This document shows, in pieces, positions 1-64,000 of a stretch of 64,000 nt of DNA. The stretch lies in assembly GCA_031431875.1 (NCBI GenBank), contig JANPEF010000026.1, positions 23,270 to 87,269 on the forward strand, written 5' to 3'. Position 1 is the stretch's first letter. Each line of letters opens with the position of its first letter. The notes beneath the pieces are model-generated. The model worked only from the letters and a program-made list of their open reading frames with translations, was not told where the DNA came from and made no database searches. Origin of the DNA: Candidatus Eiseniibacteriota bacterium (GTDB taxonomy: Bacteria; Eisenbacteria; RBG-16-71-46; DASYSL01). A program made the translations under genes and the position numbers.

Positions 1-16
1 CTCCCGGAGATCGACC

Positions 17-928
17 ATGACGCTTCAACCCATGTCGCGCTGTACCTCCGGTGCCGCTGCGCTGTTTGCGCTCCTCGTCGCATCCGCCCCGGCGCACGCT
101 GCGCTCGACAAGGACACACTCGAGTCGTTCGGCGGGACGTATCTCGCCGACTGCGCGAATCCCAGAGGCCCGCGCGTCGTGCTCGAGGCCGACGCGATCG
201 TGGTGATCGACGGGGCGAAGCGCGTGAGCTCGCCGCACATCGAGGGTGCCGCTGCATGGTACGGAAACGATTCCCCGCCGGAGTACCGCACGACCATCCT
301 GGCTCGCAAGGGCGAGGATCCCGGCCTCGTCTTCGCAATCCATGAAGACTCCGAGGGCTACTACGGGAAGCTCGACAACGATTTCACCGACCTCAAGGGC
401 ATCCGCCCCGAGGTGCTCGCGATGACGTTTCGGCTGTGCAAGGCACCGGCGGCGCCCGCGCCGGCGAGCACGCCCGCTCCGGCGGCAAAGCCCGCGCCCG
501 GCGCGACGGCGACGACCACCAAGGTGACCGCCATCGGCGCTTCGGCTGCCGTCGCCACGCCCGAGCCCGACTCCTCCGGCGGCGCGGCCGCCATGATGAA
601 GGAGAAGAACTTCCGCACCGCATACTCGAAGACGATGGGTCCGCGCATGCGCGAGCGCTGGATCGCGGTCCTCGATGGCCCCGCGCCGCCGAACCGCACG
701 GTGACGCTCGCAGGACAGGAGTTCGTGCAGGTCGCCGCGTGCAAGGCCCACGACTGCGCGGAGAACAACCTGCTCGTCCTGTGGTCGGCGCCGAAGAAGC
801 GGATGTACGGCCTCGTACGTCAGGCCGGCGTGAACGCGCTGCTCGGGGCGCCGCCGACGGACCTCACTCCGGAGGTCACGCGCCTGTGGCAGGAGACATG
901 GCGCCCGGAGGCAAAGCCCACGCCATGA
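17..928 (+). CDS. Exported two-domain protein with C-terminal Ivy (inhibitor of vertebrate lysozyme) domain
   Basis: Signal peptide (AAALFALLVASAPAHA), ~110-aa N-domain, Pro/Ala/Thr linker, C-terminal domain with CKAHDC, matching the Ivy CKPHDC loop, followed by LLVLWS...MYGLV. Confidence 0.8.
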   Translation: MTLQPMSRCTSGAAALFALLVASAPAHAALDKDTLESFGGTYLADCANPRGPRVVLEADAIVVIDGAKRVSSPHIEGAAAWYGNDSPPEYRTTILARKGEDPGLVFAIHEDSEGYYGKLDNDFTDLKGIRPEVLAMTFRLCKAPAAPAPASTPAPAAKPAPGATATTTKVTAIGASAAVATPEPDSSGGAAAMMKEKNFRTAYSKTMGPRMRERWIAVLDGPAPPNRTVTLAGQEFVQVAACKAHDCAENNLLVLWSAPKKRMYGLVRQAGVNALLGAPPTDLTPEVTRLWQETWRPEAKPTP

Positions 929-1905
929 CCCGGTTCACGACCGCGCGCTGTACCGTCCGCTCCATGACCGAGGGCGACCTCCCTGCGCTGTTCGCCGTCT
1001 ACGGCGATCCCGAGACCGTTCGCTACGTCGGTGATCGCGTCCCCCTGTCGCCCGAGCAGTGCGTTCGCTGGCTCGAGGTGACCACGGCGAACTACGCGGC
1101 GCGCGGCTACGGCATGTTCGCGATCGTCGCGCGACCGGAGGACGAGGCGATCGGGTTCTGCGGCATCGTCCATCCGGGTGGACAGCCCACGCCCGAGATC
1201 AAGTATGCGTTTCGCCGGGACACTTGGGGACGGCGTCTGGCCAGCGAAATCGTCCCTGCGCTCCTCGATCACGGCTTCGGCGCGCTCGGCCTCGAGCGGA
1301 TCATCGCCACCGTCCATCCGGAGAACACGCCTTCGGTCCGCGTGCTCGAGTCGTCCGGAATGCGCCTCGAAGGGATCGCGACGCACGAGGACGGTGAACG
1401 CACCGCGACCTACGCGCGCGAGCGCCGACCATCTTCGCCCGCGCACTCGCATGCCCTGCCCGCGCTGGCTCTCGCATGGGCGCTCATGTCGGCCGCGTCC
1501 GGCTGCGGAGGCGACACGACACCGAAGGCCCCGCCGCACGCCGCCACGCCCGCGCCGGTCGCCGCCGCTTTGAAGGACAGCCTCGTGCACGTCGCCACGC
1601 CGGCACCGGGCGACACCGTGAGCAGCCCGCTCGCCCTCCGCGGCGAAGCCCGCGGGACCTGGTTCTTCGAAGCGTCGTTCCCGGTCCGCCTGCTCGACGC
1701 CGACGGCCGCGAGCTCACCGTGACCTATGCGACCGCCGGGGGCGAGTGGATGACCACCGAGTTCGTGCCCTTCAGCTCGACCGTGACGTTCGCCTCGCCC
1801 GCCGCCGGCTCGGCCGGAACGCTCGTCCTCGCGAAGGACAACCCATCCGGTGAACCCGAGTTCGACGACGAGCGCCGCATTCCAATCGTGTTCCGGGGAC
1901 CGTGA
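925..1905 (+). CDS. RimJ/RimL-type GNAT acetyltransferase fused in frame to a lipoprotein-like Gmad2 Ig domain
   Basis: ATG at 925 overlaps upstream stop (ATGA). GNAT motifs (IGFCG, EIKYAF..WGRRLASE, HPENTPSVRVLESSGM), then hydrophobic stretch + SGC lipobox (Cys 1504-1506) and Gmad2-like GEARGTWFFEASFPVRL...GEWMTTEFVPF...KDNPSG. Confidence 0.75.
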   Translation: MTRFTTARCTVRSMTEGDLPALFAVYGDPETVRYVGDRVPLSPEQCVRWLEVTTANYAARGYGMFAIVARPEDEAIGFCGIVHPGGQPTPEIKYAFRRDTWGRRLASEIVPALLDHGFGALGLERIIATVHPENTPSVRVLESSGMRLEGIATHEDGERTATYARERRPSSPAHSHALPALALAWALMSAASGCGGDTTPKAPPHAATPAPVAAALKDSLVHVATPAPGDTVSSPLALRGEARGTWFFEASFPVRLLDADGRELTVTYATAGGEWMTTEFVPFSSTVTFASPAAGSAGTLVLAKDNPSGEPEFDDERRIPIVFRGP

Positions 1906-2408
1906 GCATGGACCTGCTCGATCGCCTGCTCGGCCACGACGCATGGACCACGCGCCGCCTGCTCGAGCACTGTCGCGGCCTCGACGATGAGCAGATGGAC
2001 CGCCAGCACGACCTCGCGCACCGCAGTCTGCGCGCGACCTTCCTGCACATCATCCGCAACATGGAGGTGTGGAGCGACCTGATGGTGGGCGTGCCCGTGC
2101 GCCCGAATCGCAACGCCACGCCCGACGGTCGATCGATCGAGGGACTCCTCGCCCGGCTCGATCGGGCCGCCGCCGACCTGGCGAGCGTCGCGTACGACAT
2201 TCGAGCGCGAAGCGCGTGGGACCACCGCTGGCTCGACGGCCTTGACGATCCGCCGGCCGAGAAGACCTATGGCGGGGCGATCGCCCACGTGATCACCCAC
2301 TCGATGCACCACCGCGCCCAGGTGATCCAGCTGCTGCGGCTGGTCGGGGCGCCCGCGCCGATCGAGGGCGATGTCCTGAGCTGGGAAGCTCGCAACCCCC
2401 GCGGCTGA
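1902..2408 (+). CDS. DinB/YfiT family protein
   Basis: HDAWTT, SLRATFLHII and HVITHSMHHRAQ metal-binding His pattern; GTGA overlap with upstream stop. Confidence 0.85.
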   Translation: MSMDLLDRLLGHDAWTTRRLLEHCRGLDDEQMDRQHDLAHRSLRATFLHIIRNMEVWSDLMVGVPVRPNRNATPDGRSIEGLLARLDRAAADLASVAYDIRARSAWDHRWLDGLDDPPAEKTYGGAIAHVITHSMHHRAQVIQLLRLVGAPAPIEGDVLSWEARNPRG

Positions 2409-2420
2409 CGCCGTGGGGGC

Positions 2421-2830
2421 TCAGCCCCGCGCGTCGCGCTTCTTCTCCTCGAGTTCCTGGAGCGTGCGCGGCCAGTCGCCGCGCAGAAACCGCGACAACG
2501 AGCGATCGGCCGGCGGGTGGCCCACCATCTGGCAGGTCGCACAGCAGTTCGTCTCGTTGTGCGCGTCGACGCTGCGCTGCACCAGCGATCCTGAGGAAGA
2601 GCCGAACGACGCCGCATCGATCTTCCCCGTTTTGGCCGGAACCGCACCGGCGGGAGTCCAGCGCAGCCGCCCCACGATCATCAGCTGGAACACGAAATGG
2701 AGGCCGTTTTCGAACGTGAAGACGATTCGCTTGCCCAGGCGCTCGACGGAGACGATCCTCTTTCCCAAGACATCGACCGGCGCAGGCGCGACCGTCCGCA
2801 ACAGGTCTGGCTGCAGCACACGATTCGCGC
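2421..2830 (-). pseudogene. Fpg/Nei DNA glycosylase remnant with large internal deletion
   Basis: LLRTVAP..RLGKRIVF...FQLMIVGRLRW (N-domain) joined directly to VQR..NETNCCATCQ...ADRSLSRFLRGDWPRTLQELE (C-terminal zinc finger/tail); no MPELP start, no H2TH domain. 5' boundary approximate. Confidence 0.75.
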
Positions 2831-2945
2831 TCCGCGCGGCGACCACCAGCGTCGTGTCAAATTCATGGCAACCCCCTGCAGCCGAGCGCCGTAGGACCCC
2901 TTGCCCGGTCCCCTTTCCGCTGTCCGTGTTCCCCGGAGGTGCCCC

Positions 2946-4034
2946 ATGGATCTCGCTCCCGCTCCCCGCCGCCGCCGCTGGGTGTGGCCCGTCGTCGGCG
3001 TCGTGGTGCTTGCCGCCACTGCCGCGGGCCTGCTCATCGCCCGCAACGGCCAGGCGAACGGCGACAAGAAGAAGGACAAGAAGGACACGGTCGCGGCCGC
3101 ACCCGTGGAACTGTCGACGGTGGGCAAGGGATCGATCTCCACGTTCCTCGAGACGACCACCGTGCTCGAGCCCGAGAACACCGCGACGCTCGTCGCCCGC
3201 CGCCAGGGGCAGGTCGTCGCGCTGCTCGCGGAGGAGGGCCGGAGCGTCGCGAAGGGTCAGGTGCTCGCCCGCCTCGAGGACACCGAGGCGCGCATCGCAC
3301 TGGAGCGCTCGAAAGTCGCGCTCGAGCAGGCGCAGAGCGAGGCCACGCGCGGCCAGGCCCTGCAGGAGCGCGGCGTGCAAGCCCAGGCGACGCTTGACGG
3401 CCTGATCTTCAAGCTGCGCACCGCGAAGGAAAACGTCGCCCAGGCCGAGTACGACCTGAGGCAGACGCGCATCGTCGCCCCGTTTGCGGGCAAGGTGACG
3501 GCCCGCATGATCCAGCTCGGCGAGACGGTGACACCGGGCAAGGAGTGCTTCCGGGTCGACGACTTCTCGCCGCTGCTCGCCCGCGTCTATTTTCCCGAGC
3601 GCGAGCAGAACCGCGTGCACGTCGGCCAGGGCGCGGTGCTCGAACTCGACGCCCAGCCCGGCCGGTCGTTCTCCGCAAAGGTGACGATCGTCAACCCGAC
3701 CGTCGACCGCAGCAATGGCACGTTCAAGGTCACGCTCGAAGTGACCGACCCCGACGCCGTCCTGCGCCCGGGCAGCTTTGCGCGCGTGCGCCTCGAGTCC
3801 GCATCGTACGCCGACGTCGTCGTGCTGCCGCGCAAGGCTGTCGTCACGGAGGACGGCGACTCGTACGTGTTCGTCGCTCAGGGCGATTCGGTCAATCGAG
3901 TCGCGGTGCAGATCGGCGCGATCGCCGGCGACACCGCGCAGATCCTCGCCGGACTGTTGCCCGGCACGAAGGTGGTGACGGTCGGCCAGGGCGGGCTCAA
4001 GCAGGGCGCCCGCATCAAGCCGGTCGCATTCTAG
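2946..4034 (+). CDS. RND efflux periplasmic adaptor (MFP) subunit
   Basis: GGAGG RBS before ATG 2946; N-terminal TM; EEG..V.KGQVLARL lipoyl half-motif, helical hairpin, IVAPFAG, LRPGSF. Confidence 0.93.
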   Translation: MDLAPAPRRRRWVWPVVGVVVLAATAAGLLIARNGQANGDKKKDKKDTVAAAPVELSTVGKGSISTFLETTTVLEPENTATLVARRQGQVVALLAEEGRSVAKGQVLARLEDTEARIALERSKVALEQAQSEATRGQALQERGVQAQATLDGLIFKLRTAKENVAQAEYDLRQTRIVAPFAGKVTARMIQLGETVTPGKECFRVDDFSPLLARVYFPEREQNRVHVGQGAVLELDAQPGRSFSAKVTIVNPTVDRSNGTFKVTLEVTDPDAVLRPGSFARVRLESASYADVVVLPRKAVVTEDGDSYVFVAQGDSVNRVAVQIGAIAGDTAQILAGLLPGTKVVTVGQGGLKQGARIKPVAF

Positions 4035-4050
4035 GCGCGACGGGGACCCC

Positions 4051-7000
4051 ATGCGCCTGATCGACGGATCCCTCAAGCGGCCCGTGACGGTCTCGATGGC
4101 GACCGTCGCCGCGGTGATGTTCGGCCTCGTCGCGCTGACGCGCCTCGGCGTCGAACTGCTGCCCAACATCTCGTATCCCTCCCTCACGGTTCGCACCGAC
4201 CTGCCCGACGCCGCCCCAGGAGACGTCGAGCAGTTCGTCACGCGCCCGGTCGAGGAAGGCGTCGGTGTCGTGCCCGGGCTGGTGCGCATGCACTCGGTGT
4301 CGCGGCCTGGCCAGTCGGAGGTCACGCTCGAGTTCGCTTCGAACACGCGCATGGATCTCGCCGCGCTGTCCGTCCGCGAGAAGCTCGACCTGGTCACCTT
4401 GCCGCGCGAGGCGAAGCGCTCGGCGATCCTCCGCTTCGATCCGTCGCTCGACCCCATCGTCCGCGTCCGCCTGTCGGGCAGCGACAACCTGCAGCGGCTG
4501 CGCCGCATCGCTGATCGCACCGTGAAGAGCGACCTCGAGGGCGTGCCCGGCGTCGCTGCGGTTCGCGTCGCCGGCGGCGAGGAAGAGGAGATCCAGGTCG
4601 AGATCGACGCCGGCCGCCTGTCGGCCGTGGGCCTGACGCTGACCGACGTCACGCGCCGGCTCTCCGAGGAGAACGTGAACGTCGCCGGCGGCTCGCTCAC
4701 CGAGGGCCAGGCCGAGTACCTGGTGCGCGCCACGAACCAGTTCCTCTCCCCCGAGGAGATCGGCGGCGTGATTCTCTCGTCGCGCCCGGACGGCGTGATC
4801 CGCATCTCGGACGTGGGGCGCGTGTTCCGCGGCCCGAAGGATCGCGACGTGATCGCCCGCGTCGGCGCCACCGAGGCAGTCGAGATCGCGATCTACAAGG
4901 AGGGCGACGCGAACACCGTCGCCGTCGCCAGGACCGTCAAGCAGAAGCTGGCCGACATCGCACTGCCCGCGGACATGAAGCTCACGACGGTCGCCGACCA
5001 GTCGCGCTTCATCCAGGGCGCCATCGATGACGTGACCAGCGCCGCGCTGGTCGGCGGCCTGCTCGCCGTCTTCGTGCTCTTCGCCTTCCTGCGCGACGTG
5101 CGTTCGACGATCACCATCGCGATCTCGATCCCCATCTCGGTGCTGGTCACCTTCATCATCATGTACCGCTTCAATTTGTCGCTGAACCTCATGTCGCTCG
5201 GCGGCCTGGCACTCGGCATCGGCACCCTGATCGACAACTCGATCGTCGTGCTGGAGACGATCTTCCGCCGACGCGAAGCGGGGGACTCCCCGTTCGAGGC
5301 GGCCTCGCGGGGCGCCGGCTCGGTCGCCATGGCCGTCACGGCTTCGACCCTGACGACGGTTGCCGTGTTCTTCCCGCTCGTGTTCGTCGAGGGCCTTGCC
5401 GGGCAGCTGATCCGCGACCAGGCGCTGACGATCTCGCTGTCGAACATCGCTGCGCTCATCGTCGCGCTCACCATCGTGCCGATGCTGACCGTGCTCGGCG
5501 CTCACGCCGCGGCGCCGGTCGCCCCCGAGGTCCCGGGCGGCTCGCCGCGCAGCCGGTGCTGGGGCGGTCGCCTCGCCCGCGCCGCGGTCCTCCTGCCGCG
5601 ACTCGTGACGCGCGGCGCCGCGGCGCTCGGGCGCTTCCTCATGCCGTGGATCGATCGCCTGCTCAGGCCGTTCGACCGCTCGATCGCGGCGCTGTCGAAC
5701 AACTACCCGGCCATCGCCCGCTGGGCGCTCAAGCACCCCGGGATGGTGCTGACCTGGTCGGCCGTGGTCTTTGCGGCCTCCATCGGTACGGCGATGCTGC
5801 TGCCGGTCGACCTGTTCCCGTCACCGCCGCAGGGCGAGTTCACGCTCGACGTGCGGTTGCCGGAGGGCTCCGCGCTGCATGTCACCGATGGCGTCCTCGC
5901 GGCACTCGCCAGGACGGCCGAGGGCGATCCCCGCGTGAAGTTCGCCTACACCAGCGCCGGCCAGCGCGACCTGACCGCGTTCTCCGGCTCCGCGCTCGAA
6001 GCCAACCGCGGCCAGGTCACCGTCGTGCTCAAGGACCCCAACGACTCGCGCGCCGAAGAGGCGATCTCGGCCCGACTGCGCACGTCGCTCGAGGGGATGC
6101 CCGGCGTCGCCTACACGGTCGAGCGTCCGGCGCTGCTCAAGTTCAAGAGCCCGGTCGAGGTCGAGGTCTACGCCTACGACCTCGACACGTTGCGCACGCT
6201 CACCGACCAGGTCGCGCTCGCGATCAGCGACGTCCGCGGGCTGGTCGACGTCGAGGGTTCGCTGCGCCCCGGCGACCCCGAGGTGCAGATCGCGTTCGAT
6301 CGGGACCGGCTGGCCGCGATGAACCTCGACCCGGCGTCGGCCTCGCGCCTGGTGCGCAACGCCGTGCAGGGCGAGGCGGCGACGCAGTTCAGCGACCTCG
6401 ACCGCAAGCTCGACATCCGCGTCCGCGCCACCGAGGCCGAGCGCTCGCGCGTCGTGCAGCTGGCCGACCTCGAGGTGGGCCGCAACGACGGCTCGACGGT
6501 GCGCCTGGGTTCGGTTGCCGACGTGAGAGTCGAGCGGGGTCCCAGCGAGATCCGCCGCATTGGCCAGCAGCGCGCTGCCATCGTCTCGGCGAACCTGCAG
6601 AATCGCGACCTGGGCTCGGCCTCGCGCGACATCGAGGCACGACTCTCGGCCATGAAGCTGCCGTCGGGCACGCGGGCGACGCTTGCCGGCCAGCGCCTGG
6701 AGATGGCCGAGTCGATGGGCTCGCTGCAGTTCGCCCTGATCCTCGCCGTGTTCCTCGTCTACCTGGTGATGGCCAGCCAATTCGAGTCGCTCAAGCACCC
6801 GTTCGTGATCATGTTCTCGATCCCGCTCGCGGTCGTGGGCGTGATTCTGTCCCTGGTGACCACGGGCACGTCGATCAGCATCATGGTGCTGATCGGGCTG
6901 GTGATCCTTGCCGGAATCGTGGTCAACAACGCGATCGTTCTGGTCGACTGCGTGAACCAGCTGCGGCGCGAAGGCATGCCGCGGCTCGAGGCGCTGGTCG

Positions 7001-7220
7001 AGGCTGGCAGCGTGCGCATGCGCCCGATCCTCATGACCACGCTGTCGTCGGTGCTCGGACTGGTTCCGCTCGCGATCGGCATCGGCGAAGGCGCCGAGGT
7101 GCGCACCCCGCTGGCCATCACGCTGATCGGCGGGCTCGTCGTCTCGACGGTGCTCACGCTGGTCGTCATCCCCGTCGTCTACGCCGTCGTCGATCGCGGC
7201 GAGAAGCTCGCGCCGACGTC

Positions 7221-7224
<4 letters not shown>
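4051..7224 (+). CDS. RND efflux permease (AcrB/AcrD/AcrF family), subunit 1
   Basis: 1057 aa; KRPV start, LNLMSLGGLALGIGTLIDNSIVVLE, MASQFES, RMRPILMTT. Confidence 0.95.
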
Positions 7225-10327
<3,103 letters not shown>

Positions 10328-10331
<4 letters not shown>

Positions 10332-11026
10332 GGCTGGCCCTGCCCGCCCCAGTACCAGCGCGGCCCGAACGACACGGCCAGCCCGTCGAAGTCGGCGTCG
10401 AAGCGGATCAAACCCGACGGATCATCGCTCACGATGATGTCGTCCGCCCCCGCCTGCCGCGTCAGGCCGCGCACGAAGAAACCGAAGTTCTCGCCGAAGC
10501 GCGCCTCCCCCTCTGCGCCGACATGCCAGCCGAAGCCGGTCTTCTTGCCCTCGGCGACGGTCCCGTCCGGAAACGTCTGCGACAGCCGGATGCCGAACAC
10601 CGGGCCGCCGCCGGCGAATAACGTCAGCCCCGCGGGCCCGACCTGCACCGGATGCACGAACGCGTCGACGAACAGCATCGTCCCGGCCAGCCCGAACTCC
10701 GATCCCACACCGCCCGGATCCGTGCTGGTGCGGCCGTCGAGCCGGGCCAGCTCCGCGCCGAGCGAGACGGCATGACGGATCCTGCGACGGTACTGGATGC
10801 CATACTCGAATCCGTTCTCGATCGGGTCGACGCCGATCCCGATGAGCGCATCGTTGAAGTCCGTGTTGTCGTACCAGCCCACGCCGAACAGCATGCCGAC
10901 CGACGACTCCCCGCGGCGGCCGTAGACCGGCGCGTAGGGGTCGACCGCGGCGGCCGGGGTCGCCGCCGACGCGGTGCCGGGAACGCACGGCAGCGCCGCG
11001 AGCAGGGCCAGGGCGACCCGGGCCAC
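10328..11026 (-). CDS. Outer-membrane beta-barrel protein (8-strand OmpA/OmpW-like)
   Basis: Signal peptide (VARVALALLAALPCVPGTASA), amphipathic strands (FEYGIQYR, FGWHVGAEGE), ends SFGPRWYW; start (GTG 11026) uncertain. Confidence 0.65.
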
Positions 11027-11188
11027 GATGCCCGGGCGAGAGAGTCGAGAGCACGGTTCGACGGTGCGCGGCAAGGAGCCCTCCCGGGGTCGAGCGATGC
11101 AGTCACGATGGAGCGGATCGCGGGCGGAGCGGGCTCGCGCACCGGCTTGTGAGATTTCCGGGCGCTGCGCGCGCACGGGCATCGATCC

Positions 11189-11216
11189 AGCGTAGCCGAC
11201 CCGGGGCGCATGTCAA
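11189..11216 (-). promoter_or_regulatory. sigma70-type promoter for the OMP gene
   Basis: TTGACA-N16-TACGCT on minus strand. Confidence 0.5.
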
Positions 11217-11595
11217 CGTGCGAGCGGGCCCGGCGGACCCCGGACCTCCCCGGAGGCTCGCCCTCGAATCGACGATCTGCCAACAGTTTGCGATCCTGCA
11301 CCCCGCGCGGCTCGGCACCGCTTCGAACCACGCGCTCCACGCCAGAAATCATCGAATTTCAACGTGTCCATTACACCGCAAATCGGCGGCACAAGGCCCG
11401 GGGCGCAGGTGGTCCCCCAATCGGTCCTGGCTGCCATGCGACGAACTCCTCGCCGCACGCTGCTGATGGACCGTATCCTGGCCTTGCCCGGCGCGGCCTC
11501 CGTCGCCCACCCGCCGGGCCGACCGGCGCGCGCCCGCGCGCCGTGCGGGCCATCGCGATCGGGTCGAAATAAATGCAGGAACGGCGCACTTTTCC

Positions 11596-11624
11596 TTGCG
11601 CACCTCGGGAGCCGCGCCCAAGAT
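11596..11624 (+). promoter_or_regulatory. possible sigma70-type promoter of hup
   Basis: TTGCGC-N17-CAAGAT preceded by AT-rich GAAATAAAT. Confidence 0.3.
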
Positions 11625-11776
11625 GCGCTCGTCCGGAATGACGGATCAACCGATCGGCGGCCCGCAGGTCGCATCGGTTCACACAGGACGTGTCCCCTTT
11701 CGGCAACACGGCGGACCGGACCCGCCCCCGCAAGGTGGACGTCATGGGGCCCCCTGGCCCTCAAGGGAGAATCTGA

Positions 11777-12076
11777 ATGGCCGCAAAGTCGACTGCCCGA
11801 CCGATGTCGAAGGCGCAGATCTGCACGCACATCGCGACCAAGTTCGAGATGACGAAGAAGAACAGCGCGGCGATCCTCGAAGAGATCGCGAAGCTCGCGT
11901 ATCGCGAGGCCAAGAAGGGCTTCACCCTCCCGGGCATCGGCAAGCTCGTGATCGTGAAGCGCAAGGAGCGCATGGGCCGCAACCCGCAGACGGGCGAGCC
12001 CATCAAGATCCCGGCCCGCACCGTGCTCAAGTTCCGCATCGCGAAGGCCGCCAAGGTCGCCGTCGGCACGAAGTAG
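11777..12076 (+). CDS. hup: HU family DNA-binding protein
   Basis: [48 protein letters not shown]. Confidence 0.95.
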
Positions 12077-12105
12077 TCGCCGCCACGACGATTCGGTCGT
12101 ATGCG

Positions 12106-12134
12106 AAGGCCCGCTCTTTCGAGAGCGGGCCTTT
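12106..12134 (+). terminator. Intrinsic terminator-like hairpin after hup
   Basis: AAGGCCCGCTCT-TTCG-AGAGCGGGCCTT stem-loop with short T run. Confidence 0.7.
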
Positions 12135-12151
12135 CGTGTACCCTGTCGCCC

Positions 12152-13054
12152 ATGTCGCCCCGCCGCGCCTACGCGCTGTTCGCTCTGGTCTGCCTGCTGT
12201 TCAGCACCACCTGGCTCGCCATCCGGATCGGGGCGCACGACCTGCCCCCGATCGGCGCAGCGGGCCTGCGCTTTCTCATCGCGTTCCCGATCCTGCTCGC
12301 GATTGTCCGCTGGAGGCGACTGCCATGGCCGCGCACGCCCGCGGAGTGGGCGCTGCCGGTCCAGCTGGGATTCACCATGTTCGCGATCCCGTTTGCCCTC
12401 ATCTATTACGCTGAACAGACCGTGCCGTCGGGGCTCTCCGCGGTCCTCTTCGCCGCGCAGGCGATCTTCGTCGCGTTGCTCGCCCACTTCGTCCTGCACG
12501 ACGAGCCGCTCACCGCCGGGCGCGTGCTCGGCATCGGGATCGGCCTCGTGGGCCTCGTCCTGGTGTTCCAGGATCGACTGCGCGGTGAGCGCTCGTGGCT
12601 GGGAGAGTCGGCGCTGATCCTCACGGCGGCGATCCAGTCCACTTCGTCGATCGCGATCCGCCGCGCGCAGGGGCGCGTGCACGCAGTCGTCATGTCGTGC
12701 ATCGGCGCGGGCATCGCCGCAGCCGTCCTGCTTGCCGCCTCGGCCGCGCTCGGCGAACCGCTGTTCGCACGCATGACACCGACCGCCGCGGCGACGATCG
12801 TCTACCTCGCGGTGTTCGGCTCGGTGATTGCATTCACGCTCATGATCCGGGGCATCGAGGTGCTGGGAGCCAACCGCATGACGATGATCGTCTACATCGC
12901 GCCGGTCGCCGCGCTTCTGTGGGGCCACCTGGTGCTCGGCGAGGCGCTGAGTCGCAGCCTCTGGCTCGGCGTCGCCTGCATCGTGAGCGGAGTGTGGCTG
13001 TCGAGCCGGGCGCCCGCGCCGTCCGTCGCGTCGCCCGCGAGCGGAGGGAGCTGA
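12152..13054 (+). CDS. EamA/DMT family transporter
   Basis: ~10 TM segments; LFSTTWLAIRIG..LPP..AAGLRF, AEQTVPSGLSAVL, LGE motifs. Confidence 0.9.
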   Translation: MSPRRAYALFALVCLLFSTTWLAIRIGAHDLPPIGAAGLRFLIAFPILLAIVRWRRLPWPRTPAEWALPVQLGFTMFAIPFALIYYAEQTVPSGLSAVLFAAQAIFVALLAHFVLHDEPLTAGRVLGIGIGLVGLVLVFQDRLRGERSWLGESALILTAAIQSTSSIAIRRAQGRVHAVVMSCIGAGIAAAVLLAASAALGEPLFARMTPTAAATIVYLAVFGSVIAFTLMIRGIEVLGANRMTMIVYIAPVAALLWGHLVLGEALSRSLWLGVACIVSGVWLSSRAPAPSVASPASGGS

Positions 13055-14446
13055 ATGCCGCGCGTCCTCGTCATCGCCTACTTCTTTCCGCCGCTCGGCG
13101 GCGGCGGCGTGCATCGCCCCCTCGCGTGGGCGCGCTACCTGCCCGAACACGATTGGAACGTGACCGTGATCGCGTCCGCGCCCGGCGGCTACTTCATCGA
13201 CGACGCCACGCTCCTGTCCCGCATCCCGGCCGCGACCGAGGTCATCCGCGTCGGCGCTCCCACGGCGGTCGCGTTGTGGCGGCGCCACCTGGCGCCCTCC
13301 CCGGCCGGTGCGGTCGCCGAGCCCTTGCCGCGCCCCGCTCGCGGCGGCTCCATGAAGGGACTGGTGCGCCGCGACGATGCGTTGCGGGCGGTGGCGCGGT
13401 TCGCGTTCGTGCCGGACTCGTATCGCGCGTGGACCGGGCCCGCCATCCGCGCCGGCCGCGAGCGCATGGCCCGCGGCGACATCGACGCCATTCTCTCGAC
13501 CTCACCGCCCGAGTCGTGCCATCTCGTGGGCGAGGCGCTGGCGCGCCCCACCGCCGGGCCGGTGCTGCCGTGGCTCGCCGACTTCCGCGATCCATGGGTC
13601 GGCCTCCACTACCGCACGCCGCCCACGCCCCTCCACGCGGCGCTGCAGCGCCGTCTCGAGCGCCAAGTGCTCCACCGCGCCGACCGCGTGCTCGTCGCCT
13701 CGCACACGCACGAGCGCACGCTCGAGGGCACCCTGGCCGAGGATCAGGTTCGCGCCCGCGTCCGCTTCCTGCCCAACGGCGCCGAGCTCGAGGAGCTCGA
13801 GGCCAACGGTGACGCGTCGGCCGAAGCGGGCGCGAGTGCGCCTGCGGCGAACGCTCCGGCGGCCGACCCGGCGCGCATCGTCTACACCGGCACGCTGGTC
13901 GAGACCCCGGCGATGCTGCGCTTCCTCGAGGCGCTGGCGCGTCGCCTGAGCTACGAGCCGGGCCGGCGTCGCCACGTCGAGCTCCTGGTCGCGGGTCCGT
14001 TCGGCGAGGAGTACGCCGCCCGCGTGCACGCGCTCGACCTGGACGACGTCGTGCGCTTCGTCGGGCCGGTGCCGAACGCCGACGCGCGACGCCTGCAGAA
14101 GGAGGCAGACGTACTGTTGCTCGTGCGCAACGAGGGCCCGGGCTACGAGGCCATGGTCCCGGGCAAGCTGTACGAGTACCTTGCGGCGCGACGGCCGATC
14201 GTGGCGATGGTCGGGACGAGCGAGGCGTCGGGGCTGGCGCGGGCCTGCGGTGCCGCCGTGGCGGCGCCGAACGACGGCGAGGCGGCGGTAGCGGCGGTGT
14301 TCGCGGTGCTCGACCGCGCGCCGGCGGCCGCGCGGCCCGACGAGGCGGCGATCGCCGCGCTGCTGCGCGCCCGCTCGCGACGTGCGCTGGCGGGAACGCT
14401 GGCGGCCGAGCTGTCGGCCGCGATCGCGGAGCGACGCCCCGCCTAA
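13055..14446 (+). CDS. Glycosyltransferase family 4 (GT-B)
   Basis: VLVIAYFFPPLGGGGV.R, STSPP, ADFRDPW, YTG, PGKLYEYLAARRPI. Confidence 0.9.
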   Translation: MPRVLVIAYFFPPLGGGGVHRPLAWARYLPEHDWNVTVIASAPGGYFIDDATLLSRIPAATEVIRVGAPTAVALWRRHLAPSPAGAVAEPLPRPARGGSMKGLVRRDDALRAVARFAFVPDSYRAWTGPAIRAGRERMARGDIDAILSTSPPESCHLVGEALARPTAGPVLPWLADFRDPWVGLHYRTPPTPLHAALQRRLERQVLHRADRVLVASHTHERTLEGTLAEDQVRARVRFLPNGAELEELEANGDASAEAGASAPAANAPAADPARIVYTGTLVETPAMLRFLEALARRLSYEPGRRRHVELLVAGPFGEEYAARVHALDLDDVVRFVGPVPNADARRLQKEADVLLLVRNEGPGYEAMVPGKLYEYLAARRPIVAMVGTSEASGLARACGAAVAAPNDGEAAVAAVFAVLDRAPAAARPDEAAIAALLRARSRRALAGTLAAELSAAIAERRPA

Positions 14447-15501
14447 TCGAAGTCGGGGCGCTCGACCAGCGTATAGTGGCCGAAGAGATCGCTCTCGAGC
14501 TGCATCCCCGCCACTCCCTGGTCCCACCCCAGCGCATGGCCCATGGCCCGGGCCGCCGCGTCGTCGTTCGCGTCGTAGGCCAGCACGATGAACCCCAGCT
14601 TCTCGAAGATCTCGCGCGGGAACGGACACCGTCCATCGGTCCACGGCCGGTAGGGCTCGTCGGGCTTCGATGGCGCGGGTGACAGATTGTAGATGAGCAC
14701 GCGTCCGCCCGGATTGAGCGCCGCCCACAGGTAGCCCACGAAAGTCGTGTCGTCGACGCCGAGGTTCACGAGCTGGCGTGGATCGGCCGCTCGCTCGGGG
14801 TGGATGTAGCCGCGCTTGAGCGTGTTCTTCGACAGGATGAGGTCGAACCCGCCGAGGACCTCCCGCCGCACCGCCGCGTCCGCGGGCCAGCGGCCGTGCA
14901 CCGCGCGCGCCGAACCGCCCGCTGCGGTCCGCCGCCCCGCAAGCGCCGGCTCGCCGGCGTACAGCGCGCGCAGCAACGGATCGACGTCGACGCCGACCGC
15001 GTGCGCGCCGGCGGCGGCCAGCAGGCCGATCGATCCGGCGCCGCCGTAGCCGAAGTCGAGGATGCGCTTGCCGGCGAGCGTCGACAGACCCGCCTCGCCC
15101 GCCACCTCGAGCGCCCGCGCGTAGGCCACCGGCGTGCCGTATCGCGTGAAGTACCAGAACCCTTCGCGCAGGTCCCGGCGCACGAGCCGGGCCCGCGTCG
15201 TGTCGGGCAGCATCGACACGTCGTCCTCGTTCCAGTACGCGGTCGCGGCCGAGTCGCGCCAGACGGTGCGCGCCCGCGGCGCCGGCAGCAGCGGTACCGC
15301 GGCAAGGAAGCGCTCGACGACCGGCGTGGTACACAGCGGCGCGACCGCCACGGCATCGCGCGTGAGCGCGGCCACGACGCTGGTGTCGGCGGTGTCGGGC
15401 GCGGCCGGCGCGCGGACGGCGCAGACGGGTGCGGGGATGAGCAGTGCCAGCGCCGCGGCGAGCGCGAGCATCCCGAGCGCCGCCGCTTCGCGGCGGGACA
15501 T
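14443..15501 (-). CDS. Exported class I SAM-dependent methyltransferase-fold protein
   Basis: MSRREAAALGMLALAAALALL signal-like N-terminus; motif I ILDFGYGG, AVGVDVD, FDLILSKNTL, LNPGGRVLI. Confidence 0.65.
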   Translation of the reverse strand: MSRREAAALGMLALAAALALLIPAPVCAVRAPAAPDTADTSVVAALTRDAVAVAPLCTTPVVERFLAAVPLLPAPRARTVWRDSAATAYWNEDDVSMLPDTTRARLVRRDLREGFWYFTRYGTPVAYARALEVAGEAGLSTLAGKRILDFGYGGAGSIGLLAAAGAHAVGVDVDPLLRALYAGEPALAGRRTAAGGSARAVHGRWPADAAVRREVLGGFDLILSKNTLKRGYIHPERAADPRQLVNLGVDDTTFVGYLWAALNPGGRVLIYNLSPAPSKPDEPYRPWTDGRCPFPREIFEKLGFIVLAYDANDDAAARAMGHALGWDQGVAGMQLESDLFGHYTLVERPDFD

Positions 15502-15515
15502 GGCTTCGCGGCGCA

Positions 15516-17426
15516 CTATCGCGCCGCGGGCGCCGCGCCGCCGGTCACCAGGCGCAGGCGATCGAGGAACGGCTCGGGTCGCATGAAGCCGACGACGCGC
15601 GCGGCCGCAACCTCGTTCCCGTCGGCGCCGAGGAACACGATGGTGGGGACGCCTGCAATCGCGAAGCGCTCGCGCAGCGCTTCCGACTCGGGGGAATCGA
15701 AGCGGGTCAGGTCCACCTTCATGCGCACGAAGCCGGAGGCGACGCGCACGACCGCGGGATCGGTGAACGTGATCTCCTCGAGCTCGTGGCATGGCACGCA
15801 CCACTCAGCGGCGAAGTCGATCATGACCGGCGTGCCGGAGGTCCGCGCAGTCGCCAGCGCGGCGTCATCGAAGGCGGCGAACTCGAGGGCCGGCGCGGCC
15901 GGGCGGAAGACGATCAGCACCGAGGCGACGATCGCGGCGACGCCGACCGCCCACTTGAAGCGACGGAACGCGGGTCGATCCCGCCCGGTGGGCTCGAGGA
16001 AGCCGAGGTACAGGCCGCCCAGGCCCAGCGCCGCCGGCACGACCCAGCCGACGTGCTTCGGGGCGATCGCCAGCGTCAGGTAGAACAAGGCGACGGCGAG
16101 CAGGATCACGCCGAAGAGATGCTTCACCCAGTCCATCCACGAGCCCGAACGCGGCAGGCGCGTCATCAGTCCCGAGAACACGGCGAGCACCAGGTAAGGC
16201 AGCCCCAGCCCCAGCGACAGGACGAAGAACGCCTGGAAGCCGAAGATCGGGTCCCCCTTCGCCCCGACGTGGGCGAGCAGGGCGATGATGGGCGCGCCGA
16301 TGCATGGCGCGGCGAATACGCCGACCATCAAGCCGGCGATAAACGTGCCGACGTAGCCCGCTCCCGTCGCGCCGCCCAGCTTCGACAGGAGCCCGCTCGG
16401 CGCCTGGATCTCGTAGAAGCCGAACATGGACAGGGACAGCGCGAGCAGCAGGAGCCCGATCCCGCCCAGCACCCACGGACTCGCCAGCCAGCCGCCGAAC
16501 AACCCGCCGGTCAGCGCCGCAATCACGCCCAGCGTCGAGTACATGAGCGCGATTCCGAGCACGTAGACGATGGCGCGCGGCAGTGCGCGCAGGTTGCCCC
16601 GCAACGAGCCGGATGACGCCGACGCGGCGGCGCCGCCGAACAGCGATACGGTCACGCCCATCATCGGGTACACGCACGGGGTCAGGTTGAGCGCGAGGCC
16701 CATGAGGAAGATGAAGAGGAACGCGAGCCCGGTACCGCGCTCGTCGAACCAGCGCCCGACCAGGTTGTCCGCGGCGGGCGCCGCACGCGCGGGCGCGACT
16801 CCACCGGGGGGCGGCCCCGTCTCGAACCCCGCGATCGGCGCGAGCGTGGTGTCGGCCGGCGCGACGGGCGCGAGTTCGCTCGCGCTCGAGTCGACGGCGC
16901 CACCCGCGGGCACCTCGCCGGCGACGGTGACCGCGAAGCGCACGGGCACCGAGGCCGGCGGCAGGCACACCTGGTCGTTGCAGCCCTGGAAGCGCAGCGT
17001 TCCCGCGATCGTGCGCGGGCCGGGCGTGGCATCGGCCGCGGCGCTCAGCGGCAGGACGATCGTCGCCGTCCCCTCGTACACCGCGAGGGGCGTCTCCGAG
17101 AACGACAGCGTGACCTGGTGCGCGGCGGGGTAACGCGGCGCGCCGGGCCGCACACCCGGAGCGGCCGGCAGCGCGAGCACGGAGGGCACGAGGAAGTCCT
17201 CGTTCGGGCGATTGGCGTTGATGTGCCACGTCGGCAGGACGTCGAACGTGATCGTCACCTCGATCGTCGCACCGGGCGCGATCGTGACGGGTGGGATCGG
17301 ATGCACGCGCACCAGTTCGCTCGCCGGCGGCGGTGACGCGGACTCCTGGGCGGCGACCGTGGCGACGTGTGGGGCGCCGAGCATGAGCGCAGCGAATGCG
17401 AGGGCCGAACCGAGCTGGCGAATCAT
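15516..17426 (-). CDS. dsbD: Thiol:disulfide interchange protein DsbD
   Basis: N-domain WHIN...QGCNDQVCLPP; TM domain LNLTPCVYPM and APCIGAP; thioredoxin DFAAEWCVPC. Confidence 0.93.
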   Translation of the reverse strand: MIRQLGSALAFAALMLGAPHVATVAAQESASPPPASELVRVHPIPPVTIAPGATIEVTITFDVLPTWHINANRPNEDFLVPSVLALPAAPGVRPGAPRYPAAHQVTLSFSETPLAVYEGTATIVLPLSAAADATPGPRTIAGTLRFQGCNDQVCLPPASVPVRFAVTVAGEVPAGGAVDSSASELAPVAPADTTLAPIAGFETGPPPGGVAPARAAPAADNLVGRWFDERGTGLAFLFIFLMGLALNLTPCVYPMMGVTVSLFGGAAASASSGSLRGNLRALPRAIVYVLGIALMYSTLGVIAALTGGLFGGWLASPWVLGGIGLLLLALSLSMFGFYEIQAPSGLLSKLGGATGAGYVGTFIAGLMVGVFAAPCIGAPIIALLAHVGAKGDPIFGFQAFFVLSLGLGLPYLVLAVFSGLMTRLPRSGSWMDWVKHLFGVILLAVALFYLTLAIAPKHVGWVVPAALGLGGLYLGFLEPTGRDRPAFRRFKWAVGVAAIVASVLIVFRPAAPALEFAAFDDAALATARTSGTPVMIDFAAEWCVPCHELEEITFTDPAVVRVASGFVRMKVDLTRFDSPESEALRERFAIAGVPTIVFLGADGNEVAAARVVGFMRPEPFLDRLRLVTGGAAPAAR

Positions 17427-17433
17427 CGGACTC

Positions 17434-18141
17434 CTATTTCTTTCCCGCGGACTTGCCCTTCACACCCGGCGTTTCGCCGGGCAGGAGCGGCGGCGCGAGC
17501 TGCCGGAACGGCACGAGGTTGTTGACCGCGGGCACGGAGCGAAGGTAGGCGAAGATCGCCTTCAGGTCGTCGTCCGACAGATTGCCGTAGGCGAGGCTGG
17601 GCATCGGAGGCTTGAGCGTGCCCTCGCGGAGGATGTAGATGAACGCTTCCTCGTTCCAGCCGCCGATGCCGGTGGTCGGATCGGGCGTGAGGTTGCGCCC
17701 GAACGTGACGCCCCACGGCCCGGCGAACGCGGTTCCCGACGGCGCGACGATCATGCCCATCCCGGCGTCCCACAGCGAGTCCGACCAGGTCGCGTACGGA
17801 TCGGCGCTGCGATGGCCGGCGAGCATGAATCCGGGAACGATCTTTCCGTCGGGTCCTTTCGGCGAGTGGCAGTCGACGCAACCGAGCACGTCGGCGAGGA
17901 ACTTTCCGCGAGCAACCGGATCGCCACCCGGGCCGGACGTGCCGGGCCCGGCCGAGCCCGCGGTGACCACGGGCTCGCCCGTCGTGGTCAGCGGCGTCGA
18001 CGGGGTGGCAGCAGGTGTGGCAGGCGAAGCGGACGCGGCGTCGGCGACGCGCGCCGACCGGGCGGCGCAACCCGCCCAGGCGATGCACGCCATGACGCAC
18101 GAAACGAGGACCAGCGGACGGAGCAGTGAGCGGAGTCGCAT
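17434..18141 (-). CDS. Monoheme c-type cytochrome lipoprotein
   Basis: GGAGG RBS; lipobox AWAGC; RGKFLA..GCVDCHSP; FAGPWG..NLTPD..TGIG.W; PPMP axial Met. Confidence 0.88.
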   Translation of the reverse strand: MRLRSLLRPLVLVSCVMACIAWAGCAARSARVADAASASPATPAATPSTPLTTTGEPVVTAGSAGPGTSGPGGDPVARGKFLADVLGCVDCHSPKGPDGKIVPGFMLAGHRSADPYATWSDSLWDAGMGMIVAPSGTAFAGPWGVTFGRNLTPDPTTGIGGWNEEAFIYILREGTLKPPMPSLAYGNLSDDDLKAIFAYLRSVPAVNNLVPFRQLAPPLLPGETPGVKGKSAGKK

Positions 18142-18383
18142 CCAGGGACCTCCATGCAGGGTACGGGCGCCGCCGGCGGGCCGGGAATGGGGTGCGCCTC
18201 CGATTCTGGCAGCCGCCGGACCGGGGCGGAAAGCGGAATCGTCCGAGGGCTGTTCCGCGCGCTGCGCTTGACGCAGAGTTGTCGCCTGCGCGACGGTATC
18301 CTCACGCATCATGGCCGTCTTGCCTTCATCCCCGCGCCCCCCACGGGCGACCTGGTCTCGTACGCTCCCGGAGGAGTCGTCTC

Positions 18384-21170
18384 ATGTCGTTGCGTCCGCT
18401 CTTCGCGCGCGCGGCGTTCACCTGCGCGCTCGTCGCGTCCGTGTCCGCGTTCGCCCTGCCCGCCCTGGCCGATCAGAAGCCCTTCCCCGACGGCGCCCCC
18501 CCCGCCGGCAAGTCGTCCGGCGACAAGGACAAGAAGGACGGGAAGTCCGCCACCCCCGAAAGCGGCTTCGGGGAGTGGAGCAAGGTCACCAAGGACGCGA
18601 CACGCAAGGACGGCATGTTCCCGGCGTGGACCAAGCGCGAGATCATCTATTGGGAGATCAAGCAGGACCGCCTGGGCAAGCCGTTCCTCATGAACGCGCA
18701 CTTCGCCCGCGGCATCGGCACCGCCTACACGCTGGGCGGCCTGCCGATCGTCGACGGCATGGTGCAGTTCGAGCGCAACGGCGACCGCATCTTCCTCGTC
18801 GCGCCGACGACCAGCATCTTCGCCAGCTCGGGGGACACCGCGTACAAGCGCGCCGTCGACCTGTCGTTCGGCAGCTCCGCGCTGCAGGCGTTCAAGATCG
18901 AGAGCGAAAAGGATTCGACGGTCCTCATCGACATGGCGCCGATGTTCGCCAGCGACTGCCTCGACCTGACCACGCGGCTCAAGAGCTCGACCAACAAGGG
19001 GTTCCGCTTCGACAAGGAGCGCTCGGCGGTCACCTCGCACAAGGCGTTCCCCAGGAACATGGAAGTCGAGGCGCTGCTCACGTTCTCGCCGAACGACCGC
19101 GAGAACCTCGACGTCGGCCCGCTGGCGGACAGTCGCTACGTGCCGATCACGGTCCACTACAGCTTCCTCGAGCTGCCCGAGTCGCCGATGGCCCCGCGGC
19201 TCGCCGACGATCGCGCGGGATACTTCACCAACGCGTACAAGGACATGAGCCGCGACGGCAAGACCGATTACTGGCTGCGCTACATCAACCGCTGGCGCCT
19301 GGAGAAGAAGGACCCGACGGCCGCGGTGTCCGAACCGAAGCAGCCGATCGTGTTCTACCTCGACAAGACCATCCCGGCCGAGTGGAAGCCGTACGTGAAG
19401 GCGGGAATCGAGGAGTGGCAGAAGGCGTTCGAGCAGGCAGGCTTCAAGAACGCGATCATCGCCAAGGATGCGCCGATGGACGATCCCGACTGGGATGCCG
19501 AGGACGCGCGCTACTCGACGATCCGCTGGATCGTGTCGCACGAGCCGAGCTTCGGCGCGATCGGACCCAGCCAGACCGACCCGCGCACCGGCGAGATCCT
19601 GAACGCTGACATCCTGATGGAAGGCAGCATGATCGTCGGTTACTCGAACAACTGGCGGCGCTGGGCCGCCCCCGACGTGGTCGATCAGGCGATGAACCTG
19701 CCGACGCAGGAGTGGCTGAAGAACGTCACCGATCCGTCGCACCTGTGCATGGCCGGAATCGGCCACGCCAGCGAGGCCGAGTTCCTGTCCACCGCGCTCG
19801 CCCTGACCGGTGTGACGCCCCCGGGCGAGCCGGCGCCGAAGGAGTTCGTCGGTGCGGGCCTCAAGGCGGTGACGATGCACGAGGTCGGGCACACACTCGG
19901 GCTGCGTCACAACTTCAAGTCCTCGACCGACGTCCCGCGCGAGATGCTGCAGGACAAGGCGTGGGTCGCCCAGAACGGCCTGGTCGGCTCGATCATGGAC
20001 TACGACACGCCGAACGTCTCGTCCGACCCGGCACGCCAGGGCTACTACTGGTCGCCGACCGTCGGCACCTACGACAACTGGGTGATCCGCTACGGCTACA
20101 CGCCGACCTCGGCCACGACGGCGGAGGACGACTACAAGCTCGTCACGCCGATCGCGCGCGAGGCGACCGCCGACGGTCACCTCTATGGCACCGACGAGGA
20201 CACCTACCCGGCCGACGCGCTCGACCCGCGCTGCAACATCTACGACCTGGGTGCGAGCCCGCTCGCGTTCTCCAAGGACCGCGTCGCCTACGTCCAGAAC
20301 CTGTGGAACACGCCGGGCCTCGAGAGCAAGTTGATGAAGGAGGGCGATTCGTACGTCGCCCTGCGCCGCGCGATGGACTCGATGCTGCTGCAGTATGCGC
20401 GCGGGCTGTCGCACGCCCGCAAGTACGTCGGCGGCCAGTACGCGCACAAGGTGATGAAGGGTGATCCGGGCGAGAGCGGGCCGTTCACGCACGTGCCGCC
20501 GGCCGAGCAGAAGGAGGCGATGGACTTCCTCGCCCAACGCGCCTTCTCCGCCGAGGCGATGAACGTGCCGCCGGCACTGCTCGACAAGATCGGCAAGGAC
20601 CAGCAGTGGGACTGGGGCAACAACCTGTTCGCCTATGGGCGGCAGGACTATCCCTTCCTGTCGCGTGTCCTCGCCATCCAGGTGGGCGCCATGAACGGCA
20701 TCTCCGAGCCCTCGCTGCTGTCGCGCCTGCGCGAGCAGGAATCGCGCGTCGGCGCCGGTGCGTTCCGCGTGCAGGACGTGTTCTCGCGGCTGACCGGCTC
20801 GATCTGCAGCGAGCTCGGCGTCGCCGGTTCCGTTCCGGCGGCGGGTGCGGCCAAGTACGCCGCGCTCGATCGTCCGAACACGCGCCGCGGCCTGCAGCGC
20901 GCCTACGTCGACCGCCTCTCGGAGATGGTGATCAACCCGTCGCCGGCGGCGCCGGAGGATGCCCCGGCCCTGGCGCGGCTCCACCTGACGCGGATCGCCG
21001 ACGCCTGCCAGCGCGGACTGGGCCCCGCCGGCCCCGGCAGCGACACCGTGCGCGCGCACCTGATGGAGCTGCGGGCCCGGGCCCGCCGCGCCCTCGAGGC
21101 GCAGCGCGAAGTGCCAGGCGTCCCGCGGCCCAACCCCATCGCGGGCGGGACCGCCGCCACGGCAAGATAA
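18384..21170 (+). CDS. Exported zinc-dependent metalloprotease (DUF5117/DUF4953, EcxA-like)
   Basis: GGAGG RBS, signal peptide; PRLADDRAGYF, YINRWRLEK, DPRTGEIL, metzincin HEVGHTLGLRHNF and Met-turn SIMDY. Confidence 0.9.
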   Translation: MSLRPLFARAAFTCALVASVSAFALPALADQKPFPDGAPPAGKSSGDKDKKDGKSATPESGFGEWSKVTKDATRKDGMFPAWTKREIIYWEIKQDRLGKPFLMNAHFARGIGTAYTLGGLPIVDGMVQFERNGDRIFLVAPTTSIFASSGDTAYKRAVDLSFGSSALQAFKIESEKDSTVLIDMAPMFASDCLDLTTRLKSSTNKGFRFDKERSAVTSHKAFPRNMEVEALLTFSPNDRENLDVGPLADSRYVPITVHYSFLELPESPMAPRLADDRAGYFTNAYKDMSRDGKTDYWLRYINRWRLEKKDPTAAVSEPKQPIVFYLDKTIPAEWKPYVKAGIEEWQKAFEQAGFKNAIIAKDAPMDDPDWDAEDARYSTIRWIVSHEPSFGAIGPSQTDPRTGEILNADILMEGSMIVGYSNNWRRWAAPDVVDQAMNLPTQEWLKNVTDPSHLCMAGIGHASEAEFLSTALALTGVTPPGEPAPKEFVGAGLKAVTMHEVGHTLGLRHNFKSSTDVPREMLQDKAWVAQNGLVGSIMDYDTPNVSSDPARQGYYWSPTVGTYDNWVIRYGYTPTSATTAEDDYKLVTPIAREATADGHLYGTDEDTYPADALDPRCNIYDLGASPLAFSKDRVAYVQNLWNTPGLESKLMKEGDSYVALRRAMDSMLLQYARGLSHARKYVGGQYAHKVMKGDPGESGPFTHVPPAEQKEAMDFLAQRAFSAEAMNVPPALLDKIGKDQQWDWGNNLFAYGRQDYPFLSRVLAIQVGAMNGISEPSLLSRLREQESRVGAGAFRVQDVFSRLTGSICSELGVAGSVPAAGAAKYAALDRPNTRRGLQRAYVDRLSEMVINPSPAAPEDAPALARLHLTRIADACQRGLGPAGPGSDTVRAHLMELRARARRALEAQREVPGVPRPNPIAGGTAATAR

Positions 21171-21183
21171 CGGCTCCCCATGT

Positions 21184-21205
21184 TGGCTCCCCGAAGGGGG
21201 AGCCA
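21184..21205. terminator. GC-rich hairpin after metalloprotease gene
   Basis: TGGCTCCCC-GAAG-GGGGAGCCA; weak U tract. Confidence 0.45.
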
Positions 21206-21334
21206 GGGTTTCGGCGAACGGCCCCGGTGCAGCCCAGCCGGGGCCTTTCGCTTGCCCGGCATCGCGCCCCTCCGCGCCCGGCCAGGCTCCAAACCAGCCC
21301 CAATAACTTGTCCCTTCGGGACGGAAACTCCCGG

Positions 21335-21364
21335 TTGATCCCGCCGCCGCGGGTGGCGTACACT
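21335..21364 (+). promoter_or_regulatory. possible sigma70-type promoter of rho
   Basis: TTGATC-N18-TACACT. Confidence 0.35.
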
Positions 21365-21563
21365 CTGCCTGTGCGATCGCCGTTCGATCGCACGGCTCGC
21401 GCGGTCGAAACGACGCGCGCGGACGGTGCACCTGCCCGTCCCGATCCCGGCGGCACCCCGCCGCTCACCGGTGTTCCGGTGACGGCCCCGGCCCGCCCGG
21501 CCGCAGCTCCAGCGGCCACACGCATTTCGTGCCACCGAACCAGAAAACGCGAGTGTTCCCATA

Positions 21564-23147
21564 GTGAAACGCACCACCTCCGGCTCCTTCGGCCGTCGTC
21601 CCGCACGCAAGACCACCGGACCCTCGCCCGCTTCGTCGAGCGCATCCCCCATGCGTCCGGCCGGCCCGGCCCCGTCCGCCCCTCCGCCGTCCTATGCCCC
21701 CGCGCCTCCGCGCGAGCGCAACGATGAGCCTCGTCCGCCGCGGGAAGCCCGGCCGCCGCGCGAACAGCGCGATGCCCGCCCGGCCCGCGATGGCCGTCCT
21801 CCCCGCGAGGGGCGCGAAGTCCGCGAGCCTCGCCCGCAGCCCGGGTACGGCACGCGTGCACCGCGTCCCCAGCCGGGCCCCGGCGCCGATCCCGGTGCCC
21901 GCAGCGAAACCGGTGCCCGTGGCCCGGCCGAGGGCCCGCGCGGCGAACGCCGCCGAGGTCGCGGCGGCCGCCGCGCCGGGGGCCGCCCCGAGGGCGTTCG
22001 TCCCGACGGCACGCGCGACTCGCGCGACGTCCCGCGTGGGGATCGCCCGCCCGAGCGGCAGCCCAGCAGCAACGGGTACGGAGCGCAGCGCGGACCGCGC
22101 CCGGCGCCTTCGTCCCAGCCACGTACCAACGGCTTCCGGCGGGCCGATGGCGGCCCGACCGATCGCGCGGGCGAACGCCAGCGCTACGGCGGCGGCGGCT
22201 ACGGTGGCGCGCCTTCGCGCGGGGGCGGCTTCGCCGGTGGTCGCGGTCGCGGCGGCCGGGACCGCCGCGAGGCGCCGTTCACCGACGTGCTCAAGGAACT
22301 TCAGCAGCAGGTCTCGATCGATCCGAACGAGCGCCTCAAGCTCGAGCTGACGTCCGACGGCCTGTCCATGCGCGCGCTCGACATCATCTCGCCCATCGGC
22401 AAGGGTCAGCGCTGCCTCATCACCGCGCCGCCCAAGGCCGGCAAGACGACGCTCCTGCAGGAGGTCGCCGTCTCGCTGGCGAAGAATCATCCCGAGATCG
22501 AAGTCGTCGTGCTGCTGGTCGACGAACGGCCCGAGGAGGTCACACACTTCCGGCGCTCCGTCCCGTGCGAGGTGCTGGCCGCCTCCAGCGACCAGACGTC
22601 GGCCGAGCACGTCGAGATCGCCGAGAAGGCGCTCACCCGCGTGCTCGTGCCGGTGCTCGACGGCAAGGACGTGGTCGTCCTGCTCGACTCGATCACGCGC
22701 CTCGCGCGCGCCTACAACACGACGTTCCAGGGCATCGGCCGCACGCTTTCGGGCGGTCTCGACGCAGCCACCATGCAGGTGCCGCGGCAGATCTTCGGTG
22801 CCGCGCGCAACATCGAGGGTGGCGGCAGCCTCACCATCCTCGGCACGGCGCTGATCGAGACCGGTTCGCGCATGGACGAGGTGATCTTCCAGGAGTTCAA
22901 GGGCACCGGAAACATGGAGCTCGTGCTGTCGCGCCAGCTGTTCGAGCGCCGCGTGTTCCCATGCATCGACATCAAGGCCAGCGGCACCCGCAAGGAAGAG
23001 AAGCTCTACGGCCCCGACGAGATGCGCGCGATCAACAACCTGCGCCGCCGGCTGTCCGAGCGCGACTCCGAGAGCGCGATGAACGAGTTGCTCGAACTGT
23101 TGCGCATGTATCCCACGAACGAGCAGCTTCTCGCCAAGCTCATGTAG
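21564..23147 (+). CDS. rho: Transcription termination factor Rho, atypical (disordered N-terminus, no OB-fold)
   Basis: PIGKGQR, Walker A APPKAGKT, DERPEEVT, LLDSITRLARAYN, FKGTGNMEL, SGTRKEE; start GTG 21564 or ATG 21651. Confidence 0.92.
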   Translation: MKRTTSGSFGRRPARKTTGPSPASSSASPMRPAGPAPSAPPPSYAPAPPRERNDEPRPPREARPPREQRDARPARDGRPPREGREVREPRPQPGYGTRAPRPQPGPGADPGARSETGARGPAEGPRGERRRGRGGRRAGGRPEGVRPDGTRDSRDVPRGDRPPERQPSSNGYGAQRGPRPAPSSQPRTNGFRRADGGPTDRAGERQRYGGGGYGGAPSRGGGFAGGRGRGGRDRREAPFTDVLKELQQQVSIDPNERLKLELTSDGLSMRALDIISPIGKGQRCLITAPPKAGKTTLLQEVAVSLAKNHPEIEVVVLLVDERPEEVTHFRRSVPCEVLAASSDQTSAEHVEIAEKALTRVLVPVLDGKDVVVLLDSITRLARAYNTTFQGIGRTLSGGLDAATMQVPRQIFGAARNIEGGGSLTILGTALIETGSRMDEVIFQEFKGTGNMELVLSRQLFERRVFPCIDIKASGTRKEEKLYGPDEMRAINNLRRRLSERDSESAMNELLELLRMYPTNEQLLAKLM

Positions 23148-23184
23148 CGAAGCTGGTTTCAAGACCGCGGCGCACGGAGGCCCC

Positions 23185-24516
23185 ATGATCCGAATCCGTT
23201 CCAATCCACTCCGGGCCGCGGCCACCGCCGCGGCCTTCGCCGTTTCCCTCGCCACCTCGATCGCACCTGCGCTCGCCGCCGACCCCCCCGTGCCGCGCTG
23301 GCTCCTGCTCACGGGCGCGACGCTGATCGACGGCAGGGGCGGCGCGCCGCAGCGCGGCGTCGAGGTGCTGGTGAAGAACGATCGCATCGAGTCGATCGGC
23401 GCGAACCTGGCGGCCCCCGCCGGGGCGACGACGCTCGACCTGGCCGGCCAGACGCTCTTGCCCGGGCTCATCGACTGCCACACCCACCTGACGTTCGAGG
23501 TCTCCGCCGGCACGCTCCTGCGCGGCGTGACCGAGACGCCCGCCGACCAGGCGATCGGCGCGACGCTCTTCGCGCGGCGCACGCTCGAGGCCGGCTTCAC
23601 CACCGTGCGCAACCTCGGCGCGAGCGAGTTCGTCGACGTGGCACTCAAGAAGGCGATCGACCGCGGCCTGGTCCCGGGACCGCGCATGATCGTCTCCACC
23701 AATTCGTTCTCGACCATCGGCGGCCACGGCGACGCCAATGGCTACCGCCCCGGCATCCTCGAGGACCACCTCGACTACACGCAGGGTCTGCCCACCGGCG
23801 CCGACGAGTGCCGAAAGGCGGTGCGCTACGCGCACAAGCATGGCGCGGGCGTGATCAAGATCATGACCACCGGCGGCGTCCTGTCGGCCAACGACGCGCT
23901 CGACGCACGTGCGTTCTCGGATGCCGAAATCGAGGCGATCGTCGACGAGGCGCACCTGCTGGGGCTGAGAGTCTGCGCGCATGCCCACGGCGCTGAAGGA
24001 CTCAAGGCGGCGGTGCGCGGCGGCGTGAACTCGATCGAGCACGGCACCTACCTCGACGACGAGGGCGTGAACCTGATGAAGCAGAAGGGCTGCTGGTTCG
24101 TCCCGACGCGCAGCGCCGGCGAATGGGTGTTCGACCAGGCCGACAAGGGCGGGATCCCGCCGCACGCCGTGGCCAAGGCGAAGCAGGTCGGCCCGATCAT
24201 GCGCGACTCATTCCGCCGCGCGCTGAACGGCGGTGTGAAGATCGCGTTTGGCACCGATGCCGGCGTCTTCCCCCACGGACAGAACGCGCGCGAGTTCAAG
24301 TTCATGACCGACCTGGGCATGAGCCCCATGGCCGCGATCGTCTCGGCCACCTCCGGAGCCGCCGGGCTGCTGGGCTGGAACGAGGTCGGCGTCGTCGAGA
24401 GGGGCCGCTACGCGGACTTCGTGGCGGTGCCGGGCGACCCGCTGGACGACATCACGCTGCTCGAGCGTCCGAGCCTGGTGATCAAGGGTGGCGCTGTCGT
24501 GATCGACCGCCGCTAG
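23185..24516 (+). CDS. Exported metal-dependent amidohydrolase (Xaa-Pro dipeptidase-like)
   Basis: Signal peptide; PGLIDCHTH, GFTTVRNLG, IKIMTTGGV, AHAHG, SIEHG, AFGTDAG. Confidence 0.92.
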   Translation: MIRIRSNPLRAAATAAAFAVSLATSIAPALAADPPVPRWLLLTGATLIDGRGGAPQRGVEVLVKNDRIESIGANLAAPAGATTLDLAGQTLLPGLIDCHTHLTFEVSAGTLLRGVTETPADQAIGATLFARRTLEAGFTTVRNLGASEFVDVALKKAIDRGLVPGPRMIVSTNSFSTIGGHGDANGYRPGILEDHLDYTQGLPTGADECRKAVRYAHKHGAGVIKIMTTGGVLSANDALDARAFSDAEIEAIVDEAHLLGLRVCAHAHGAEGLKAAVRGGVNSIEHGTYLDDEGVNLMKQKGCWFVPTRSAGEWVFDQADKGGIPPHAVAKAKQVGPIMRDSFRRALNGGVKIAFGTDAGVFPHGQNAREFKFMTDLGMSPMAAIVSATSGAAGLLGWNEVGVVERGRYADFVAVPGDPLDDITLLERPSLVIKGGAVVIDRR

Positions 24517-24517
24517 C

Positions 24518-25312
24518 TTGCGCGCGAACTCGTTTGGCGCGCGCTACGGAGGCGCCGCCCTCGTCACGGGCGCCTCGGCGGGGATCGGCGAGGCCTTCGC
24601 CCGCCGGCTCGCGGCCGACGGAACCGACGTCGTGCTCGTCGCCCGGCGCGGCGACCGGCTCGACGCGCTCGCGGCCGAATTGGTCGCTGCGCACGATGTG
24701 CGCGCCGAGGCGATCGCACTCGACCTCGTCGCCGCGGACGCGATCCCCCGCCTGCTCGCCGCAATGGCGGAACGCAACATCGTCGTGGGTCTCGTCGTCC
24801 ACAACGCCGGCATCGCAGTCAATGCGCCGTTCGCGACGGCCGACCCCGCCCGCCTGCTCGCCCAGGTCGATTTGCACTGTCGAGTCCCCGTCGAGCTCAC
24901 GCGCGCGCTCCTGCCGGCGATGATCGCCCGCGGGCGCGGCGGCCTGGTCTACGTGGCGAGCGTCGCGGGACACCTGGCCCTGGCCTCGGGCTCGCTCTAC
25001 AGCGCGACCAAGGCGTTCGACCTGTTCCTGGGCGAGAGCCTGTGGGGGGAGCTGGCACCGCTCGGCATCGACGCGCTCGCGGTCTCCCCCGGCTACACGC
25101 GGACCGAGTTCCACGGGGTCGCGGGGATCGACACGTCGGGGATCCCGGCCTGGGCCTGGACCTTCCCGGACGACGTCGCGAAGGCGGCCCTGGGGCGCCT
25201 GGGCAAGGACGCTTCGGTGGTCGTCGGCTGGCGCTACCAGGCGCTCACGGCGCTGATTCGGCTGGTTCCCCGGGGTCTCCTCAACCGCCTGGTCCGCGGT
25301 GTTTTTTCCTGA
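24518..25312 (+). CDS. SDR family oxidoreductase
   Basis: TGASAGIG, HNAG, YSATK; TTG start. Confidence 0.9.
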   Translation: MRANSFGARYGGAALVTGASAGIGEAFARRLAADGTDVVLVARRGDRLDALAAELVAAHDVRAEAIALDLVAADAIPRLLAAMAERNIVVGLVVHNAGIAVNAPFATADPARLLAQVDLHCRVPVELTRALLPAMIARGRGGLVYVASVAGHLALASGSLYSATKAFDLFLGESLWGELAPLGIDALAVSPGYTRTEFHGVAGIDTSGIPAWAWTFPDDVAKAALGRLGKDASVVVGWRYQALTALIRLVPRGLLNRLVRGVFS

Positions 25313-25389
25313 AAGCCCTCGCCTTGACCTGCCGATGACCCGGGGAACCGGGAGGCCGACAACCGTCCCCCCGCCGGAGGAGGCACGCC

Positions 25390-25905
25390 ATGCATCCCCA
25401 CACCGGTCCCACGGGAGGCCCCGCGGCCGCGGGCGGCGAGAACAATCTCATCGTCGCGCGCTATCGCAACGGCCAGGTGGTCAAGGGCTACACGCGCGAC
25501 TTCTTTCCCGAGCGGCCGCTCTTCCACGTGCTGCCCAAGGGGGCATCGCAGCCCATTCCGGTGAAGACCGCCGAGCTCAAGGGCGTGTTCTTCGTGCGTG
25601 ACCTCATCGGGAACCGGATGCGCCACAAGAACCGCCGCTTCCCGGCCATGGACAGTGGGCCGCAGGTCGGACGTCGCATCGCGGTGCTGTTCGAGGATGG
25701 CGAGTTGCTGGTGGGACACGCGCAGACATACTCGGTCGAACGCCCTGGTTTCTTCGTCTTCCCGCTCGATCCGCTGGGGAACAACACGCGCGTCTACGTG
25801 CTGCGTGCCGCGACGAAGCAGGTCAAGCTGGGTCCCATGGCCGAGGAACTGGCGCGCTCCACTCCGCCGGTGAAGAGCAAGCTGAGGCCGCCCGCGGCGG
25901 CGTAA
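25390..25905 (+). CDS. Conserved hypothetical protein (DUF6982-like), paralog 1
   Basis: GGAGG RBS; VARYRNGQVVKGYT.DF, LKGVFFVRDL, V.FEDGE.L.G, GFFVFPLDP..NN.RVYV; family name from memory. Confidence 0.7.
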   Translation: MHPHTGPTGGPAAAGGENNLIVARYRNGQVVKGYTRDFFPERPLFHVLPKGASQPIPVKTAELKGVFFVRDLIGNRMRHKNRRFPAMDSGPQVGRRIAVLFEDGELLVGHAQTYSVERPGFFVFPLDPLGNNTRVYVLRAATKQVKLGPMAEELARSTPPVKSKLRPPAAA

Positions 25906-26046
25906 GTCGGGATCGAGAGGCCCCTCCCGCCCCACGACGGTGCGGCCAAGCAGGTTTCTCCCCATCCGCAATCCGGCCGGACGGCACACCGAATGCGGAG
26001 GGAATGGGGCAGGCGACCGCCTTCGCCCCGCAGGAGGCACCAGGCC

Positions 26047-26574
26047 ATGAAACCCCATCCCTCGGGGAGCGGGCCCACGCCGACCGGCAGCGGGAGCAAC
26101 CTCGTCGTCGCGCGCACTCGAAACGGGAACGTGGTCAAGGGACACACCCGCGACTTCGTTCCCGAGAACCCGTGCTTCCACGTCCTGCCCCGCGGCGGCG
26201 CCCCGCTGGTGTCGATCGCGATGGCGGAGTTGAAGGCGGTATTCTTCGTGCGCGACCTGATCGGCAGCAAGCTGCGCCACAAGAGCCGGGAGTTCCCGAA
26301 GTTCGACCGCGGACCGGATGCCGGCCGCCGCATCGCGGTGGTCTTCGATGACGGCGAACTCCTCATCGGTCACGCCCAGACCTATGCGGGAGACCAGCCG
26401 GGGTTCTTCGTCTATCCGCTGGATCCGGACGGGAACAACTCGCGTGTCTACGTGCTGCGCGCGGCGACAAGGGAAGTGCGGCTCGGGCTGGGCGCCGAGG
26501 AACTCGCTCGCGTGACGCCGCCGGTGGAGCACGGCGACGCCACCCGTCGCCGCCGCATCCTGGGCGACCGCTAG
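26047..26574 (+). CDS. Conserved hypothetical protein (DUF6982-like), paralog 2
   Basis: GGAGG RBS; colinear with and highly similar to 25390-25905. Confidence 0.7.
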   Translation: MKPHPSGSGPTPTGSGSNLVVARTRNGNVVKGHTRDFVPENPCFHVLPRGGAPLVSIAMAELKAVFFVRDLIGSKLRHKSREFPKFDRGPDAGRRIAVVFDDGELLIGHAQTYAGDQPGFFVYPLDPDGNNSRVYVLRAATREVRLGLGAEELARVTPPVEHGDATRRRRILGDR

Positions 26575-26582
26575 TCAGTCCG

Positions 26583-27599
26583 CTACCGGTACCGCGCCAG
26601 CGCCAGGTCCACGATCTCGCCAATCAGCGTGGGATAGTCGCGCCCCGATTTCTTCGCCGCCATCGCGAACTCCGCCGACGCCGCCAGCCACGGGTTCGGA
26701 TTGACCTCGAGCACGTAGACGCGCCCGTCCGCCGCCAGGCGCATGTCGATGCGCCCGTAGTCGCGCAGCTCGAGCGCGCGGTACGCCTGCAGCGCGGTCT
26801 GCTGCAGGTCGGCGGTGACCTTCTCGTCGAGGTCCGACGGAATCACGCTCTTGGTCACCTTGTAGGCGAGCGTCCCCGTCTCCCACTTCACTTCGCTGCC
26901 GGCGATGCGCGGCGTGCCCTCGGGCAGCTTCGACAGGTCGAGTTCGACGACCGGCAACGCCTCGGGCTCGCCATTGCCCAGCACGGCGACATACATCTCG
27001 CGCCCCTCGATGTACTCCTCGATCAGAACCGGCGAGTCGAACTGCTCGTGCAGGTCGTGGATGCGCTCCATCAGGTCCTTGATCGACTCGCACAGCGCGT
27101 TGAACGCGATGCCGATCGAGCCGTCCTCGCGCGCGGGCTTGACGATCACCGGGAACTGCAGGTCGTGTGACCAGTCGAGGCGCCCGCGGTGGACGCTGGC
27201 AAAATACGGCGTCCGGATCCCGTGGAATGCGAAGAGCTTCTTGGCCAGCGACTTGTTCTGCGCCAGGTGCATGCCGCCGGGTCCCGAGCCGGTGAACTTC
27301 TTCCCCAGCAACTCGAGGTATGCGGCGAGGTGGATGTCCTTCGTGTCGTCCCCCGCCCACGACTCGGTCAGGTTGAACACCAGGTCGCACTCGGCCGCCG
27401 CGAGGCGCCCCAGCGCCTCGGTCGTGCCGTCGAGCTCGAGGTAGATCGGCGCGTGGCCCAGCGTCTTCAGGGCCTCGTGGATCTGCTGGCGATCCTCCTT
27501 CTCGGGCTTCTTCTTCCGCGCCTGCGGCGCCTCCTCGACGACCTCCTCGCTGCCGTCGTCCCACACGTCGTAGAGCACTGCGATCCGCAGTCGGGCCAT
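26583..27599 (-). CDS. D-Ala-D-Ala-ligase-like ATP-grasp protein
   Basis: DLVFNL.E, FTGS, NKSLAKK, PVIVKP..EDGSIGI, LIEEYIEGRE, YGRIDMR, LEVNPNP. Confidence 0.88.
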   Translation of the reverse strand: MARLRIAVLYDVWDDGSEEVVEEAPQARKKKPEKEDRQQIHEALKTLGHAPIYLELDGTTEALGRLAAAECDLVFNLTESWAGDDTKDIHLAAYLELLGKKFTGSGPGGMHLAQNKSLAKKLFAFHGIRTPYFASVHRGRLDWSHDLQFPVIVKPAREDGSIGIAFNALCESIKDLMERIHDLHEQFDSPVLIEEYIEGREMYVAVLGNGEPEALPVVELDLSKLPEGTPRIAGSEVKWETGTLAYKVTKSVIPSDLDEKVTADLQQTALQAYRALELRDYGRIDMRLAADGRVYVLEVNPNPWLAASAEFAMAAKKSGRDYPTLIGEIVDLALARYR

Positions 27600-27625
27600 G
27601 GTCACCTCGGGGCCGGTGGCGCCCC

Positions 27626-28639
27626 TCAGACGTGGATGAACTTTCCGCGCGTCAGGTAGTTCATGGCGAGCGTGGTCCCGTAGGCTGTGAGTTCGATCAG
27701 CGCCAGCGACTCCCGCGCCCGCTCGATCCACAGGTCGAGATCCTTCGTGTGCTGCGCCATGGCTTCCACCAGGCCGCGCACGACCGGTCGTTTGACACCC
27801 GTCCAGTACGTGATCTTGTCCGTCAGCGCGACGCGATGCTCGAGCAGGAACTCGGTCGCCGGCCGCACGTTCTTGCGCCGCGGGTTCCGGCGCACGAACA
27901 TGTCGCGCAGGTCGCCGTCCATGGCCATGTCCACCGCAGCCTTGTTCTGCTCGAGCACCTGGCGGTAGAACTCCTCGACGGTGAGCTCCATCTCCTCCAC
28001 GGTGATGTCCGTGTCACCGTGGCCGACGATCGGGTCGACGGCGCCGAAGCGCTTCGCCATCCGGTCCATGTAACGCAACTTCTGGATCGCCGGCCAGCCC
28101 TTGTAGCGCTCGCGCCACGCCGAGCGCGGCGTGAGCCAGACGGCGAACGTCTCGGCGAAGTCCTCGTCGGGATGCTTCTGCGCGTACCAACCCGCGAGGT
28201 GGCGCACGTACTTGCGCGAGAATGGCACGGGCCGGTAGTCGTCGCGATAGCGGCGGTTGAACGGCCCGAACAGCTCGCGCCACTCGGGCGTGGCGTACAG
28301 GCGATAGGCGTAATTGAACGCGTGGCCGGCCTCGTGGCGCAGGTACATGAGGATCTCGCGCTGACTCTCGAGGTCGTTGACGTGCCCCTCGAGGCGGGCG
28401 AGCTTGGGGTCCGCGAGGTAGAATGGAATGCCGATCACGGGCTCCCCCGACGGGCAGCCCCACTCGTCGGTCAGGTAGACCACGGCCTTGAAGCGCTCGA
28501 GGCCCTTCTGCAGGAGTTCCTTGCGCAGCTTCTCGACCGAACGCTCGACCGGTGAGCCCTCGACCTTGAGCCCGAGTTGCGAGATGCGCTTGCCCAGCAT
28601 CTCCTTGACCTCGGGGGGGGTCTTCTCGAACTCGATCAT
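27626..28639 (-). CDS. Putative zinc-binding metallopeptidase (zincin-like)
   Basis: LRHEAGHA (HExxH), WYAQKHPDEDFAETFAVWLTP. Confidence 0.8.
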   Translation of the reverse strand: MIEFEKTPPEVKEMLGKRISQLGLKVEGSPVERSVEKLRKELLQKGLERFKAVVYLTDEWGCPSGEPVIGIPFYLADPKLARLEGHVNDLESQREILMYLRHEAGHAFNYAYRLYATPEWRELFGPFNRRYRDDYRPVPFSRKYVRHLAGWYAQKHPDEDFAETFAVWLTPRSAWRERYKGWPAIQKLRYMDRMAKRFGAVDPIVGHGDTDITVEEMELTVEEFYRQVLEQNKAAVDMAMDGDLRDMFVRRNPRRKNVRPATEFLLEHRVALTDKITYWTGVKRPVVRGLVEAMAQHTKDLDLWIERARESLALIELTAYGTTLAMNYLTRGKFIHV

Positions 28640-28700
28640 GCCCGGATTTACGCACACGGACGCTGGTGAGGCAACCGCGTCCGTGCGAGACTGTCGAACT

Positions 28701-30170
28701 GTGACCCGACCCACCGTCCTCGTCACCGGCGCCTCCGGCTACATCGGGGGTCGACTCGTCCCTCGCCTGCTGGCGAGCGGAGTCGACGTGCGCTGCCTCG
28801 CGCGCACACCCGTGCGGCTCGCGGGCCGTGCCTGGAGCGCCGATCCGGCGGTCACCATCATGCAGGGCGACGCGCTCGATGCGGGCGCGCTCGACCGTGC
28901 GCTCGCGGGCTGCGACACGGCGTACTACCTCATCCATGCGCTCGCCGGCGGCGAGGGCTTTGCCGCCCGCGATCGCAATGCGGCGCACCTGTTCGGCGAG
29001 GCGGCGCTGCGCGCCGGCGTGCGACAGGTCATCTACCTGGGTGGGCTCGGCGAGGCACGCGCCGACCTGTCGCCCCACTTGCGCAGCCGGCACGAGACGG
29101 GCGAGGCGCTGCGCGCGACCGGCGCCCCGGTCACCGAGTTCCGCGCCGCCGTCATCGTGGGCTCGGGCAGCCTCTCCTTCGAGATGATCCGCTACCTGAC
29201 CGAGCGCGTGCCGGTGATGATCTGCCCACGCTGGGTGTCCACGCGCTGCCAGCCGATCGCGATCCGCGACGTGCTCGACTACCTCGTCGCCGCGCGCGGC
29301 CGCGCCGAGGCGATCGGCCGCGTGTTCGAGATCGGCGGACCGGACGTGCTCACCTACGGCGACATGATGAGGACCTACGCCCGCCTGCGCGGGCTCAAGC
29401 GCCTGCTCGTGCCGGTCCCGGTGCTCACGCCGCGCCTGTCGTCGTACTGGGTCGACCTCGTCACGCCGATCCCCAAGGAGATCGCCCGAACGCTGGTCGA
29501 GGGCATGCGCAACGAGGTCATCGTGCACGACGACTCCGCCCGACGGCTGTTCGACGTCGAGCCCACGCCCTACGCGACGGCCGTCCAGCGTGCGCTCGAG
29601 GACGCGAACCGCGACGACGTCGAGACCGACTGGGCCGGCGCATTCCCTGGGGGGCCGCTCGAAGGCACCGTGTCGCTTGAGGAACGCGAGGGCCGCATCT
29701 TCGAGCGACGGATGCGCACCGTCCGCGCGCCGTCCGCCTGCGTGTATACCACGTTCGCCGGAATCGGCGGCCGTCGCGGCTGGTACTTCGGCACCGCCCT
29801 GTGGCGGCTGCGCGGTCTGCTCGATCGCCTGGTCGGCGGCGTGGGCATGCGCCGCGGGCGCCGTCACCCCGATGAACTCCGCCCCGGCGACGCGCTCGAT
29901 TTCTGGCGCGTCGAATCGGTGGACTCCGGGCGCGCGCTCCGCCTGCGCGCCGAGATGAAGCTGCCCGGCCGCGCCTGGCTGGTCTTCGAGTGCGAGCCCG
30001 ATCCGGCGGACGCGACGCGCACGCAGCTTCGCCAGACCGCGGTCTTCGAGCCGCGCGGCCTGTTCGGTCTTGTCTACTGGTACGCACTGTATCCGCTGCA
30101 CCAGGTCGTCTTCGACGGACTCATCGACGCAATCCGCCGGCGGGCCGAATCGGCGGGAAACGGGACGTGA
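28701..30170 (+). CDS. YbjT-like atypical SDR with C-terminal DUF2867
   Basis: VLVTGASGYIGG.L, YYLIH, IYLGGLG, HLRSR; C-domain IGG.RGWY..LW.LRG.LD, DFWRV, LRAEMKLPG.AWL, GLVYWY. Confidence 0.9.
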   Translation: MTRPTVLVTGASGYIGGRLVPRLLASGVDVRCLARTPVRLAGRAWSADPAVTIMQGDALDAGALDRALAGCDTAYYLIHALAGGEGFAARDRNAAHLFGEAALRAGVRQVIYLGGLGEARADLSPHLRSRHETGEALRATGAPVTEFRAAVIVGSGSLSFEMIRYLTERVPVMICPRWVSTRCQPIAIRDVLDYLVAARGRAEAIGRVFEIGGPDVLTYGDMMRTYARLRGLKRLLVPVPVLTPRLSSYWVDLVTPIPKEIARTLVEGMRNEVIVHDDSARRLFDVEPTPYATAVQRALEDANRDDVETDWAGAFPGGPLEGTVSLEEREGRIFERRMRTVRAPSACVYTTFAGIGGRRGWYFGTALWRLRGLLDRLVGGVGMRRGRRHPDELRPGDALDFWRVESVDSGRALRLRAEMKLPGRAWLVFECEPDPADATRTQLRQTAVFEPRGLFGLVYWYALYPLHQVVFDGLIDAIRRRAESAGNGT

Positions 30171-31609
30171 ACCGCCGGACTGCGATCGGCCTCGCGCTCG
30201 CGCTCGTCGCTGCGGCGATCGTGCTGGCGATCCCCGCGCCATCGATCTCGCCGCAGGCCCACCGCCTGGGGGCGATCTGGATCGCGATTGTCATCCTGTG
30301 GATGACCGAGGCGCTGCCGTTCGCCGTCAGCGGCCTGCTCGCGCCGACGCTCGTCATCATGGCCGGCGTGGCGACGCCGCGCGACGCGTTCGCGGCGTTT
30401 GGCGATCCGGTGCTGTTCCTGCTCATCGGCTCGTTCCTGCTCGCCCGCGCATTCGAGTCGTCGGGACTCGGGCGCAGAATTGCGCTCGTGCTGCTCACGC
30501 TGCCGTTCGTCGCGGGGCGGCCGCTGCGTATCCTGCCGCTGTACGGCCTGCTGTGCTTCACCATCTCGATGTGGACCAGCAACACGGCCACGGCGGCGCT
30601 CATGTTCCCGATCGCGCTCTCCGTGCTGACCATGCTCGGGCACGGCGAGGCGGCGGGCGGGCGCGAGCGCTACGCAACCGCGCTCCTGTTGATGTGCACG
30701 TTTGGCGCCTCGATCGGCGGGTTGGCCACGCCGGTCGGGACGCCGCCCAACCTGATCGGGCTTGGCCTGATCGAGCGCGAGCTCGGAACCCGCCCCAGCT
30801 TTCTCGAGTGGATGACCGTGTTCGTCCCGGTGTCGCTCGCGCTGCACCTGGCGATGACCGCGATCTTCATCGTCTCAGCCCGGCGCGATCCGGCCGCGGC
30901 GCCGCGGCCCACGCCCGGGCTGATCGCCGAGCGCGAGCGCCTCGGTCCCTGGACGGCGCGCGAGCGCGCGGTGGCCGGGATCTTCGGCGGGACGATCGTG
31001 CTCTGGCTCCTCCCGGGGCTGTGGGAGCTCGCCCTCGGGGCGAGCGATCCGCTGGCGGGGCAGCTCACCAGGGTGCTGCCCGAGACCGCGACGGCGCTGC
31101 TGGGCGCGGCATTCCTGTTCATCGTGCCCGCCGGTGGGCGCCCGACACTGACGTGGGAGGAGGCCCGGGACATCGACTGGGGCACGATCCTCCTGTTCGG
31201 CGGCGGGGTGTGCCTGGGCGGGCTCCTGCTCTCGAGCGGGCTCGGCGGGGCGATCGCCGAGGCGTTGCGCCGCGCCGCGGGCCTCCACGACGCGCTCGGC
31301 GTCACCGCGCTGTCGGTGGTGCTCGCCGTCTTCCTCTCCGAGACCAGCTCGAACACCGCGTCGGCCACGCTCATCGTGCCGATCACGATCGCGCTGTCGC
31401 ACAGCGTGGGCGCCGATCCGCTGGTGCCCGCGCTGGCCGCGACGGCGGCGTCGAGCCTCGGCTTCATGCTGCCGGTCTCGACCGCGCCGAACGCGATCGT
31501 CTTCGGCTCCGGCCGCGTTCCGCTGGGCGTGATGATCCGCTACGGCCTCACCCTCGACCTGCTCGGCATCGGGCTGCTGATCGGCACCGCGGCGCTGTTC
31601 CTGCGATGA
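30167..31609 (+). CDS. SLC13/DASS family sodium:anion symporter
   Basis: SMWTSNTAT, IGGLATPVGTPPN, IDWGTILLFGGG, SETSSNTA, FMLPVSTAPNAIV; GTGA overlap. Confidence 0.92.
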   Translation: MNRRTAIGLALALVAAAIVLAIPAPSISPQAHRLGAIWIAIVILWMTEALPFAVSGLLAPTLVIMAGVATPRDAFAAFGDPVLFLLIGSFLLARAFESSGLGRRIALVLLTLPFVAGRPLRILPLYGLLCFTISMWTSNTATAALMFPIALSVLTMLGHGEAAGGRERYATALLLMCTFGASIGGLATPVGTPPNLIGLGLIERELGTRPSFLEWMTVFVPVSLALHLAMTAIFIVSARRDPAAAPRPTPGLIAERERLGPWTARERAVAGIFGGTIVLWLLPGLWELALGASDPLAGQLTRVLPETATALLGAAFLFIVPAGGRPTLTWEEARDIDWGTILLFGGGVCLGGLLLSSGLGGAIAEALRRAAGLHDALGVTALSVVLAVFLSETSSNTASATLIVPITIALSHSVGADPLVPALAATAASSLGFMLPVSTAPNAIVFGSGRVPLGVMIRYGLTLDLLGIGLLIGTAALFLR

Positions 31610-31896
31610 TCCGCTTCCGCGACGAGGGGGACGAGGATGCGCCCGACGATGCCCCCGCCGGCCCGCACGACGACGACGACGCGCTCGACCACGGCGCGCG
31701 CTCGCGCGTCGACGACACCTATGCGGCGACCTGCCCGTACTGCTTCGAGGAGAACGAGTTGTTCGTCGACCTGGGCGGCGGCTCCGACCAGAGCTACGTC
31801 GAGGATTGCGCGGTGTGCTGCCGACCGTGGCAGGTCAGGGTGACGGTCGACCAGGAGGGCGCGGTGGCAGTCGAGCTGGAGCCGCTCGACGAGTGA
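31606..31896 (+). CDS. CPXCG-motif cysteine-rich protein
   Basis: CPYCFE...QSYVEDCAVCCRP after an Asp-rich N-terminus; ATGA overlap. Confidence 0.85.
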   Translation: MIRFRDEGDEDAPDDAPAGPHDDDDALDHGARSRVDDTYAATCPYCFEENELFVDLGGGSDQSYVEDCAVCCRPWQVRVTVDQEGAVAVELEPLDE

Positions 31897-31921
31897 GGCA
31901 AGTCGCCAGGGGCGGGTCCGC

Positions 31922-32872
31922 TCAGCGGCGGTAGGTGTCCTTGAGCCGCCCCCACGATCGACGGATCGCCGGCGTCGAGGGATGGAACGGCACCCACGTG
32001 ATGTAGGCGGGCCCGCCCCCCACCAGGAACGTCTTGGCCGACGAGAGCGCCGCGTCGCACAGTACGACCTCGCCGAGCGCGGTGCTCATCGCCACCTCGC
32101 CGCTCGCCGACACCGCGACGTCGATCAATCCCGGGATGGCGGTGTCCAGCGTGTCGAACGAGGCGCCCTGCGCCGTGAAGCGCCGGATGGATCCGTCGCC
32201 CGAAGCGCCGTAGTACGTCCCGTCGGGCGCGAGCGCGATCGCTTGCAGGGAGCCGTCGAGCTGCACCGAGCCGGTGCTCGCCATGGTGAGCGGATCGAAG
32301 ATGAAGACGACGTTCGTGTTGGCGACCAGCGCATGCAGGCGCCCGTCCGGCCCGGCGGCGAGGTCGCTGAAGTCGAAGCCCGCGATCCCCCGCTCCGCCA
32401 GGTAGCCGGCATCCCCGTCGAATGCGATCAGCCCGTTCGCGGCGCCGCTCGGCGTCGCCATGTCGCCGGCGACGAAGTCGTGCCCGAACGCGGCGAGCCC
32501 GCCGAAACCGCCGAGTTCCAATGTCGACCAGCCCGGGAACGTGGCGTGCGTCCACCCCGCCACGCCGGCGTCGTACACGCTGAGGTACGGCGCCGTCGCG
32601 CCGTTGAAGACGCCGAGCCGCGCGTCGGAATCGAACGCCAGGCCGAGCAACGGGTTCGTGCCACCGCGCGCCCCCGGCGGATAGGGCACGGCAATCGACG
32701 CCACCGGCAGCCCGTCGGTGCGAAACTCGCGGACCTCCGCGCCGCTGGTGAGGACGACATTGCCCCAGCTGAACGCGCTGGCGGGGCCGGAGGGCGCCAG
32801 GGCGCCGCCGAGGATGCCCAGGGCCACGAGCGCGAGCCGTGCGTGCGGCGGATGATGCAGACCAGGGATCAC
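31922..32872 (-). CDS. Exported beta-propeller-like protein with terminal SWGRLKxxYRR motif
   Basis: GGAG RBS + GTG; signal peptide ending ASA; repeats GLAFD, DLAAGPDG, AIALAPDG, DVAVSASG; C-terminus PSTPAIRRSWGRLKDTYRR. Confidence 0.7.
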   Translation of the reverse strand: MIPGLHHPPHARLALVALGILGGALAPSGPASAFSWGNVVLTSGAEVREFRTDGLPVASIAVPYPPGARGGTNPLLGLAFDSDARLGVFNGATAPYLSVYDAGVAGWTHATFPGWSTLELGGFGGLAAFGHDFVAGDMATPSGAANGLIAFDGDAGYLAERGIAGFDFSDLAAGPDGRLHALVANTNVVFIFDPLTMASTGSVQLDGSLQAIALAPDGTYYGASGDGSIRRFTAQGASFDTLDTAIPGLIDVAVSASGEVAMSTALGEVVLCDAALSSAKTFLVGGGPAYITWVPFHPSTPAIRRSWGRLKDTYRR

Positions 32873-32936
32873 GAACGCTCCAGATTGAGCCGGCGCCCTG
32901 CGCGCCGGGACCGTGATTCTAGCACCGCAACGCAGA

Positions 32937-32964
32937 GGCCCGGGACGAGGCTTCGTCCCGGGCC
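32937..32964. terminator. Hairpin downstream of yceI
   Basis: GGCCCGGGACGA-GGCT-TCGTCCCGGGCC, 12-bp stem; no clear U tract. Confidence 0.5.
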
Positions 32965-33002
32965 CGACGTGCGGTCCAGCCGCGATGGTCGTTGCGGCGG
33001 CG

Positions 33003-33668
33003 TTATTTCTTGTCTCCGGACGGCGCCGCCGGCGTGGCCGCAGCCGGGGCTGCGGGCGGCGGACCCGGCTGCCGCGGCGTCTTCGCCTCGACATCGATGG
33101 CGAGCTCCACGTCTTCAGCCAGCATGACCGAGCCGTTGTCGAGCGTCTTGTTCCAGATGATGCCGTAGTCCTTGCGGTTCACCTTGCCGCGGGCGCTGAA
33201 TCCAGCCACGGATCCCGACTTGCCGGCCATGATCCCGAGGATCTCGACGTCGAGCGTGATCGGCTTGGTCACGCCACGCATCGTCAGGTCGCCTGTCATC
33301 GTGCCCTTGTTGTCCTTGCCGACGGTGATCGACTTCGAGACGAACTTCACCTCCGGAAACTTCTCCGCCCAGAAGAAGTCCTCGGCTTTGAGATGGCCGT
33401 CGCGCTGCTCGTGATTCGTGTTGATGCTGGCCGCCTGGATGGTCACGTCGACCTTCGAGGCGCTCGGGTTTTCCTTGTCGAACGCAATCGATCCCTGCAC
33501 GTCCTTGAATTCTCCCTTCACCGGCGTGAAGAAGTGGCGGACGCTGAACCCGACGTTGGTGTGTCCACGATCGATGTCCAGCATTTCGACGGCCGCGAAG
33601 GCCGGCGTCGAGACCACGAACAACGAGAGGGCGGTGACGGCGAAGTACGACGAGAGGGACGACTTCAC
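33003..33668 (-). CDS. YceI family lipid/polyisoprenoid-binding protein
   Basis: GAGGA RBS + GTG; signal peptide; ID.GHT.VGFSVRH, SINT..RD.HLK..DFF, GDLTMRGVTKP, NRKDYG. Confidence 0.93.
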   Translation of the reverse strand: MKSSLSSYFAVTALSLFVVSTPAFAAVEMLDIDRGHTNVGFSVRHFFTPVKGEFKDVQGSIAFDKENPSASKVDVTIQAASINTNHEQRDGHLKAEDFFWAEKFPEVKFVSKSITVGKDNKGTMTGDLTMRGVTKPITLDVEILGIMAGKSGSVAGFSARGKVNRKDYGIIWNKTLDNGSVMLAEDVELAIDVEAKTPRQPGPPPAAPAAATPAAPSGDKK

Positions 33669-33823
33669 GGGTGCTTCCTCCACGGGCTGGGGGATCGGAG
33701 TCTCGAACGTCCGGCGGGTGTCGAACACCAGCGTACTGCGAAACGGACCCCTCTTGGGATGCAGACCCCGCCGCCCGACGTGCGGACGGCGGGACTCTTG
33801 ACACGGACTTGAAATCGGGGGGA

Positions 33824-34033
33824 TCAGCGCGCCGGGGCCTGCTCCTCGATGCACAGCGGGTTCTTGTGGTTCGCATCGGGAACGTGCGCGTCCCAGCAGT
33901 CCGGGGAACAGAAATGCAGGGCCAGCCGCTTCTTGTTGCAGGTCGACACGGAACAGCGGTACCACAGCGCACCGAAGGCGATCGGCTTCTTGCAGATGTT
34001 GCAGCGGGTCCAGATGTCGGCACCTCCGTTCAT
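33824..34033 (-). CDS. Small ZZ-like zinc-finger protein (69 aa)
   Basis: Cx2Cx12Cx4Cx9Cx3Cx3Hx5H: CNIC..YRCSVSTC..FCSPDCWDAH..NH. Confidence 0.7.
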   Translation of the reverse strand: MNGGADIWTRCNICKKPIAFGALWYRCSVSTCNKKRLALHFCSPDCWDAHVPDANHKNPLCIEEQAPAR

Positions 34034-34218
34034 GAACCGGCAGCCTACGTCCGCCGGGGGTCCCGGTGCAAGTCGACCGCCGGGCTGACGCCGGCGCATT
34101 GCCAGGTGGAACTTTGTAGAATGCGACCCTTGCTTCTCCCCTCCTGGCCTGCCCCGCGGCTTCCGTAAGACATCTATAACCACTTGGCATCATGTGTTTT
34201 ACACGATACTTCGGCGCA

Positions 34219-34234
34219 TGGCACAACCCCTGCT
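34219..34234 (+). promoter_or_regulatory. sigma54 (-24/-12) promoter
   Basis: TGGCACAACCCCTGCT: GG-N10-GC with TGGCAC and TGCT, preceded by AT-rich DNA. Confidence 0.65.
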
Positions 34235-34306
34235 CTACTCAGCGGTGTCCGGTCGAAAGCAATCACTCCGTCCGGCCATCGGCTCTCTTCAACCAGGAGG
34301 CACCCC

Positions 34307-34456
34307 ATGTTGTGGACCATCGCCGTCGTTCTCGTCGTCCTCTGGGCACTTGGAATGGCCTCCAGCGTCACGCTCGGCGGCTTCGTCCACCTGCTGCTCG
34401 TCCTGGCCGTCGCCAGCGTCCTCATCCGGATCATCCAGGGCCGCAAGCCCATCTAG
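34307..34456 (+). CDS. lmo0937 family (DUF5670) small membrane protein
   Basis: MLWTIAVVLVVLWALG...GGFVHLLLVLA..IQGR; AGGAGG RBS. Confidence 0.88.
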   Translation: MLWTIAVVLVVLWALGMASSVTLGGFVHLLLVLAVASVLIRIIQGRKPI

Positions 34457-34469
34457 CGAGGGGGACGCC

Positions 34470-34691
34470 ATGACCCGCAGCCTCGGAATCGTCCTCATCC
34501 TGCTCGGCCTCGCCGGGTTGGCCTGGGGCGGAATCGGCTGGAACAAGAAGAGCAACGTCGAACTCGGTCCGATCGACTTGCAGGTCACCGAGAAGAAGTC
34601 GCTGCCGATCCCGCCGATCGCGGGCGCGGTGGCCGTCGTCTCGGGACTCGCCCTGATCTTCGCGGGCGGAGTCCGCCGCAACGCAACCTGA
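34470..34691 (+). CDS. Small two-TM membrane protein (DUF3185-like)
   Basis: LGIVLILLGL..WGG...ELGPIDL..TEKK.LPIPP.AG; GAGGGG RBS. Confidence 0.75.
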   Translation: MTRSLGIVLILLGLAGLAWGGIGWNKKSNVELGPIDLQVTEKKSLPIPPIAGAVAVVSGLALIFAGGVRRNAT

Positions 34692-34705
34692 CACCCGGAG
34701 GATCC

Positions 34706-35200
34706 ATGAAGCTCTCCTCAATCGCAGCCGTCACCGGCACCATCGCGCTCGGCCTCGTCCTCGCCGCCCCCCAGGCCTCGGCATTCGGCTTCAGCGGCGG
34801 TGGTGGTCGCATCGGCTACCTCGACCCGGAAGGTGACGGCGGCGGAATCGCCGTCGGCGCGCACGTCGAGCTGGAGAGCCCCGGTTCCCGCTGGCACCTG
34901 CAGCCGAACATCCTGTACTGGAACGCCGACCAGTTGACCGGCTTCAACGGCAACCTGGACGCGCTCTACCACTTCGGCCCGCAGTCGAAGACGTCGCCGT
35001 ATCTCGGAGGCGGCCTCGGCTTCAGCATGGTCGACTACTCCGACAGCAACGGGAACGACAGCAGCCAGACCGACCCGGCGGCGAACATGTTCGGCGGCGT
35101 CCTCTTCCCGGCCGGCAGGAACAACCTGTTCCTCGAGGGCCGCTACACGTTCAGCGAGGTCAACCAGGCCTCGATCCTGTTCGGCATCACCGTTCGGTAG
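34706..35200 (+). CDS. Small outer-membrane beta-barrel protein
   Basis: Signal peptide, ALYHF, SPYLGGGLG, FLEGRY, terminal LFGITVR; GGAGG RBS. Confidence 0.8.
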   Translation: MKLSSIAAVTGTIALGLVLAAPQASAFGFSGGGGRIGYLDPEGDGGGIAVGAHVELESPGSRWHLQPNILYWNADQLTGFNGNLDALYHFGPQSKTSPYLGGGLGFSMVDYSDSNGNDSSQTDPAANMFGGVLFPAGRNNLFLEGRYTFSEVNQASILFGITVR

Positions 35201-35247
35201 TCGACGCACCACCCGTCGATCGTCCGTTCGCAACAAGGAGGAACATC

Positions 35248-35943
35248 ATGGAAACCAACACCAGCACGCACAACAACAACAGGAAGCTCCTGTGGATGTC
35301 TCTCGTCGGCCTGGGGCTGCTCGGCGCCGTCGCGGTCTACGCCCTGAACAACTCGGCGACGCCGGGCGTGGTCAGTGAGGTCGCTTCCAAAGTCGGTAGC
35401 GCGGCCACCCAGCCGCGGACGGTCACGCTGCCCGCCGGCACGGCGGTGGCGATGACGCTCGAGACGTCCCTCAGCACCAAGACCGCGTCAGTGGGCGATC
35501 GCTTCACCGCGCGCATCTCATCGCCGGTGACCGTCGCGGGTTCGACGATCATTCCGGCCGGCGCCATCGTCAGCGGGCACGTCTCGCTCACCGAGCAGCC
35601 GGGCAAGGCCAGCGGCCGTGGCCGGATGCAGCTGACCTACGACACGGTGCGTTTCAACGGGAGGACGTATGACCTCTCCTCGACGAGCCGGATCTACGAG
35701 AGCGAGTCGGGCCGCGGCAAGGATGCGGCGCTCGTCGGCGGCGGCGCGGTCGCTGGCGGCGTGGTCGGTGCGATCATCGGCGGCTCGGCGGGCGATGCCG
35801 GGAAGGGCGCAGCGGCAGGCGCCGTGGCCGGCACCGCGGCTTCGTTGCTGACGCGCGGACCGCAGCTGCAGCTCCCGGCCGGAACGGCGCTCTCGGTCTC
35901 GCTCGACCGCGCGGTCACCGTCCGTCCGTCGACCTCTGCGTAG
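35248..35943 (+). CDS. Membrane-anchored TrbI/VirB10-like beta domain with glycine zipper
   Basis: N-terminal TM; TLPAGT...GDRFTA...IPAGA.V.G.V; GGGAVAGGVVGAIIGG...GAAAGAVAG; LPAGT. Confidence 0.7.
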   Translation: METNTSTHNNNRKLLWMSLVGLGLLGAVAVYALNNSATPGVVSEVASKVGSAATQPRTVTLPAGTAVAMTLETSLSTKTASVGDRFTARISSPVTVAGSTIIPAGAIVSGHVSLTEQPGKASGRGRMQLTYDTVRFNGRTYDLSSTSRIYESESGRGKDAALVGGGAVAGGVVGAIIGGSAGDAGKGAAAGAVAGTAASLLTRGPQLQLPAGTALSVSLDRAVTVRPSTSA

Positions 35944-35973
35944 TCTCCCACGAACACCCAGCGGGAAAACACG

Positions 35974-36010
35974 GTCGCCCCGGTCCGCACTCTGGACCGG
36001 GGCGACTTTT
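35974..36010 (+). terminator. Intrinsic terminator between convergent genes
   Basis: GTCGCCCCGGTCC-GCACTCT-GGACCGGGGCGAC-TTTT. Confidence 0.75.
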
Positions 36011-36035
36011 CCTGCCTTCGTCACGTCAGGAGGGA

Positions 36036-36596
36036 TCAGACGCGCTCGACGTACTTCCCCGTCGTGGTGTCGACCTTGACGCGATCGCCCTGCTTGATGA
36101 AGCCGGGCACCATGACCTCGGCGCCGGTCACCAGCGTGGCGCGCTTCTGGAACGCGCGCGCCGTATCGCCGCGCGCCGCTCCGTCCTCGGTGTCGGCGAT
36201 CTCGAGTTCGACCATCTGCGGGAACTCGATGGTGACGATCTCGCTCTCGCGCATCAACACGGGCAGGATCATGCCATCGGTCATGAAGCCGACGTAATCG
36301 GCGAGCATGGCCTTGGGGAGCTGGATCTGGTCGTACGACTCGGTGTTCATGAAGTGATAGTCATCACCCGAGGCATAGAGGAACTGCATCGAATGCGGCT
36401 CGAGGCGGACGTCCTGGATCTTCTCACCCGAGTTCCACGTCTCGTCGATGACGCGTCCGGTGCGCAAGTTCTTGAGCTTGGTGCGGACGAAGGCCCCACC
36501 CTTGCCGGGCTTGACGTGCTGGAACTCGACGACCCGATAGAGGTCGTTCTTGTGCTCGATGACGAGCCCGTTCTTGATGTCGGCGGTATTGGCCAC
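36036..36596 (-). CDS. efp: Elongation factor P
   Basis: FQHVKPGKGGAFVRTKLKNL.TG, QFLY, RGDTA, TG..V.VP.FI..GD..KVDT..G.YVER. Confidence 0.97.
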   Translation of the reverse strand: MANTADIKNGLVIEHKNDLYRVVEFQHVKPGKGGAFVRTKLKNLRTGRVIDETWNSGEKIQDVRLEPHSMQFLYASGDDYHFMNTESYDQIQLPKAMLADYVGFMTDGMILPVLMRESEIVTIEFPQMVELEIADTEDGAARGDTARAFQKRATLVTGAEVMVPGFIKQGDRVKVDTTTGKYVERV

Positions 36597-36764
36597 GAAG
36601 ATCCTCGGGATCGGGGTTTCGGCGGTCGAAGGGACCGGCGGCGCCGAGGGGCTCGGCGGACGCCGCAGTCTACGCTGCGACGCGAAGCCGGGGCAACCTC
36701 AGGCCGGCTTTTGATTCCACAACCGCTTGTCCCACATGATGATGCAACGCAGCACCGACCGCAA

Positions 36765-37232
36765 TCAGGGCAGCTCGAACTCGTAGGAGAAGTTCTCGTC
36801 ATCGCGCTTCCAGCCGGTTGATTCGTAGAGCGCCTGGGCCGCATGGTTCGTTCGCGCCGTGGATAGCGCCAACCGCACGGCGCCGTCGTCGCGCGCGAAC
36901 TCGATCGCGGCCGCCAGCAAAGCTGCGCCCGCCCCCCGCCGCCGCCCGGCTTCTCCCACGAACAGGTCGTTGAGCACGTGGATCCGTTCCGCCGACACGG
37001 ACGAGAAGCTCGGATAGAGCTGCGTGAACCCGATCGCGACTCCATCGGCAAAAGCCAGGAACACGACCGACTCCGCGCGGTCGAAGCGCGTCGTGAGAAA
37101 GTTCCGTGCCCGCTCGAGGTCCGCCGGTTGCTCGTAGAAGCGACGGTAGGCGTCGAACAGCGGAACGAGCGCGTCCAGGTCGGCGTGCCCCGCACGACGG
37201 ACGATGATCGGCGAGTTCGGCTGCGGCGTCAT
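36765..37232 (-). CDS. GNAT family N-acetyltransferase
   Basis: LFDAYR.FY, GFTQLYPSFSSV, LNDLFV..RRRG.G, N..AQALYES.GW. Confidence 0.9.
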   Translation of the reverse strand: MTPQPNSPIIVRRAGHADLDALVPLFDAYRRFYEQPADLERARNFLTTRFDRAESVVFLAFADGVAIGFTQLYPSFSSVSAERIHVLNDLFVGEAGRRRGAGAALLAAAIEFARDDGAVRLALSTARTNHAAQALYESTGWKRDDENFSYEFELP

Positions 37233-37248
37233 GCGTGTCCCCACGGCC

Positions 37249-37650
37249 TCAAAGCAGGCGCAGGATGATGCTGAAGAACAGGAGCATGCCCGTGACGGAC
37301 ATGACGAGCGCGATGACGAATGCGGGGCGCCACAGGCGCACGACCATGGTGTGGGCCAGGTCGCGCAGGGTCAGCCAGTACTCGATCGAACCGAGGAGCA
37401 TCGAGATCGTTCCCAGGCCGACCAGGACGAGTCCCGCGTTGCGCGGCGTCTCCGTGTGCGGCAGCGCGCCACCACCATGCTGGAAACCCTCGAGCAGCTT
37501 GTAGATGGTGAAGCCGAAACTGATCATCGATAGCGCCGTCCGGATCCACGCCATCAGGCTGCGGTCTGCGGCCATCACCGTGCGGTGTACGGCGAGGTCG
37601 GTGCGCTCCTGCGCCAGGTCGTTCGCCGACTTCGCTTCGGGGTCGGTCAC
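37249..37650 (-). CDS. DUF202/YidH family membrane protein
   Basis: RT.MAADRSLMAWIRTALSMISFGFTIYK; 3 TM; AAGGAGG RBS. Confidence 0.88.
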   Translation of the reverse strand: MTDPEAKSANDLAQERTDLAVHRTVMAADRSLMAWIRTALSMISFGFTIYKLLEGFQHGGGALPHTETPRNAGLVLVGLGTISMLLGSIEYWLTLRDLAHTMVVRLWRPAFVIALVMSVTGMLLFFSIILRLL

Positions 37651-37678
37651 GTTCGCCTCCTTCAGTCCCGCACGACGG

Positions 37679-38854
37679 TCACAACCCGGACAGGCGGGAA
37701 ATAAATTTCTGCGTCAGTTCGGCCAGCGGATACTTGAGCAGGAGCAAGGGTGCGAAGGGCAGGAGTGCGACAATGGCAAAGTCCCGCAGCATGCCGATGC
37801 TCATCGGGACCACACGCATGTCACGCACGACGTTGGCGCTGTTGCCCAGGTCGGCTAGCGACTGCATGTCCGCCGTGCCCAGCAACGGCTCCCCCGGTGG
37901 CTGCTCCCGCTGCACCCACTTGCGATCGAACCCGAAGACGTACTCCGCGCCCAGCACCGAGAAGTCGCTGAGGCCGCGTACCCGGCACGCCCACAGTAGC
38001 GGAGCGACAATGAACAGCGGGCCGAGGAACAGGAGTGCGTCGAGGGCCAGCCCGATGAGAAAGATCGGGTAGGTCGCCTCGAACGCCATGGTCCCGCCGG
38101 CGATCCCCTCGGCGAACGAAGCCGCCTCGACCGCCGACATCGCGAAGATCAGCGGCAGGAAGTGCATGTGCACCACCTCGAGAAAGCCGAGTCCCCCGGC
38201 GCGATCCGGGTGGCTCGGCGACAACTTCAAGTTCATGCCCGCGACCCGCGCGAGGAAGTACGCCCACAGAAGGACGCGGGCGAGCCAGCGCAACAGCCCG
38301 AAGCGGAAGAGCGTCATGCAGGCGCCCCAGTACCACAGGCCGGCCAGCGGCATGCCCGTGCCGGCACGGCTCGGGTCGATCGCGGCGGACGCGCCCGGCA
38401 ACGCAAGGTAGGACCCGAGGAACAGTCCTCCCGCGGCAAGGAGAAGGCAGACGACGTCGACCGTCCACGAATCGATCCACCGCCGCACGCGGGTGATCTC
38501 CGCGTCGAGGCGGGGCAGCGATGCGGGCGGCACGATGCCCGAGCGCACGATCGTGTCGACGAACACCGCGAGGCGCGGGTCGAGGATGCTCTCGCAGACG
38601 AAGAACAATGGGAGGGCGAGGAGCAGCCGCACGTGGACGCCGACGAGGGGGAGGCTGAAGAACTCGCGCCCCAGCCCCTCGGCAAGGGAGAGGCCGAGCA
38701 GGACGAGCCACAGGAACGCGCCGAGCGCCAGCCCCAGGCGCACCGTGTTCGTGCCTCCCCGGACGAGGCCCAGGCGCCGGCCCAGCGCATGGAGGGGCCC
38801 GCCGATCAGGGACAGTCGCGGCAGTCCGGCCGGCGCGTCGGCGGTCGATGTCAC
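37679..38854 (-). CDS. Conserved hypothetical polytopic membrane protein
   Basis: SLIGGPL, HVRLLLALPL, HPDRAGGLGFL, LLGTADMQSLADL; ~7-8 hydrophobic segments. Confidence 0.7.
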   Translation of the reverse strand: MTSTADAPAGLPRLSLIGGPLHALGRRLGLVRGGTNTVRLGLALGAFLWLVLLGLSLAEGLGREFFSLPLVGVHVRLLLALPLFFVCESILDPRLAVFVDTIVRSGIVPPASLPRLDAEITRVRRWIDSWTVDVVCLLLAAGGLFLGSYLALPGASAAIDPSRAGTGMPLAGLWYWGACMTLFRFGLLRWLARVLLWAYFLARVAGMNLKLSPSHPDRAGGLGFLEVVHMHFLPLIFAMSAVEAASFAEGIAGGTMAFEATYPIFLIGLALDALLFLGPLFIVAPLLWACRVRGLSDFSVLGAEYVFGFDRKWVQREQPPGEPLLGTADMQSLADLGNSANVVRDMRVVPMSIGMLRDFAIVALLPFAPLLLLKYPLAELTQKFISRLSGL

Positions 38855-38877
38855 GGGGTCCTCGAAGGGTCGGGATG

Positions 38878-38917
38878 AAAACGAAGGGGCCGGCGCCCGA
38901 ACGCGGTCGCCGGCCCC
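38878..38917 (-). terminator. Terminator-like hairpin after sulfatase
   Basis: Minus strand GGGGCCGGCG...CGCCGGCCCC followed by TTCGTTTT. Confidence 0.55.
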
Positions 38918-38927
38918 CCACTCATGA

Positions 38928-41282
38928 TTACTGCCGCGCCATGGCCATGCGGATCTGCGCCTCGGTATCGACGATCAACTCGCCGCTGACGTCCACCACG
39001 GCGCTGTGCAGCGTGCCGGTGAACCGGAACGGCGGCGCATACTTGTCCCACACCGGCGAACCGGAGTCGGCCCCGCACACGATCCCGCCGGCCAGTCCGA
39101 TACAGAGGGGCATGGTCAGCGGCACGTCGGCATCCCCGACCAGCTTCTCGTCGAGGTAGAGCTGCGCGCGACCGGGAGCACCCTTGCCCGTCTTCACGTC
39201 CGGCTTGCCCGTCAGCTCGAACTCGACACGCAGCTTGTGCCGACCCTCCGGCACCGCGACGTTCGATTCGACGTGATAGAAGTTCGCTCCCACGTAGTTG
39301 TAGACGTAGTGGAGCTTGCCGCCCTGCACGTAGAACGAGAAGCCGCCTTGCACGTCTCCGGCGGACAGCAGCGCCCCCTCGGCACCGCCCTTCGGGATCT
39401 CGACGTCGGCCGTGATGCTGTGCGCCCGGTTGAGGAGATTGGGACCGGCGTTGACCGGCACCATTTGCGTGCCCGGGTAGAACGTGTAGCTGGTCCGTTC
39501 GAGGGCGATCTGGGGTCGCGGATCCGCGAGGCGAAGCGTCCCGCGCGAGTCGACCGGCAGGACGTTGTACTTGCCCGCCTCGACATACCAGGTGGCGATC
39601 ATCTCGATCAGCTTGGGCTTGTTCTCGGCTGCGACGTTGTGGTTCTCGGCGACGTCGACGGCCACGTGGTACAGCTCCCAACCCGTGGCATCGAGCTCGG
39701 TCAGCTTGTCCTTGTCGATCGGGGCGCCGAAGAACAGGCCCGCTTCCGTGAACGACGTCCCTGGCCACGGGCAGACCGCTCGCCATCCGTCGTGGTAGAT
39801 CGAGCGGTGCCCCATCATCTCGAAGTACTGGGTGATGTGCTTCGAGGGCACCTTCACGTCGTCGAACGTATGGGCGAAACTGTGTCCCTCGATCGGCGAC
39901 TGGGTCACGCCCTTGACCGAGGTCGGCGCCTCGAGGCCCAGCGCCTCGAGCACGGTCGGAACCATGTCGATCGCATGCGCAAACTGCTCGCGCACCTGGC
40001 CCTTTGCCCTGATGCCCTTCGGCCAGTGGACGAGGAACGGGTCGCTGACGCCACCGCGGTAGGTCTCGCGCTTCCAGCGGCGGAACGGAGTGTTCCCGGC
40101 GAACGTCCAGCCCCACGCGTAATGGTTGAAGGTCGTCGGCCCGCCCAACTCGTCGATCATCGCCAGGTTCTGCTCGAGCGAATCCGGCACGTTGTTGAAG
40201 AACTTGTTCTCGTTCACCGATCCCGTCGGGCCGCCCTCGGAGCTGGCGCCGTTGTCGGAGATGAACATGATCAACGTGTTGTCGAACTCACCGATCGACT
40301 TGAGGAACTCGAACAGGCGTCCGTAGTGGTGATCGGTATGCGTGAGGAAGCCGGCGAAGACCTCCATCATGCGGGCGTAGAGCTTGCGTTCGTCGGCCGG
40401 CAGCTTGTCCCACTCCTGGACGTCGGGATCGTGGCGCGACAACTCCGCGTCCTTGGGCAGGATCCCGAGCGCCTTCTGCTTCTCGAAGACCTGCTTGCGA
40501 TAGGCGCTCCAGCCCCCGTCGAACTTGCCCTTGTACTTGTCCGCCCACTCCTTGGGAACGTGATGCGGCGCATGAGCGGCGCCGGGGCAGAAGTACATGA
40601 AGAACGGCTTGTCCGGTGCGACCTGCTTGGCGTCGGCGATGAAGCTGATCGCCCGGTCCGTGAGGTCCTCGGTCAGGTGGTAGCCCTCGGCCGGCGTCTT
40701 CTCCGGCTCGACCCCGTGATTGTCGTACACCAGCTCGGGGTAGTACTGGTGCGTGTCGCCGCCGAGGAATCCGTAATAGCGCTCGAAGCCGCGACCCAGC
40801 GGCCAGCGATCGTACGGCCCCGCTGCCGAGACCTGGTCCGCCGGCGTCAGGTGCCACTTGCCGAGGGCGTAGGTGTTGTAGCCGTGGCGCTGCAGGATCT
40901 CGGAGAGCATCCCGTTCTCGAACGGGATGTTGCCGTTCCCGCCGGGGTAGCCGGTCGAGCCCTCGGTGATGCACGACATCGCATTCGAGTGGTGATTGCG
41001 CCCGGTGAGGACACACGAGCGCGTCGGCGAGCACAGCGCCGTGGTGTGCATGTTGTTGTAGAGCAGGCCGTTCTTCGCCAGGGAGTCGATGTTCGGCGTG
41101 TCGATCGGGCTGCCGTAGCAGCCCATCTGGCCGAAGCCGGTGTCGTCCTGCACGATGAACAGGACGTTGGGGGCGCCGGGCTTCGCACGGAGCGGCTCGG
41201 GCCATGCGGGGCTCGACACGTCGAAGGTGCGGCCGATCACTCCGCTGAATGCGGATCCGGGCTTGTATTCCTTGAGCGCCAC
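38928..41282 (-). CDS. Cys-type arylsulfatase (formylglycine-dependent), no signal peptide
   Basis: PNVLFIVQDD.GFG, LCSPTRSCVLTGR (CxPxR), GKWHL, HAPHH, SDNG; AAGGGAG RBS before GTG 41282. Confidence 0.93.
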   Translation of the reverse strand: MALKEYKPGSAFSGVIGRTFDVSSPAWPEPLRAKPGAPNVLFIVQDDTGFGQMGCYGSPIDTPNIDSLAKNGLLYNNMHTTALCSPTRSCVLTGRNHHSNAMSCITEGSTGYPGGNGNIPFENGMLSEILQRHGYNTYALGKWHLTPADQVSAAGPYDRWPLGRGFERYYGFLGGDTHQYYPELVYDNHGVEPEKTPAEGYHLTEDLTDRAISFIADAKQVAPDKPFFMYFCPGAAHAPHHVPKEWADKYKGKFDGGWSAYRKQVFEKQKALGILPKDAELSRHDPDVQEWDKLPADERKLYARMMEVFAGFLTHTDHHYGRLFEFLKSIGEFDNTLIMFISDNGASSEGGPTGSVNENKFFNNVPDSLEQNLAMIDELGGPTTFNHYAWGWTFAGNTPFRRWKRETYRGGVSDPFLVHWPKGIRAKGQVREQFAHAIDMVPTVLEALGLEAPTSVKGVTQSPIEGHSFAHTFDDVKVPSKHITQYFEMMGHRSIYHDGWRAVCPWPGTSFTEAGLFFGAPIDKDKLTELDATGWELYHVAVDVAENHNVAAENKPKLIEMIATWYVEAGKYNVLPVDSRGTLRLADPRPQIALERTSYTFYPGTQMVPVNAGPNLLNRAHSITADVEIPKGGAEGALLSAGDVQGGFSFYVQGGKLHYVYNYVGANFYHVESNVAVPEGRHKLRVEFELTGKPDVKTGKGAPGRAQLYLDEKLVGDADVPLTMPLCIGLAGGIVCGADSGSPVWDKYAPPFRFTGTLHSAVVDVSGELIVDTEAQIRMAMARQ

Positions 41283-41319
41283 GATGAGATCTCCCTTGGT
41301 GCCGGCGGGTGTCGCTCGG

Positions 41320-41724
41320 TCAGTGCGTTGCTTTGTCACCGCCCCGACGCAGCAGGCGCGTGAACGGGCCGCGGAACAGGATGTAGGGCAGGATCGCGAG
41401 CACGATGCCGACGACCAGTGTCTCGACGACATGGAAGGACTTGAAGACGATGAACTGGTAGATCGCGTCGAGCACGAGGGCGAGGATGAAGATCTTCCCG
41501 ACGTCCCGCCACGCCGAACGCAGGAGCCGTCCCCGCTCGGTAGGATTGGCGAAGAACTCCCAGAGGAATGCCGGCTGACCCGCGGCGGCGTCCTTGCGAC
41601 CCGCGATGAAGGCGAAAATGATGGCCATCAGCGGCTGCAGGATCAGGCGAAAGTGCAGCGGGCCGCTCGCCCGCCCGAGCAGGTTTTCGACGGCCTGCTT
41701 CAGCGCATCGAAGATCGCATCCAT
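41320..41724 (-). CDS. Conserved hypothetical membrane protein
   Basis: GR.SGPLHFRLILQPLMA..GRKDA, D.IYQ, PY...RGP; AGGAGG RBS. Confidence 0.75.
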   Translation of the reverse strand: MDAIFDALKQAVENLLGRASGPLHFRLILQPLMAIIFAFIAGRKDAAAGQPAFLWEFFANPTERGRLLRSAWRDVGKIFILALVLDAIYQFIVFKSFHVVETLVVGIVLAILPYILFRGPFTRLLRRGGDKATH

Positions 41725-41891
41725 CCGGATCCTCCTGGGATCGATTCGATTCGGGGGGCCGTGCGGAGAAATTTCACCGCGGCGACGACATCGGGCGCGG
41801 CAACCACGGCCACGGCATGGTAAGAGCGACCCCCGCGGGAAGTCAAGAACGGGGCCGCGCACCGCGCACGACCCCGTCGTCCGACAGATGC

Positions 41892-42881
41892 CTAGAAGTA
41901 GTAGCGCATCGTGAACATGGCGCCGGTAGACGAGAGTTCCTGCTCGCGATTCGACTCGCGCGTGAATGCCTTGAGCACGTCGAGGCCCACGATGAAGTCG
42001 GGCTGTGCGTTGTAGGCTATGCGCAGGTTGACCGTCCGCCCTATCAAGCCGTCCGCGTCGCTCAACTCGGGCAACGACGTCTGGCGGAATGCGAGCGCCA
42101 ACCCGATCGGAACGTCCCATGCGGCGCCTGCGTCGAAATCGACCGCCGCGCCATACGTATACTCCCAACCCTCCGGTCGATCCCGGAACGGGGACTCGCC
42201 GTAGTCCCCCTCGAGGAGGGCGGTCACTCCGAAGGGCCGGCTGATCGCCCACGCGAAGTTCGCCGCGACCGTCGTCTGCACGACCGGGACGGTATCGATC
42301 AGCTTCGGTTCGGGCGCGTCGGCAATGACGTCGTCAACGAACCCCTTGAGGTCGACCCGGGTGAAGTTTTGGGTGGTCACGCCGATGGACCCGCTGAGCA
42401 TCGTCGACTGCGACTGGTGCAGTCGCACCATCCAGTTCATGCCGAAGTCGGTGCCCACCGTGACGCCGTCGAGCAGTAGGGAGGACACCTCCGTGCCGAG
42501 CCGGGTGCGGGCGTCGAATCCCACGCGCACGGCGATCCAGTCCCGGATCGCCTGCTGGTACTCGAAGCTCAGCATCGCATAGGACAGACTTCCTTCGAAG
42601 GTGGCGAGGGTGTCACCGTTGAACACGATGGGGGGATATTCAAGGTTCGTCGCAGACGCGTAGCCGAGCGTGTTCCGCACGTAAGTGCGCACGAACGGGT
42701 CGGGGATGATGTCGGTGGGCAGGAACACGTGACCGTCGAGGTTGGGCCGCCTGAGATCGGCAGACTCCTGCGACTGCACCGGGATGGCGACCGTCGCCAG
42801 CCAGGTGGCGACAGCGATTGCGACAGCTGCCCGGGACGCGACGACTCCGCTGCGCGCGTGTCGAGAGATGATGCGCATCAC
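41892..42881 (-). CDS. Putative outer-membrane beta-barrel protein
   Basis: Signal peptide, amphipathic strands, terminal FTMRYYF beta-signal; overlaps upstream stop. Confidence 0.65.
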   Translation of the reverse strand: MMRIISRHARSGVVASRAAVAIAVATWLATVAIPVQSQESADLRRPNLDGHVFLPTDIIPDPFVRTYVRNTLGYASATNLEYPPIVFNGDTLATFEGSLSYAMLSFEYQQAIRDWIAVRVGFDARTRLGTEVSSLLLDGVTVGTDFGMNWMVRLHQSQSTMLSGSIGVTTQNFTRVDLKGFVDDVIADAPEPKLIDTVPVVQTTVAANFAWAISRPFGVTALLEGDYGESPFRDRPEGWEYTYGAAVDFDAGAAWDVPIGLALAFRQTSLPELSDADGLIGRTVNLRIAYNAQPDFIVGLDVLKAFTRESNREQELSSTGAMFTMRYYF

Positions 42882-43540
42882 GGCCTCCCGAGCGGGAAAA
42901 GGATGCCCGCGGTGAACTGCAGCCCCGAGGAACGAAATCGATCCGGAAGGTTGGTGATCGGCCCGCCGGGGTCACCCGCCAGGTTGACCATCCCGTGCAC
43001 CCAGCGCGCCTCGACCGTCAGCTGCGGCCGACCGACCGGGAACACGACACCGAAGCCCAGCAGCGCCGAGATGTCGGTGCTCTCGAACGAGTCCTTCACG
43101 TCGACGTCCACTCCATCGCCCTCGATCGTCGCCGCGCTCAGGAACGCGACGTCGACGCCGCCGGTCACGTAGGTGCGTCCCTTGCCCGTCATGAACTTGA
43201 CCACGATCGGGATCGCGAAGTAATCGAGCGCGACGTCCAGCTCCACGCCGTCGTTTACCCCGTCGGTCGAGTCGGCATCGGCGATCTTGCTCCCGCGATG
43301 GACGACCATCGGCTGCAGGCTGAGCAGCACGTCCGAACCGATCTCGATCTCGCCCTGGGCGCCGAAGATCGGTCCGTTCAGCTTGCGATACTCCACATTG
43401 TTCGGCGCGTCGCCCTTGATGCTGCCGCGATTGAGTCCGGCGAAGGCCCCCACCGCCGCCGCATGCGCCGGGACACTGGCGACCGGGATCGTCGCGGCCA
43501 CGAGCAGGCTCGCGAGCAGAAGTGATCTCAACGATTGCAT
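42878..43540 (-). CDS. Porin-family outer-membrane beta-barrel (OMP_b-brl_2/PorT-like)
   Basis: Signal peptide; G.FAGLN, LDYFAIPIVVKF, VEARWVHG.VN, LQFTAGILF. Confidence 0.8.
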   Translation of the reverse strand: MQSLRSLLLASLLVAATIPVASVPAHAAAVGAFAGLNRGSIKGDAPNNVEYRKLNGPIFGAQGEIEIGSDVLLSLQPMVVHRGSKIADADSTDGVNDGVELDVALDYFAIPIVVKFMTGKGRTYVTGGVDVAFLSAATIEGDGVDVDVKDSFESTDISALLGFGVVFPVGRPQLTVEARWVHGMVNLAGDPGGPITNLPDRFRSSGLQFTAGILFPLGRP

Positions 43541-43581
43541 CGACACCTCGCAGGGTGGAGGTCGACCGACCGCGCCGATCG

Positions 43582-45084
43582 TCAGAACACCAGCCGCGAA
43601 CCGATCTGGATCTGGCTGGACGTGCCCTTCTCTCCGTTCTTGTTCTCGCGCTCGCCCCACAGGTACTCGGTGACCAGGTCGAGCCGCTTGATCGGTGAAT
43701 ACACCAGGTTGATGCTCGCGCGCCGCGTGAGGTCGTACGATTCCGGACCCTGGATCGGCAGGTTGTCGACATCGACGACGCCGTACGTCACCGTCGAGCG
43801 CAACATCTTCCCCCACCAGTGCTCGATCCCGAGGTAGCCCGAGAGCGCCGGCAGCGCATCGAGATCGTTCTCGACGGAGTCGTAGACGGCATCCTGCCCG
43901 CCCTCGGCGGAGAGGTCCGCGATGTAGCGGCCGATGCCGACACCGCCGTTGACCGCGAAGAGGACGCGGTCGGTCCCGCCCCACGGCGCCGAGATGCGCC
44001 CGGTCAGGTTGAGGCCGAAGCCGTAGGTCCCGAGCGTCTGGTTGGCGATGGCCTCGCCGCGGATTTCGCGCAGCAGGAGCGCTGATTGAAGGTGTCCGCC
44101 GCGGATGAAGGGCGGAGACTTGTCCGCGGCGGGCTTCCAGCGCAGGCGGAAGACCAGATCCGGAGCCTGGCTGACGCCGACCGCGCCAGTGAGGGAAGGC
44201 GCGGGATCCTCGATCGCCACCGCGAAGAAGATGTCGGTCTTGATCTCGGTGCTGTAACGAACCTGTCCCTGGCGGAACAGCGAGATCGCGTTCAGACCCT
44301 CGAGGTCGATTCCATCCGGCTCGGCCTCGGGATCGGAGAAGGTCGACCACGTCTGCCCGGCGAGGACGCCCCGCCACTGCCCGTAGGCGTGGCGCATGCG
44401 CAGCGTGTTGCCTTCGCCGCGAAAGTCCCCCTCGATGTACGTGCGGATGTAGCCGACGCCGGTCGGCGAGCGGATATCGAAACTGATGCGGCTCGGACTC
44501 GCGGTGACCGCCGTCCGCGGACCCTTGCCCGCGGCCTCGGTTCCGGCGATGGGGATGGTGGCGGCAATGAAACGGCCCTCGCTGCCGAGCGCCGCGAAGT
44601 TGTACGCATAGATGAAGCGCGCCTGGCCGCCGATCTTGACCGCGGCGTCGGAGCCGGGAATGGGGATGGAGCCGGGGAACTCGGCGGAGGTGAGCTTGTC
44701 CGGCGCGACCTCGGGCGCCCGGTGCGTGGACTCCTCGAGTTCGGCGAGTCGCGCCGCCAGGGCCTGGCTCACCGAGTCGGCGGGCGAGCGGTTTTCGAGC
44801 ACCTGCAGCCGATTGTGGCCGGACAGCGCCAGGTCGTTGGTCTCCCCGAGCTGCTTCTTCACGCGCTCGAGTTCACGTTCGAGGTCGACGATGCGGTCCT
44901 GGTCCGACCTCGCGCTGTCGGCGGCGGCGCTCGCCTTCGCGATCGAGTCACGCACAGCCTGCGCGCTGTCGGCGCCCGCGCCCGAGGGCTTCGCGGCGCC
45001 GCCGGCCGAATTCGCACTCGCCGCGCCGAGCAGTAGCGCCAGCACGAGCGCGCACGACGCACGAACCGAGCTTCGTCGCATCAC
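43582..45084 (-). CDS. DcaP family trimeric outer-membrane transporter
   Basis: Signal peptide, coiled coil, FPGSIPIPGS..KIGG, YIEGDF, LRMRHAY, LAGQTWSTF.D, terminal F. Confidence 0.85.
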   Translation of the reverse strand: MMRRSSVRASCALVLALLLGAASANSAGGAAKPSGAGADSAQAVRDSIAKASAAADSARSDQDRIVDLERELERVKKQLGETNDLALSGHNRLQVLENRSPADSVSQALAARLAELEESTHRAPEVAPDKLTSAEFPGSIPIPGSDAAVKIGGQARFIYAYNFAALGSEGRFIAATIPIAGTEAAGKGPRTAVTASPSRISFDIRSPTGVGYIRTYIEGDFRGEGNTLRMRHAYGQWRGVLAGQTWSTFSDPEAEPDGIDLEGLNAISLFRQGQVRYSTEIKTDIFFAVAIEDPAPSLTGAVGVSQAPDLVFRLRWKPAADKSPPFIRGGHLQSALLLREIRGEAIANQTLGTYGFGLNLTGRISAPWGGTDRVLFAVNGGVGIGRYIADLSAEGGQDAVYDSVENDLDALPALSGYLGIEHWWGKMLRSTVTYGVVDVDNLPIQGPESYDLTRRASINLVYSPIKRLDLVTEYLWGERENKNGEKGTSSQIQIGSRLVF

Positions 45085-45146
45085 CCGGAGTCACCCTCCT
45101 TGCCTCGTTGCGCGCCGTCACGCACGATCCAGCGCATTCGGCGCAT

Positions 45147-45175
45147 ACGCTAGGTCGGGCACAACGACATGTCAA
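45147..45175 (-). promoter_or_regulatory. sigma70-type promoter of the dcaP operon
   Basis: TTGACA-N17-TAGCGT on minus strand, ~60 nt upstream of the start. Confidence 0.55.
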
Positions 45176-45299
45176 CCGCGACAGCGGGACTCCGCATGCC
45201 GGATTGGCGTCGACGTCGCGCCGCGCCGCGCCTTAAGATGCTGCGGTCACGTTCCCGCTCGATCCCGCGCGGGATCCTCGACCTCCCCAGGAGTGGTTG

Positions 45300-46646
45300 A
45301 TGCGCCGATTGCCGTGGCTCTGGTTCCTGCTTCTCCTGCTTCCGGCCTCGGCCGCGGCCGTCGACATCACGCCGATCCCGATCACCGCCCCCGGCCGGCT
45401 CGACTCGCTCCGGGTGCACGCGGGCCGCATCGTGCGCGCCATCGACCTGCCCGCCGGCCTCGTCACCAGGGACTACGTCATCCGACGCGAGATCCGCTCG
45501 CGGGTCGGGGAACCGTTCGACCCCGACCTGCTGCGCGACGACGTGCAGCGCCTCGAAAACCTGGCGATCTTTGCCGAGATCGCCGTCGACGTCGTGCCCG
45601 ACAGCGCCGGCGGTGTCGCCATCCACTTCGGGTTCCGCGAGATGCCCGTGCTGGTGCCGATGATCGGCTTCCGCTACACCGAGGAGGACGGCTTCTCGGT
45701 CGGGCCGGGCATCTCGTCCCTCAATCTCGGCGGGCGCGCCGTCTCGGTGTCGGGCCGTGCCTACTTCGGCGCCGCCGATCAGTACTGGGGGCGGGCGACC
45801 TGGCCCTGGATCTCCGGGAATCATCTCTCGTTCGAGGCCTACGCCGCGCGGCTCAGTCGCTTCGACGTGCGCAATGCGTTCCACGAGAAGAGCGACGAGA
45901 TCTACGCCAGGGTCGGCACCTATACCGGCGATCACGGGCGTCTGTCCGCCCGGGCATCGTACCTGCGGACGCAGAGCGAGGAATCGGGGATCACGCTGTC
46001 GCCCGACAACGATGATCGGCTCTTCGGCCTGTACGCAACGGCGGGCTGGGACACGCGCGACTCCCACCGCGTGCCCCGCACCGGCTGGCAGAACGAGATC
46101 GAAGTGGGCAAGGTCGGCGGGTTTCTTCCGGGCGACGGCGACTTCGAGTCACTGGTGCTCGACGTGCGCCGCTGGCTCCCCACCGGGAAGCGGACGAAAC
46201 TCCTGTTGAGCGGGCTCTTGTCGATCCAGAGCGGAACCGTGGGCGTCGACGTCCCGCTGTACTACCGCTATCAGATCGGCGGCGCCAACTCGGTGCGCGG
46301 CTGGCCCGTCCAGGGCCCCAGCGAAGCGCTGGCGGGGACGAGCCAGCTCATCGGCACGGCGGAATACTCCCGCACGATTCTACCCATCGAGCGCTACGAC
46401 GTGTTCGGCTGGTCGTTCGCGGTCGGACTCGACGCGGTGGCCTTCGGGGATGCGGGTGTCGCCTGGAACGAGGCCGAGGGGTTCGCGCTCGATCGCACCC
46501 GCCATGGCATCGGCGGCGGCCTGCGCCTGCTCGTGCCCGGCTCGGAGATGCTGCGGGTCGAGCTGGGATGGAACGGCGCTGACACGATCATGTTCCACTT
46601 CGCCTCGGGCTCGAAGCCGGCGGCGCAGCGCTCGCGCAATCGCTGA
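45300..46646 (+). CDS. Omp85 (BamA/TamA-like) protein with a single POTRA domain
   Basis: Signal peptide; TRDYVIRREI...GEPFD..D.QRLENL.IF POTRA; NLGGR; DTRDS..PRTG; IGGANSVRGW L6 motif; G.GGGLR. Confidence 0.82.
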   Translation: MRRLPWLWFLLLLLPASAAAVDITPIPITAPGRLDSLRVHAGRIVRAIDLPAGLVTRDYVIRREIRSRVGEPFDPDLLRDDVQRLENLAIFAEIAVDVVPDSAGGVAIHFGFREMPVLVPMIGFRYTEEDGFSVGPGISSLNLGGRAVSVSGRAYFGAADQYWGRATWPWISGNHLSFEAYAARLSRFDVRNAFHEKSDEIYARVGTYTGDHGRLSARASYLRTQSEESGITLSPDNDDRLFGLYATAGWDTRDSHRVPRTGWQNEIEVGKVGGFLPGDGDFESLVLDVRRWLPTGKRTKLLLSGLLSIQSGTVGVDVPLYYRYQIGGANSVRGWPVQGPSEALAGTSQLIGTAEYSRTILPIERYDVFGWSFAVGLDAVAFGDAGVAWNEAEGFALDRTRHGIGGGLRLLVPGSEMLRVELGWNGADTIMFHFASGSKPAAQRSRNR

Positions 46647-46672
46647 GCCGGACGCGCGCGCGGTGCATCGGA

Positions 46673-47449
46673 TCAGAAGTGGAAGCGGCCGCCGACCTGG
46701 CCTCCATAGGTGGTCATGTCATAGGTGAACTTTTCGCTCCCGGATCCATCCTCGTAATCCATGTCCAGCGCACGGAATCCGCCGGTGACCTCGAACAGGT
46801 CACTGACGCGGTAGCCCGCCTGCGGATACACCTGCCACGCGAACTGCGAGCCCACGCCGAAACCGCCGACTGCGCCGAGAAACCCGAAGCGCCACTTGCC
46901 CGCCCCCGGCGTCATCAGCCGGACGCCTACGTAGGGATCGATCCACGACTTGTCCGCGTCCTGATCAATGGCCAGGGGGCCTGACCCGGTGACGCCCATC
47001 TCGAGTCCGTTGTAGGTCAGGCCGACCATTGCCTCGGCCCACGGCGCGATGCGACGGTAGCCCGCGCCCATGACGCCGATCTGTCGCAGATCGAAGTCGA
47101 CCGTGCCCACGGGCGTCGTCGTTTCGGCACCCAGGTTCATGTACATGGTGTCGAGCGAATAGGACCACCGGGGGCTGTGCCGCTCGAGGTAGAGCATCGC
47201 GCCGAAGTCGAGCGCGCCGAAGATGTCGCCCGTGTTCACGTCGACCTCCCCGGTCAGGTTGCCCACCCCGGTGGTACCCGACATGTTGGGGAACAGCATG
47301 TAGGGCTCGACGAACGTCTCCCATCCACCCGTGGATGCGGGGGTCGCGGCGGCAGCCGTGTCCTGCGCAAGAGCGTCCGGAGCAAGCGCGTGGCCGGCCA
47401 TCAGGATCGAAGTACAGCACAACAGGATCGCTCGGATCGTCCGCTTCAT
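46673..47449 (-). CDS. Putative outer-membrane beta-barrel protein
   Basis: GGGAGG RBS, signal peptide; W...VEPY...P..SG, WIDPYVG.R, GGFGVGS..WQ, terminal GRFHF. Confidence 0.75.
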   Translation of the reverse strand: MKRTIRAILLCCTSILMAGHALAPDALAQDTAAAATPASTGGWETFVEPYMLFPNMSGTTGVGNLTGEVDVNTGDIFGALDFGAMLYLERHSPRWSYSLDTMYMNLGAETTTPVGTVDFDLRQIGVMGAGYRRIAPWAEAMVGLTYNGLEMGVTGSGPLAIDQDADKSWIDPYVGVRLMTPGAGKWRFGFLGAVGGFGVGSQFAWQVYPQAGYRVSDLFEVTGGFRALDMDYEDGSGSEKFTYDMTTYGGQVGGRFHF

Positions 47450-47520
47450 CGAATCCTCCCACGGGTCGAGTTGAAATGCCGCCGGACAATAGTCCCCCCG
47501 CCCGACCCGGCGCAAGTTGG

Positions 47521-47548
47521 TTGTGCCCGCCCGATCCATGCCTATAAT
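47521..47548 (+). promoter_or_regulatory. sigma70-type promoter
   Basis: TTGTGC-N16-TATAAT (perfect -10). Confidence 0.5.
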
Positions 47549-47630
47549 GCGGGGTCGAACGCGGTCCCGCCTGCATTCGGGCGTCGACGTCATGGTCGCA
47601 GGGAAGGAACCCAGTCTGAGGAGGTTGGTC

Positions 47631-48089
47631 GTGAAGAGAATCCTGCTGGTGCTGTGTCTTGCGCTCGCGCCCGCGGTGGCGATGGCGGATGACATGGACA
47701 AGTACGTCGAGTTGCTGCGCTCGGACCTGCGCACGGGCAAGGTCGAGTTGCTGACCGAAGAACTGCAGATGACCGATGCCCAGGCCGCGAAGTTCTGGCC
47801 GATCCAGCGCGCGTACGAGACGGAACTGGCGACGATCCAGGATGCGCGCCTGACGATGATCAAGGACTACGCCAAGAACTACACGATGATGAACGACGCC
47901 GTGGCGAAGGACCTCACGGACCGCGCGTTCAAGCTGCAGGAGCAGCGCACGTCGCTGCTCAAGAAGACCACGGGCAAGGTGTCGAAGGAAGTTTCGCCGA
48001 TGACCGCGGCGCGCTTCGCCCAGGTCGAGTCGTACGTGCAGTCGCTGATCGACGTCCAGATTCGCGGCAACGTGCCGGTCGCCCCCTGA
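47631..48089 (+). CDS. Exported all-helical protein (Spy/CpxP-like)
   Basis: GAGGAGG RBS + GTG; signal peptide; LQMTDAQAAKFWPI...Y, ARFAQVE. Confidence 0.7.
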   Translation: MKRILLVLCLALAPAVAMADDMDKYVELLRSDLRTGKVELLTEELQMTDAQAAKFWPIQRAYETELATIQDARLTMIKDYAKNYTMMNDAVAKDLTDRAFKLQEQRTSLLKKTTGKVSKEVSPMTAARFAQVESYVQSLIDVQIRGNVPVAP

Positions 48090-48130
48090 TCGGTCCGCCG
48101 GAACGCGGCCGCGCGCCGGCCGGAAACGAC

Positions 48131-48166
48131 ACCGCCGTGGTTCTCGAGGTCGAGAGCCACGGCGGT
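48131..48166. terminator. Long hairpin between convergent genes
   Basis: ACCGCCGTGGTTCTCG-AGGT-CGAGAGCCACGGCGGT. Confidence 0.6.
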
Positions 48167-48186
48167 CCTGCGTTCGGGCCCGGTGA

Positions 48187-48837
48187 CTACTTGGACCTGG
48201 TGACGACCTTCGACTCGGCGAGACCGGCGACCAGCACCTGCACATAGGGCTGGATCTCGCTCGACTTGTCCGCCGCCTGCTCGAGCCAGCTCTCCGACAG
48301 CGCCGCCCACACCAGCTTCGAATCCGAAGCCCGGTACAGGTTCGTCTCCACGTGGATGACCTGGTTCTCGACCGTGTAGCCCGGCGAGGTCATCATCGAA
48401 TAGCTCGACGCGTAGTAGCCGTAGTAGCCGCCATAGTATCCACCGTAGTACGGCGTCCCCACGTACGTCGCCGTCGGCGGATAGTACGTGTCGACCGTCT
48501 TCTGGTCGATGATCCTCGACACGAACACGCCGTCGCACCCGCTCTTCATGACCGCGTCGCGCACGGCGACGCTGTCGGTGATCTCACCCGGCAGCACGAC
48601 GTAGCTCGACATCGCCTGCACGCCCTGCTTCTGCAGGGCCGCGGCAAACGTGTCCTCGAACATGCGGCGCCCGCTGGGGTTCTGCGAGACTCCGATGACC
48701 ATGAGCTTCTTGAGCGAGTTGGCCTGCAGCGTCGGGTCGGTCCACACGTTCGTGAGCTTGGTCGAGCTGCCGCAGCCGCTGAGGATCAGGATGCCGATCG
48801 TGGCAACCGAGGCGAGCAGCGAAGTCTTGTGATTCAT
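48187..48837 (-). CDS. Lipoprotein (DUF4136-like) with Tyr/Gly-rich insert
   Basis: Lipobox LSGC; W.DP, RR.FED, PYYGGYYGGYYGYY, VETNLY...KLVW...SE. Confidence 0.75.
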   Translation of the reverse strand: MNHKTSLLASVATIGILILSGCGSSTKLTNVWTDPTLQANSLKKLMVIGVSQNPSGRRMFEDTFAAALQKQGVQAMSSYVVLPGEITDSVAVRDAVMKSGCDGVFVSRIIDQKTVDTYYPPTATYVGTPYYGGYYGGYYGYYASSYSMMTSPGYTVENQVIHVETNLYRASDSKLVWAALSESWLEQAADKSSEIQPYVQVLVAGLAESKVVTRSK

Positions 48838-48947
48838 GAGGGTTCCTTTGGTTCGGTGGCGAGGAATGGTGCGACCAGGGTGAAATCCCGTCCGGCCCGT
48901 GGACCGCGATCGCGAGGGACGGTCGGGCAGGCCGGACCGCACCGGCG

Positions 48948-48977
48948 AACCTAGGCCCCAGCGCGAGCCGGTGTCAA
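48948..48977 (-). promoter_or_regulatory. possible sigma70-type promoter
   Basis: TTGACA-N18-TAGGTT on minus strand. Confidence 0.4.
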
Positions 48978-49028
48978 GCCGAAGCCTTGGCGCGACGGAA
49001 CCGGCCATCCGGAGAGTCGCCGGCCCGC

Positions 49029-52000
49029 TCAGCGGACGGCAGCGATTCTCCGCGTGAGAACGCGGCCCTCGGCCTCGAGCCGCAGGAGGTAGAGCCCGCT
49101 CGGGAGGTCGCGCCCCGCCCCATCGCGCAGCGCAAAGGTCTCGCTGTGCGCGCCGGTCGTCAGCTCCCCGTCGCGCAGAACCACCACACGGCGGCCTGCC
49201 GCGTCGTACACGGACAGCCGCACGTGCCCCGCGCGCGACAGCGTGTAGTGGAGCGTCGTACCGCTCCGCGCCGGATTCGGGCTCGGGGTGGCGAAGCTCA
49301 GGATCGACCCTGCCGTGGCGTCCACGCCCACGACCCCGCCCAGGACCAGCGTCGCGACGAGCGACTCGTTGCCGTGGGAGTCGATGGCGGTGAGCTTGTA
49401 GGCGTACGGTGCACCCGCGACATCGGCGTAGCCGGTGTCGGGCAGCGCCGCCACCAGGTTGCCGGGCCCGGGCACGAAAGCGGCGGAGGACCCGCGGTAG
49501 AGCCGGTAGCCCGCGAGGTCGGCCTCAAGATTGCGGTTCCAATGCAGGTGGGCTGTCCCCGCGACATACTGGCCGGTGAAAGGTGCGGGCATGGCCGGCG
49601 ACAGGTTGTCCACCGACGTACCGCTATCGGGCTCGCTCGCGAACCACACGCTTGGAACCGTCGTGTGCGCGGTGACGACGAACGCCGACCGGTTGCTGCC
49701 GCCGACGCCCGAGTCGGCGGCAGTCGGCGAGTTGTAGAGGTACTGCGCCTGTTGCTGCGAGAAGAAGCTGCCCACCAGCTCCCAGGTTCCTGGCGGGAAC
49801 GCCGAGGCGATCGCCAGAACCGCGCCGTCCGCGAAGCGCCGTCCGCCCCATTCGACCAGCGACAGGTCGAACCGGCCCGCCGATTCCACGGCGTCCGAAG
49901 CAATTTTCACCGGCGTGCCCTGTTGCGCGATCAGGCCGGCGAGCGAACCGGCCGCAACGCGCCGCCAGACGTTGTAGCCACTGATGGCGAACTGCGTGCG
50001 GGACGCGTGATCCAGCGGGGATCTTCCGATGGTCAGGCGAACCCGGCCGCCCTGGTCGCCCGGCACATCGGTGATCGAGAGGAGATCCGCCCCGAGGACG
50101 ACCGTCTGCTCGGCCGCGAAGGGTCCGCCGATGAAGCTGCCATCGATCGCCTGGAAGGCCCAGTGAATCGTGCCGTGGCCGAGTCCCGAGAACTTCACGA
50201 AGCGGCTTGCACCGGAAGAGTTGTTCCCGGTCTGCACGACGTGCCGATAGCCGGTTCCCACGTTCGCCATCGGACTGATGATGTCGACCCCGTTCGCGCT
50301 GCTGCCGATCCTGAGGTTCATGGTGGAAGACAGCGAGTGATCGTCGACCGGGGAGTACGACGCGAAGAGGACACCGGTCTCCTGGACGGAGGACCCGAAG
50401 GCGATCGGGGGCGAGGGCGCGGCGTTGGCGACCGGGGTCGTGTTCCGGTAGACATGCGAGATGAAGCCCGCGCCCGTGTCGCCCGACACCAGCACATCGA
50501 GATCGCGATCCCCGTCGTAGTCGGCCCACAGGACAACGCCATCCTGCACCCCGGGCAACGCCGCGGCGATGTTCACGAGGGCGGCCCCGCCGTCATTGCG
50601 GTAGACACTCGTGCTTCGCACCGCGCCCGTGGTGCCCGCGAGCGCGAGGTCGGGGTCGCCGTCGTTGTCGAAGTCGCCCCAACCGAGACTGGCTCCCCGC
50701 ACCGCCGTGAGGGCCACGAAGGCGGAGTAGGTGCCGAGGCCAGGGGCATACGTGTACACACGCGCGAGCGGGCCGCTGCCGGTTTCGCCCGCGATCGCCA
50801 CGTCGAGAAATCCGTCTCCATCGAAGTCGGCCCAGCGGGCCATCCCGTCATCGACGCCGGGGAGTCCGGAATCAACAAGGGTGAAATTTCCGGCACCGTC
50901 GCCGCGCGCCAGCTGGGTGGCGCGGGACGGCGAGAAGATGTCGGGATGGAGCCCACAGGTCAGCAGGTCGAGGTTGCCATCGGCGTCGAAGTCGCCCCAC
51001 TCGATCGACCCATTGCGGATCCCCGGCGTGGGGTTCGCGACGTACACGAACGACCCCTCGCCGTCGTTGCGATACAGGATGCAATAGCCCGTGAAGAAAC
51101 CGTCCCACCCGGTCGTGACCAGGTCGAGGTCACCGTCGTTGTCGTAGTCACCCCAGGCCATCGCCCCATCGGCCAGGTTCCACAGGCCGGCGCCGATCGG
51201 CGTGAACACGCCGGTGTCGTTGCGATAAATCTCGGTCTCGGGAAAGAGTCCGTACCCCATCATCGCGAGATCGACGTCGCCGTCGTTGTCGTAATCGCCC
51301 CAGGCGTAGGCATTCTTCTGCTGCAGCGGAAGCCCCAGCGGTGCAATGGACATGGTGCCGTCGCCATTGTGACGATAGACCACGTTCAGGTTGGCATCGT
51401 TGGTCGCGCCGCCGATCGCCAGGTCGAGGTCGTCGTCGTTATCGAAGTCGCCCCACGCGGCATCCCCGTGGTGCGCGCCCTCGAGGTTCGTGATCAGCGG
51501 CTCGAACGGCGACACCTCGAGGCTCACGTCATCGATGCCGACGTTCATGAACCGGTCGGTCACCACGACCGCGATGCGCAAGCGCACGGTGGAACCCGCG
51601 AAGGGGGTGAGGTCCCGGGTGATCGTCGTGGCCGTCCTGTGCAGGGGTGTCGAGCCGTTGGTCCGGAAATAGTTCGCGAGGATGCCCTCTTGATCGAGGA
51701 GCCCGGAGGAGGCGGGATCCTGCAGATCGATCCGGACCTTCTGGTTCGGCCCCCCGCCGGCGTAGAAATCCCCGGCATCCGAGTAATCGGCACCCGTGTT
51801 GTTGATCCAGTAGGTGAGCTTGAGCGTCGCTTTGAGCGTGGCCGGAATCGCGAAGTCGCGGTACAGGATCATCGTGCCGACCCCCTCCTCGTCGGCCACC
51901 GCCTGGAAGGCTCCGCCCGGGGCCGGATCGAGACCGTTTCCCGAGATCGGGGATTCGGGCTGATCGGTGACGAACCAGTCCGCGATCCCACCGAACGACT

Positions 52001-52133
52001 GATCGGTGTAGACCTGCCACCCCGCGAGGTTTCCGGATTCGAAGTCGCCGTTCGTGGCCAGATCGTAGGCGTGGGCAGCGGCCGGAAGTCCCAGGCCGAG
52101 GATGACGAGCAGGGTCAGAAAACGGCGACGCAT
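49029..52133 (-). CDS. Secreted FG-GAP/VCBS repeat protein with FlgD-Ig/T9SS-like C-terminal domain
   Basis: GGGAGG RBS, signal peptide; NGDFESG jelly-roll-like N-domain; seven W[GA]D[FY]DxDxDxD repeats; fn3-like; PNP...VRLSVYDAAGRRV...LPSGLYLLRL. Confidence 0.88.
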   Translation of the reverse strand: MRRRFLTLLVILGLGLPAAAHAYDLATNGDFESGNLAGWQVYTDQSFGGIADWFVTDQPESPISGNGLDPAPGGAFQAVADEEGVGTMILYRDFAIPATLKATLKLTYWINNTGADYSDAGDFYAGGGPNQKVRIDLQDPASSGLLDQEGILANYFRTNGSTPLHRTATTITRDLTPFAGSTVRLRIAVVVTDRFMNVGIDDVSLEVSPFEPLITNLEGAHHGDAAWGDFDNDDDLDLAIGGATNDANLNVVYRHNGDGTMSIAPLGLPLQQKNAYAWGDYDNDGDVDLAMMGYGLFPETEIYRNDTGVFTPIGAGLWNLADGAMAWGDYDNDGDLDLVTTGWDGFFTGYCILYRNDGEGSFVYVANPTPGIRNGSIEWGDFDADGNLDLLTCGLHPDIFSPSRATQLARGDGAGNFTLVDSGLPGVDDGMARWADFDGDGFLDVAIAGETGSGPLARVYTYAPGLGTYSAFVALTAVRGASLGWGDFDNDGDPDLALAGTTGAVRSTSVYRNDGGAALVNIAAALPGVQDGVVLWADYDGDRDLDVLVSGDTGAGFISHVYRNTTPVANAAPSPPIAFGSSVQETGVLFASYSPVDDHSLSSTMNLRIGSSANGVDIISPMANVGTGYRHVVQTGNNSSGASRFVKFSGLGHGTIHWAFQAIDGSFIGGPFAAEQTVVLGADLLSITDVPGDQGGRVRLTIGRSPLDHASRTQFAISGYNVWRRVAAGSLAGLIAQQGTPVKIASDAVESAGRFDLSLVEWGGRRFADGAVLAIASAFPPGTWELVGSFFSQQQAQYLYNSPTAADSGVGGSNRSAFVVTAHTTVPSVWFASEPDSGTSVDNLSPAMPAPFTGQYVAGTAHLHWNRNLEADLAGYRLYRGSSAAFVPGPGNLVAALPDTGYADVAGAPYAYKLTAIDSHGNESLVATLVLGGVVGVDATAGSILSFATPSPNPARSGTTLHYTLSRAGHVRLSVYDAAGRRVVVLRDGELTTGAHSETFALRDGAGRDLPSGLYLLRLEAEGRVLTRRIAAVR

Positions 52134-52220
52134 GGCGTCCTCCCGGCACGGGTGCGTCAAATGAGAAGCGGATGAAGACTATGGCACATCGAGGGGCGCC
52201 CTGCTCTGCCGATCGCAGCC

Positions 52221-54260
52221 CTAGACCGCGAACTCCGCCGCTTCCCAGGCGAGGCCCAGCTCGCTCGGCGGGGCCATGTAGCCCAGCAGGGCCGACGCGG
52301 CGACCACGCTCGGCGAGGCGAGAAAGCCCTCGCCGCCCAGGCCCATGCGGTTCTGCCAGTTGCGATTGAAGCTGGTGATCGCGCGTTGCCCGGGAAGCAG
52401 CGCGTCGGGCCCCTGCCCGAAGCACGGCCCGCACCAGCTTTCGCGAATCTGCCCCCCCGCTCCGCGAAACACGTCGGCGATGCTCCGGCCGTCGAGGCGC
52501 GGATCCGGGCGCTCGATCTCGGCCTTGACGCCGCCGGATCCCGGGAAGATCACGAACTCCTTCACCGCCTTGGTCCGGCCCTGCGCCTGGGCGGCCTTGA
52601 GCACGAGTGCGGCGCTGAGCAGGTCGTCGTAGCCGCCGTTCGTGCACGAGCCGATCATCGCCTTGTCGAACGGGATCTTCTCCTTCGCCACGTCGGTCGC
52701 GGGGAAGGCATTGCCCGGCGAGAAGGGCTTGGCGATCATCGGCCGCACGTCGGCGAGGTCGAGCCCGTCGTCGATTTCCCACGTGACGTCGGCGCCCGGT
52801 GCGATGCGCGGGTACGGCAGGTCGGTCATGCCCTTGGCGGCGAACCACGCGTAGGTGATCTCGTCGGGGGCGAAGATGCCGTTGTAGCTCTCGGCCTCGG
52901 CCATCATGTTGCAGATGGTGTTGCGGAACGCGATCGGCAGCTGGCGGTCGGCATCGACGAACTCGACGCTCATGCCCTGCGACTGCGCAGCACCCCAGCG
53001 GCGCAGCAGCTCGAGCACCAGGTCCTTCCCCGTCACCCAGGGCTGCAGTGCGCCCTTGAACGTGACGCGGCGCGGCTTTGCCACCGTCGTGTAGATGTGC
53101 CCGGTGCTCCAGCCGAAGCCGAGCGTCGTCGAGCCCACGCCGATGCCGATCGCACCGTACGCGCCGTAGGCGCGCGAGTGCGAGTCGGCGCCGGGGATCA
53201 TCATGCCCGGCTGCACCAGGCCCTGCTCGGGGAAGTAGAAGTGGAAGATGCCGTCGCCCGGCGTCGCATACCAAGGCTTCTCGATGCCGTGCAGCTTCGC
53301 GAAGGCGCGCCCGATGCCGGTCTGCCGGTCGTCGGCCGCGACACCGGTGAACACGAAGTGATCGTTGGCGATCGCCGCGCGGCGCGGCCAGATCGTGTTG
53401 CCACCGGTGATCTGGTTGAACGTGTGGATGGAGAACGGCGCCGTGCCGTCGCTGGCGGGCAGCAGGTCGGCGTACACGCGCACGGTCGCGCCGGGCCGGA
53501 TCACGGCGTCCTTGTCGACGCGATGCGCCCACAGGATCTGCTCGGTCGTGGTCATCGTCCGCGCCGTCGCCGCGTCGGCCCATTCGACACGAGGGGCGCC
53601 CCGCAGTGACTCGCGGAACTCGCGGCGACCGAGGGCGATGATGCCGCCGCTGCGGCGGATCTCGTCCTCCTTCGGAGTGAGCGGCACGGGATCGTAGGCC
53701 TTCCCCTGCGTGACGTTCGCCAGCCGGCGCGAGTCGGGGTCGAAGCTGAGCGCATCGCCGTCCCTCGCATCGGCCACCGCATCAGGGCTCTGCACGACGT
53801 GCAGTCCCAGGTTGAACGCGTTGCGGCGGAAGATGTCACCCATGTTGTTGCCGCAGACAATGACGAGCTCGAGGCCCTTCTCCTCGCCCACGCCCTTGAG
53901 ACCGGCCGGGCTCATCTCGCGCGAGCTGCCGATGGCGAAACGATCTCCCGCAATGACGAACGTCTCGCCGGCGTGCACGCGCGCGCGGAAGTCGGGCATG
54001 AGGTAGCGGAACGACCCGGCCTTCCAGCGCTCGTCGAGCGTGTCGAGGCTCTCGCTCACGCAATCGGCCGCGGGCGTGATCTGGTCGGTGTCGATTGCGT
54101 CGAGCTTGTGCCCGGGCCGCTTCGGGTCCCAGAAGATGAGGGCTCGTCCCGCGATCGTCCGTGCGCCCATCGTGCCGGCATCGCCGACTGCGTCGGCCGG
54201 GGCGATGGACTCGAGGGTGACTCCGGGCTTGAGACGCGCAGGGGTGGCGGGCGACGACAT
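52221..54260 (-). CDS. Aconitase-superfamily hydro-lyase, fused small(swivel)-large subunit (LeuD-LeuC order)
   Basis: N-terminal IDTDQI.P, F..GSSRE, IFRRNAFNLGL; then MTTTEQIL, DH, GIFH, GADSHS, EF, NM.AE; Fe-S Cys GSCTNG and CGPC; NRNW.NRMG, LASP; GGAGG RBS. Confidence 0.88.
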   Translation of the reverse strand: MSSPATPARLKPGVTLESIAPADAVGDAGTMGARTIAGRALIFWDPKRPGHKLDAIDTDQITPAADCVSESLDTLDERWKAGSFRYLMPDFRARVHAGETFVIAGDRFAIGSSREMSPAGLKGVGEEKGLELVIVCGNNMGDIFRRNAFNLGLHVVQSPDAVADARDGDALSFDPDSRRLANVTQGKAYDPVPLTPKEDEIRRSGGIIALGRREFRESLRGAPRVEWADAATARTMTTTEQILWAHRVDKDAVIRPGATVRVYADLLPASDGTAPFSIHTFNQITGGNTIWPRRAAIANDHFVFTGVAADDRQTGIGRAFAKLHGIEKPWYATPGDGIFHFYFPEQGLVQPGMMIPGADSHSRAYGAYGAIGIGVGSTTLGFGWSTGHIYTTVAKPRRVTFKGALQPWVTGKDLVLELLRRWGAAQSQGMSVEFVDADRQLPIAFRNTICNMMAEAESYNGIFAPDEITYAWFAAKGMTDLPYPRIAPGADVTWEIDDGLDLADVRPMIAKPFSPGNAFPATDVAKEKIPFDKAMIGSCTNGGYDDLLSAALVLKAAQAQGRTKAVKEFVIFPGSGGVKAEIERPDPRLDGRSIADVFRGAGGQIRESWCGPCFGQGPDALLPGQRAITSFNRNWQNRMGLGGEGFLASPSVVAASALLGYMAPPSELGLAWEAAEFAV

Positions 54261-54436
54261 GGAGCATCCTCCGACGGAGCGTGGGGCGTGCGGACACGGG
54301 GCGGGGCCGCATGGCCCGCGGCCCGATCCTACCCCGCTCCGTCGGAAATGCGAAACGGCCCTCCCGCCAGGGGGCGCGGAAGAGCCGTCGCAGGGCGGTC
54401 CGGACGGATCCGGTGGCCCGCCGCTTCCGGCAGCGA

Positions 54437-54607
54437 TCAGACGTCGAAGTAGGGAATGAGGCCCTGGTAGAAGCCCGCGACCACCGGGCCGAGCGCGCGC
54501 AGCCCCGCCACCGAGACGACGGCGAGAAGGCCCGCGAGCAGGGCGTACTCGACCAGGTCCTGTCCGGACTCTTCGTTGACCAGCAGATCCATCCACGCAC
54601 GAAACAT
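54437..54607 (-). CDS. flp: Flp family type IVb pilin (56 aa; not in ORF track)
   Basis: Translated by hand: MFRAWMDLLVNEESG/QDLVEYALLAGLLAVVSVAGLRALGPVVAGFYQGLIPYFDV; G/xxxxEY prepilin site; AGGAG RBS. Confidence 0.88.
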   Translation of the reverse strand: MFRAWMDLLVNEESGQDLVEYALLAGLLAVVSVAGLRALGPVVAGFYQGLIPYFDV

Positions 54608-54671
54608 GGCGCACTCTCCTTCGCGGACTCGGGCCCCGACGACCGGGGATCAGGCGGACACCGCAAGGAAT

Positions 54672-54687
54672 CGCAAGGCCCGTGCCG
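54672..54687 (-). promoter_or_regulatory. sigma54 (-24/-12) promoter of the second flp
   Basis: Minus strand CGGCACGGGCCTTGCG = GGCACG-N4-TTGC, ~65 nt upstream of the ATG. Confidence 0.75.
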
Positions 54688-54874
54688 CGGGCGACCGCAA
54701 TGGCGGCCAAAGTCCATCCCGACGGATAATCCCCCCCGCCAAGCGGGAAGGGTGCTCCGCAAACGGAGGAACCCCATCGAGTTCAGGCGGCCCCTCCGAC
54801 AGGAGAGGGTGCCCGGCGTTGCAACGGGCGGTGAGGGACGCAAGGCGCGGGGCGGGTGGAGTGGTGGGTGAGAC

Positions 54875-54918
54875 AAAAAAACCCGCAGCCTGCACGACCG
54901 AAGCGTGCAGGCTGCGGG
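54875..54918 (-). terminator. Intrinsic terminator after first flp
   Basis: Minus strand CCCGCAGCCTGCACG-CTTCGGT-CGTGCAGGCTGCGGG-TTTTTTT. Confidence 0.9.
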
Positions 54919-54933
54919 CCCGGCCCCCCGGTC

Positions 54934-55104
54934 TCAGGCGGGCGGAAACACCTCGGAAATGCGCGTGAACAGCTTCCCGATCTCGAGGCCCAGGAATGAC
55001 AGCGCGGTGATCGTGACCGTCGCCAGGAGCGCCGCCAAGAGCGCGTATTCGACCAGATCCTGTCCTGTTTCGTCGACGAGGAGTCGACCAAGCATCCTGC
55101 TCAT
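54934..55104 (-). CDS. flp: Flp family type IVb pilin (56 aa)
   Basis: MSRMLGRLLVDETG/QDLVEYALLAALLATVTITALSFLG..I..LF..IS; AAGGAGGG RBS. Confidence 0.92.
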   Translation of the reverse strand: MSRMLGRLLVDETGQDLVEYALLAALLATVTITALSFLGLEIGKLFTRISEVFPPA

Positions 55105-55177
55105 GGGAACCCTCCTTGTGTGGACCCGCGCGGCCGACCGTACGCCCGGGGTCGTGCACTCCGCAAGCCCCTTCGCA

Positions 55178-55606
55178 TCACCCGTCGTCCGGCTCGATCT
55201 CGACCCGGCTCGACAGGCGAACCCCCGGTGCAAGCGTGCCGTGGACCGAGCAGTACTTGGTGTCCGACAGCCGGACGGCGTCCTCGACCGCCGCGCGATC
55301 GATGCCGCGGCCGCGCACACGGTGCACGACCTCGATGGCGGTGAAGGACCGGGGATGCTCATCGCGACGCGTGCCGAGCAGTTCGATCTCGTACCCGGTC
55401 ACGACCTGGCGCTTCTTGCGCAGGATCGCGATGACGTCCATGCCGGAACACGCGCCGAGGGCGGCGAGCAACGCGTCGAGCGGACTCGGGGCCGTGGCAT
55501 CCTTGCCGCTGTCGAGGAGGAAAGTCTGGTCCGAGTCGGACGTCGCTCGAAAGCGAAGCCCGGTGCCCTCGACGGTCTCGAGGACGAGGCGTCCATTCTT
55601 CTGCAT
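55178..55606 (-). CDS. OsmC/YhfA family protein
   Basis: PSPLDALLAALGACSGMDV..IL.K, PRSFT.I, LS..KYCSV. Confidence 0.9.
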   Translation of the reverse strand: MQKNGRLVLETVEGTGLRFRATSDSDQTFLLDSGKDATAPSPLDALLAALGACSGMDVIAILRKKRQVVTGYEIELLGTRRDEHPRSFTAIEVVHRVRGRGIDRAAVEDAVRLSDTKYCSVHGTLAPGVRLSSRVEIEPDDG

Positions 55607-55621
55607 CGGAGTCTCCGTGGT

Positions 55622-56293
55622 TCAGTCGCGCAACGAGTAGAGCTTGAACACGCCCTTGCGCTCGGCGACGGTGCGCAGGAAGTCGAAGCGCTGCTCCACT
55701 CCCGCTTCGTCCTTCACCACGATCACGATACCGCGATACAGGTTGAAGTTACGGAACTTCGTGACACCGCCGGTCGCCTCGATCCGCACGAACGTCCACG
55801 GCTGGCCGCCCCAGTCCGCCGCGGCGCCGCGCGTCCCCGAGATCAGGCGGTTGTCGAGCACGCGCCAGCCGTCCATCGGCAGCAGCCCCGTAGCCGGGCG
55901 ACTCTGCGGGAACTCGGGCCACAGGATGACCTCGAACTCCTGCTTCGTCACGCAGAGCGAGAGCAGCGAATCCGGAGCGTTGCTCGACAGGTTCGAGACG
56001 ACCGCCCGGCCCAGGGCGGTCAGGGATCGCTTCCCGCCGCTGAACGGCAGCGACACGAGCGGCGCATCGCGTCTCCCGATGCGCACCGACGCCGACTCGG
56101 GATCCGCCGGCGGATACCAGCCCTGGCGGATCCGCGCGGCACGGATCGAATCCGCCGCCTGCTGCAATGCGCTGTCCTGGGAGGAGTCCGCGACGCCCGC
56201 CTCGAATGCAGGAGAACCCGCCGCGATCGGCGCGGCGGCCCCCACGGTCAGGGCGAGGGCCAGTCCCCAGAGATGCAACCGTCCCCCATTCAT
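55622..56293 (-). CDS. Hypothetical exported protein
   Basis: Signal-like N-terminus; ATG overlaps the TonB receptor stop (TGATG); LWPEFP, FKLYSL. Confidence 0.65.
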   Translation of the reverse strand: MNGGRLHLWGLALALTVGAAAPIAAGSPAFEAGVADSSQDSALQQAADSIRAARIRQGWYPPADPESASVRIGRRDAPLVSLPFSGGKRSLTALGRAVVSNLSSNAPDSLLSLCVTKQEFEVILWPEFPQSRPATGLLPMDGWRVLDNRLISGTRGAAADWGGQPWTFVRIEATGGVTKFRNFNLYRGIVIVVKDEAGVEQRFDFLRTVAERKGVFKLYSLRD

Positions 56294-59157
56294 CACGATC
56301 CGAAGGCGAGCGACAGGCTCACGGTGCGACCGGGCTTGGCAAAACGCCAGATCTTGCCGTTCTGCAGACTCACGTAATTTGCGTCGAACAGGTTCGCGCC
56401 GGCGAGCTTGAATCGCCACTGCTCCCAAGGCCGGTAGTTGAGCGCCAGGTCGACCGTCGTGGTCGGCTCGTCATAGATGTCACCGTTCGGCGGGAAGCCC
56501 AGGTTGGCGAGGCGGCGGCCGACCCGGTTGATGAGCATCGTTCCGTCCCAGCGCCCGTTCGGTGCGCCGTAGCCGAGCCCGAGGTTCACGAGATAGTCCG
56601 ACTGGCCCTGCAGTGGGTGCTCCCGCGAGCCGACGCCCTGGGCGAGTTCGATCTTCGAGTCGATCACGGAGGCGTTGAGATTGAACGTGAACCCAGCGAG
56701 TGCGGGCGATACCCGCATCAGGTTGAACCGCCCTTCGAGCTCGACGCCGACGTTGCGGCCCTGCTCGGAGTTGATGGGACTAATGAGCGGTTGATCCGAC
56801 GGCAGGATCGCGTGCTCGATGGGGTCGGTGAAGTCCTTGTAGAACAGGCTGGCCGCCACGACCTCGTTGGCCGAGGGAAAGTGTTCGGCCCGCACATCGT
56901 AGTTCAGGATCGTCGCCCGCACGAGAGCGGGATTGCCGCGAAAGCGGAATCCGCCCAGGAAGTCCTGCGTCGTCCCGGGATTCAGCTCGCGAATGTCGGG
57001 GCGGGACAGGGTGCGCGCGGCGGCGAGGCGCAGGTTCGACCGGTCCGACACCTGGTAGATGAGGTTGAGGCTGGGCAGAAAGTCCACGTTCTCGAGGTGG
57101 GCCTCCGCGGGCGCCCCCGTGGCCCCGTCGACGACGGTCTGGTTCGTGAAATAGTCGTACGTCCTCACGCCCTGGACGCCGTCCTCGTAGCGCAGCCCGA
57201 CGATGGCGCGCAGACGTCGCGTGATCCCCAGATCCCCGCTGGCGAACGCGGCACGCACGACCTGGTTCGCTTCGTACGAATCTTCGGGGAACGTGTATTC
57301 GTTGAGCTGGGCGCCCGCAACGGGGTTTCCCCACTGGCCGGCGGCGTAGATCGACTCGGGCGGAGTCGCCGTGCCGTAACTCGACAACGTCGAGAAGCCG
57401 AACCGTCGATAGGTCGACACGCGTTCCCGGTCCTGATACTGGACGCCGAAGTCGACCTTGGCGTCGGTCAACCACGACACGGACACGGGGAGGGACACCT
57501 TCGCGTCGAAGCCCGTTCCGTTCTCCTCGAGTTCGCCGAACTCGCGACCGCCACCGGTGAACGTCAGGTCGGGGGCGGGGTTGCCCTCGTCGTCCCGACG
57601 GGCGACGTAGTAGTACTCCCGGCGATCGGGTTCGGAGCGTTCCGAGGAGGACAGGCTGCCCCGCCAGGTCAGTTTCGCGCGTGCGACCGACGGGAAATCG
57701 TGGACGCCGCCGAGGCTGCCCGACCGGATCTGGCGCTGGACGTAGCGCAGACGGGTGCTCAGGTAGTCGGCGTTCTGCGAGCTGAAGAAGCCGCTGTACT
57801 GGCGGACCTCGTCCTCGGCGCTATTCGAGTAGGTGCCACGGACGTCGAGCGCGTGCGAGGGCCCGAGGCGATAGGCCACGCCGCCGGTGCCGCCGAAGAG
57901 GACGCTCTCGGTGTACTTCTTCACGGCGTAGTCCGCCGAGACTTCCTGCTCGGCGTTGTTCTCATAGAAACGCTGGATCTCCTCGCCATAGCTATTCGAC
58001 TTGCTCCACGACAGGGAGCCGACCACACCGAGCGCGTCCCCGAAGACCTTGAGTTCGTCGCCGAAGCTGAGTTGGGCCGCCCCGTTCGGCCCTGGCGTGA
58101 CCCCATGCGGCGACCACACGTTGGCGAACGACGAGCCCATCACTTCGACCGAGTCACGGCGGAAGCCCTGCGTCGGATCGAAGCTCGGCTGGGCCTTGCG
58201 TTCGGCCGCCCACTGCTCGACCAGGGACGGCAGCCCGCGCGATCCCGTTCCGTACCCGAACGTGTCCCCGGAGGTCCCGTCGTAGGTCTGGAATCCCTTC
58301 TTGAACGTCGTGCCCTCGGACCAACCCTGCGACACCGTGAAGCCGAGCGTCCGCCGGCCCGGGAACGCCTTCGTCCTCACCTGGACGTCGCCGCCGCCGA
58401 ACTCGCCGGGGCGATCGGCGGTGTAGGTTTTCTGCACGACGACATTCTCGAGCAGGTTCGCGGGCACGAGATCGAGGGGCACGACACGCTTGCCCGGTTC
58501 GGGGCTGGTGACGCGAACGCCATCGATCGAAGTCGAGCTGTAGCGCTCGCCGAGGCCGCGCACATAGACATACTTGTTGTCGACGACCGAGGTTCCGGTG
58601 ACGCGCTTGAGCACGTCGGCAACGTCGCGATCGGCCGACTTCCTGACCTGCTCGGCGCTCACCGCGTCCCCGACGGACGTCGCCTTCCTGCGGGCGTTGA
58701 GCATCGCACCCTCGGTGTTCGTGAGGGCGCGGGCCTCGACCACCACCTCCTCCTGGGCAATCGCATCGGGATCGAGCTGCACGTCGAATCGGTCGACCTG
58801 GCCGGCCACGACCGTGACGCCCGTGACCTGCTTCGTGCGGTAGGAGATCGAGCGGATCTGCAGGGTGTAGGCCCCGGGTTCGGCCTCGATCGTGAAGGTC
58901 CCGTCGGCATTGCTCATCGCGCCCGAGCGCTTGCCGGTCGGGTCCACCGGCATGAGGAGGACGTCGGCGTAGGGCAGCGGCTCTCCGCTGTCCTTCGCCA
59001 GGACCTTGCCGGAGACTTTTCCGCGCGAAGTCTGGGCAGCCGCGTCGAGGACCCCGATGCCGGCAGCCAGGATGCCCATCGGTGCGGGTGCAAGACCCGC
59101 GAGCACGACGACGACGCTGATGCTGATGCTTGCTGTTTTACGACTGGCCTGCCTCAC
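56293..59157 (-). CDS. TonB-dependent receptor with N-terminal carboxypeptidase-regulatory-like domain
   Basis: SGKV..KDSGEPL..A.V, L.RVTG.SV..KYVYVRGLGERY, PLDL.P, KTYTAD.PGEF.GG, LSRPD.REL, FYKDF.DPIE, NLFD; GGGAGG RBS before GTG 59157. Confidence 0.92.
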   Translation of the reverse strand: MRQASRKTASISISVVVVLAGLAPAPMGILAAGIGVLDAAAQTSRGKVSGKVLAKDSGEPLPYADVLLMPVDPTGKRSGAMSNADGTFTIEAEPGAYTLQIRSISYRTKQVTGVTVVAGQVDRFDVQLDPDAIAQEEVVVEARALTNTEGAMLNARRKATSVGDAVSAEQVRKSADRDVADVLKRVTGTSVVDNKYVYVRGLGERYSSTSIDGVRVTSPEPGKRVVPLDLVPANLLENVVVQKTYTADRPGEFGGGDVQVRTKAFPGRRTLGFTVSQGWSEGTTFKKGFQTYDGTSGDTFGYGTGSRGLPSLVEQWAAERKAQPSFDPTQGFRRDSVEVMGSSFANVWSPHGVTPGPNGAAQLSFGDELKVFGDALGVVGSLSWSKSNSYGEEIQRFYENNAEQEVSADYAVKKYTESVLFGGTGGVAYRLGPSHALDVRGTYSNSAEDEVRQYSGFFSSQNADYLSTRLRYVQRQIRSGSLGGVHDFPSVARAKLTWRGSLSSSERSEPDRREYYYVARRDDEGNPAPDLTFTGGGREFGELEENGTGFDAKVSLPVSVSWLTDAKVDFGVQYQDRERVSTYRRFGFSTLSSYGTATPPESIYAAGQWGNPVAGAQLNEYTFPEDSYEANQVVRAAFASGDLGITRRLRAIVGLRYEDGVQGVRTYDYFTNQTVVDGATGAPAEAHLENVDFLPSLNLIYQVSDRSNLRLAAARTLSRPDIRELNPGTTQDFLGGFRFRGNPALVRATILNYDVRAEHFPSANEVVAASLFYKDFTDPIEHAILPSDQPLISPINSEQGRNVGVELEGRFNLMRVSPALAGFTFNLNASVIDSKIELAQGVGSREHPLQGQSDYLVNLGLGYGAPNGRWDGTMLINRVGRRLANLGFPPNGDIYDEPTTTVDLALNYRPWEQWRFKLAGANLFDANYVSLQNGKIWRFAKPGRTVSLSLAFGS

Positions 59158-59197
59158 CGGCAACCCCTCCCTCACGTTTTTCCCTGCAAGCAGCGTC

Positions 59198-59225
59198 GGG
59201 GGAGTGGGCGGCAACCCACTCCCCC
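59198..59225. other. Intercistronic hairpin (mRNA stabiliser/attenuator candidate)
   Basis: GGGGGAGTGGG-CGGCAA-CCCACTCCCCC between co-oriented genes, no U tract. Confidence 0.45.
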
Positions 59226-59250
59226 CGCTGAGGAACGACTTCCGTGCGAC

Positions 59251-61020
59251 CTAGTCCGCGCGGACGATCTTGCCGTGCGAGACCAGGTCTCCGGCCTCGA
59301 CGCGGTAGAAGTACATGCCCGAGGGCAGCTCGCGCTTCACGTCCCACGTGATGACGTGATCGCCCGCCGCCATGTCCTTGTCGGCGACACGGGCGACCTG
59401 GCGGCCGTTCGCGTCGTACAGGTTGACCGAGACACGCGCCTCGCGCGGCAGCGCGAAGCGGATGGCGATCGAGTTGCGGAACGGATTCGGCGTGCCCCGC
59501 GAGAGGAACACCTTGCCCGCAGCGATCTCGTCGACGCCGGTCACGGCGCAGGAGTAAAGCCCCGGACGCGTGAAGCCGGCGTTGCAAAGGGCGTTCCACG
59601 TCGTCGCGTCCGTGATGCGGAGACCCTGCAGCTCGTGGTTCCACACGATCGAGTTGATGAACGTGGCGCCCGTACCCCGGCGGAACTGGATGCCGTTCCC
59701 ACCGCCCGGACCACTGCGACGATCACCGACGACGGTGAAGTTCGCGCACTCCGGGTTCGAGCGCGGCAGGAAGTCGTTGCCGAACTCGAAGTTGTCGCAT
59801 TCGAGGCCCTTCTCGCCGAGCTGTCCGACGCCGCCCGACGTCGACGGCGTGAGGTCCTGGCTGGTGCGGACGACGATGAACTGTCCCTTCCCGCGATAGC
59901 CGACCTGCCAGTCGAATCCGTCGTCGGTGCCGTCGGTGGCAATCGCGTACTTGATGCGGGCCGAGCCGCCGAAGAACTCGAGACCGTCGTCGCCACCGCG
60001 ATGCGCCTGCAGGTACTCGAGCTTCGTGCGGCTGCCGACGGCATTGAACGTGAACGAGTTCAGCTCGTTGTCGACAGTGATTTCGCGGCCCGAGTACTCG
60101 ACCCGGACGTAACGCAGCACACCCGAGCTGTCCGCGTCGTCGTTGCCGCCGTAGACGCCGACGGCCCCGCCCTCGGAGAAGCAGGTGTCATCGCCAGCCG
60201 TCCCGTTCGTGCCCAGGCAGTTGGCCAGGGCGCGACCCAGGATGTTGATGCCGCCCCAGCCGCCGCGCGTCTGCGGCCCGCCGAAGAGAGCGTCGTCCGA
60301 GGTCATGACGATCGGCTGCGCCGCGGTTCCCTCGGCGCGGATGATCCCGCCGCGCTCGACGATGAGCGTGCCGGTGGTGGCCTTCTCGCCGAAGCACTGC
60401 GTGCCGGGCGCGATGTCGAGGATGCCGCCGGGAACGACGCGAACCTGCCCACGGAAGACGAAGTTTGTATCGGCGGTGAGGAAGTACACGTTGTCGAAGC
60501 GAATGTTGTCAAGGATGCGGATCGGGCGCGTGAGATCGAGATCGGTGCGGCCGATGCCCAGCGAGTCATAGTAGGTCCAGCCGAGCGTCCAGTCGTTGGT
60601 CTCGAGCGAGTCGAGCGCGCCGACGTAGCACGTCTGCTCGAACCAGCCGTCGGCGGGAACGTTGACGGCCTTGCCGTGACCCGGGTTGCCGGGATACGCG
60701 GGGCTGCCCGCGGCCGGGCGCCACACGGGGCCGCCCAGGTTGATCGCGGCGGTCAGCAGCGGATCGGTGAAGCTGTTCTCGATGTACGCCACTTCGGCGA
60801 GCTGCTGCGTCGTGAAGCCGATCGGGCAGGAGCCCAGCGGAAACGCGGGCAGGTTGTCGGAGCGGTACTGACCTGCCTGCGTCAGGTTGCCATTGCCGTG
60901 GATGATGTTGCCGTCGAAGACCACCTGGGCCGAAGCCGCAAGCGGGACGGCCAGGAGCGCGACGGCGAGAGCGCAAGTCGCTCCCTGCGATCGAAGCGCA
61001 CGAGAGTCGAAAGATGCCAT
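59251..61020 (-). CDS. Secreted parallel beta-helix protein with FlgD-Ig/T9SS-like C-terminal domain
   Basis: Signal peptide; L.I.PGT, LIVERGG.I.AEGT..QPIVMTS, WGGI..LG, YGG.DD.DSSG.LRYVRVEY.G, DDG.EFFGG, DD.FDW..GY.G; PNPF...YDANGR.V...SGMYF. Confidence 0.85.
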   Translation of the reverse strand: MASFDSRALRSQGATCALAVALLAVPLAASAQVVFDGNIIHGNGNLTQAGQYRSDNLPAFPLGSCPIGFTTQQLAEVAYIENSFTDPLLTAAINLGGPVWRPAAGSPAYPGNPGHGKAVNVPADGWFEQTCYVGALDSLETNDWTLGWTYYDSLGIGRTDLDLTRPIRILDNIRFDNVYFLTADTNFVFRGQVRVVPGGILDIAPGTQCFGEKATTGTLIVERGGIIRAEGTAAQPIVMTSDDALFGGPQTRGGWGGINILGRALANCLGTNGTAGDDTCFSEGGAVGVYGGNDDADSSGVLRYVRVEYSGREITVDNELNSFTFNAVGSRTKLEYLQAHRGGDDGLEFFGGSARIKYAIATDGTDDGFDWQVGYRGKGQFIVVRTSQDLTPSTSGGVGQLGEKGLECDNFEFGNDFLPRSNPECANFTVVGDRRSGPGGGNGIQFRRGTGATFINSIVWNHELQGLRITDATTWNALCNAGFTRPGLYSCAVTGVDEIAAGKVFLSRGTPNPFRNSIAIRFALPREARVSVNLYDANGRQVARVADKDMAAGDHVITWDVKRELPSGMYFYRVEAGDLVSHGKIVRAD

Positions 61021-61373
61021 GGGATTCCTCCGAACAACACGACTGGGGAGACAGAACGATGCTCGGCACCTGGATCATCGTGCCCACCTGGTCGACCCTG
61101 CCCGATTCCCGCGTCTTCGAGCCGTGCATGCGTCGTGCGCCTGGACCGGACGGTTGGCGCTCGAAGTTCCATCGCCGGGAGGCGGCCAGCCTGCGCGCGG
61201 TCTGGAAGCGGTCTCGTCGTACGTCGGGGATTGCGTGCTCAGGGTCACTGGATGAGCCGACGGGCGTCAGCTTCGGCGACGGGCGTCGCCGCGCAGTGTC
61301 TGGGGAGTAACGATGATGTAAATGAGGGATCGGTTGCCGCGATTAGTTGCCGGAGGGAGACGGCAGGCTCGTC

Positions 61374-63059
61374 TCAGCCCGGAATCGCGTCCTCGACGAT
61401 CGCGGTCAGCGTCTCGAGCGCGACCGCGCCGTGGCCCAGCACGGCATCATGGAAGGCCTTGATGTCGAATCCCACGCCGGCGCGCGCCTCGGCCGCGCGG
61501 CGCAGGGCGAGGATGTGGAGCTGTCCGGTCTTGTACGCCGTCGCCTGGCCGGGCCAGCCGATGTAGCGGTCGACCTCGTTCTCGATGTTGTTCCGCGCCA
61601 GCGCGGTGTGCTCGACCATGAACTCGATCGCGCGCGCGCGGCTCCAGCCCAGCGCGTGGATCCCCGTGTCGACGACCAGGCGGCAGGCGCGCCAGGCGTC
61701 GAACGACAGCATGCCGATGCGGTCGAGGTCGGCGCTGTAGAGGCCCATTTCGTCGCACAGCCGCTCGGTGTAAAGCGCCCAGCCCTCCACGTAACTGGTC
61801 GGGCCGGTGTGGCGGCGGAACTCGGGCACGCCCTGGGCCTCCTGCGCCAGGGCGATCTGCGTGTGATGACCCGGCACGGCCTCGTGGAACGCGAGCGCCT
61901 CGGCCTCGTAGCGCGGGCGCGTCGCCGGCGCGAACGTGTTGATGTAGTACGTGCCCGGGCGCGAACCGTCGGTCGCGGGCTGGCGGTAGTAGGCGATGGT
62001 CGAGAACTCCTCCTCGTGCGCCTCGATGCGGCGCACCACGCACGGCGTGCGCGGGATCAGCCCGAACCAGCGCGGCACCGTCGCCTCGGCGCGACGCAGC
62101 GCCTCGACCGCCTTCGCCTCGACCTCGTCGCGCGTCGTGAAGTGCAGCGCGGGATCCGTGCGCAGGCGCACCCGCAGCTTCCCGAGGTCGGTCTCGCCCA
62201 GCGCGCGCGCCCCGAGGGCGGCCATCTCGGCGTCGATCTTCGCCACCTCGGCAAGGCCCGTGGCGTGGATCGCCTCGGCGGTCAGCGGCAACGACGTGTG
62301 GACGCGCAACTGCTTCGCATAAGTCTCGAGCCCGCCGGGCAAGGCACCGATCCCGGCGCGGTCCTCGGGGCGCGCGGCGGGCAGCGCCGTCTCGCGCGCG
62401 AATGCCGCGAGCCGCGCGAGCTGGGGACGCACCTGCTCGTCGATCGCGCGCTCGCACTCCGCGCGGAGCCGACCGCGCGCCGCGGCGTCGAACGAATCCG
62501 GCAGGCCGGCGGCAGGCTCGGTCGCAAGCGCCCACGCCGCACTCGGCTGGGCGAGCAGTGCCTCGAGCTGGGCCAGCACCTTGTGCACCGGCTCGGCCAC
62601 CGACGACAGCCCGGCCGCATGGCCGCGCACGAGGTTCGCGCGATGTGCCTCGAGATACGGTCCCATTGCGCGCACGCGCTCGACGAACGCAGCCGCCTCG
62701 TCGGCAGTGCGAACGGGATGGAACGCCGGAACGTTGAGGAGCGCGACCTGCGGCCCATCGAGCGGGTCGAGCAGCCACGTCTCCATCCCGGTCGAGCGCT
62801 GATCGATGCCGTCCTGTGCCAGCGCGAGCAACTGCAGCCGCGTCACCCTTTCCTCGGCGTCGAGCTCGCCGGCCGGAACGGCGCGCACGCGCACCGCGAG
62901 GTCGGCGAGCGCGTGGACCTCGGCTTCGCGCGCGGTCGGCGTGAGGTCCGGCATGCGCGCGTCGAAGCGGCGGTCGCCGACCAGAGTGGCGGTCAGCGGG
63001 TCGGCGGCGAGCGTGGTCTCCCAGAACTCGCGGGCGAGCGAGCCGAGCGCGGCGTTCAC
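61374..63059 (-). CDS. DUF885 family protein (putative metallopeptidase)
   Basis: EAIH..GL.EV, AYY, HEAVPGHH.Q, YVEGWALY.E, WRACRLVVDTG.H, EVDRY..WPGQA..YK.G, FHD..L..G; GTGA overlap. Confidence 0.92.
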   Translation of the reverse strand: MNAALGSLAREFWETTLAADPLTATLVGDRRFDARMPDLTPTAREAEVHALADLAVRVRAVPAGELDAEERVTRLQLLALAQDGIDQRSTGMETWLLDPLDGPQVALLNVPAFHPVRTADEAAAFVERVRAMGPYLEAHRANLVRGHAAGLSSVAEPVHKVLAQLEALLAQPSAAWALATEPAAGLPDSFDAAARGRLRAECERAIDEQVRPQLARLAAFARETALPAARPEDRAGIGALPGGLETYAKQLRVHTSLPLTAEAIHATGLAEVAKIDAEMAALGARALGETDLGKLRVRLRTDPALHFTTRDEVEAKAVEALRRAEATVPRWFGLIPRTPCVVRRIEAHEEEFSTIAYYRQPATDGSRPGTYYINTFAPATRPRYEAEALAFHEAVPGHHTQIALAQEAQGVPEFRRHTGPTSYVEGWALYTERLCDEMGLYSADLDRIGMLSFDAWRACRLVVDTGIHALGWSRARAIEFMVEHTALARNNIENEVDRYIGWPGQATAYKTGQLHILALRRAAEARAGVGFDIKAFHDAVLGHGAVALETLTAIVEDAIPG

Positions 63060-64000
63060 CTCCCCACTCCCTTCGGCATCGCGCGGTGATGGGCGCTGCG
63101 GGTCTGCAGGTCGTGACCGAGTGCCACCAGGGTCGCCTCGTCGAATGCGGCGCCGAGGAACGAGATCGAGGTCGGCAAGCCCTCGTCGCCGATGCCGCTG
63201 GGCAGGCACAGCGCGGGCAGGCCGCACAGGTTGCCGCCGGCGATGAGCGCCGGGCCGCCGGAGAATCCGGGCCACGCATTCTGGAACTCGCCGTCGGCCG
63301 GGTAGGCGACGGTCGCGCGCGTGGGTGCGGCGATCGCATCGAAGCGCTCGAACAACGCGTTGACCGCGACCTTCATCGGGCCGCGCAGGCGCATCGCCTG
63401 CAGGTAGTCGACCGCGGAGACCGCGGCGCCGCCGTAGCCGGCCCAGCGATCGCGCACGCAGCGCAGCTTCGCCAGCCCGCCGCTCTCGATGAGGTCGAGG
63501 AACGCGCTCGCGCCCTCGGCGCCGACGATCGAGCCCACGGCCGGTCCCCACGGGAAGTCGGGCCACTCGACGTCGCGCGTCACCTCGGCCGCGCCCTCGA
63601 ACGACGCGAGCATCGCCTCGAAGTTCGTGCGCACCGACGGTTGCACTTTCTCGACCACGCCTTTCGGGACCGCGATGCGCCACGGTCGGCGACGGACGGT
63701 CGCCGGATCGCGCGGGCCGTTCCAGTCGAACCCGTTGCCCACCGACGTCGGATCGCCCGCGTCCTGGCCGGCGATGGCGGACAGAACGAGTCCGCACTCG
63801 TCGACCGAGCGGGCCATCGGTCCGATCTTGTCGAGCGTCCACGACAGCGCCATCGCACCGCGGCGCGAGACCAGCCCGTACGTCGGGCGCAGGCCGGTGA
63901 CGCCGCAGAACGCCGCGGGCGTGAGGATCGAGCCCGACGTCTCCGAACCGATGGCGAACGGCACCAGCCCCGCCGCGACCGCCGCACCGGGACCGCTCGA
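63056..64000 (-). CDS. Amidase-signature family enzyme (GatA-like), 5' part outside window
   Basis: SSGPGAAVAAG, AIGSETSGSI..PA.FCGVTGLRPTYG.VSR.G, LDKIGPMARS, N..GLPA. Confidence 0.9.
   Translation of the reverse strand, partial: SSGPGAAVAAGLVPFAIGSETSGSILTPAAFCGVTGLRPTYGLVSRRGAMALSWTLDKIGPMARSVDECGLVLSAIAGQDAGDPTSVGNGFDWNGPRDPATVRRRPWRIAVPKGVVEKVQPSVRTNFEAMLASFEGAAEVTRDVEWPDFPWGPAVGSIVGAEGASAFLDLIESGGLAKLRCVRDRWAGYGGAAVSAVDYLQAMRLRGPMKVAVNALFERFDAIAAPTRATVAYPADGEFQNAWPGFSGGPALIAGGNLCGLPALCLPSGIGDEGLPTSISFLGAAFDEATLVALGHDLQTRSAHHRAMPKGVGR

What the first reader, a model, noticed from the sequence alone, without database searches (positions are those of the whole stretch)
21564..23147. Rho whose primary RNA-binding domain is replaced by an RGG/RP-rich intrinsically disordered region
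Seen: the ATPase domain from ~22278 is intact (Walker A APPKAGKT, Walker B LLDS, Q-loop GRTLSGG, R-loop FKGTGN, Arg finger SGTRKEE). There is no Rho_N bundle and no OB-fold (no GFGFLR / DIYVS..QI..F.LR.GD in any listed frame). Instead ~235 aa of low-complexity sequence precedes it, with PPRE-type repeats, RRGRGGRR and RYGGGGYGGAPSRGGGFAGGRGRGGR. Known: Rho IDR or prion-like insertions (Bacteroides, Clostridium, Actinobacteria) occur alongside the OB-fold, and the Bacteroides IDR drives phase separation. Inference: a Rho or Rho paralog that recruits RNA via RGG motifs or condensates instead of rut sites, or forms mixed hexamers with a canonical Rho.
Basis: partly seen in the sequence, partly recalled or inferred. 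Interest (0 to 1): 0.8.

Follow-up and report, generated by a model that had tools for sequence, protein, structure and literature searches.

The report
Second Rho lacking its RNA-binding domain
This gene is a conserved extra copy of the bacterial transcription terminator Rho that keeps the ATP-driven ring motor but has a long, floppy, arginine-rich tail in place of the RNA-recognition domain; it sits beside a normal rho gene, and this kind of protein is already listed in print, though nobody has tested what it does.

Summary
Window 21564-23147 (+) encodes a 527-aa protein. Residues 239-527 are an intact Rho ATPase domain. Residues 1-238 are Arg/Gly/Pro-rich, net charge +28, and predicted to be disordered. 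No Rho_N or OB fold is found in any frame.

It is not the cell's only Rho: a canonical full-length rho lies on another contig. The gene is real and translated:
- The GTG start and an N-terminal motif are conserved.
- Differences between close relatives fall mainly on third codon positions in the tail.
- Independent contigs bridge the tail-motor junction.

It belongs to one well-supported clan of OB-less second Rhos. By domain counts, 84 of 151 sampled genomes of its phylum (Candidatus Eisenbacteria by public record titles) have such a copy, 37 have a second Rho that keeps the OB, and 26 have one Rho.

Best reading: a ring RNA translocase working beside canonical Rho, with the basic tail as a low-specificity RNA-capture element. 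The mechanism is inferred, not shown.

Novelty is limited. A supplement to Moreira et al. 2024 (PMC11347177) already lists a 'Rho-like ATPase domain' class, with a D/G/R-rich initial domain in Myxococcales, and calls it non-functional. This scan has also reported the same kind on other DNA several times.

The parts
21564..23147 (+). Whole gene: OB-less second Rho (527 aa, GTG start, TGA stop included)
   Evidence: The GTG start with 'VKRT(T/S)SG.(F/Y/H)GRRP' is conserved in 6 genomes.
21564..22277 (+). Disordered Arg/Gly/Pro-rich N-terminal region (aa 1-238), net charge +28
   Evidence: Composition. AF2 gives no secondary structure and pLDDT 41-64. Differences from close relative L008 by codon position are 13/15/73, with 61 synonymous and 28 non-synonymous codons.
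22278..22307 (+). First helix (aa 239-248, within FTDVLKELQQQV) linking the tail to the motor. The adjoining '..LQQ..SIDP.ER' is conserved across the family.
   Evidence: AF2 H239-248; family consensus
22302..23138 (+). Rho C-terminal RecA-type ATPase / secondary RNA-binding domain (aa 247-525)
   Evidence: NF006886 387.3 bits, model 134-412. PDB Rho chains at E 1e-77 to 1e-89.
22425..22448 (+). Walker A APPKAGKT (aa 288-295; E. coli 178-185)
   Evidence: alignment; invariant
22524..22529 (+). Catalytic Glu E321 and Arg valve R322 (E. coli E211, R212)
22680..22691 (+). Walker B LLDS (D375 = E. coli D265)
22725..22763 (+). Q-loop (aa 388-400; R393 = E. coli K283, S396 = T286)
   Evidence: The same GRTLSGGLD string is seen in solved Rho 8hsj.
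22857..22871 (+). R-loop ETGSR (aa 432-436; R436 = E. coli K326)
22989..22991 (+). Arg finger R476 (E. coli R366)
21421..21517 (+). Conserved structured part of the 5' leader: hairpins at 21421-21441, 21466-21481 and 21499-21517 (invariant loop AGCTCCA)
   Evidence: 9 of 29 predicted pairs show compensatory changes, but there are only 6 sequences and 3 are near-identical. No Rfam match.
21220..21255 (+). Terminator-like hairpin with T-rich tail after the upstream Met-zincin gene. It separates that gene from the rho paralogue's own transcription unit.

Best explanation
The gene encodes a conserved, translated second member of the Rho family. The motor half (RecA-type ATPase with Q-loop and R-loop, i.e. 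the secondary RNA-binding site in the ring channel, plus the arginine finger needed at subunit interfaces) is intact. It therefore most likely assembles into a ring and moves 5'->3' along RNA using ATP, like Rho.

The whole N-terminal domain is missing: both the Rho_N helical bundle and the OB-fold primary binding site that reads C-rich rut RNA. In its place is a 238-aa strongly basic disordered tail. The tail leaves the ring on the face where the primary-site crown sits in canonical Rho.

I propose that six such tails act as a sequence-unspecific, electrostatic RNA-capture collar, possibly also promoting clustering. This would let the motor load on transcripts that lack rut sites or are G+C-rich and structured, in parallel with the canonical Rho encoded elsewhere in the genome.

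Shown here: architecture, conservation, translation, and coexistence with canonical rho.
Inferred: ring formation, RNA translocation, the tail's role in RNA capture, and any role in termination.
For: Architecture.

Motor intact:
- Catalytic and RNA-contact residues are invariant in 65 family members and align to E. coli Rho.
- Only 10 positions are fixed differently between 29 OB-less and 19 canonical motor domains, and most are conservative changes.
- The K283R, T286S and K326R equivalents also occur in solved Rho 8hsj.

Coexistence with canonical rho:
- Own genome.
- 5 of 5 other genomes tested have a canonical Rho of >=690 bits plus the second copy.

Conservation:
- 29 OB-less sequences form one clan, SH-aLRT 96. 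An earlier tree gave 26 sequences at 95.
- 84 of 151 sampled genomes of the phylum have >=2 Rho ATPases but 1 OB.
- The best 120 of 7993 database hits carry PF00006 only.

Tail translated and under selection:
- Conserved GTG start and N-terminal motif.
- Third-position excess 13/15/73.
- Indels of 3, 6 and 12 nt in close relatives.

Tail character is kept while its sequence drifts. In the 26 of 27 OB-less ORFs whose tail could be measured (L030 had none called) it has 3.7-10.7% hydrophobic residues, 14.6-27.3% Arg and net charge +15 to +33.

The Arg-rich stretch resembles the Arg-rich insertion of M. tuberculosis Rho 7oqh, by composition-level alignment only.

An RNA-library contig of 919 nt covers 21804-22707. 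This is only a weak hint of expression.
Against: There are no biochemical data for any member.

The only printed statement on the class calls ATPase-only sequences 'not functional Rho factors' (supplement of PMC11347177).

From recall, not checked here: occupancy of the primary site promotes ring closure in E. coli Rho, so a motor without it may load poorly.

The tail evolves under relaxed constraint: 28 non-synonymous codons against 4 in the motor for the same pair. Its GC3 is 79% against 93% in the motor.

No gene neighbour is conserved beyond the family level, so context gives no functional hint.

The RNA-library contig may derive from contaminating DNA.
Confidence: 0.5

Rival explanations
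1. Modulator subunit. The OB-less protein does not work alone but co-assembles with canonical Rho into mixed hexamers. This would reduce the number of primary sites per ring or add basic tails to it, tuning termination strength or target choice.
For: The gene always sits beside a canonical rho where tested: own genome and 5 of 5 other genomes. Interface elements such as the Arg finger R476 and the Walker motifs are conserved. Moreira et al. raise hetero-hexamers for two-Rho species (main-text passage).
Against: Motor-domain identity to the cell's own canonical Rho is only 50%, while canonical Rhos are 70-94% alike across the same genomes. The paralogue clan has evolved separately for a long time. 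No test of co-assembly was run.
Confidence: 0.2
2. An RNA motor with a job other than transcription termination, for example RNA remodelling, decay, R-loop removal or ribosome assembly. The basic tail would act like the RGG or basic tails of RNA helicases and chaperones.
For: The rut-reading domain is lost while the translocase is kept. The tail is Arg/Gly-rich. The gene stands alone, with no link to transcription genes.
Against: Nothing positive points to any of these processes. All characterised relatives are termination factors (PDB names).
Confidence: 0.2
3. A decaying or non-functional duplicate, in line with the label 'not functional Rho factors' given to ATPase-only sequences in print.
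For: Supplement text of PMC11347177. The tail is under relaxed constraint.
Against: Between close relatives the motor has 52 synonymous against 4 non-synonymous codon differences. Catalytic residues are invariant in 65 sequences. The clan spans at least five GTDB-coded families and 84 of 151 genomes.
Confidence: 0.04
4. Artefact: a misassembly deleted the OB fold, or the tail is untranslated leader and the real protein starts near the motor.
For: Gene callers in public data give lengths of 289-581 aa for relatives, so starts are called inconsistently. Open frames are common in DNA this G+C-rich.
Against: Contigs from other runs bridge the junction: X7 covers 21121-22536, X13 covers 21804-22707, X5 covers 22021-22331. 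The same architecture appears in many independent assemblies. The start and motifs are conserved, and the codon-position pattern fits this frame.
Confidence: 0.02

Closest known systems
Canonical Rho (E. coli type; 'Type 1' of Moreira et al. 2024; TIGR00767 / NF006886; PDB 1pv4, 3ice, 5jji)
   Same: The C-terminal ATPase domain has Walker A/B, catalytic Glu, Arg valve, Q-loop, R-loop and Arg finger. It matches solved Rho chains at E 1e-77 to 1e-89.
   Different: The whole N-terminal domain (Rho_N bundle plus OB-fold primary RNA site, about 130 aa) is absent and replaced by a 238-aa basic disordered tail. The score is below the TIGR00767 cut-off (376.8 against 509.45).
'Rho-like ATPase domain' class in the supplement of Moreira et al. 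2024 (PMC11347177): 28 sequences in 28 organisms; Myxococcales members have a D/G/R-rich initial domain
   Same: Only the Rho ATPase/bicyclomycin-pocket domain is present, the essential residues are kept, and there is a compositionally biased R/G-rich N-terminal region.
   Different: That set comes from Pseudomonadota, Myxococcota, one PVC-group genome and one Chloroflexi genome. No Eisenbacteria or Krumholzibacteriota name occurs in the supplement. I did not test whether the present clan is the same lineage. The authors call the class non-functional, whereas here it is strongly conserved.
'Group B' / Type 4 / subtype 2d second Rho (D'Heygere et al. 2013 as cited by Moreira et al. 2024)
   Same: A second, faster-evolving rho beside a conserved canonical one, without the Rho_N bundle and often with an R/G-rich leader. 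Such forms occur in the same phylum (37 of 151 genomes) and in Acidobacteriota.
   Different: Group B proteins keep the OB fold; this one does not. On the motor-domain tree the OB-less sequences form their own clan.
Rho with disordered insertions (M. tuberculosis Rho 7oqh; Bacteroides thetaiotaomicron Rho, phase separation as cited in PMC11347177)
   Same: An Arg-rich, low-complexity, disordered segment N-terminal to the motor. There is composition-level similarity to the Mtb insertion.
   Different: In those proteins the disordered segment is added to an intact Rho_N plus OB domain. Here it stands in place of them.
NCBIfam NF041509 'paralog_Rho2, Rho short form'
   Same: A named model for a shortened Rho paralogue. 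It matches aa 245-526.
   Different: The score of 353 is far below the cut-off of 628. Model positions 1-78, the OB part, are unmatched. None of the five other proteins scanned against it (the genome's canonical Rho and four second Rhos from related and acidobacterial genomes) reaches the cut-off either.

Membership tests
Canonical transcription termination factor Rho | Rho_N helical bundle (PF07498) | tested here: not met
   No match at E<=1. 0 of 52 relatives' stop-to-stop ORFs have it at E<=0.01.
Canonical transcription termination factor Rho | OB-fold primary RNA-binding domain (PF07497) | tested here: not met
   No match in the protein. The only six-frame genome match is on another contig. 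tblastn with the genome's own NTD finds nothing in the locus. AF2 shows no fold in 1-238.
Canonical transcription termination factor Rho | RecA-type ATPase with Walker A/B, catalytic Glu, Arg finger | tested here: met
   K294/T295, D375, E321 and R476 align to E. coli K184/T185, D265, E211 and R366 and are invariant in 65 sequences.
Canonical transcription termination factor Rho | Secondary RNA-binding site (Q-loop, R-loop) | tested here: met
   Both loops are present, with the conservative changes K283R, T286S and K326R. The same residues occur in solved Rho 8hsj.
Canonical transcription termination factor Rho | Curated whole-protein score cut-offs | tested here: inconclusive
   NF006886: 387.3, above its cut-off of 315. 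TIGR00767: 376.8, below its cut-off of 509.45.
Canonical transcription termination factor Rho | Hexameric ring, RNA-dependent ATPase, termination activity | not testable with these tools
   Needs biochemistry.
Group B / Type 4 second Rho (OB + ATPase, no Rho_N) | Retains the Rho_RNA_bind OB fold | tested here: not met
NF041509 paralog_Rho2 (short form) | Score at or above the curated cut-off of 628 bits | tested here: not met
   353 bits, model positions 79-360 only
'Rho-like ATPase domain' class (Moreira et al. 2024 supplement) | Only the Rho ATPase/BCM-pocket domain is detectable, with essential residues kept | tested here: met
   class definition read
'Rho-like ATPase domain' class (Moreira et al. 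2024 supplement) | Same evolutionary lineage as the published members (Myxococcales and others) | not tested
   No published member's sequence was fetched.
RGG/RG-motif RNA-binding disordered regions (definition recalled, not from a call) | Clustered RGG/RG repeats in a disordered, Gly/Arg-rich context | tested here: inconclusive
   3 RGG (positions 133, 219, 229), 9 RG and 9 GR in 238 aa. There is no closely spaced tri-RGG array. RNA binding cannot be tested here.

The most novel reading that the evidence does not exclude
The OB-less Rho is a fully active termination factor or RNA translocase that loads on RNA without any primary binding site. It would use a collar of six arginine-rich disordered tails, and so define a second, rut-independent Rho pathway. 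That pathway has been kept for a very long time beside canonical Rho in a whole phylum of high-G+C bacteria. A conserved structured 5' leader may autoregulate it.
Probability: 0.3. Interest if true: 0.7.

Novelty: new member of a known kind. Interest (0 to 1): 0.42.

Why it matters
Rho's textbook mechanism starts with the OB-fold crown catching C-rich RNA. A large, strongly conserved clade keeps the motor and discards that crown. It is therefore a natural experiment on whether, and how, a Rho ring can load without its primary site, and on what disordered basic tails contribute to Rho function.

There is also a practical point. Annotation pipelines name these proteins plainly 'transcription termination factor Rho' (the NF006886 cut-off is passed). 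This hides the fact that many genomes carry two very different Rho proteins.

Tried and rejected
- Hidden OB fold in another frame or upstream: rejected (stop-to-stop ORFs).
- Misassembly: rejected.
- Untranslated tail: rejected.
- Defence-system membership: PADLOC gives only weak P-loop-level matches, mad8 26.9 bits.
- Known RNA element in the leader or anywhere in the window: 0 Rfam matches at gathering score.
- Sigma-70-type promoter in 20900-23500: 0 found.
- Conserved neighbours that might hint at function: the order Met-zincin, rho paralogue, amidohydrolase, SDR holds only within the window's own family. No gene is shared across the 17 loci compared, apart from the rho paralogue itself and its shadow ORFs.
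- DNA-level indel phasing with distant relatives (about 55% identity): the alignments were unreliable and gave gaps of all lengths. Only the close pairs are used.
- GC3 as a frame signal: not informative, because Arg, Gly and Pro codons raise GC1 and GC2 in the tail.
- Origin of the OB-less clan from the phylum's OB-containing second Rhos: not resolved. The joining branch has support 47. The trees are unrooted quick searches with SH-aLRT support only.
- RNA runs X13 and X17 hold small shares of the words. Only the one 919-nt X13 contig is used, and only as a weak hint. The high depth at 22650-22950 comes from conserved Rho motifs of many organisms.
- Literature: searches found no paper on an OB-less Rho apart from PMC11347177. 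PMC13613805 and the 2025 mycobacterial preprint were checked by passages and concern other things.
- Complex prediction was not run, because a pass between two Rho motor domains would only reflect likeness to solved Rho rings.
Full report
**1. Observation**

The window holds an open frame at 21564..23147 (+) of 527 aa with a GTG start. This stretch is very G+C-rich: 0.77-0.83 over the first 700 nt, against 0.63-0.69 over the rest of the gene. Long open frames exist on both strands here, so an open frame alone means little.

- Pfam finds only the general ATP-synt_ab domain above its cut-off (aa 269-473). There is no Rho_N or Rho_RNA_bind at E<=1.
- NCBIfam Rho models match aa 247-526 only, which is model positions 134-412 of 413. 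The score is 387.3 bits for NF006886 (cut-off 315) and 376.8 for TIGR00767 (cut-off 509.45).
- Aligned to E. coli Rho (PDB 1pv4; window residue = E. coli + 110), every catalytic and RNA-contact element is present:

| Element | E. coli | Window protein |
|---|---|---|
| Walker A | K181/K184/T185 | K291/K294/T295 |
| Catalytic Glu / Arg valve | E211/R212 | E321/R322 |
| Walker B | D265 | D375 |
| Q-loop | K283/T286 | R393/S396 |
| R-loop | K326 | R436 |
| (conserved Arg) | R353 | R463 |
| Arg finger | R366 | R476 |

- The three substitutions (K283R, T286S, K326R) also occur in solved Rho 8hsj.
The R-loop is ETGSR at 432-436.
- Residues 1-238 are 21.4% Arg, 18.5% Gly and 18.5% Pro, with no L, I, W, C or H and a net charge of +28. 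They hold 3 RGG, 9 RG, 9 GR and 3 RPPRE.
- AlphaFold2, run with a 65-sequence alignment, gives no secondary structure and pLDDT 41-64 for 1-238. From 239 on the domain is confidently folded, with ten-residue block means mostly 81-97 and one dip to 60 near residue 395.
- DNA-level tandem repeats in the tail are weak. The best is 2.3 copies of an 18-nt unit.

**2. The OB fold is not hiding and the gene is not an artefact**

- A six-frame search of the whole genome with PF07497 at E<=10 gives one match, on contig C28.
- tblastn with that genome's own canonical N-terminal domain hits nothing in the window locus in any frame.
- Contigs from other sequencing runs cross the tail-motor junction:
  - X7, a DNA run of another study: one 1409-nt contig over 21121-22536, with 67 differences and a 6-nt deletion.
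  - X13, an RNA library: one 919-nt contig over 21804-22707.
  - X5: 22021-22331 with no differences.
- The GTG start and the motif VKRT(T/S)SG.(F/Y/H)GRRP are shared by six genomes. In one of them the frame opens only three codons upstream.
- Between the window and close relative L008, the tail differs at codon positions 1/2/3 in 13/15/73 places. That is 61 synonymous against 28 non-synonymous codons. The motor has 52 against 4.
- The tail is therefore translated and under purifying selection, though more relaxed than the motor.
- Indels against close relatives are 3, 6 and 12 nt.

**3. It is a paralogue**

- The same genome has a canonical rho on contig C28: 703.3 bits, model positions 1-413, 427 aa, with the usual N-terminal domain.
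- The two motor domains are 50% identical.
- Five other genomes reached through related loci each have a canonical Rho of >=690 bits plus a second copy. In three of them the second copy starts at model position 128-139 (OB-less). In two Acidobacteriota it starts at 49-52 (OB kept, Rho_N lost).
- Canonical Rhos are 70-94% identical across these genomes. The second copies are 56-71% identical to the window's motor outside its own GTDB-coded family f1.

**4. Family and distribution**

- The nearest public records are titled Candidatus Eiseniibacteriota/Eisenbacteria, Krumholzibacteriota, Gemmatimonadota (as MAG labels) and then Acidobacteriota.
- I scanned 52 of the 91 stop-to-stop ORFs from related loci with Pfam:
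  - 34 have no Rho_RNA_bind at E<=0.01.
  - 18 have a weak or divergent one (16.8-69.5 bits).
  - 0 have Rho_N.
- Of the 34, 27 (L006-L030, L033, L039) are treated below as the OB-less set. A tail could be measured for 26 of them, because none was called for L030. These tails are 101-262 aa long, 3.7-10.7% hydrophobic and 14.6-27.3% Arg, with net charge +15 to +33.
- Six acidobacterial ORFs without a Pfam hit have 17-24% hydrophobic N-regions and may hold an OB too divergent to score. tblastn found one of them, L084.
- On motor-domain trees (quick IQ-TREE, unrooted, SH-aLRT only):
  - The OB-less sequences fall on one side of a branch: 26 rows with support 95, and 29 rows with support 96 after adding three more families.
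  - The 19 canonical Rhos form another clan with support 99.
- In a sample of 151 genomes of the phylum:

| Pattern | Genomes | Where (GTDB-coded families) |
|---|---|---|
| >=2 Rho ATPase matches, 1 OB (OB-less second Rho) | 84 | f1 5/6, f3 53/60, f4 7/7, f8 5/5, f10 10/10 |
| >=2 ATPases and >=2 OBs (second Rho with OB) | 37 | f7 23/32, f13 8/12, others |
| One Rho ATPase | 26 | f2 3/3, f9 5/5, others |
| Other patterns, in incomplete assemblies | 4 | |

- These classes rest on match counts, so fragmented genes can misplace a genome.
- How the OB-less clan relates to the phylum's OB-containing second Rhos is unresolved (support 47).
- In the 5.8-billion-protein collection, the best 120 of 7993 scored hits all carry PF00006 alone. 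Where they have a name, it is 'transcription termination factor Rho'.
- ESM Atlas clusters with PF00006 only are commonest in Eiseniibacteriota (68 members) and Planctomycetota (100 members).

**5. Surroundings**

- Upstream lies a Met-zincin gene (DUF5117 + DUF4953). Downstream lie an amidohydrolase and a short-chain dehydrogenase.
- This gene order holds only within the window's family. No neighbour is shared across 17 loci of the clan.
- A terminator-like hairpin at 21220-21245 follows the upstream gene. That leaves a leader of about 320 nt.
- The last 150 nt of the leader hold three hairpins that are conserved, with compensatory changes, in six genomes. Hairpin 21499-21517 has an invariant loop AGCTCCA. 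Rfam has nothing there.

**6. Mechanism**

- Only 10 positions are fixed differently between the OB-less and canonical motors, and most are conservative changes. The motor chemistry is therefore most likely unchanged: a ring that hydrolyses ATP at subunit interfaces and pulls RNA through Q- and R-loops.
- What must differ is loading. The tail leaves the ring on the face where the primary-site crown normally sits, and the stretch just before the first helix is Arg-rich across the family.
- I therefore favour an unspecific electrostatic capture collar working beside canonical Rho (confidence 0.5 for the whole chain; the steps after 'intact motor' are inference).
- Rivals:
  - Mixed rings with canonical Rho: 0.2.
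  - A non-termination RNA motor: 0.2.
  - A dead duplicate: 0.04.
  - An artefact: 0.02.

**7. What is known**

I read passages of the main text and supplement of Moreira et al. 2024 (PMC11347177).

- They define functional Rho as OB + ATPase.
- They describe second copies lacking Rho_N ('Group B', Type 4, subtype 2d).
- In the supplement they list a 'Rho-like ATPase domain' class of 28 sequences in 28 organisms, 'not functional Rho factors', with essential residues kept and, in Myxococcales, 'an initial domain D/G/R rich'.
- No Eisenbacteria or Krumholzibacteriota name occurs in that supplement.
- D'Heygere et al. 2013 is known to me only through their citation.
- A 2025 review (PMC12360218) had no passage on such paralogues for the terms I searched.
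- Two full-text searches found nothing further.
- NF041509 'paralog_Rho2, short form' is not met: 353 bits against a cut-off of 628.

Earlier reports of this scan describe the same kind on other DNA, one of them in Eisenbacteria. One was later marked as in print. I confirmed the printed passage myself.

**8. Verdict**

This is a real, conserved, translated OB-less second Rho. It is a new lineage of a class that has already been catalogued but never studied functionally, so interest is moderate.

Rows from the unpublished genome G007 (L011, L110) enter. An ORF of the same length, identity and composition is in the public record behind L018. No conclusion depends on G007 alone.

Noticed in passing
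window 21421-21517 (5' leader of the gene): There are three hairpins, at 21421-21441, 21466-21481 and 21499-21517 (invariant 7-nt loop AGCTCCA). They are conserved, with compensatory changes, upstream of the GTG in six genomes whose tails are only about 55% identical at DNA level. Rfam has no match. This may be a cis-regulatory leader of the rho paralogue.
   Followed up: partly
window 21564-21602; L133, L134, L136 (N-termini of second Rhos with tail + OB in families f15/f16): The N-terminal motif VKRT(T/S)SG.(F/Y/H)GRRP of the window's family resembles M(T/S)K(S/A)SR(T/A)(Y/W)GRR(P/S) at the start of long tail+OB+ATPase second Rhos of other families. On the motor-domain tree these do not group with the OB-less clan. 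Shared ancestry of the tails, or convergence on a binding motif, is unexplained.
   Followed up: partly
window 21564-22277 against 22278-23144: Third-position G+C is 79% in the tail and 93% in the motor (95% in the canonical rho). Codon usage in the disordered region differs from the rest of the gene.
   Followed up: no
L097, L102, L107 (genome G044, Acidobacteriota label): This genome shows two full-length canonical-type rho matches (709 and 699.5 bits, on different contigs) plus an OB-containing second Rho, so three rho genes. This could be real or could be bin contamination.
   Followed up: no
L131, L132, L137 (family f7 of the same phylum): These are short second Rhos of about 360 aa that begin directly with the OB fold (no Rho_N, no tail) and form their own well-supported clade. 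They still score only 359.5 bits on NF041509 'Rho short form', whose cut-off is 628.
   Followed up: partly
window 21465-23738 (- strand) and other frames over the gene: Long shadow ORFs (757 aa antisense, 218 aa in another + frame) overlap the gene. Homologous shadow frames recur in relatives simply because the rho frame is conserved. They are not genes.
   Followed up: partly
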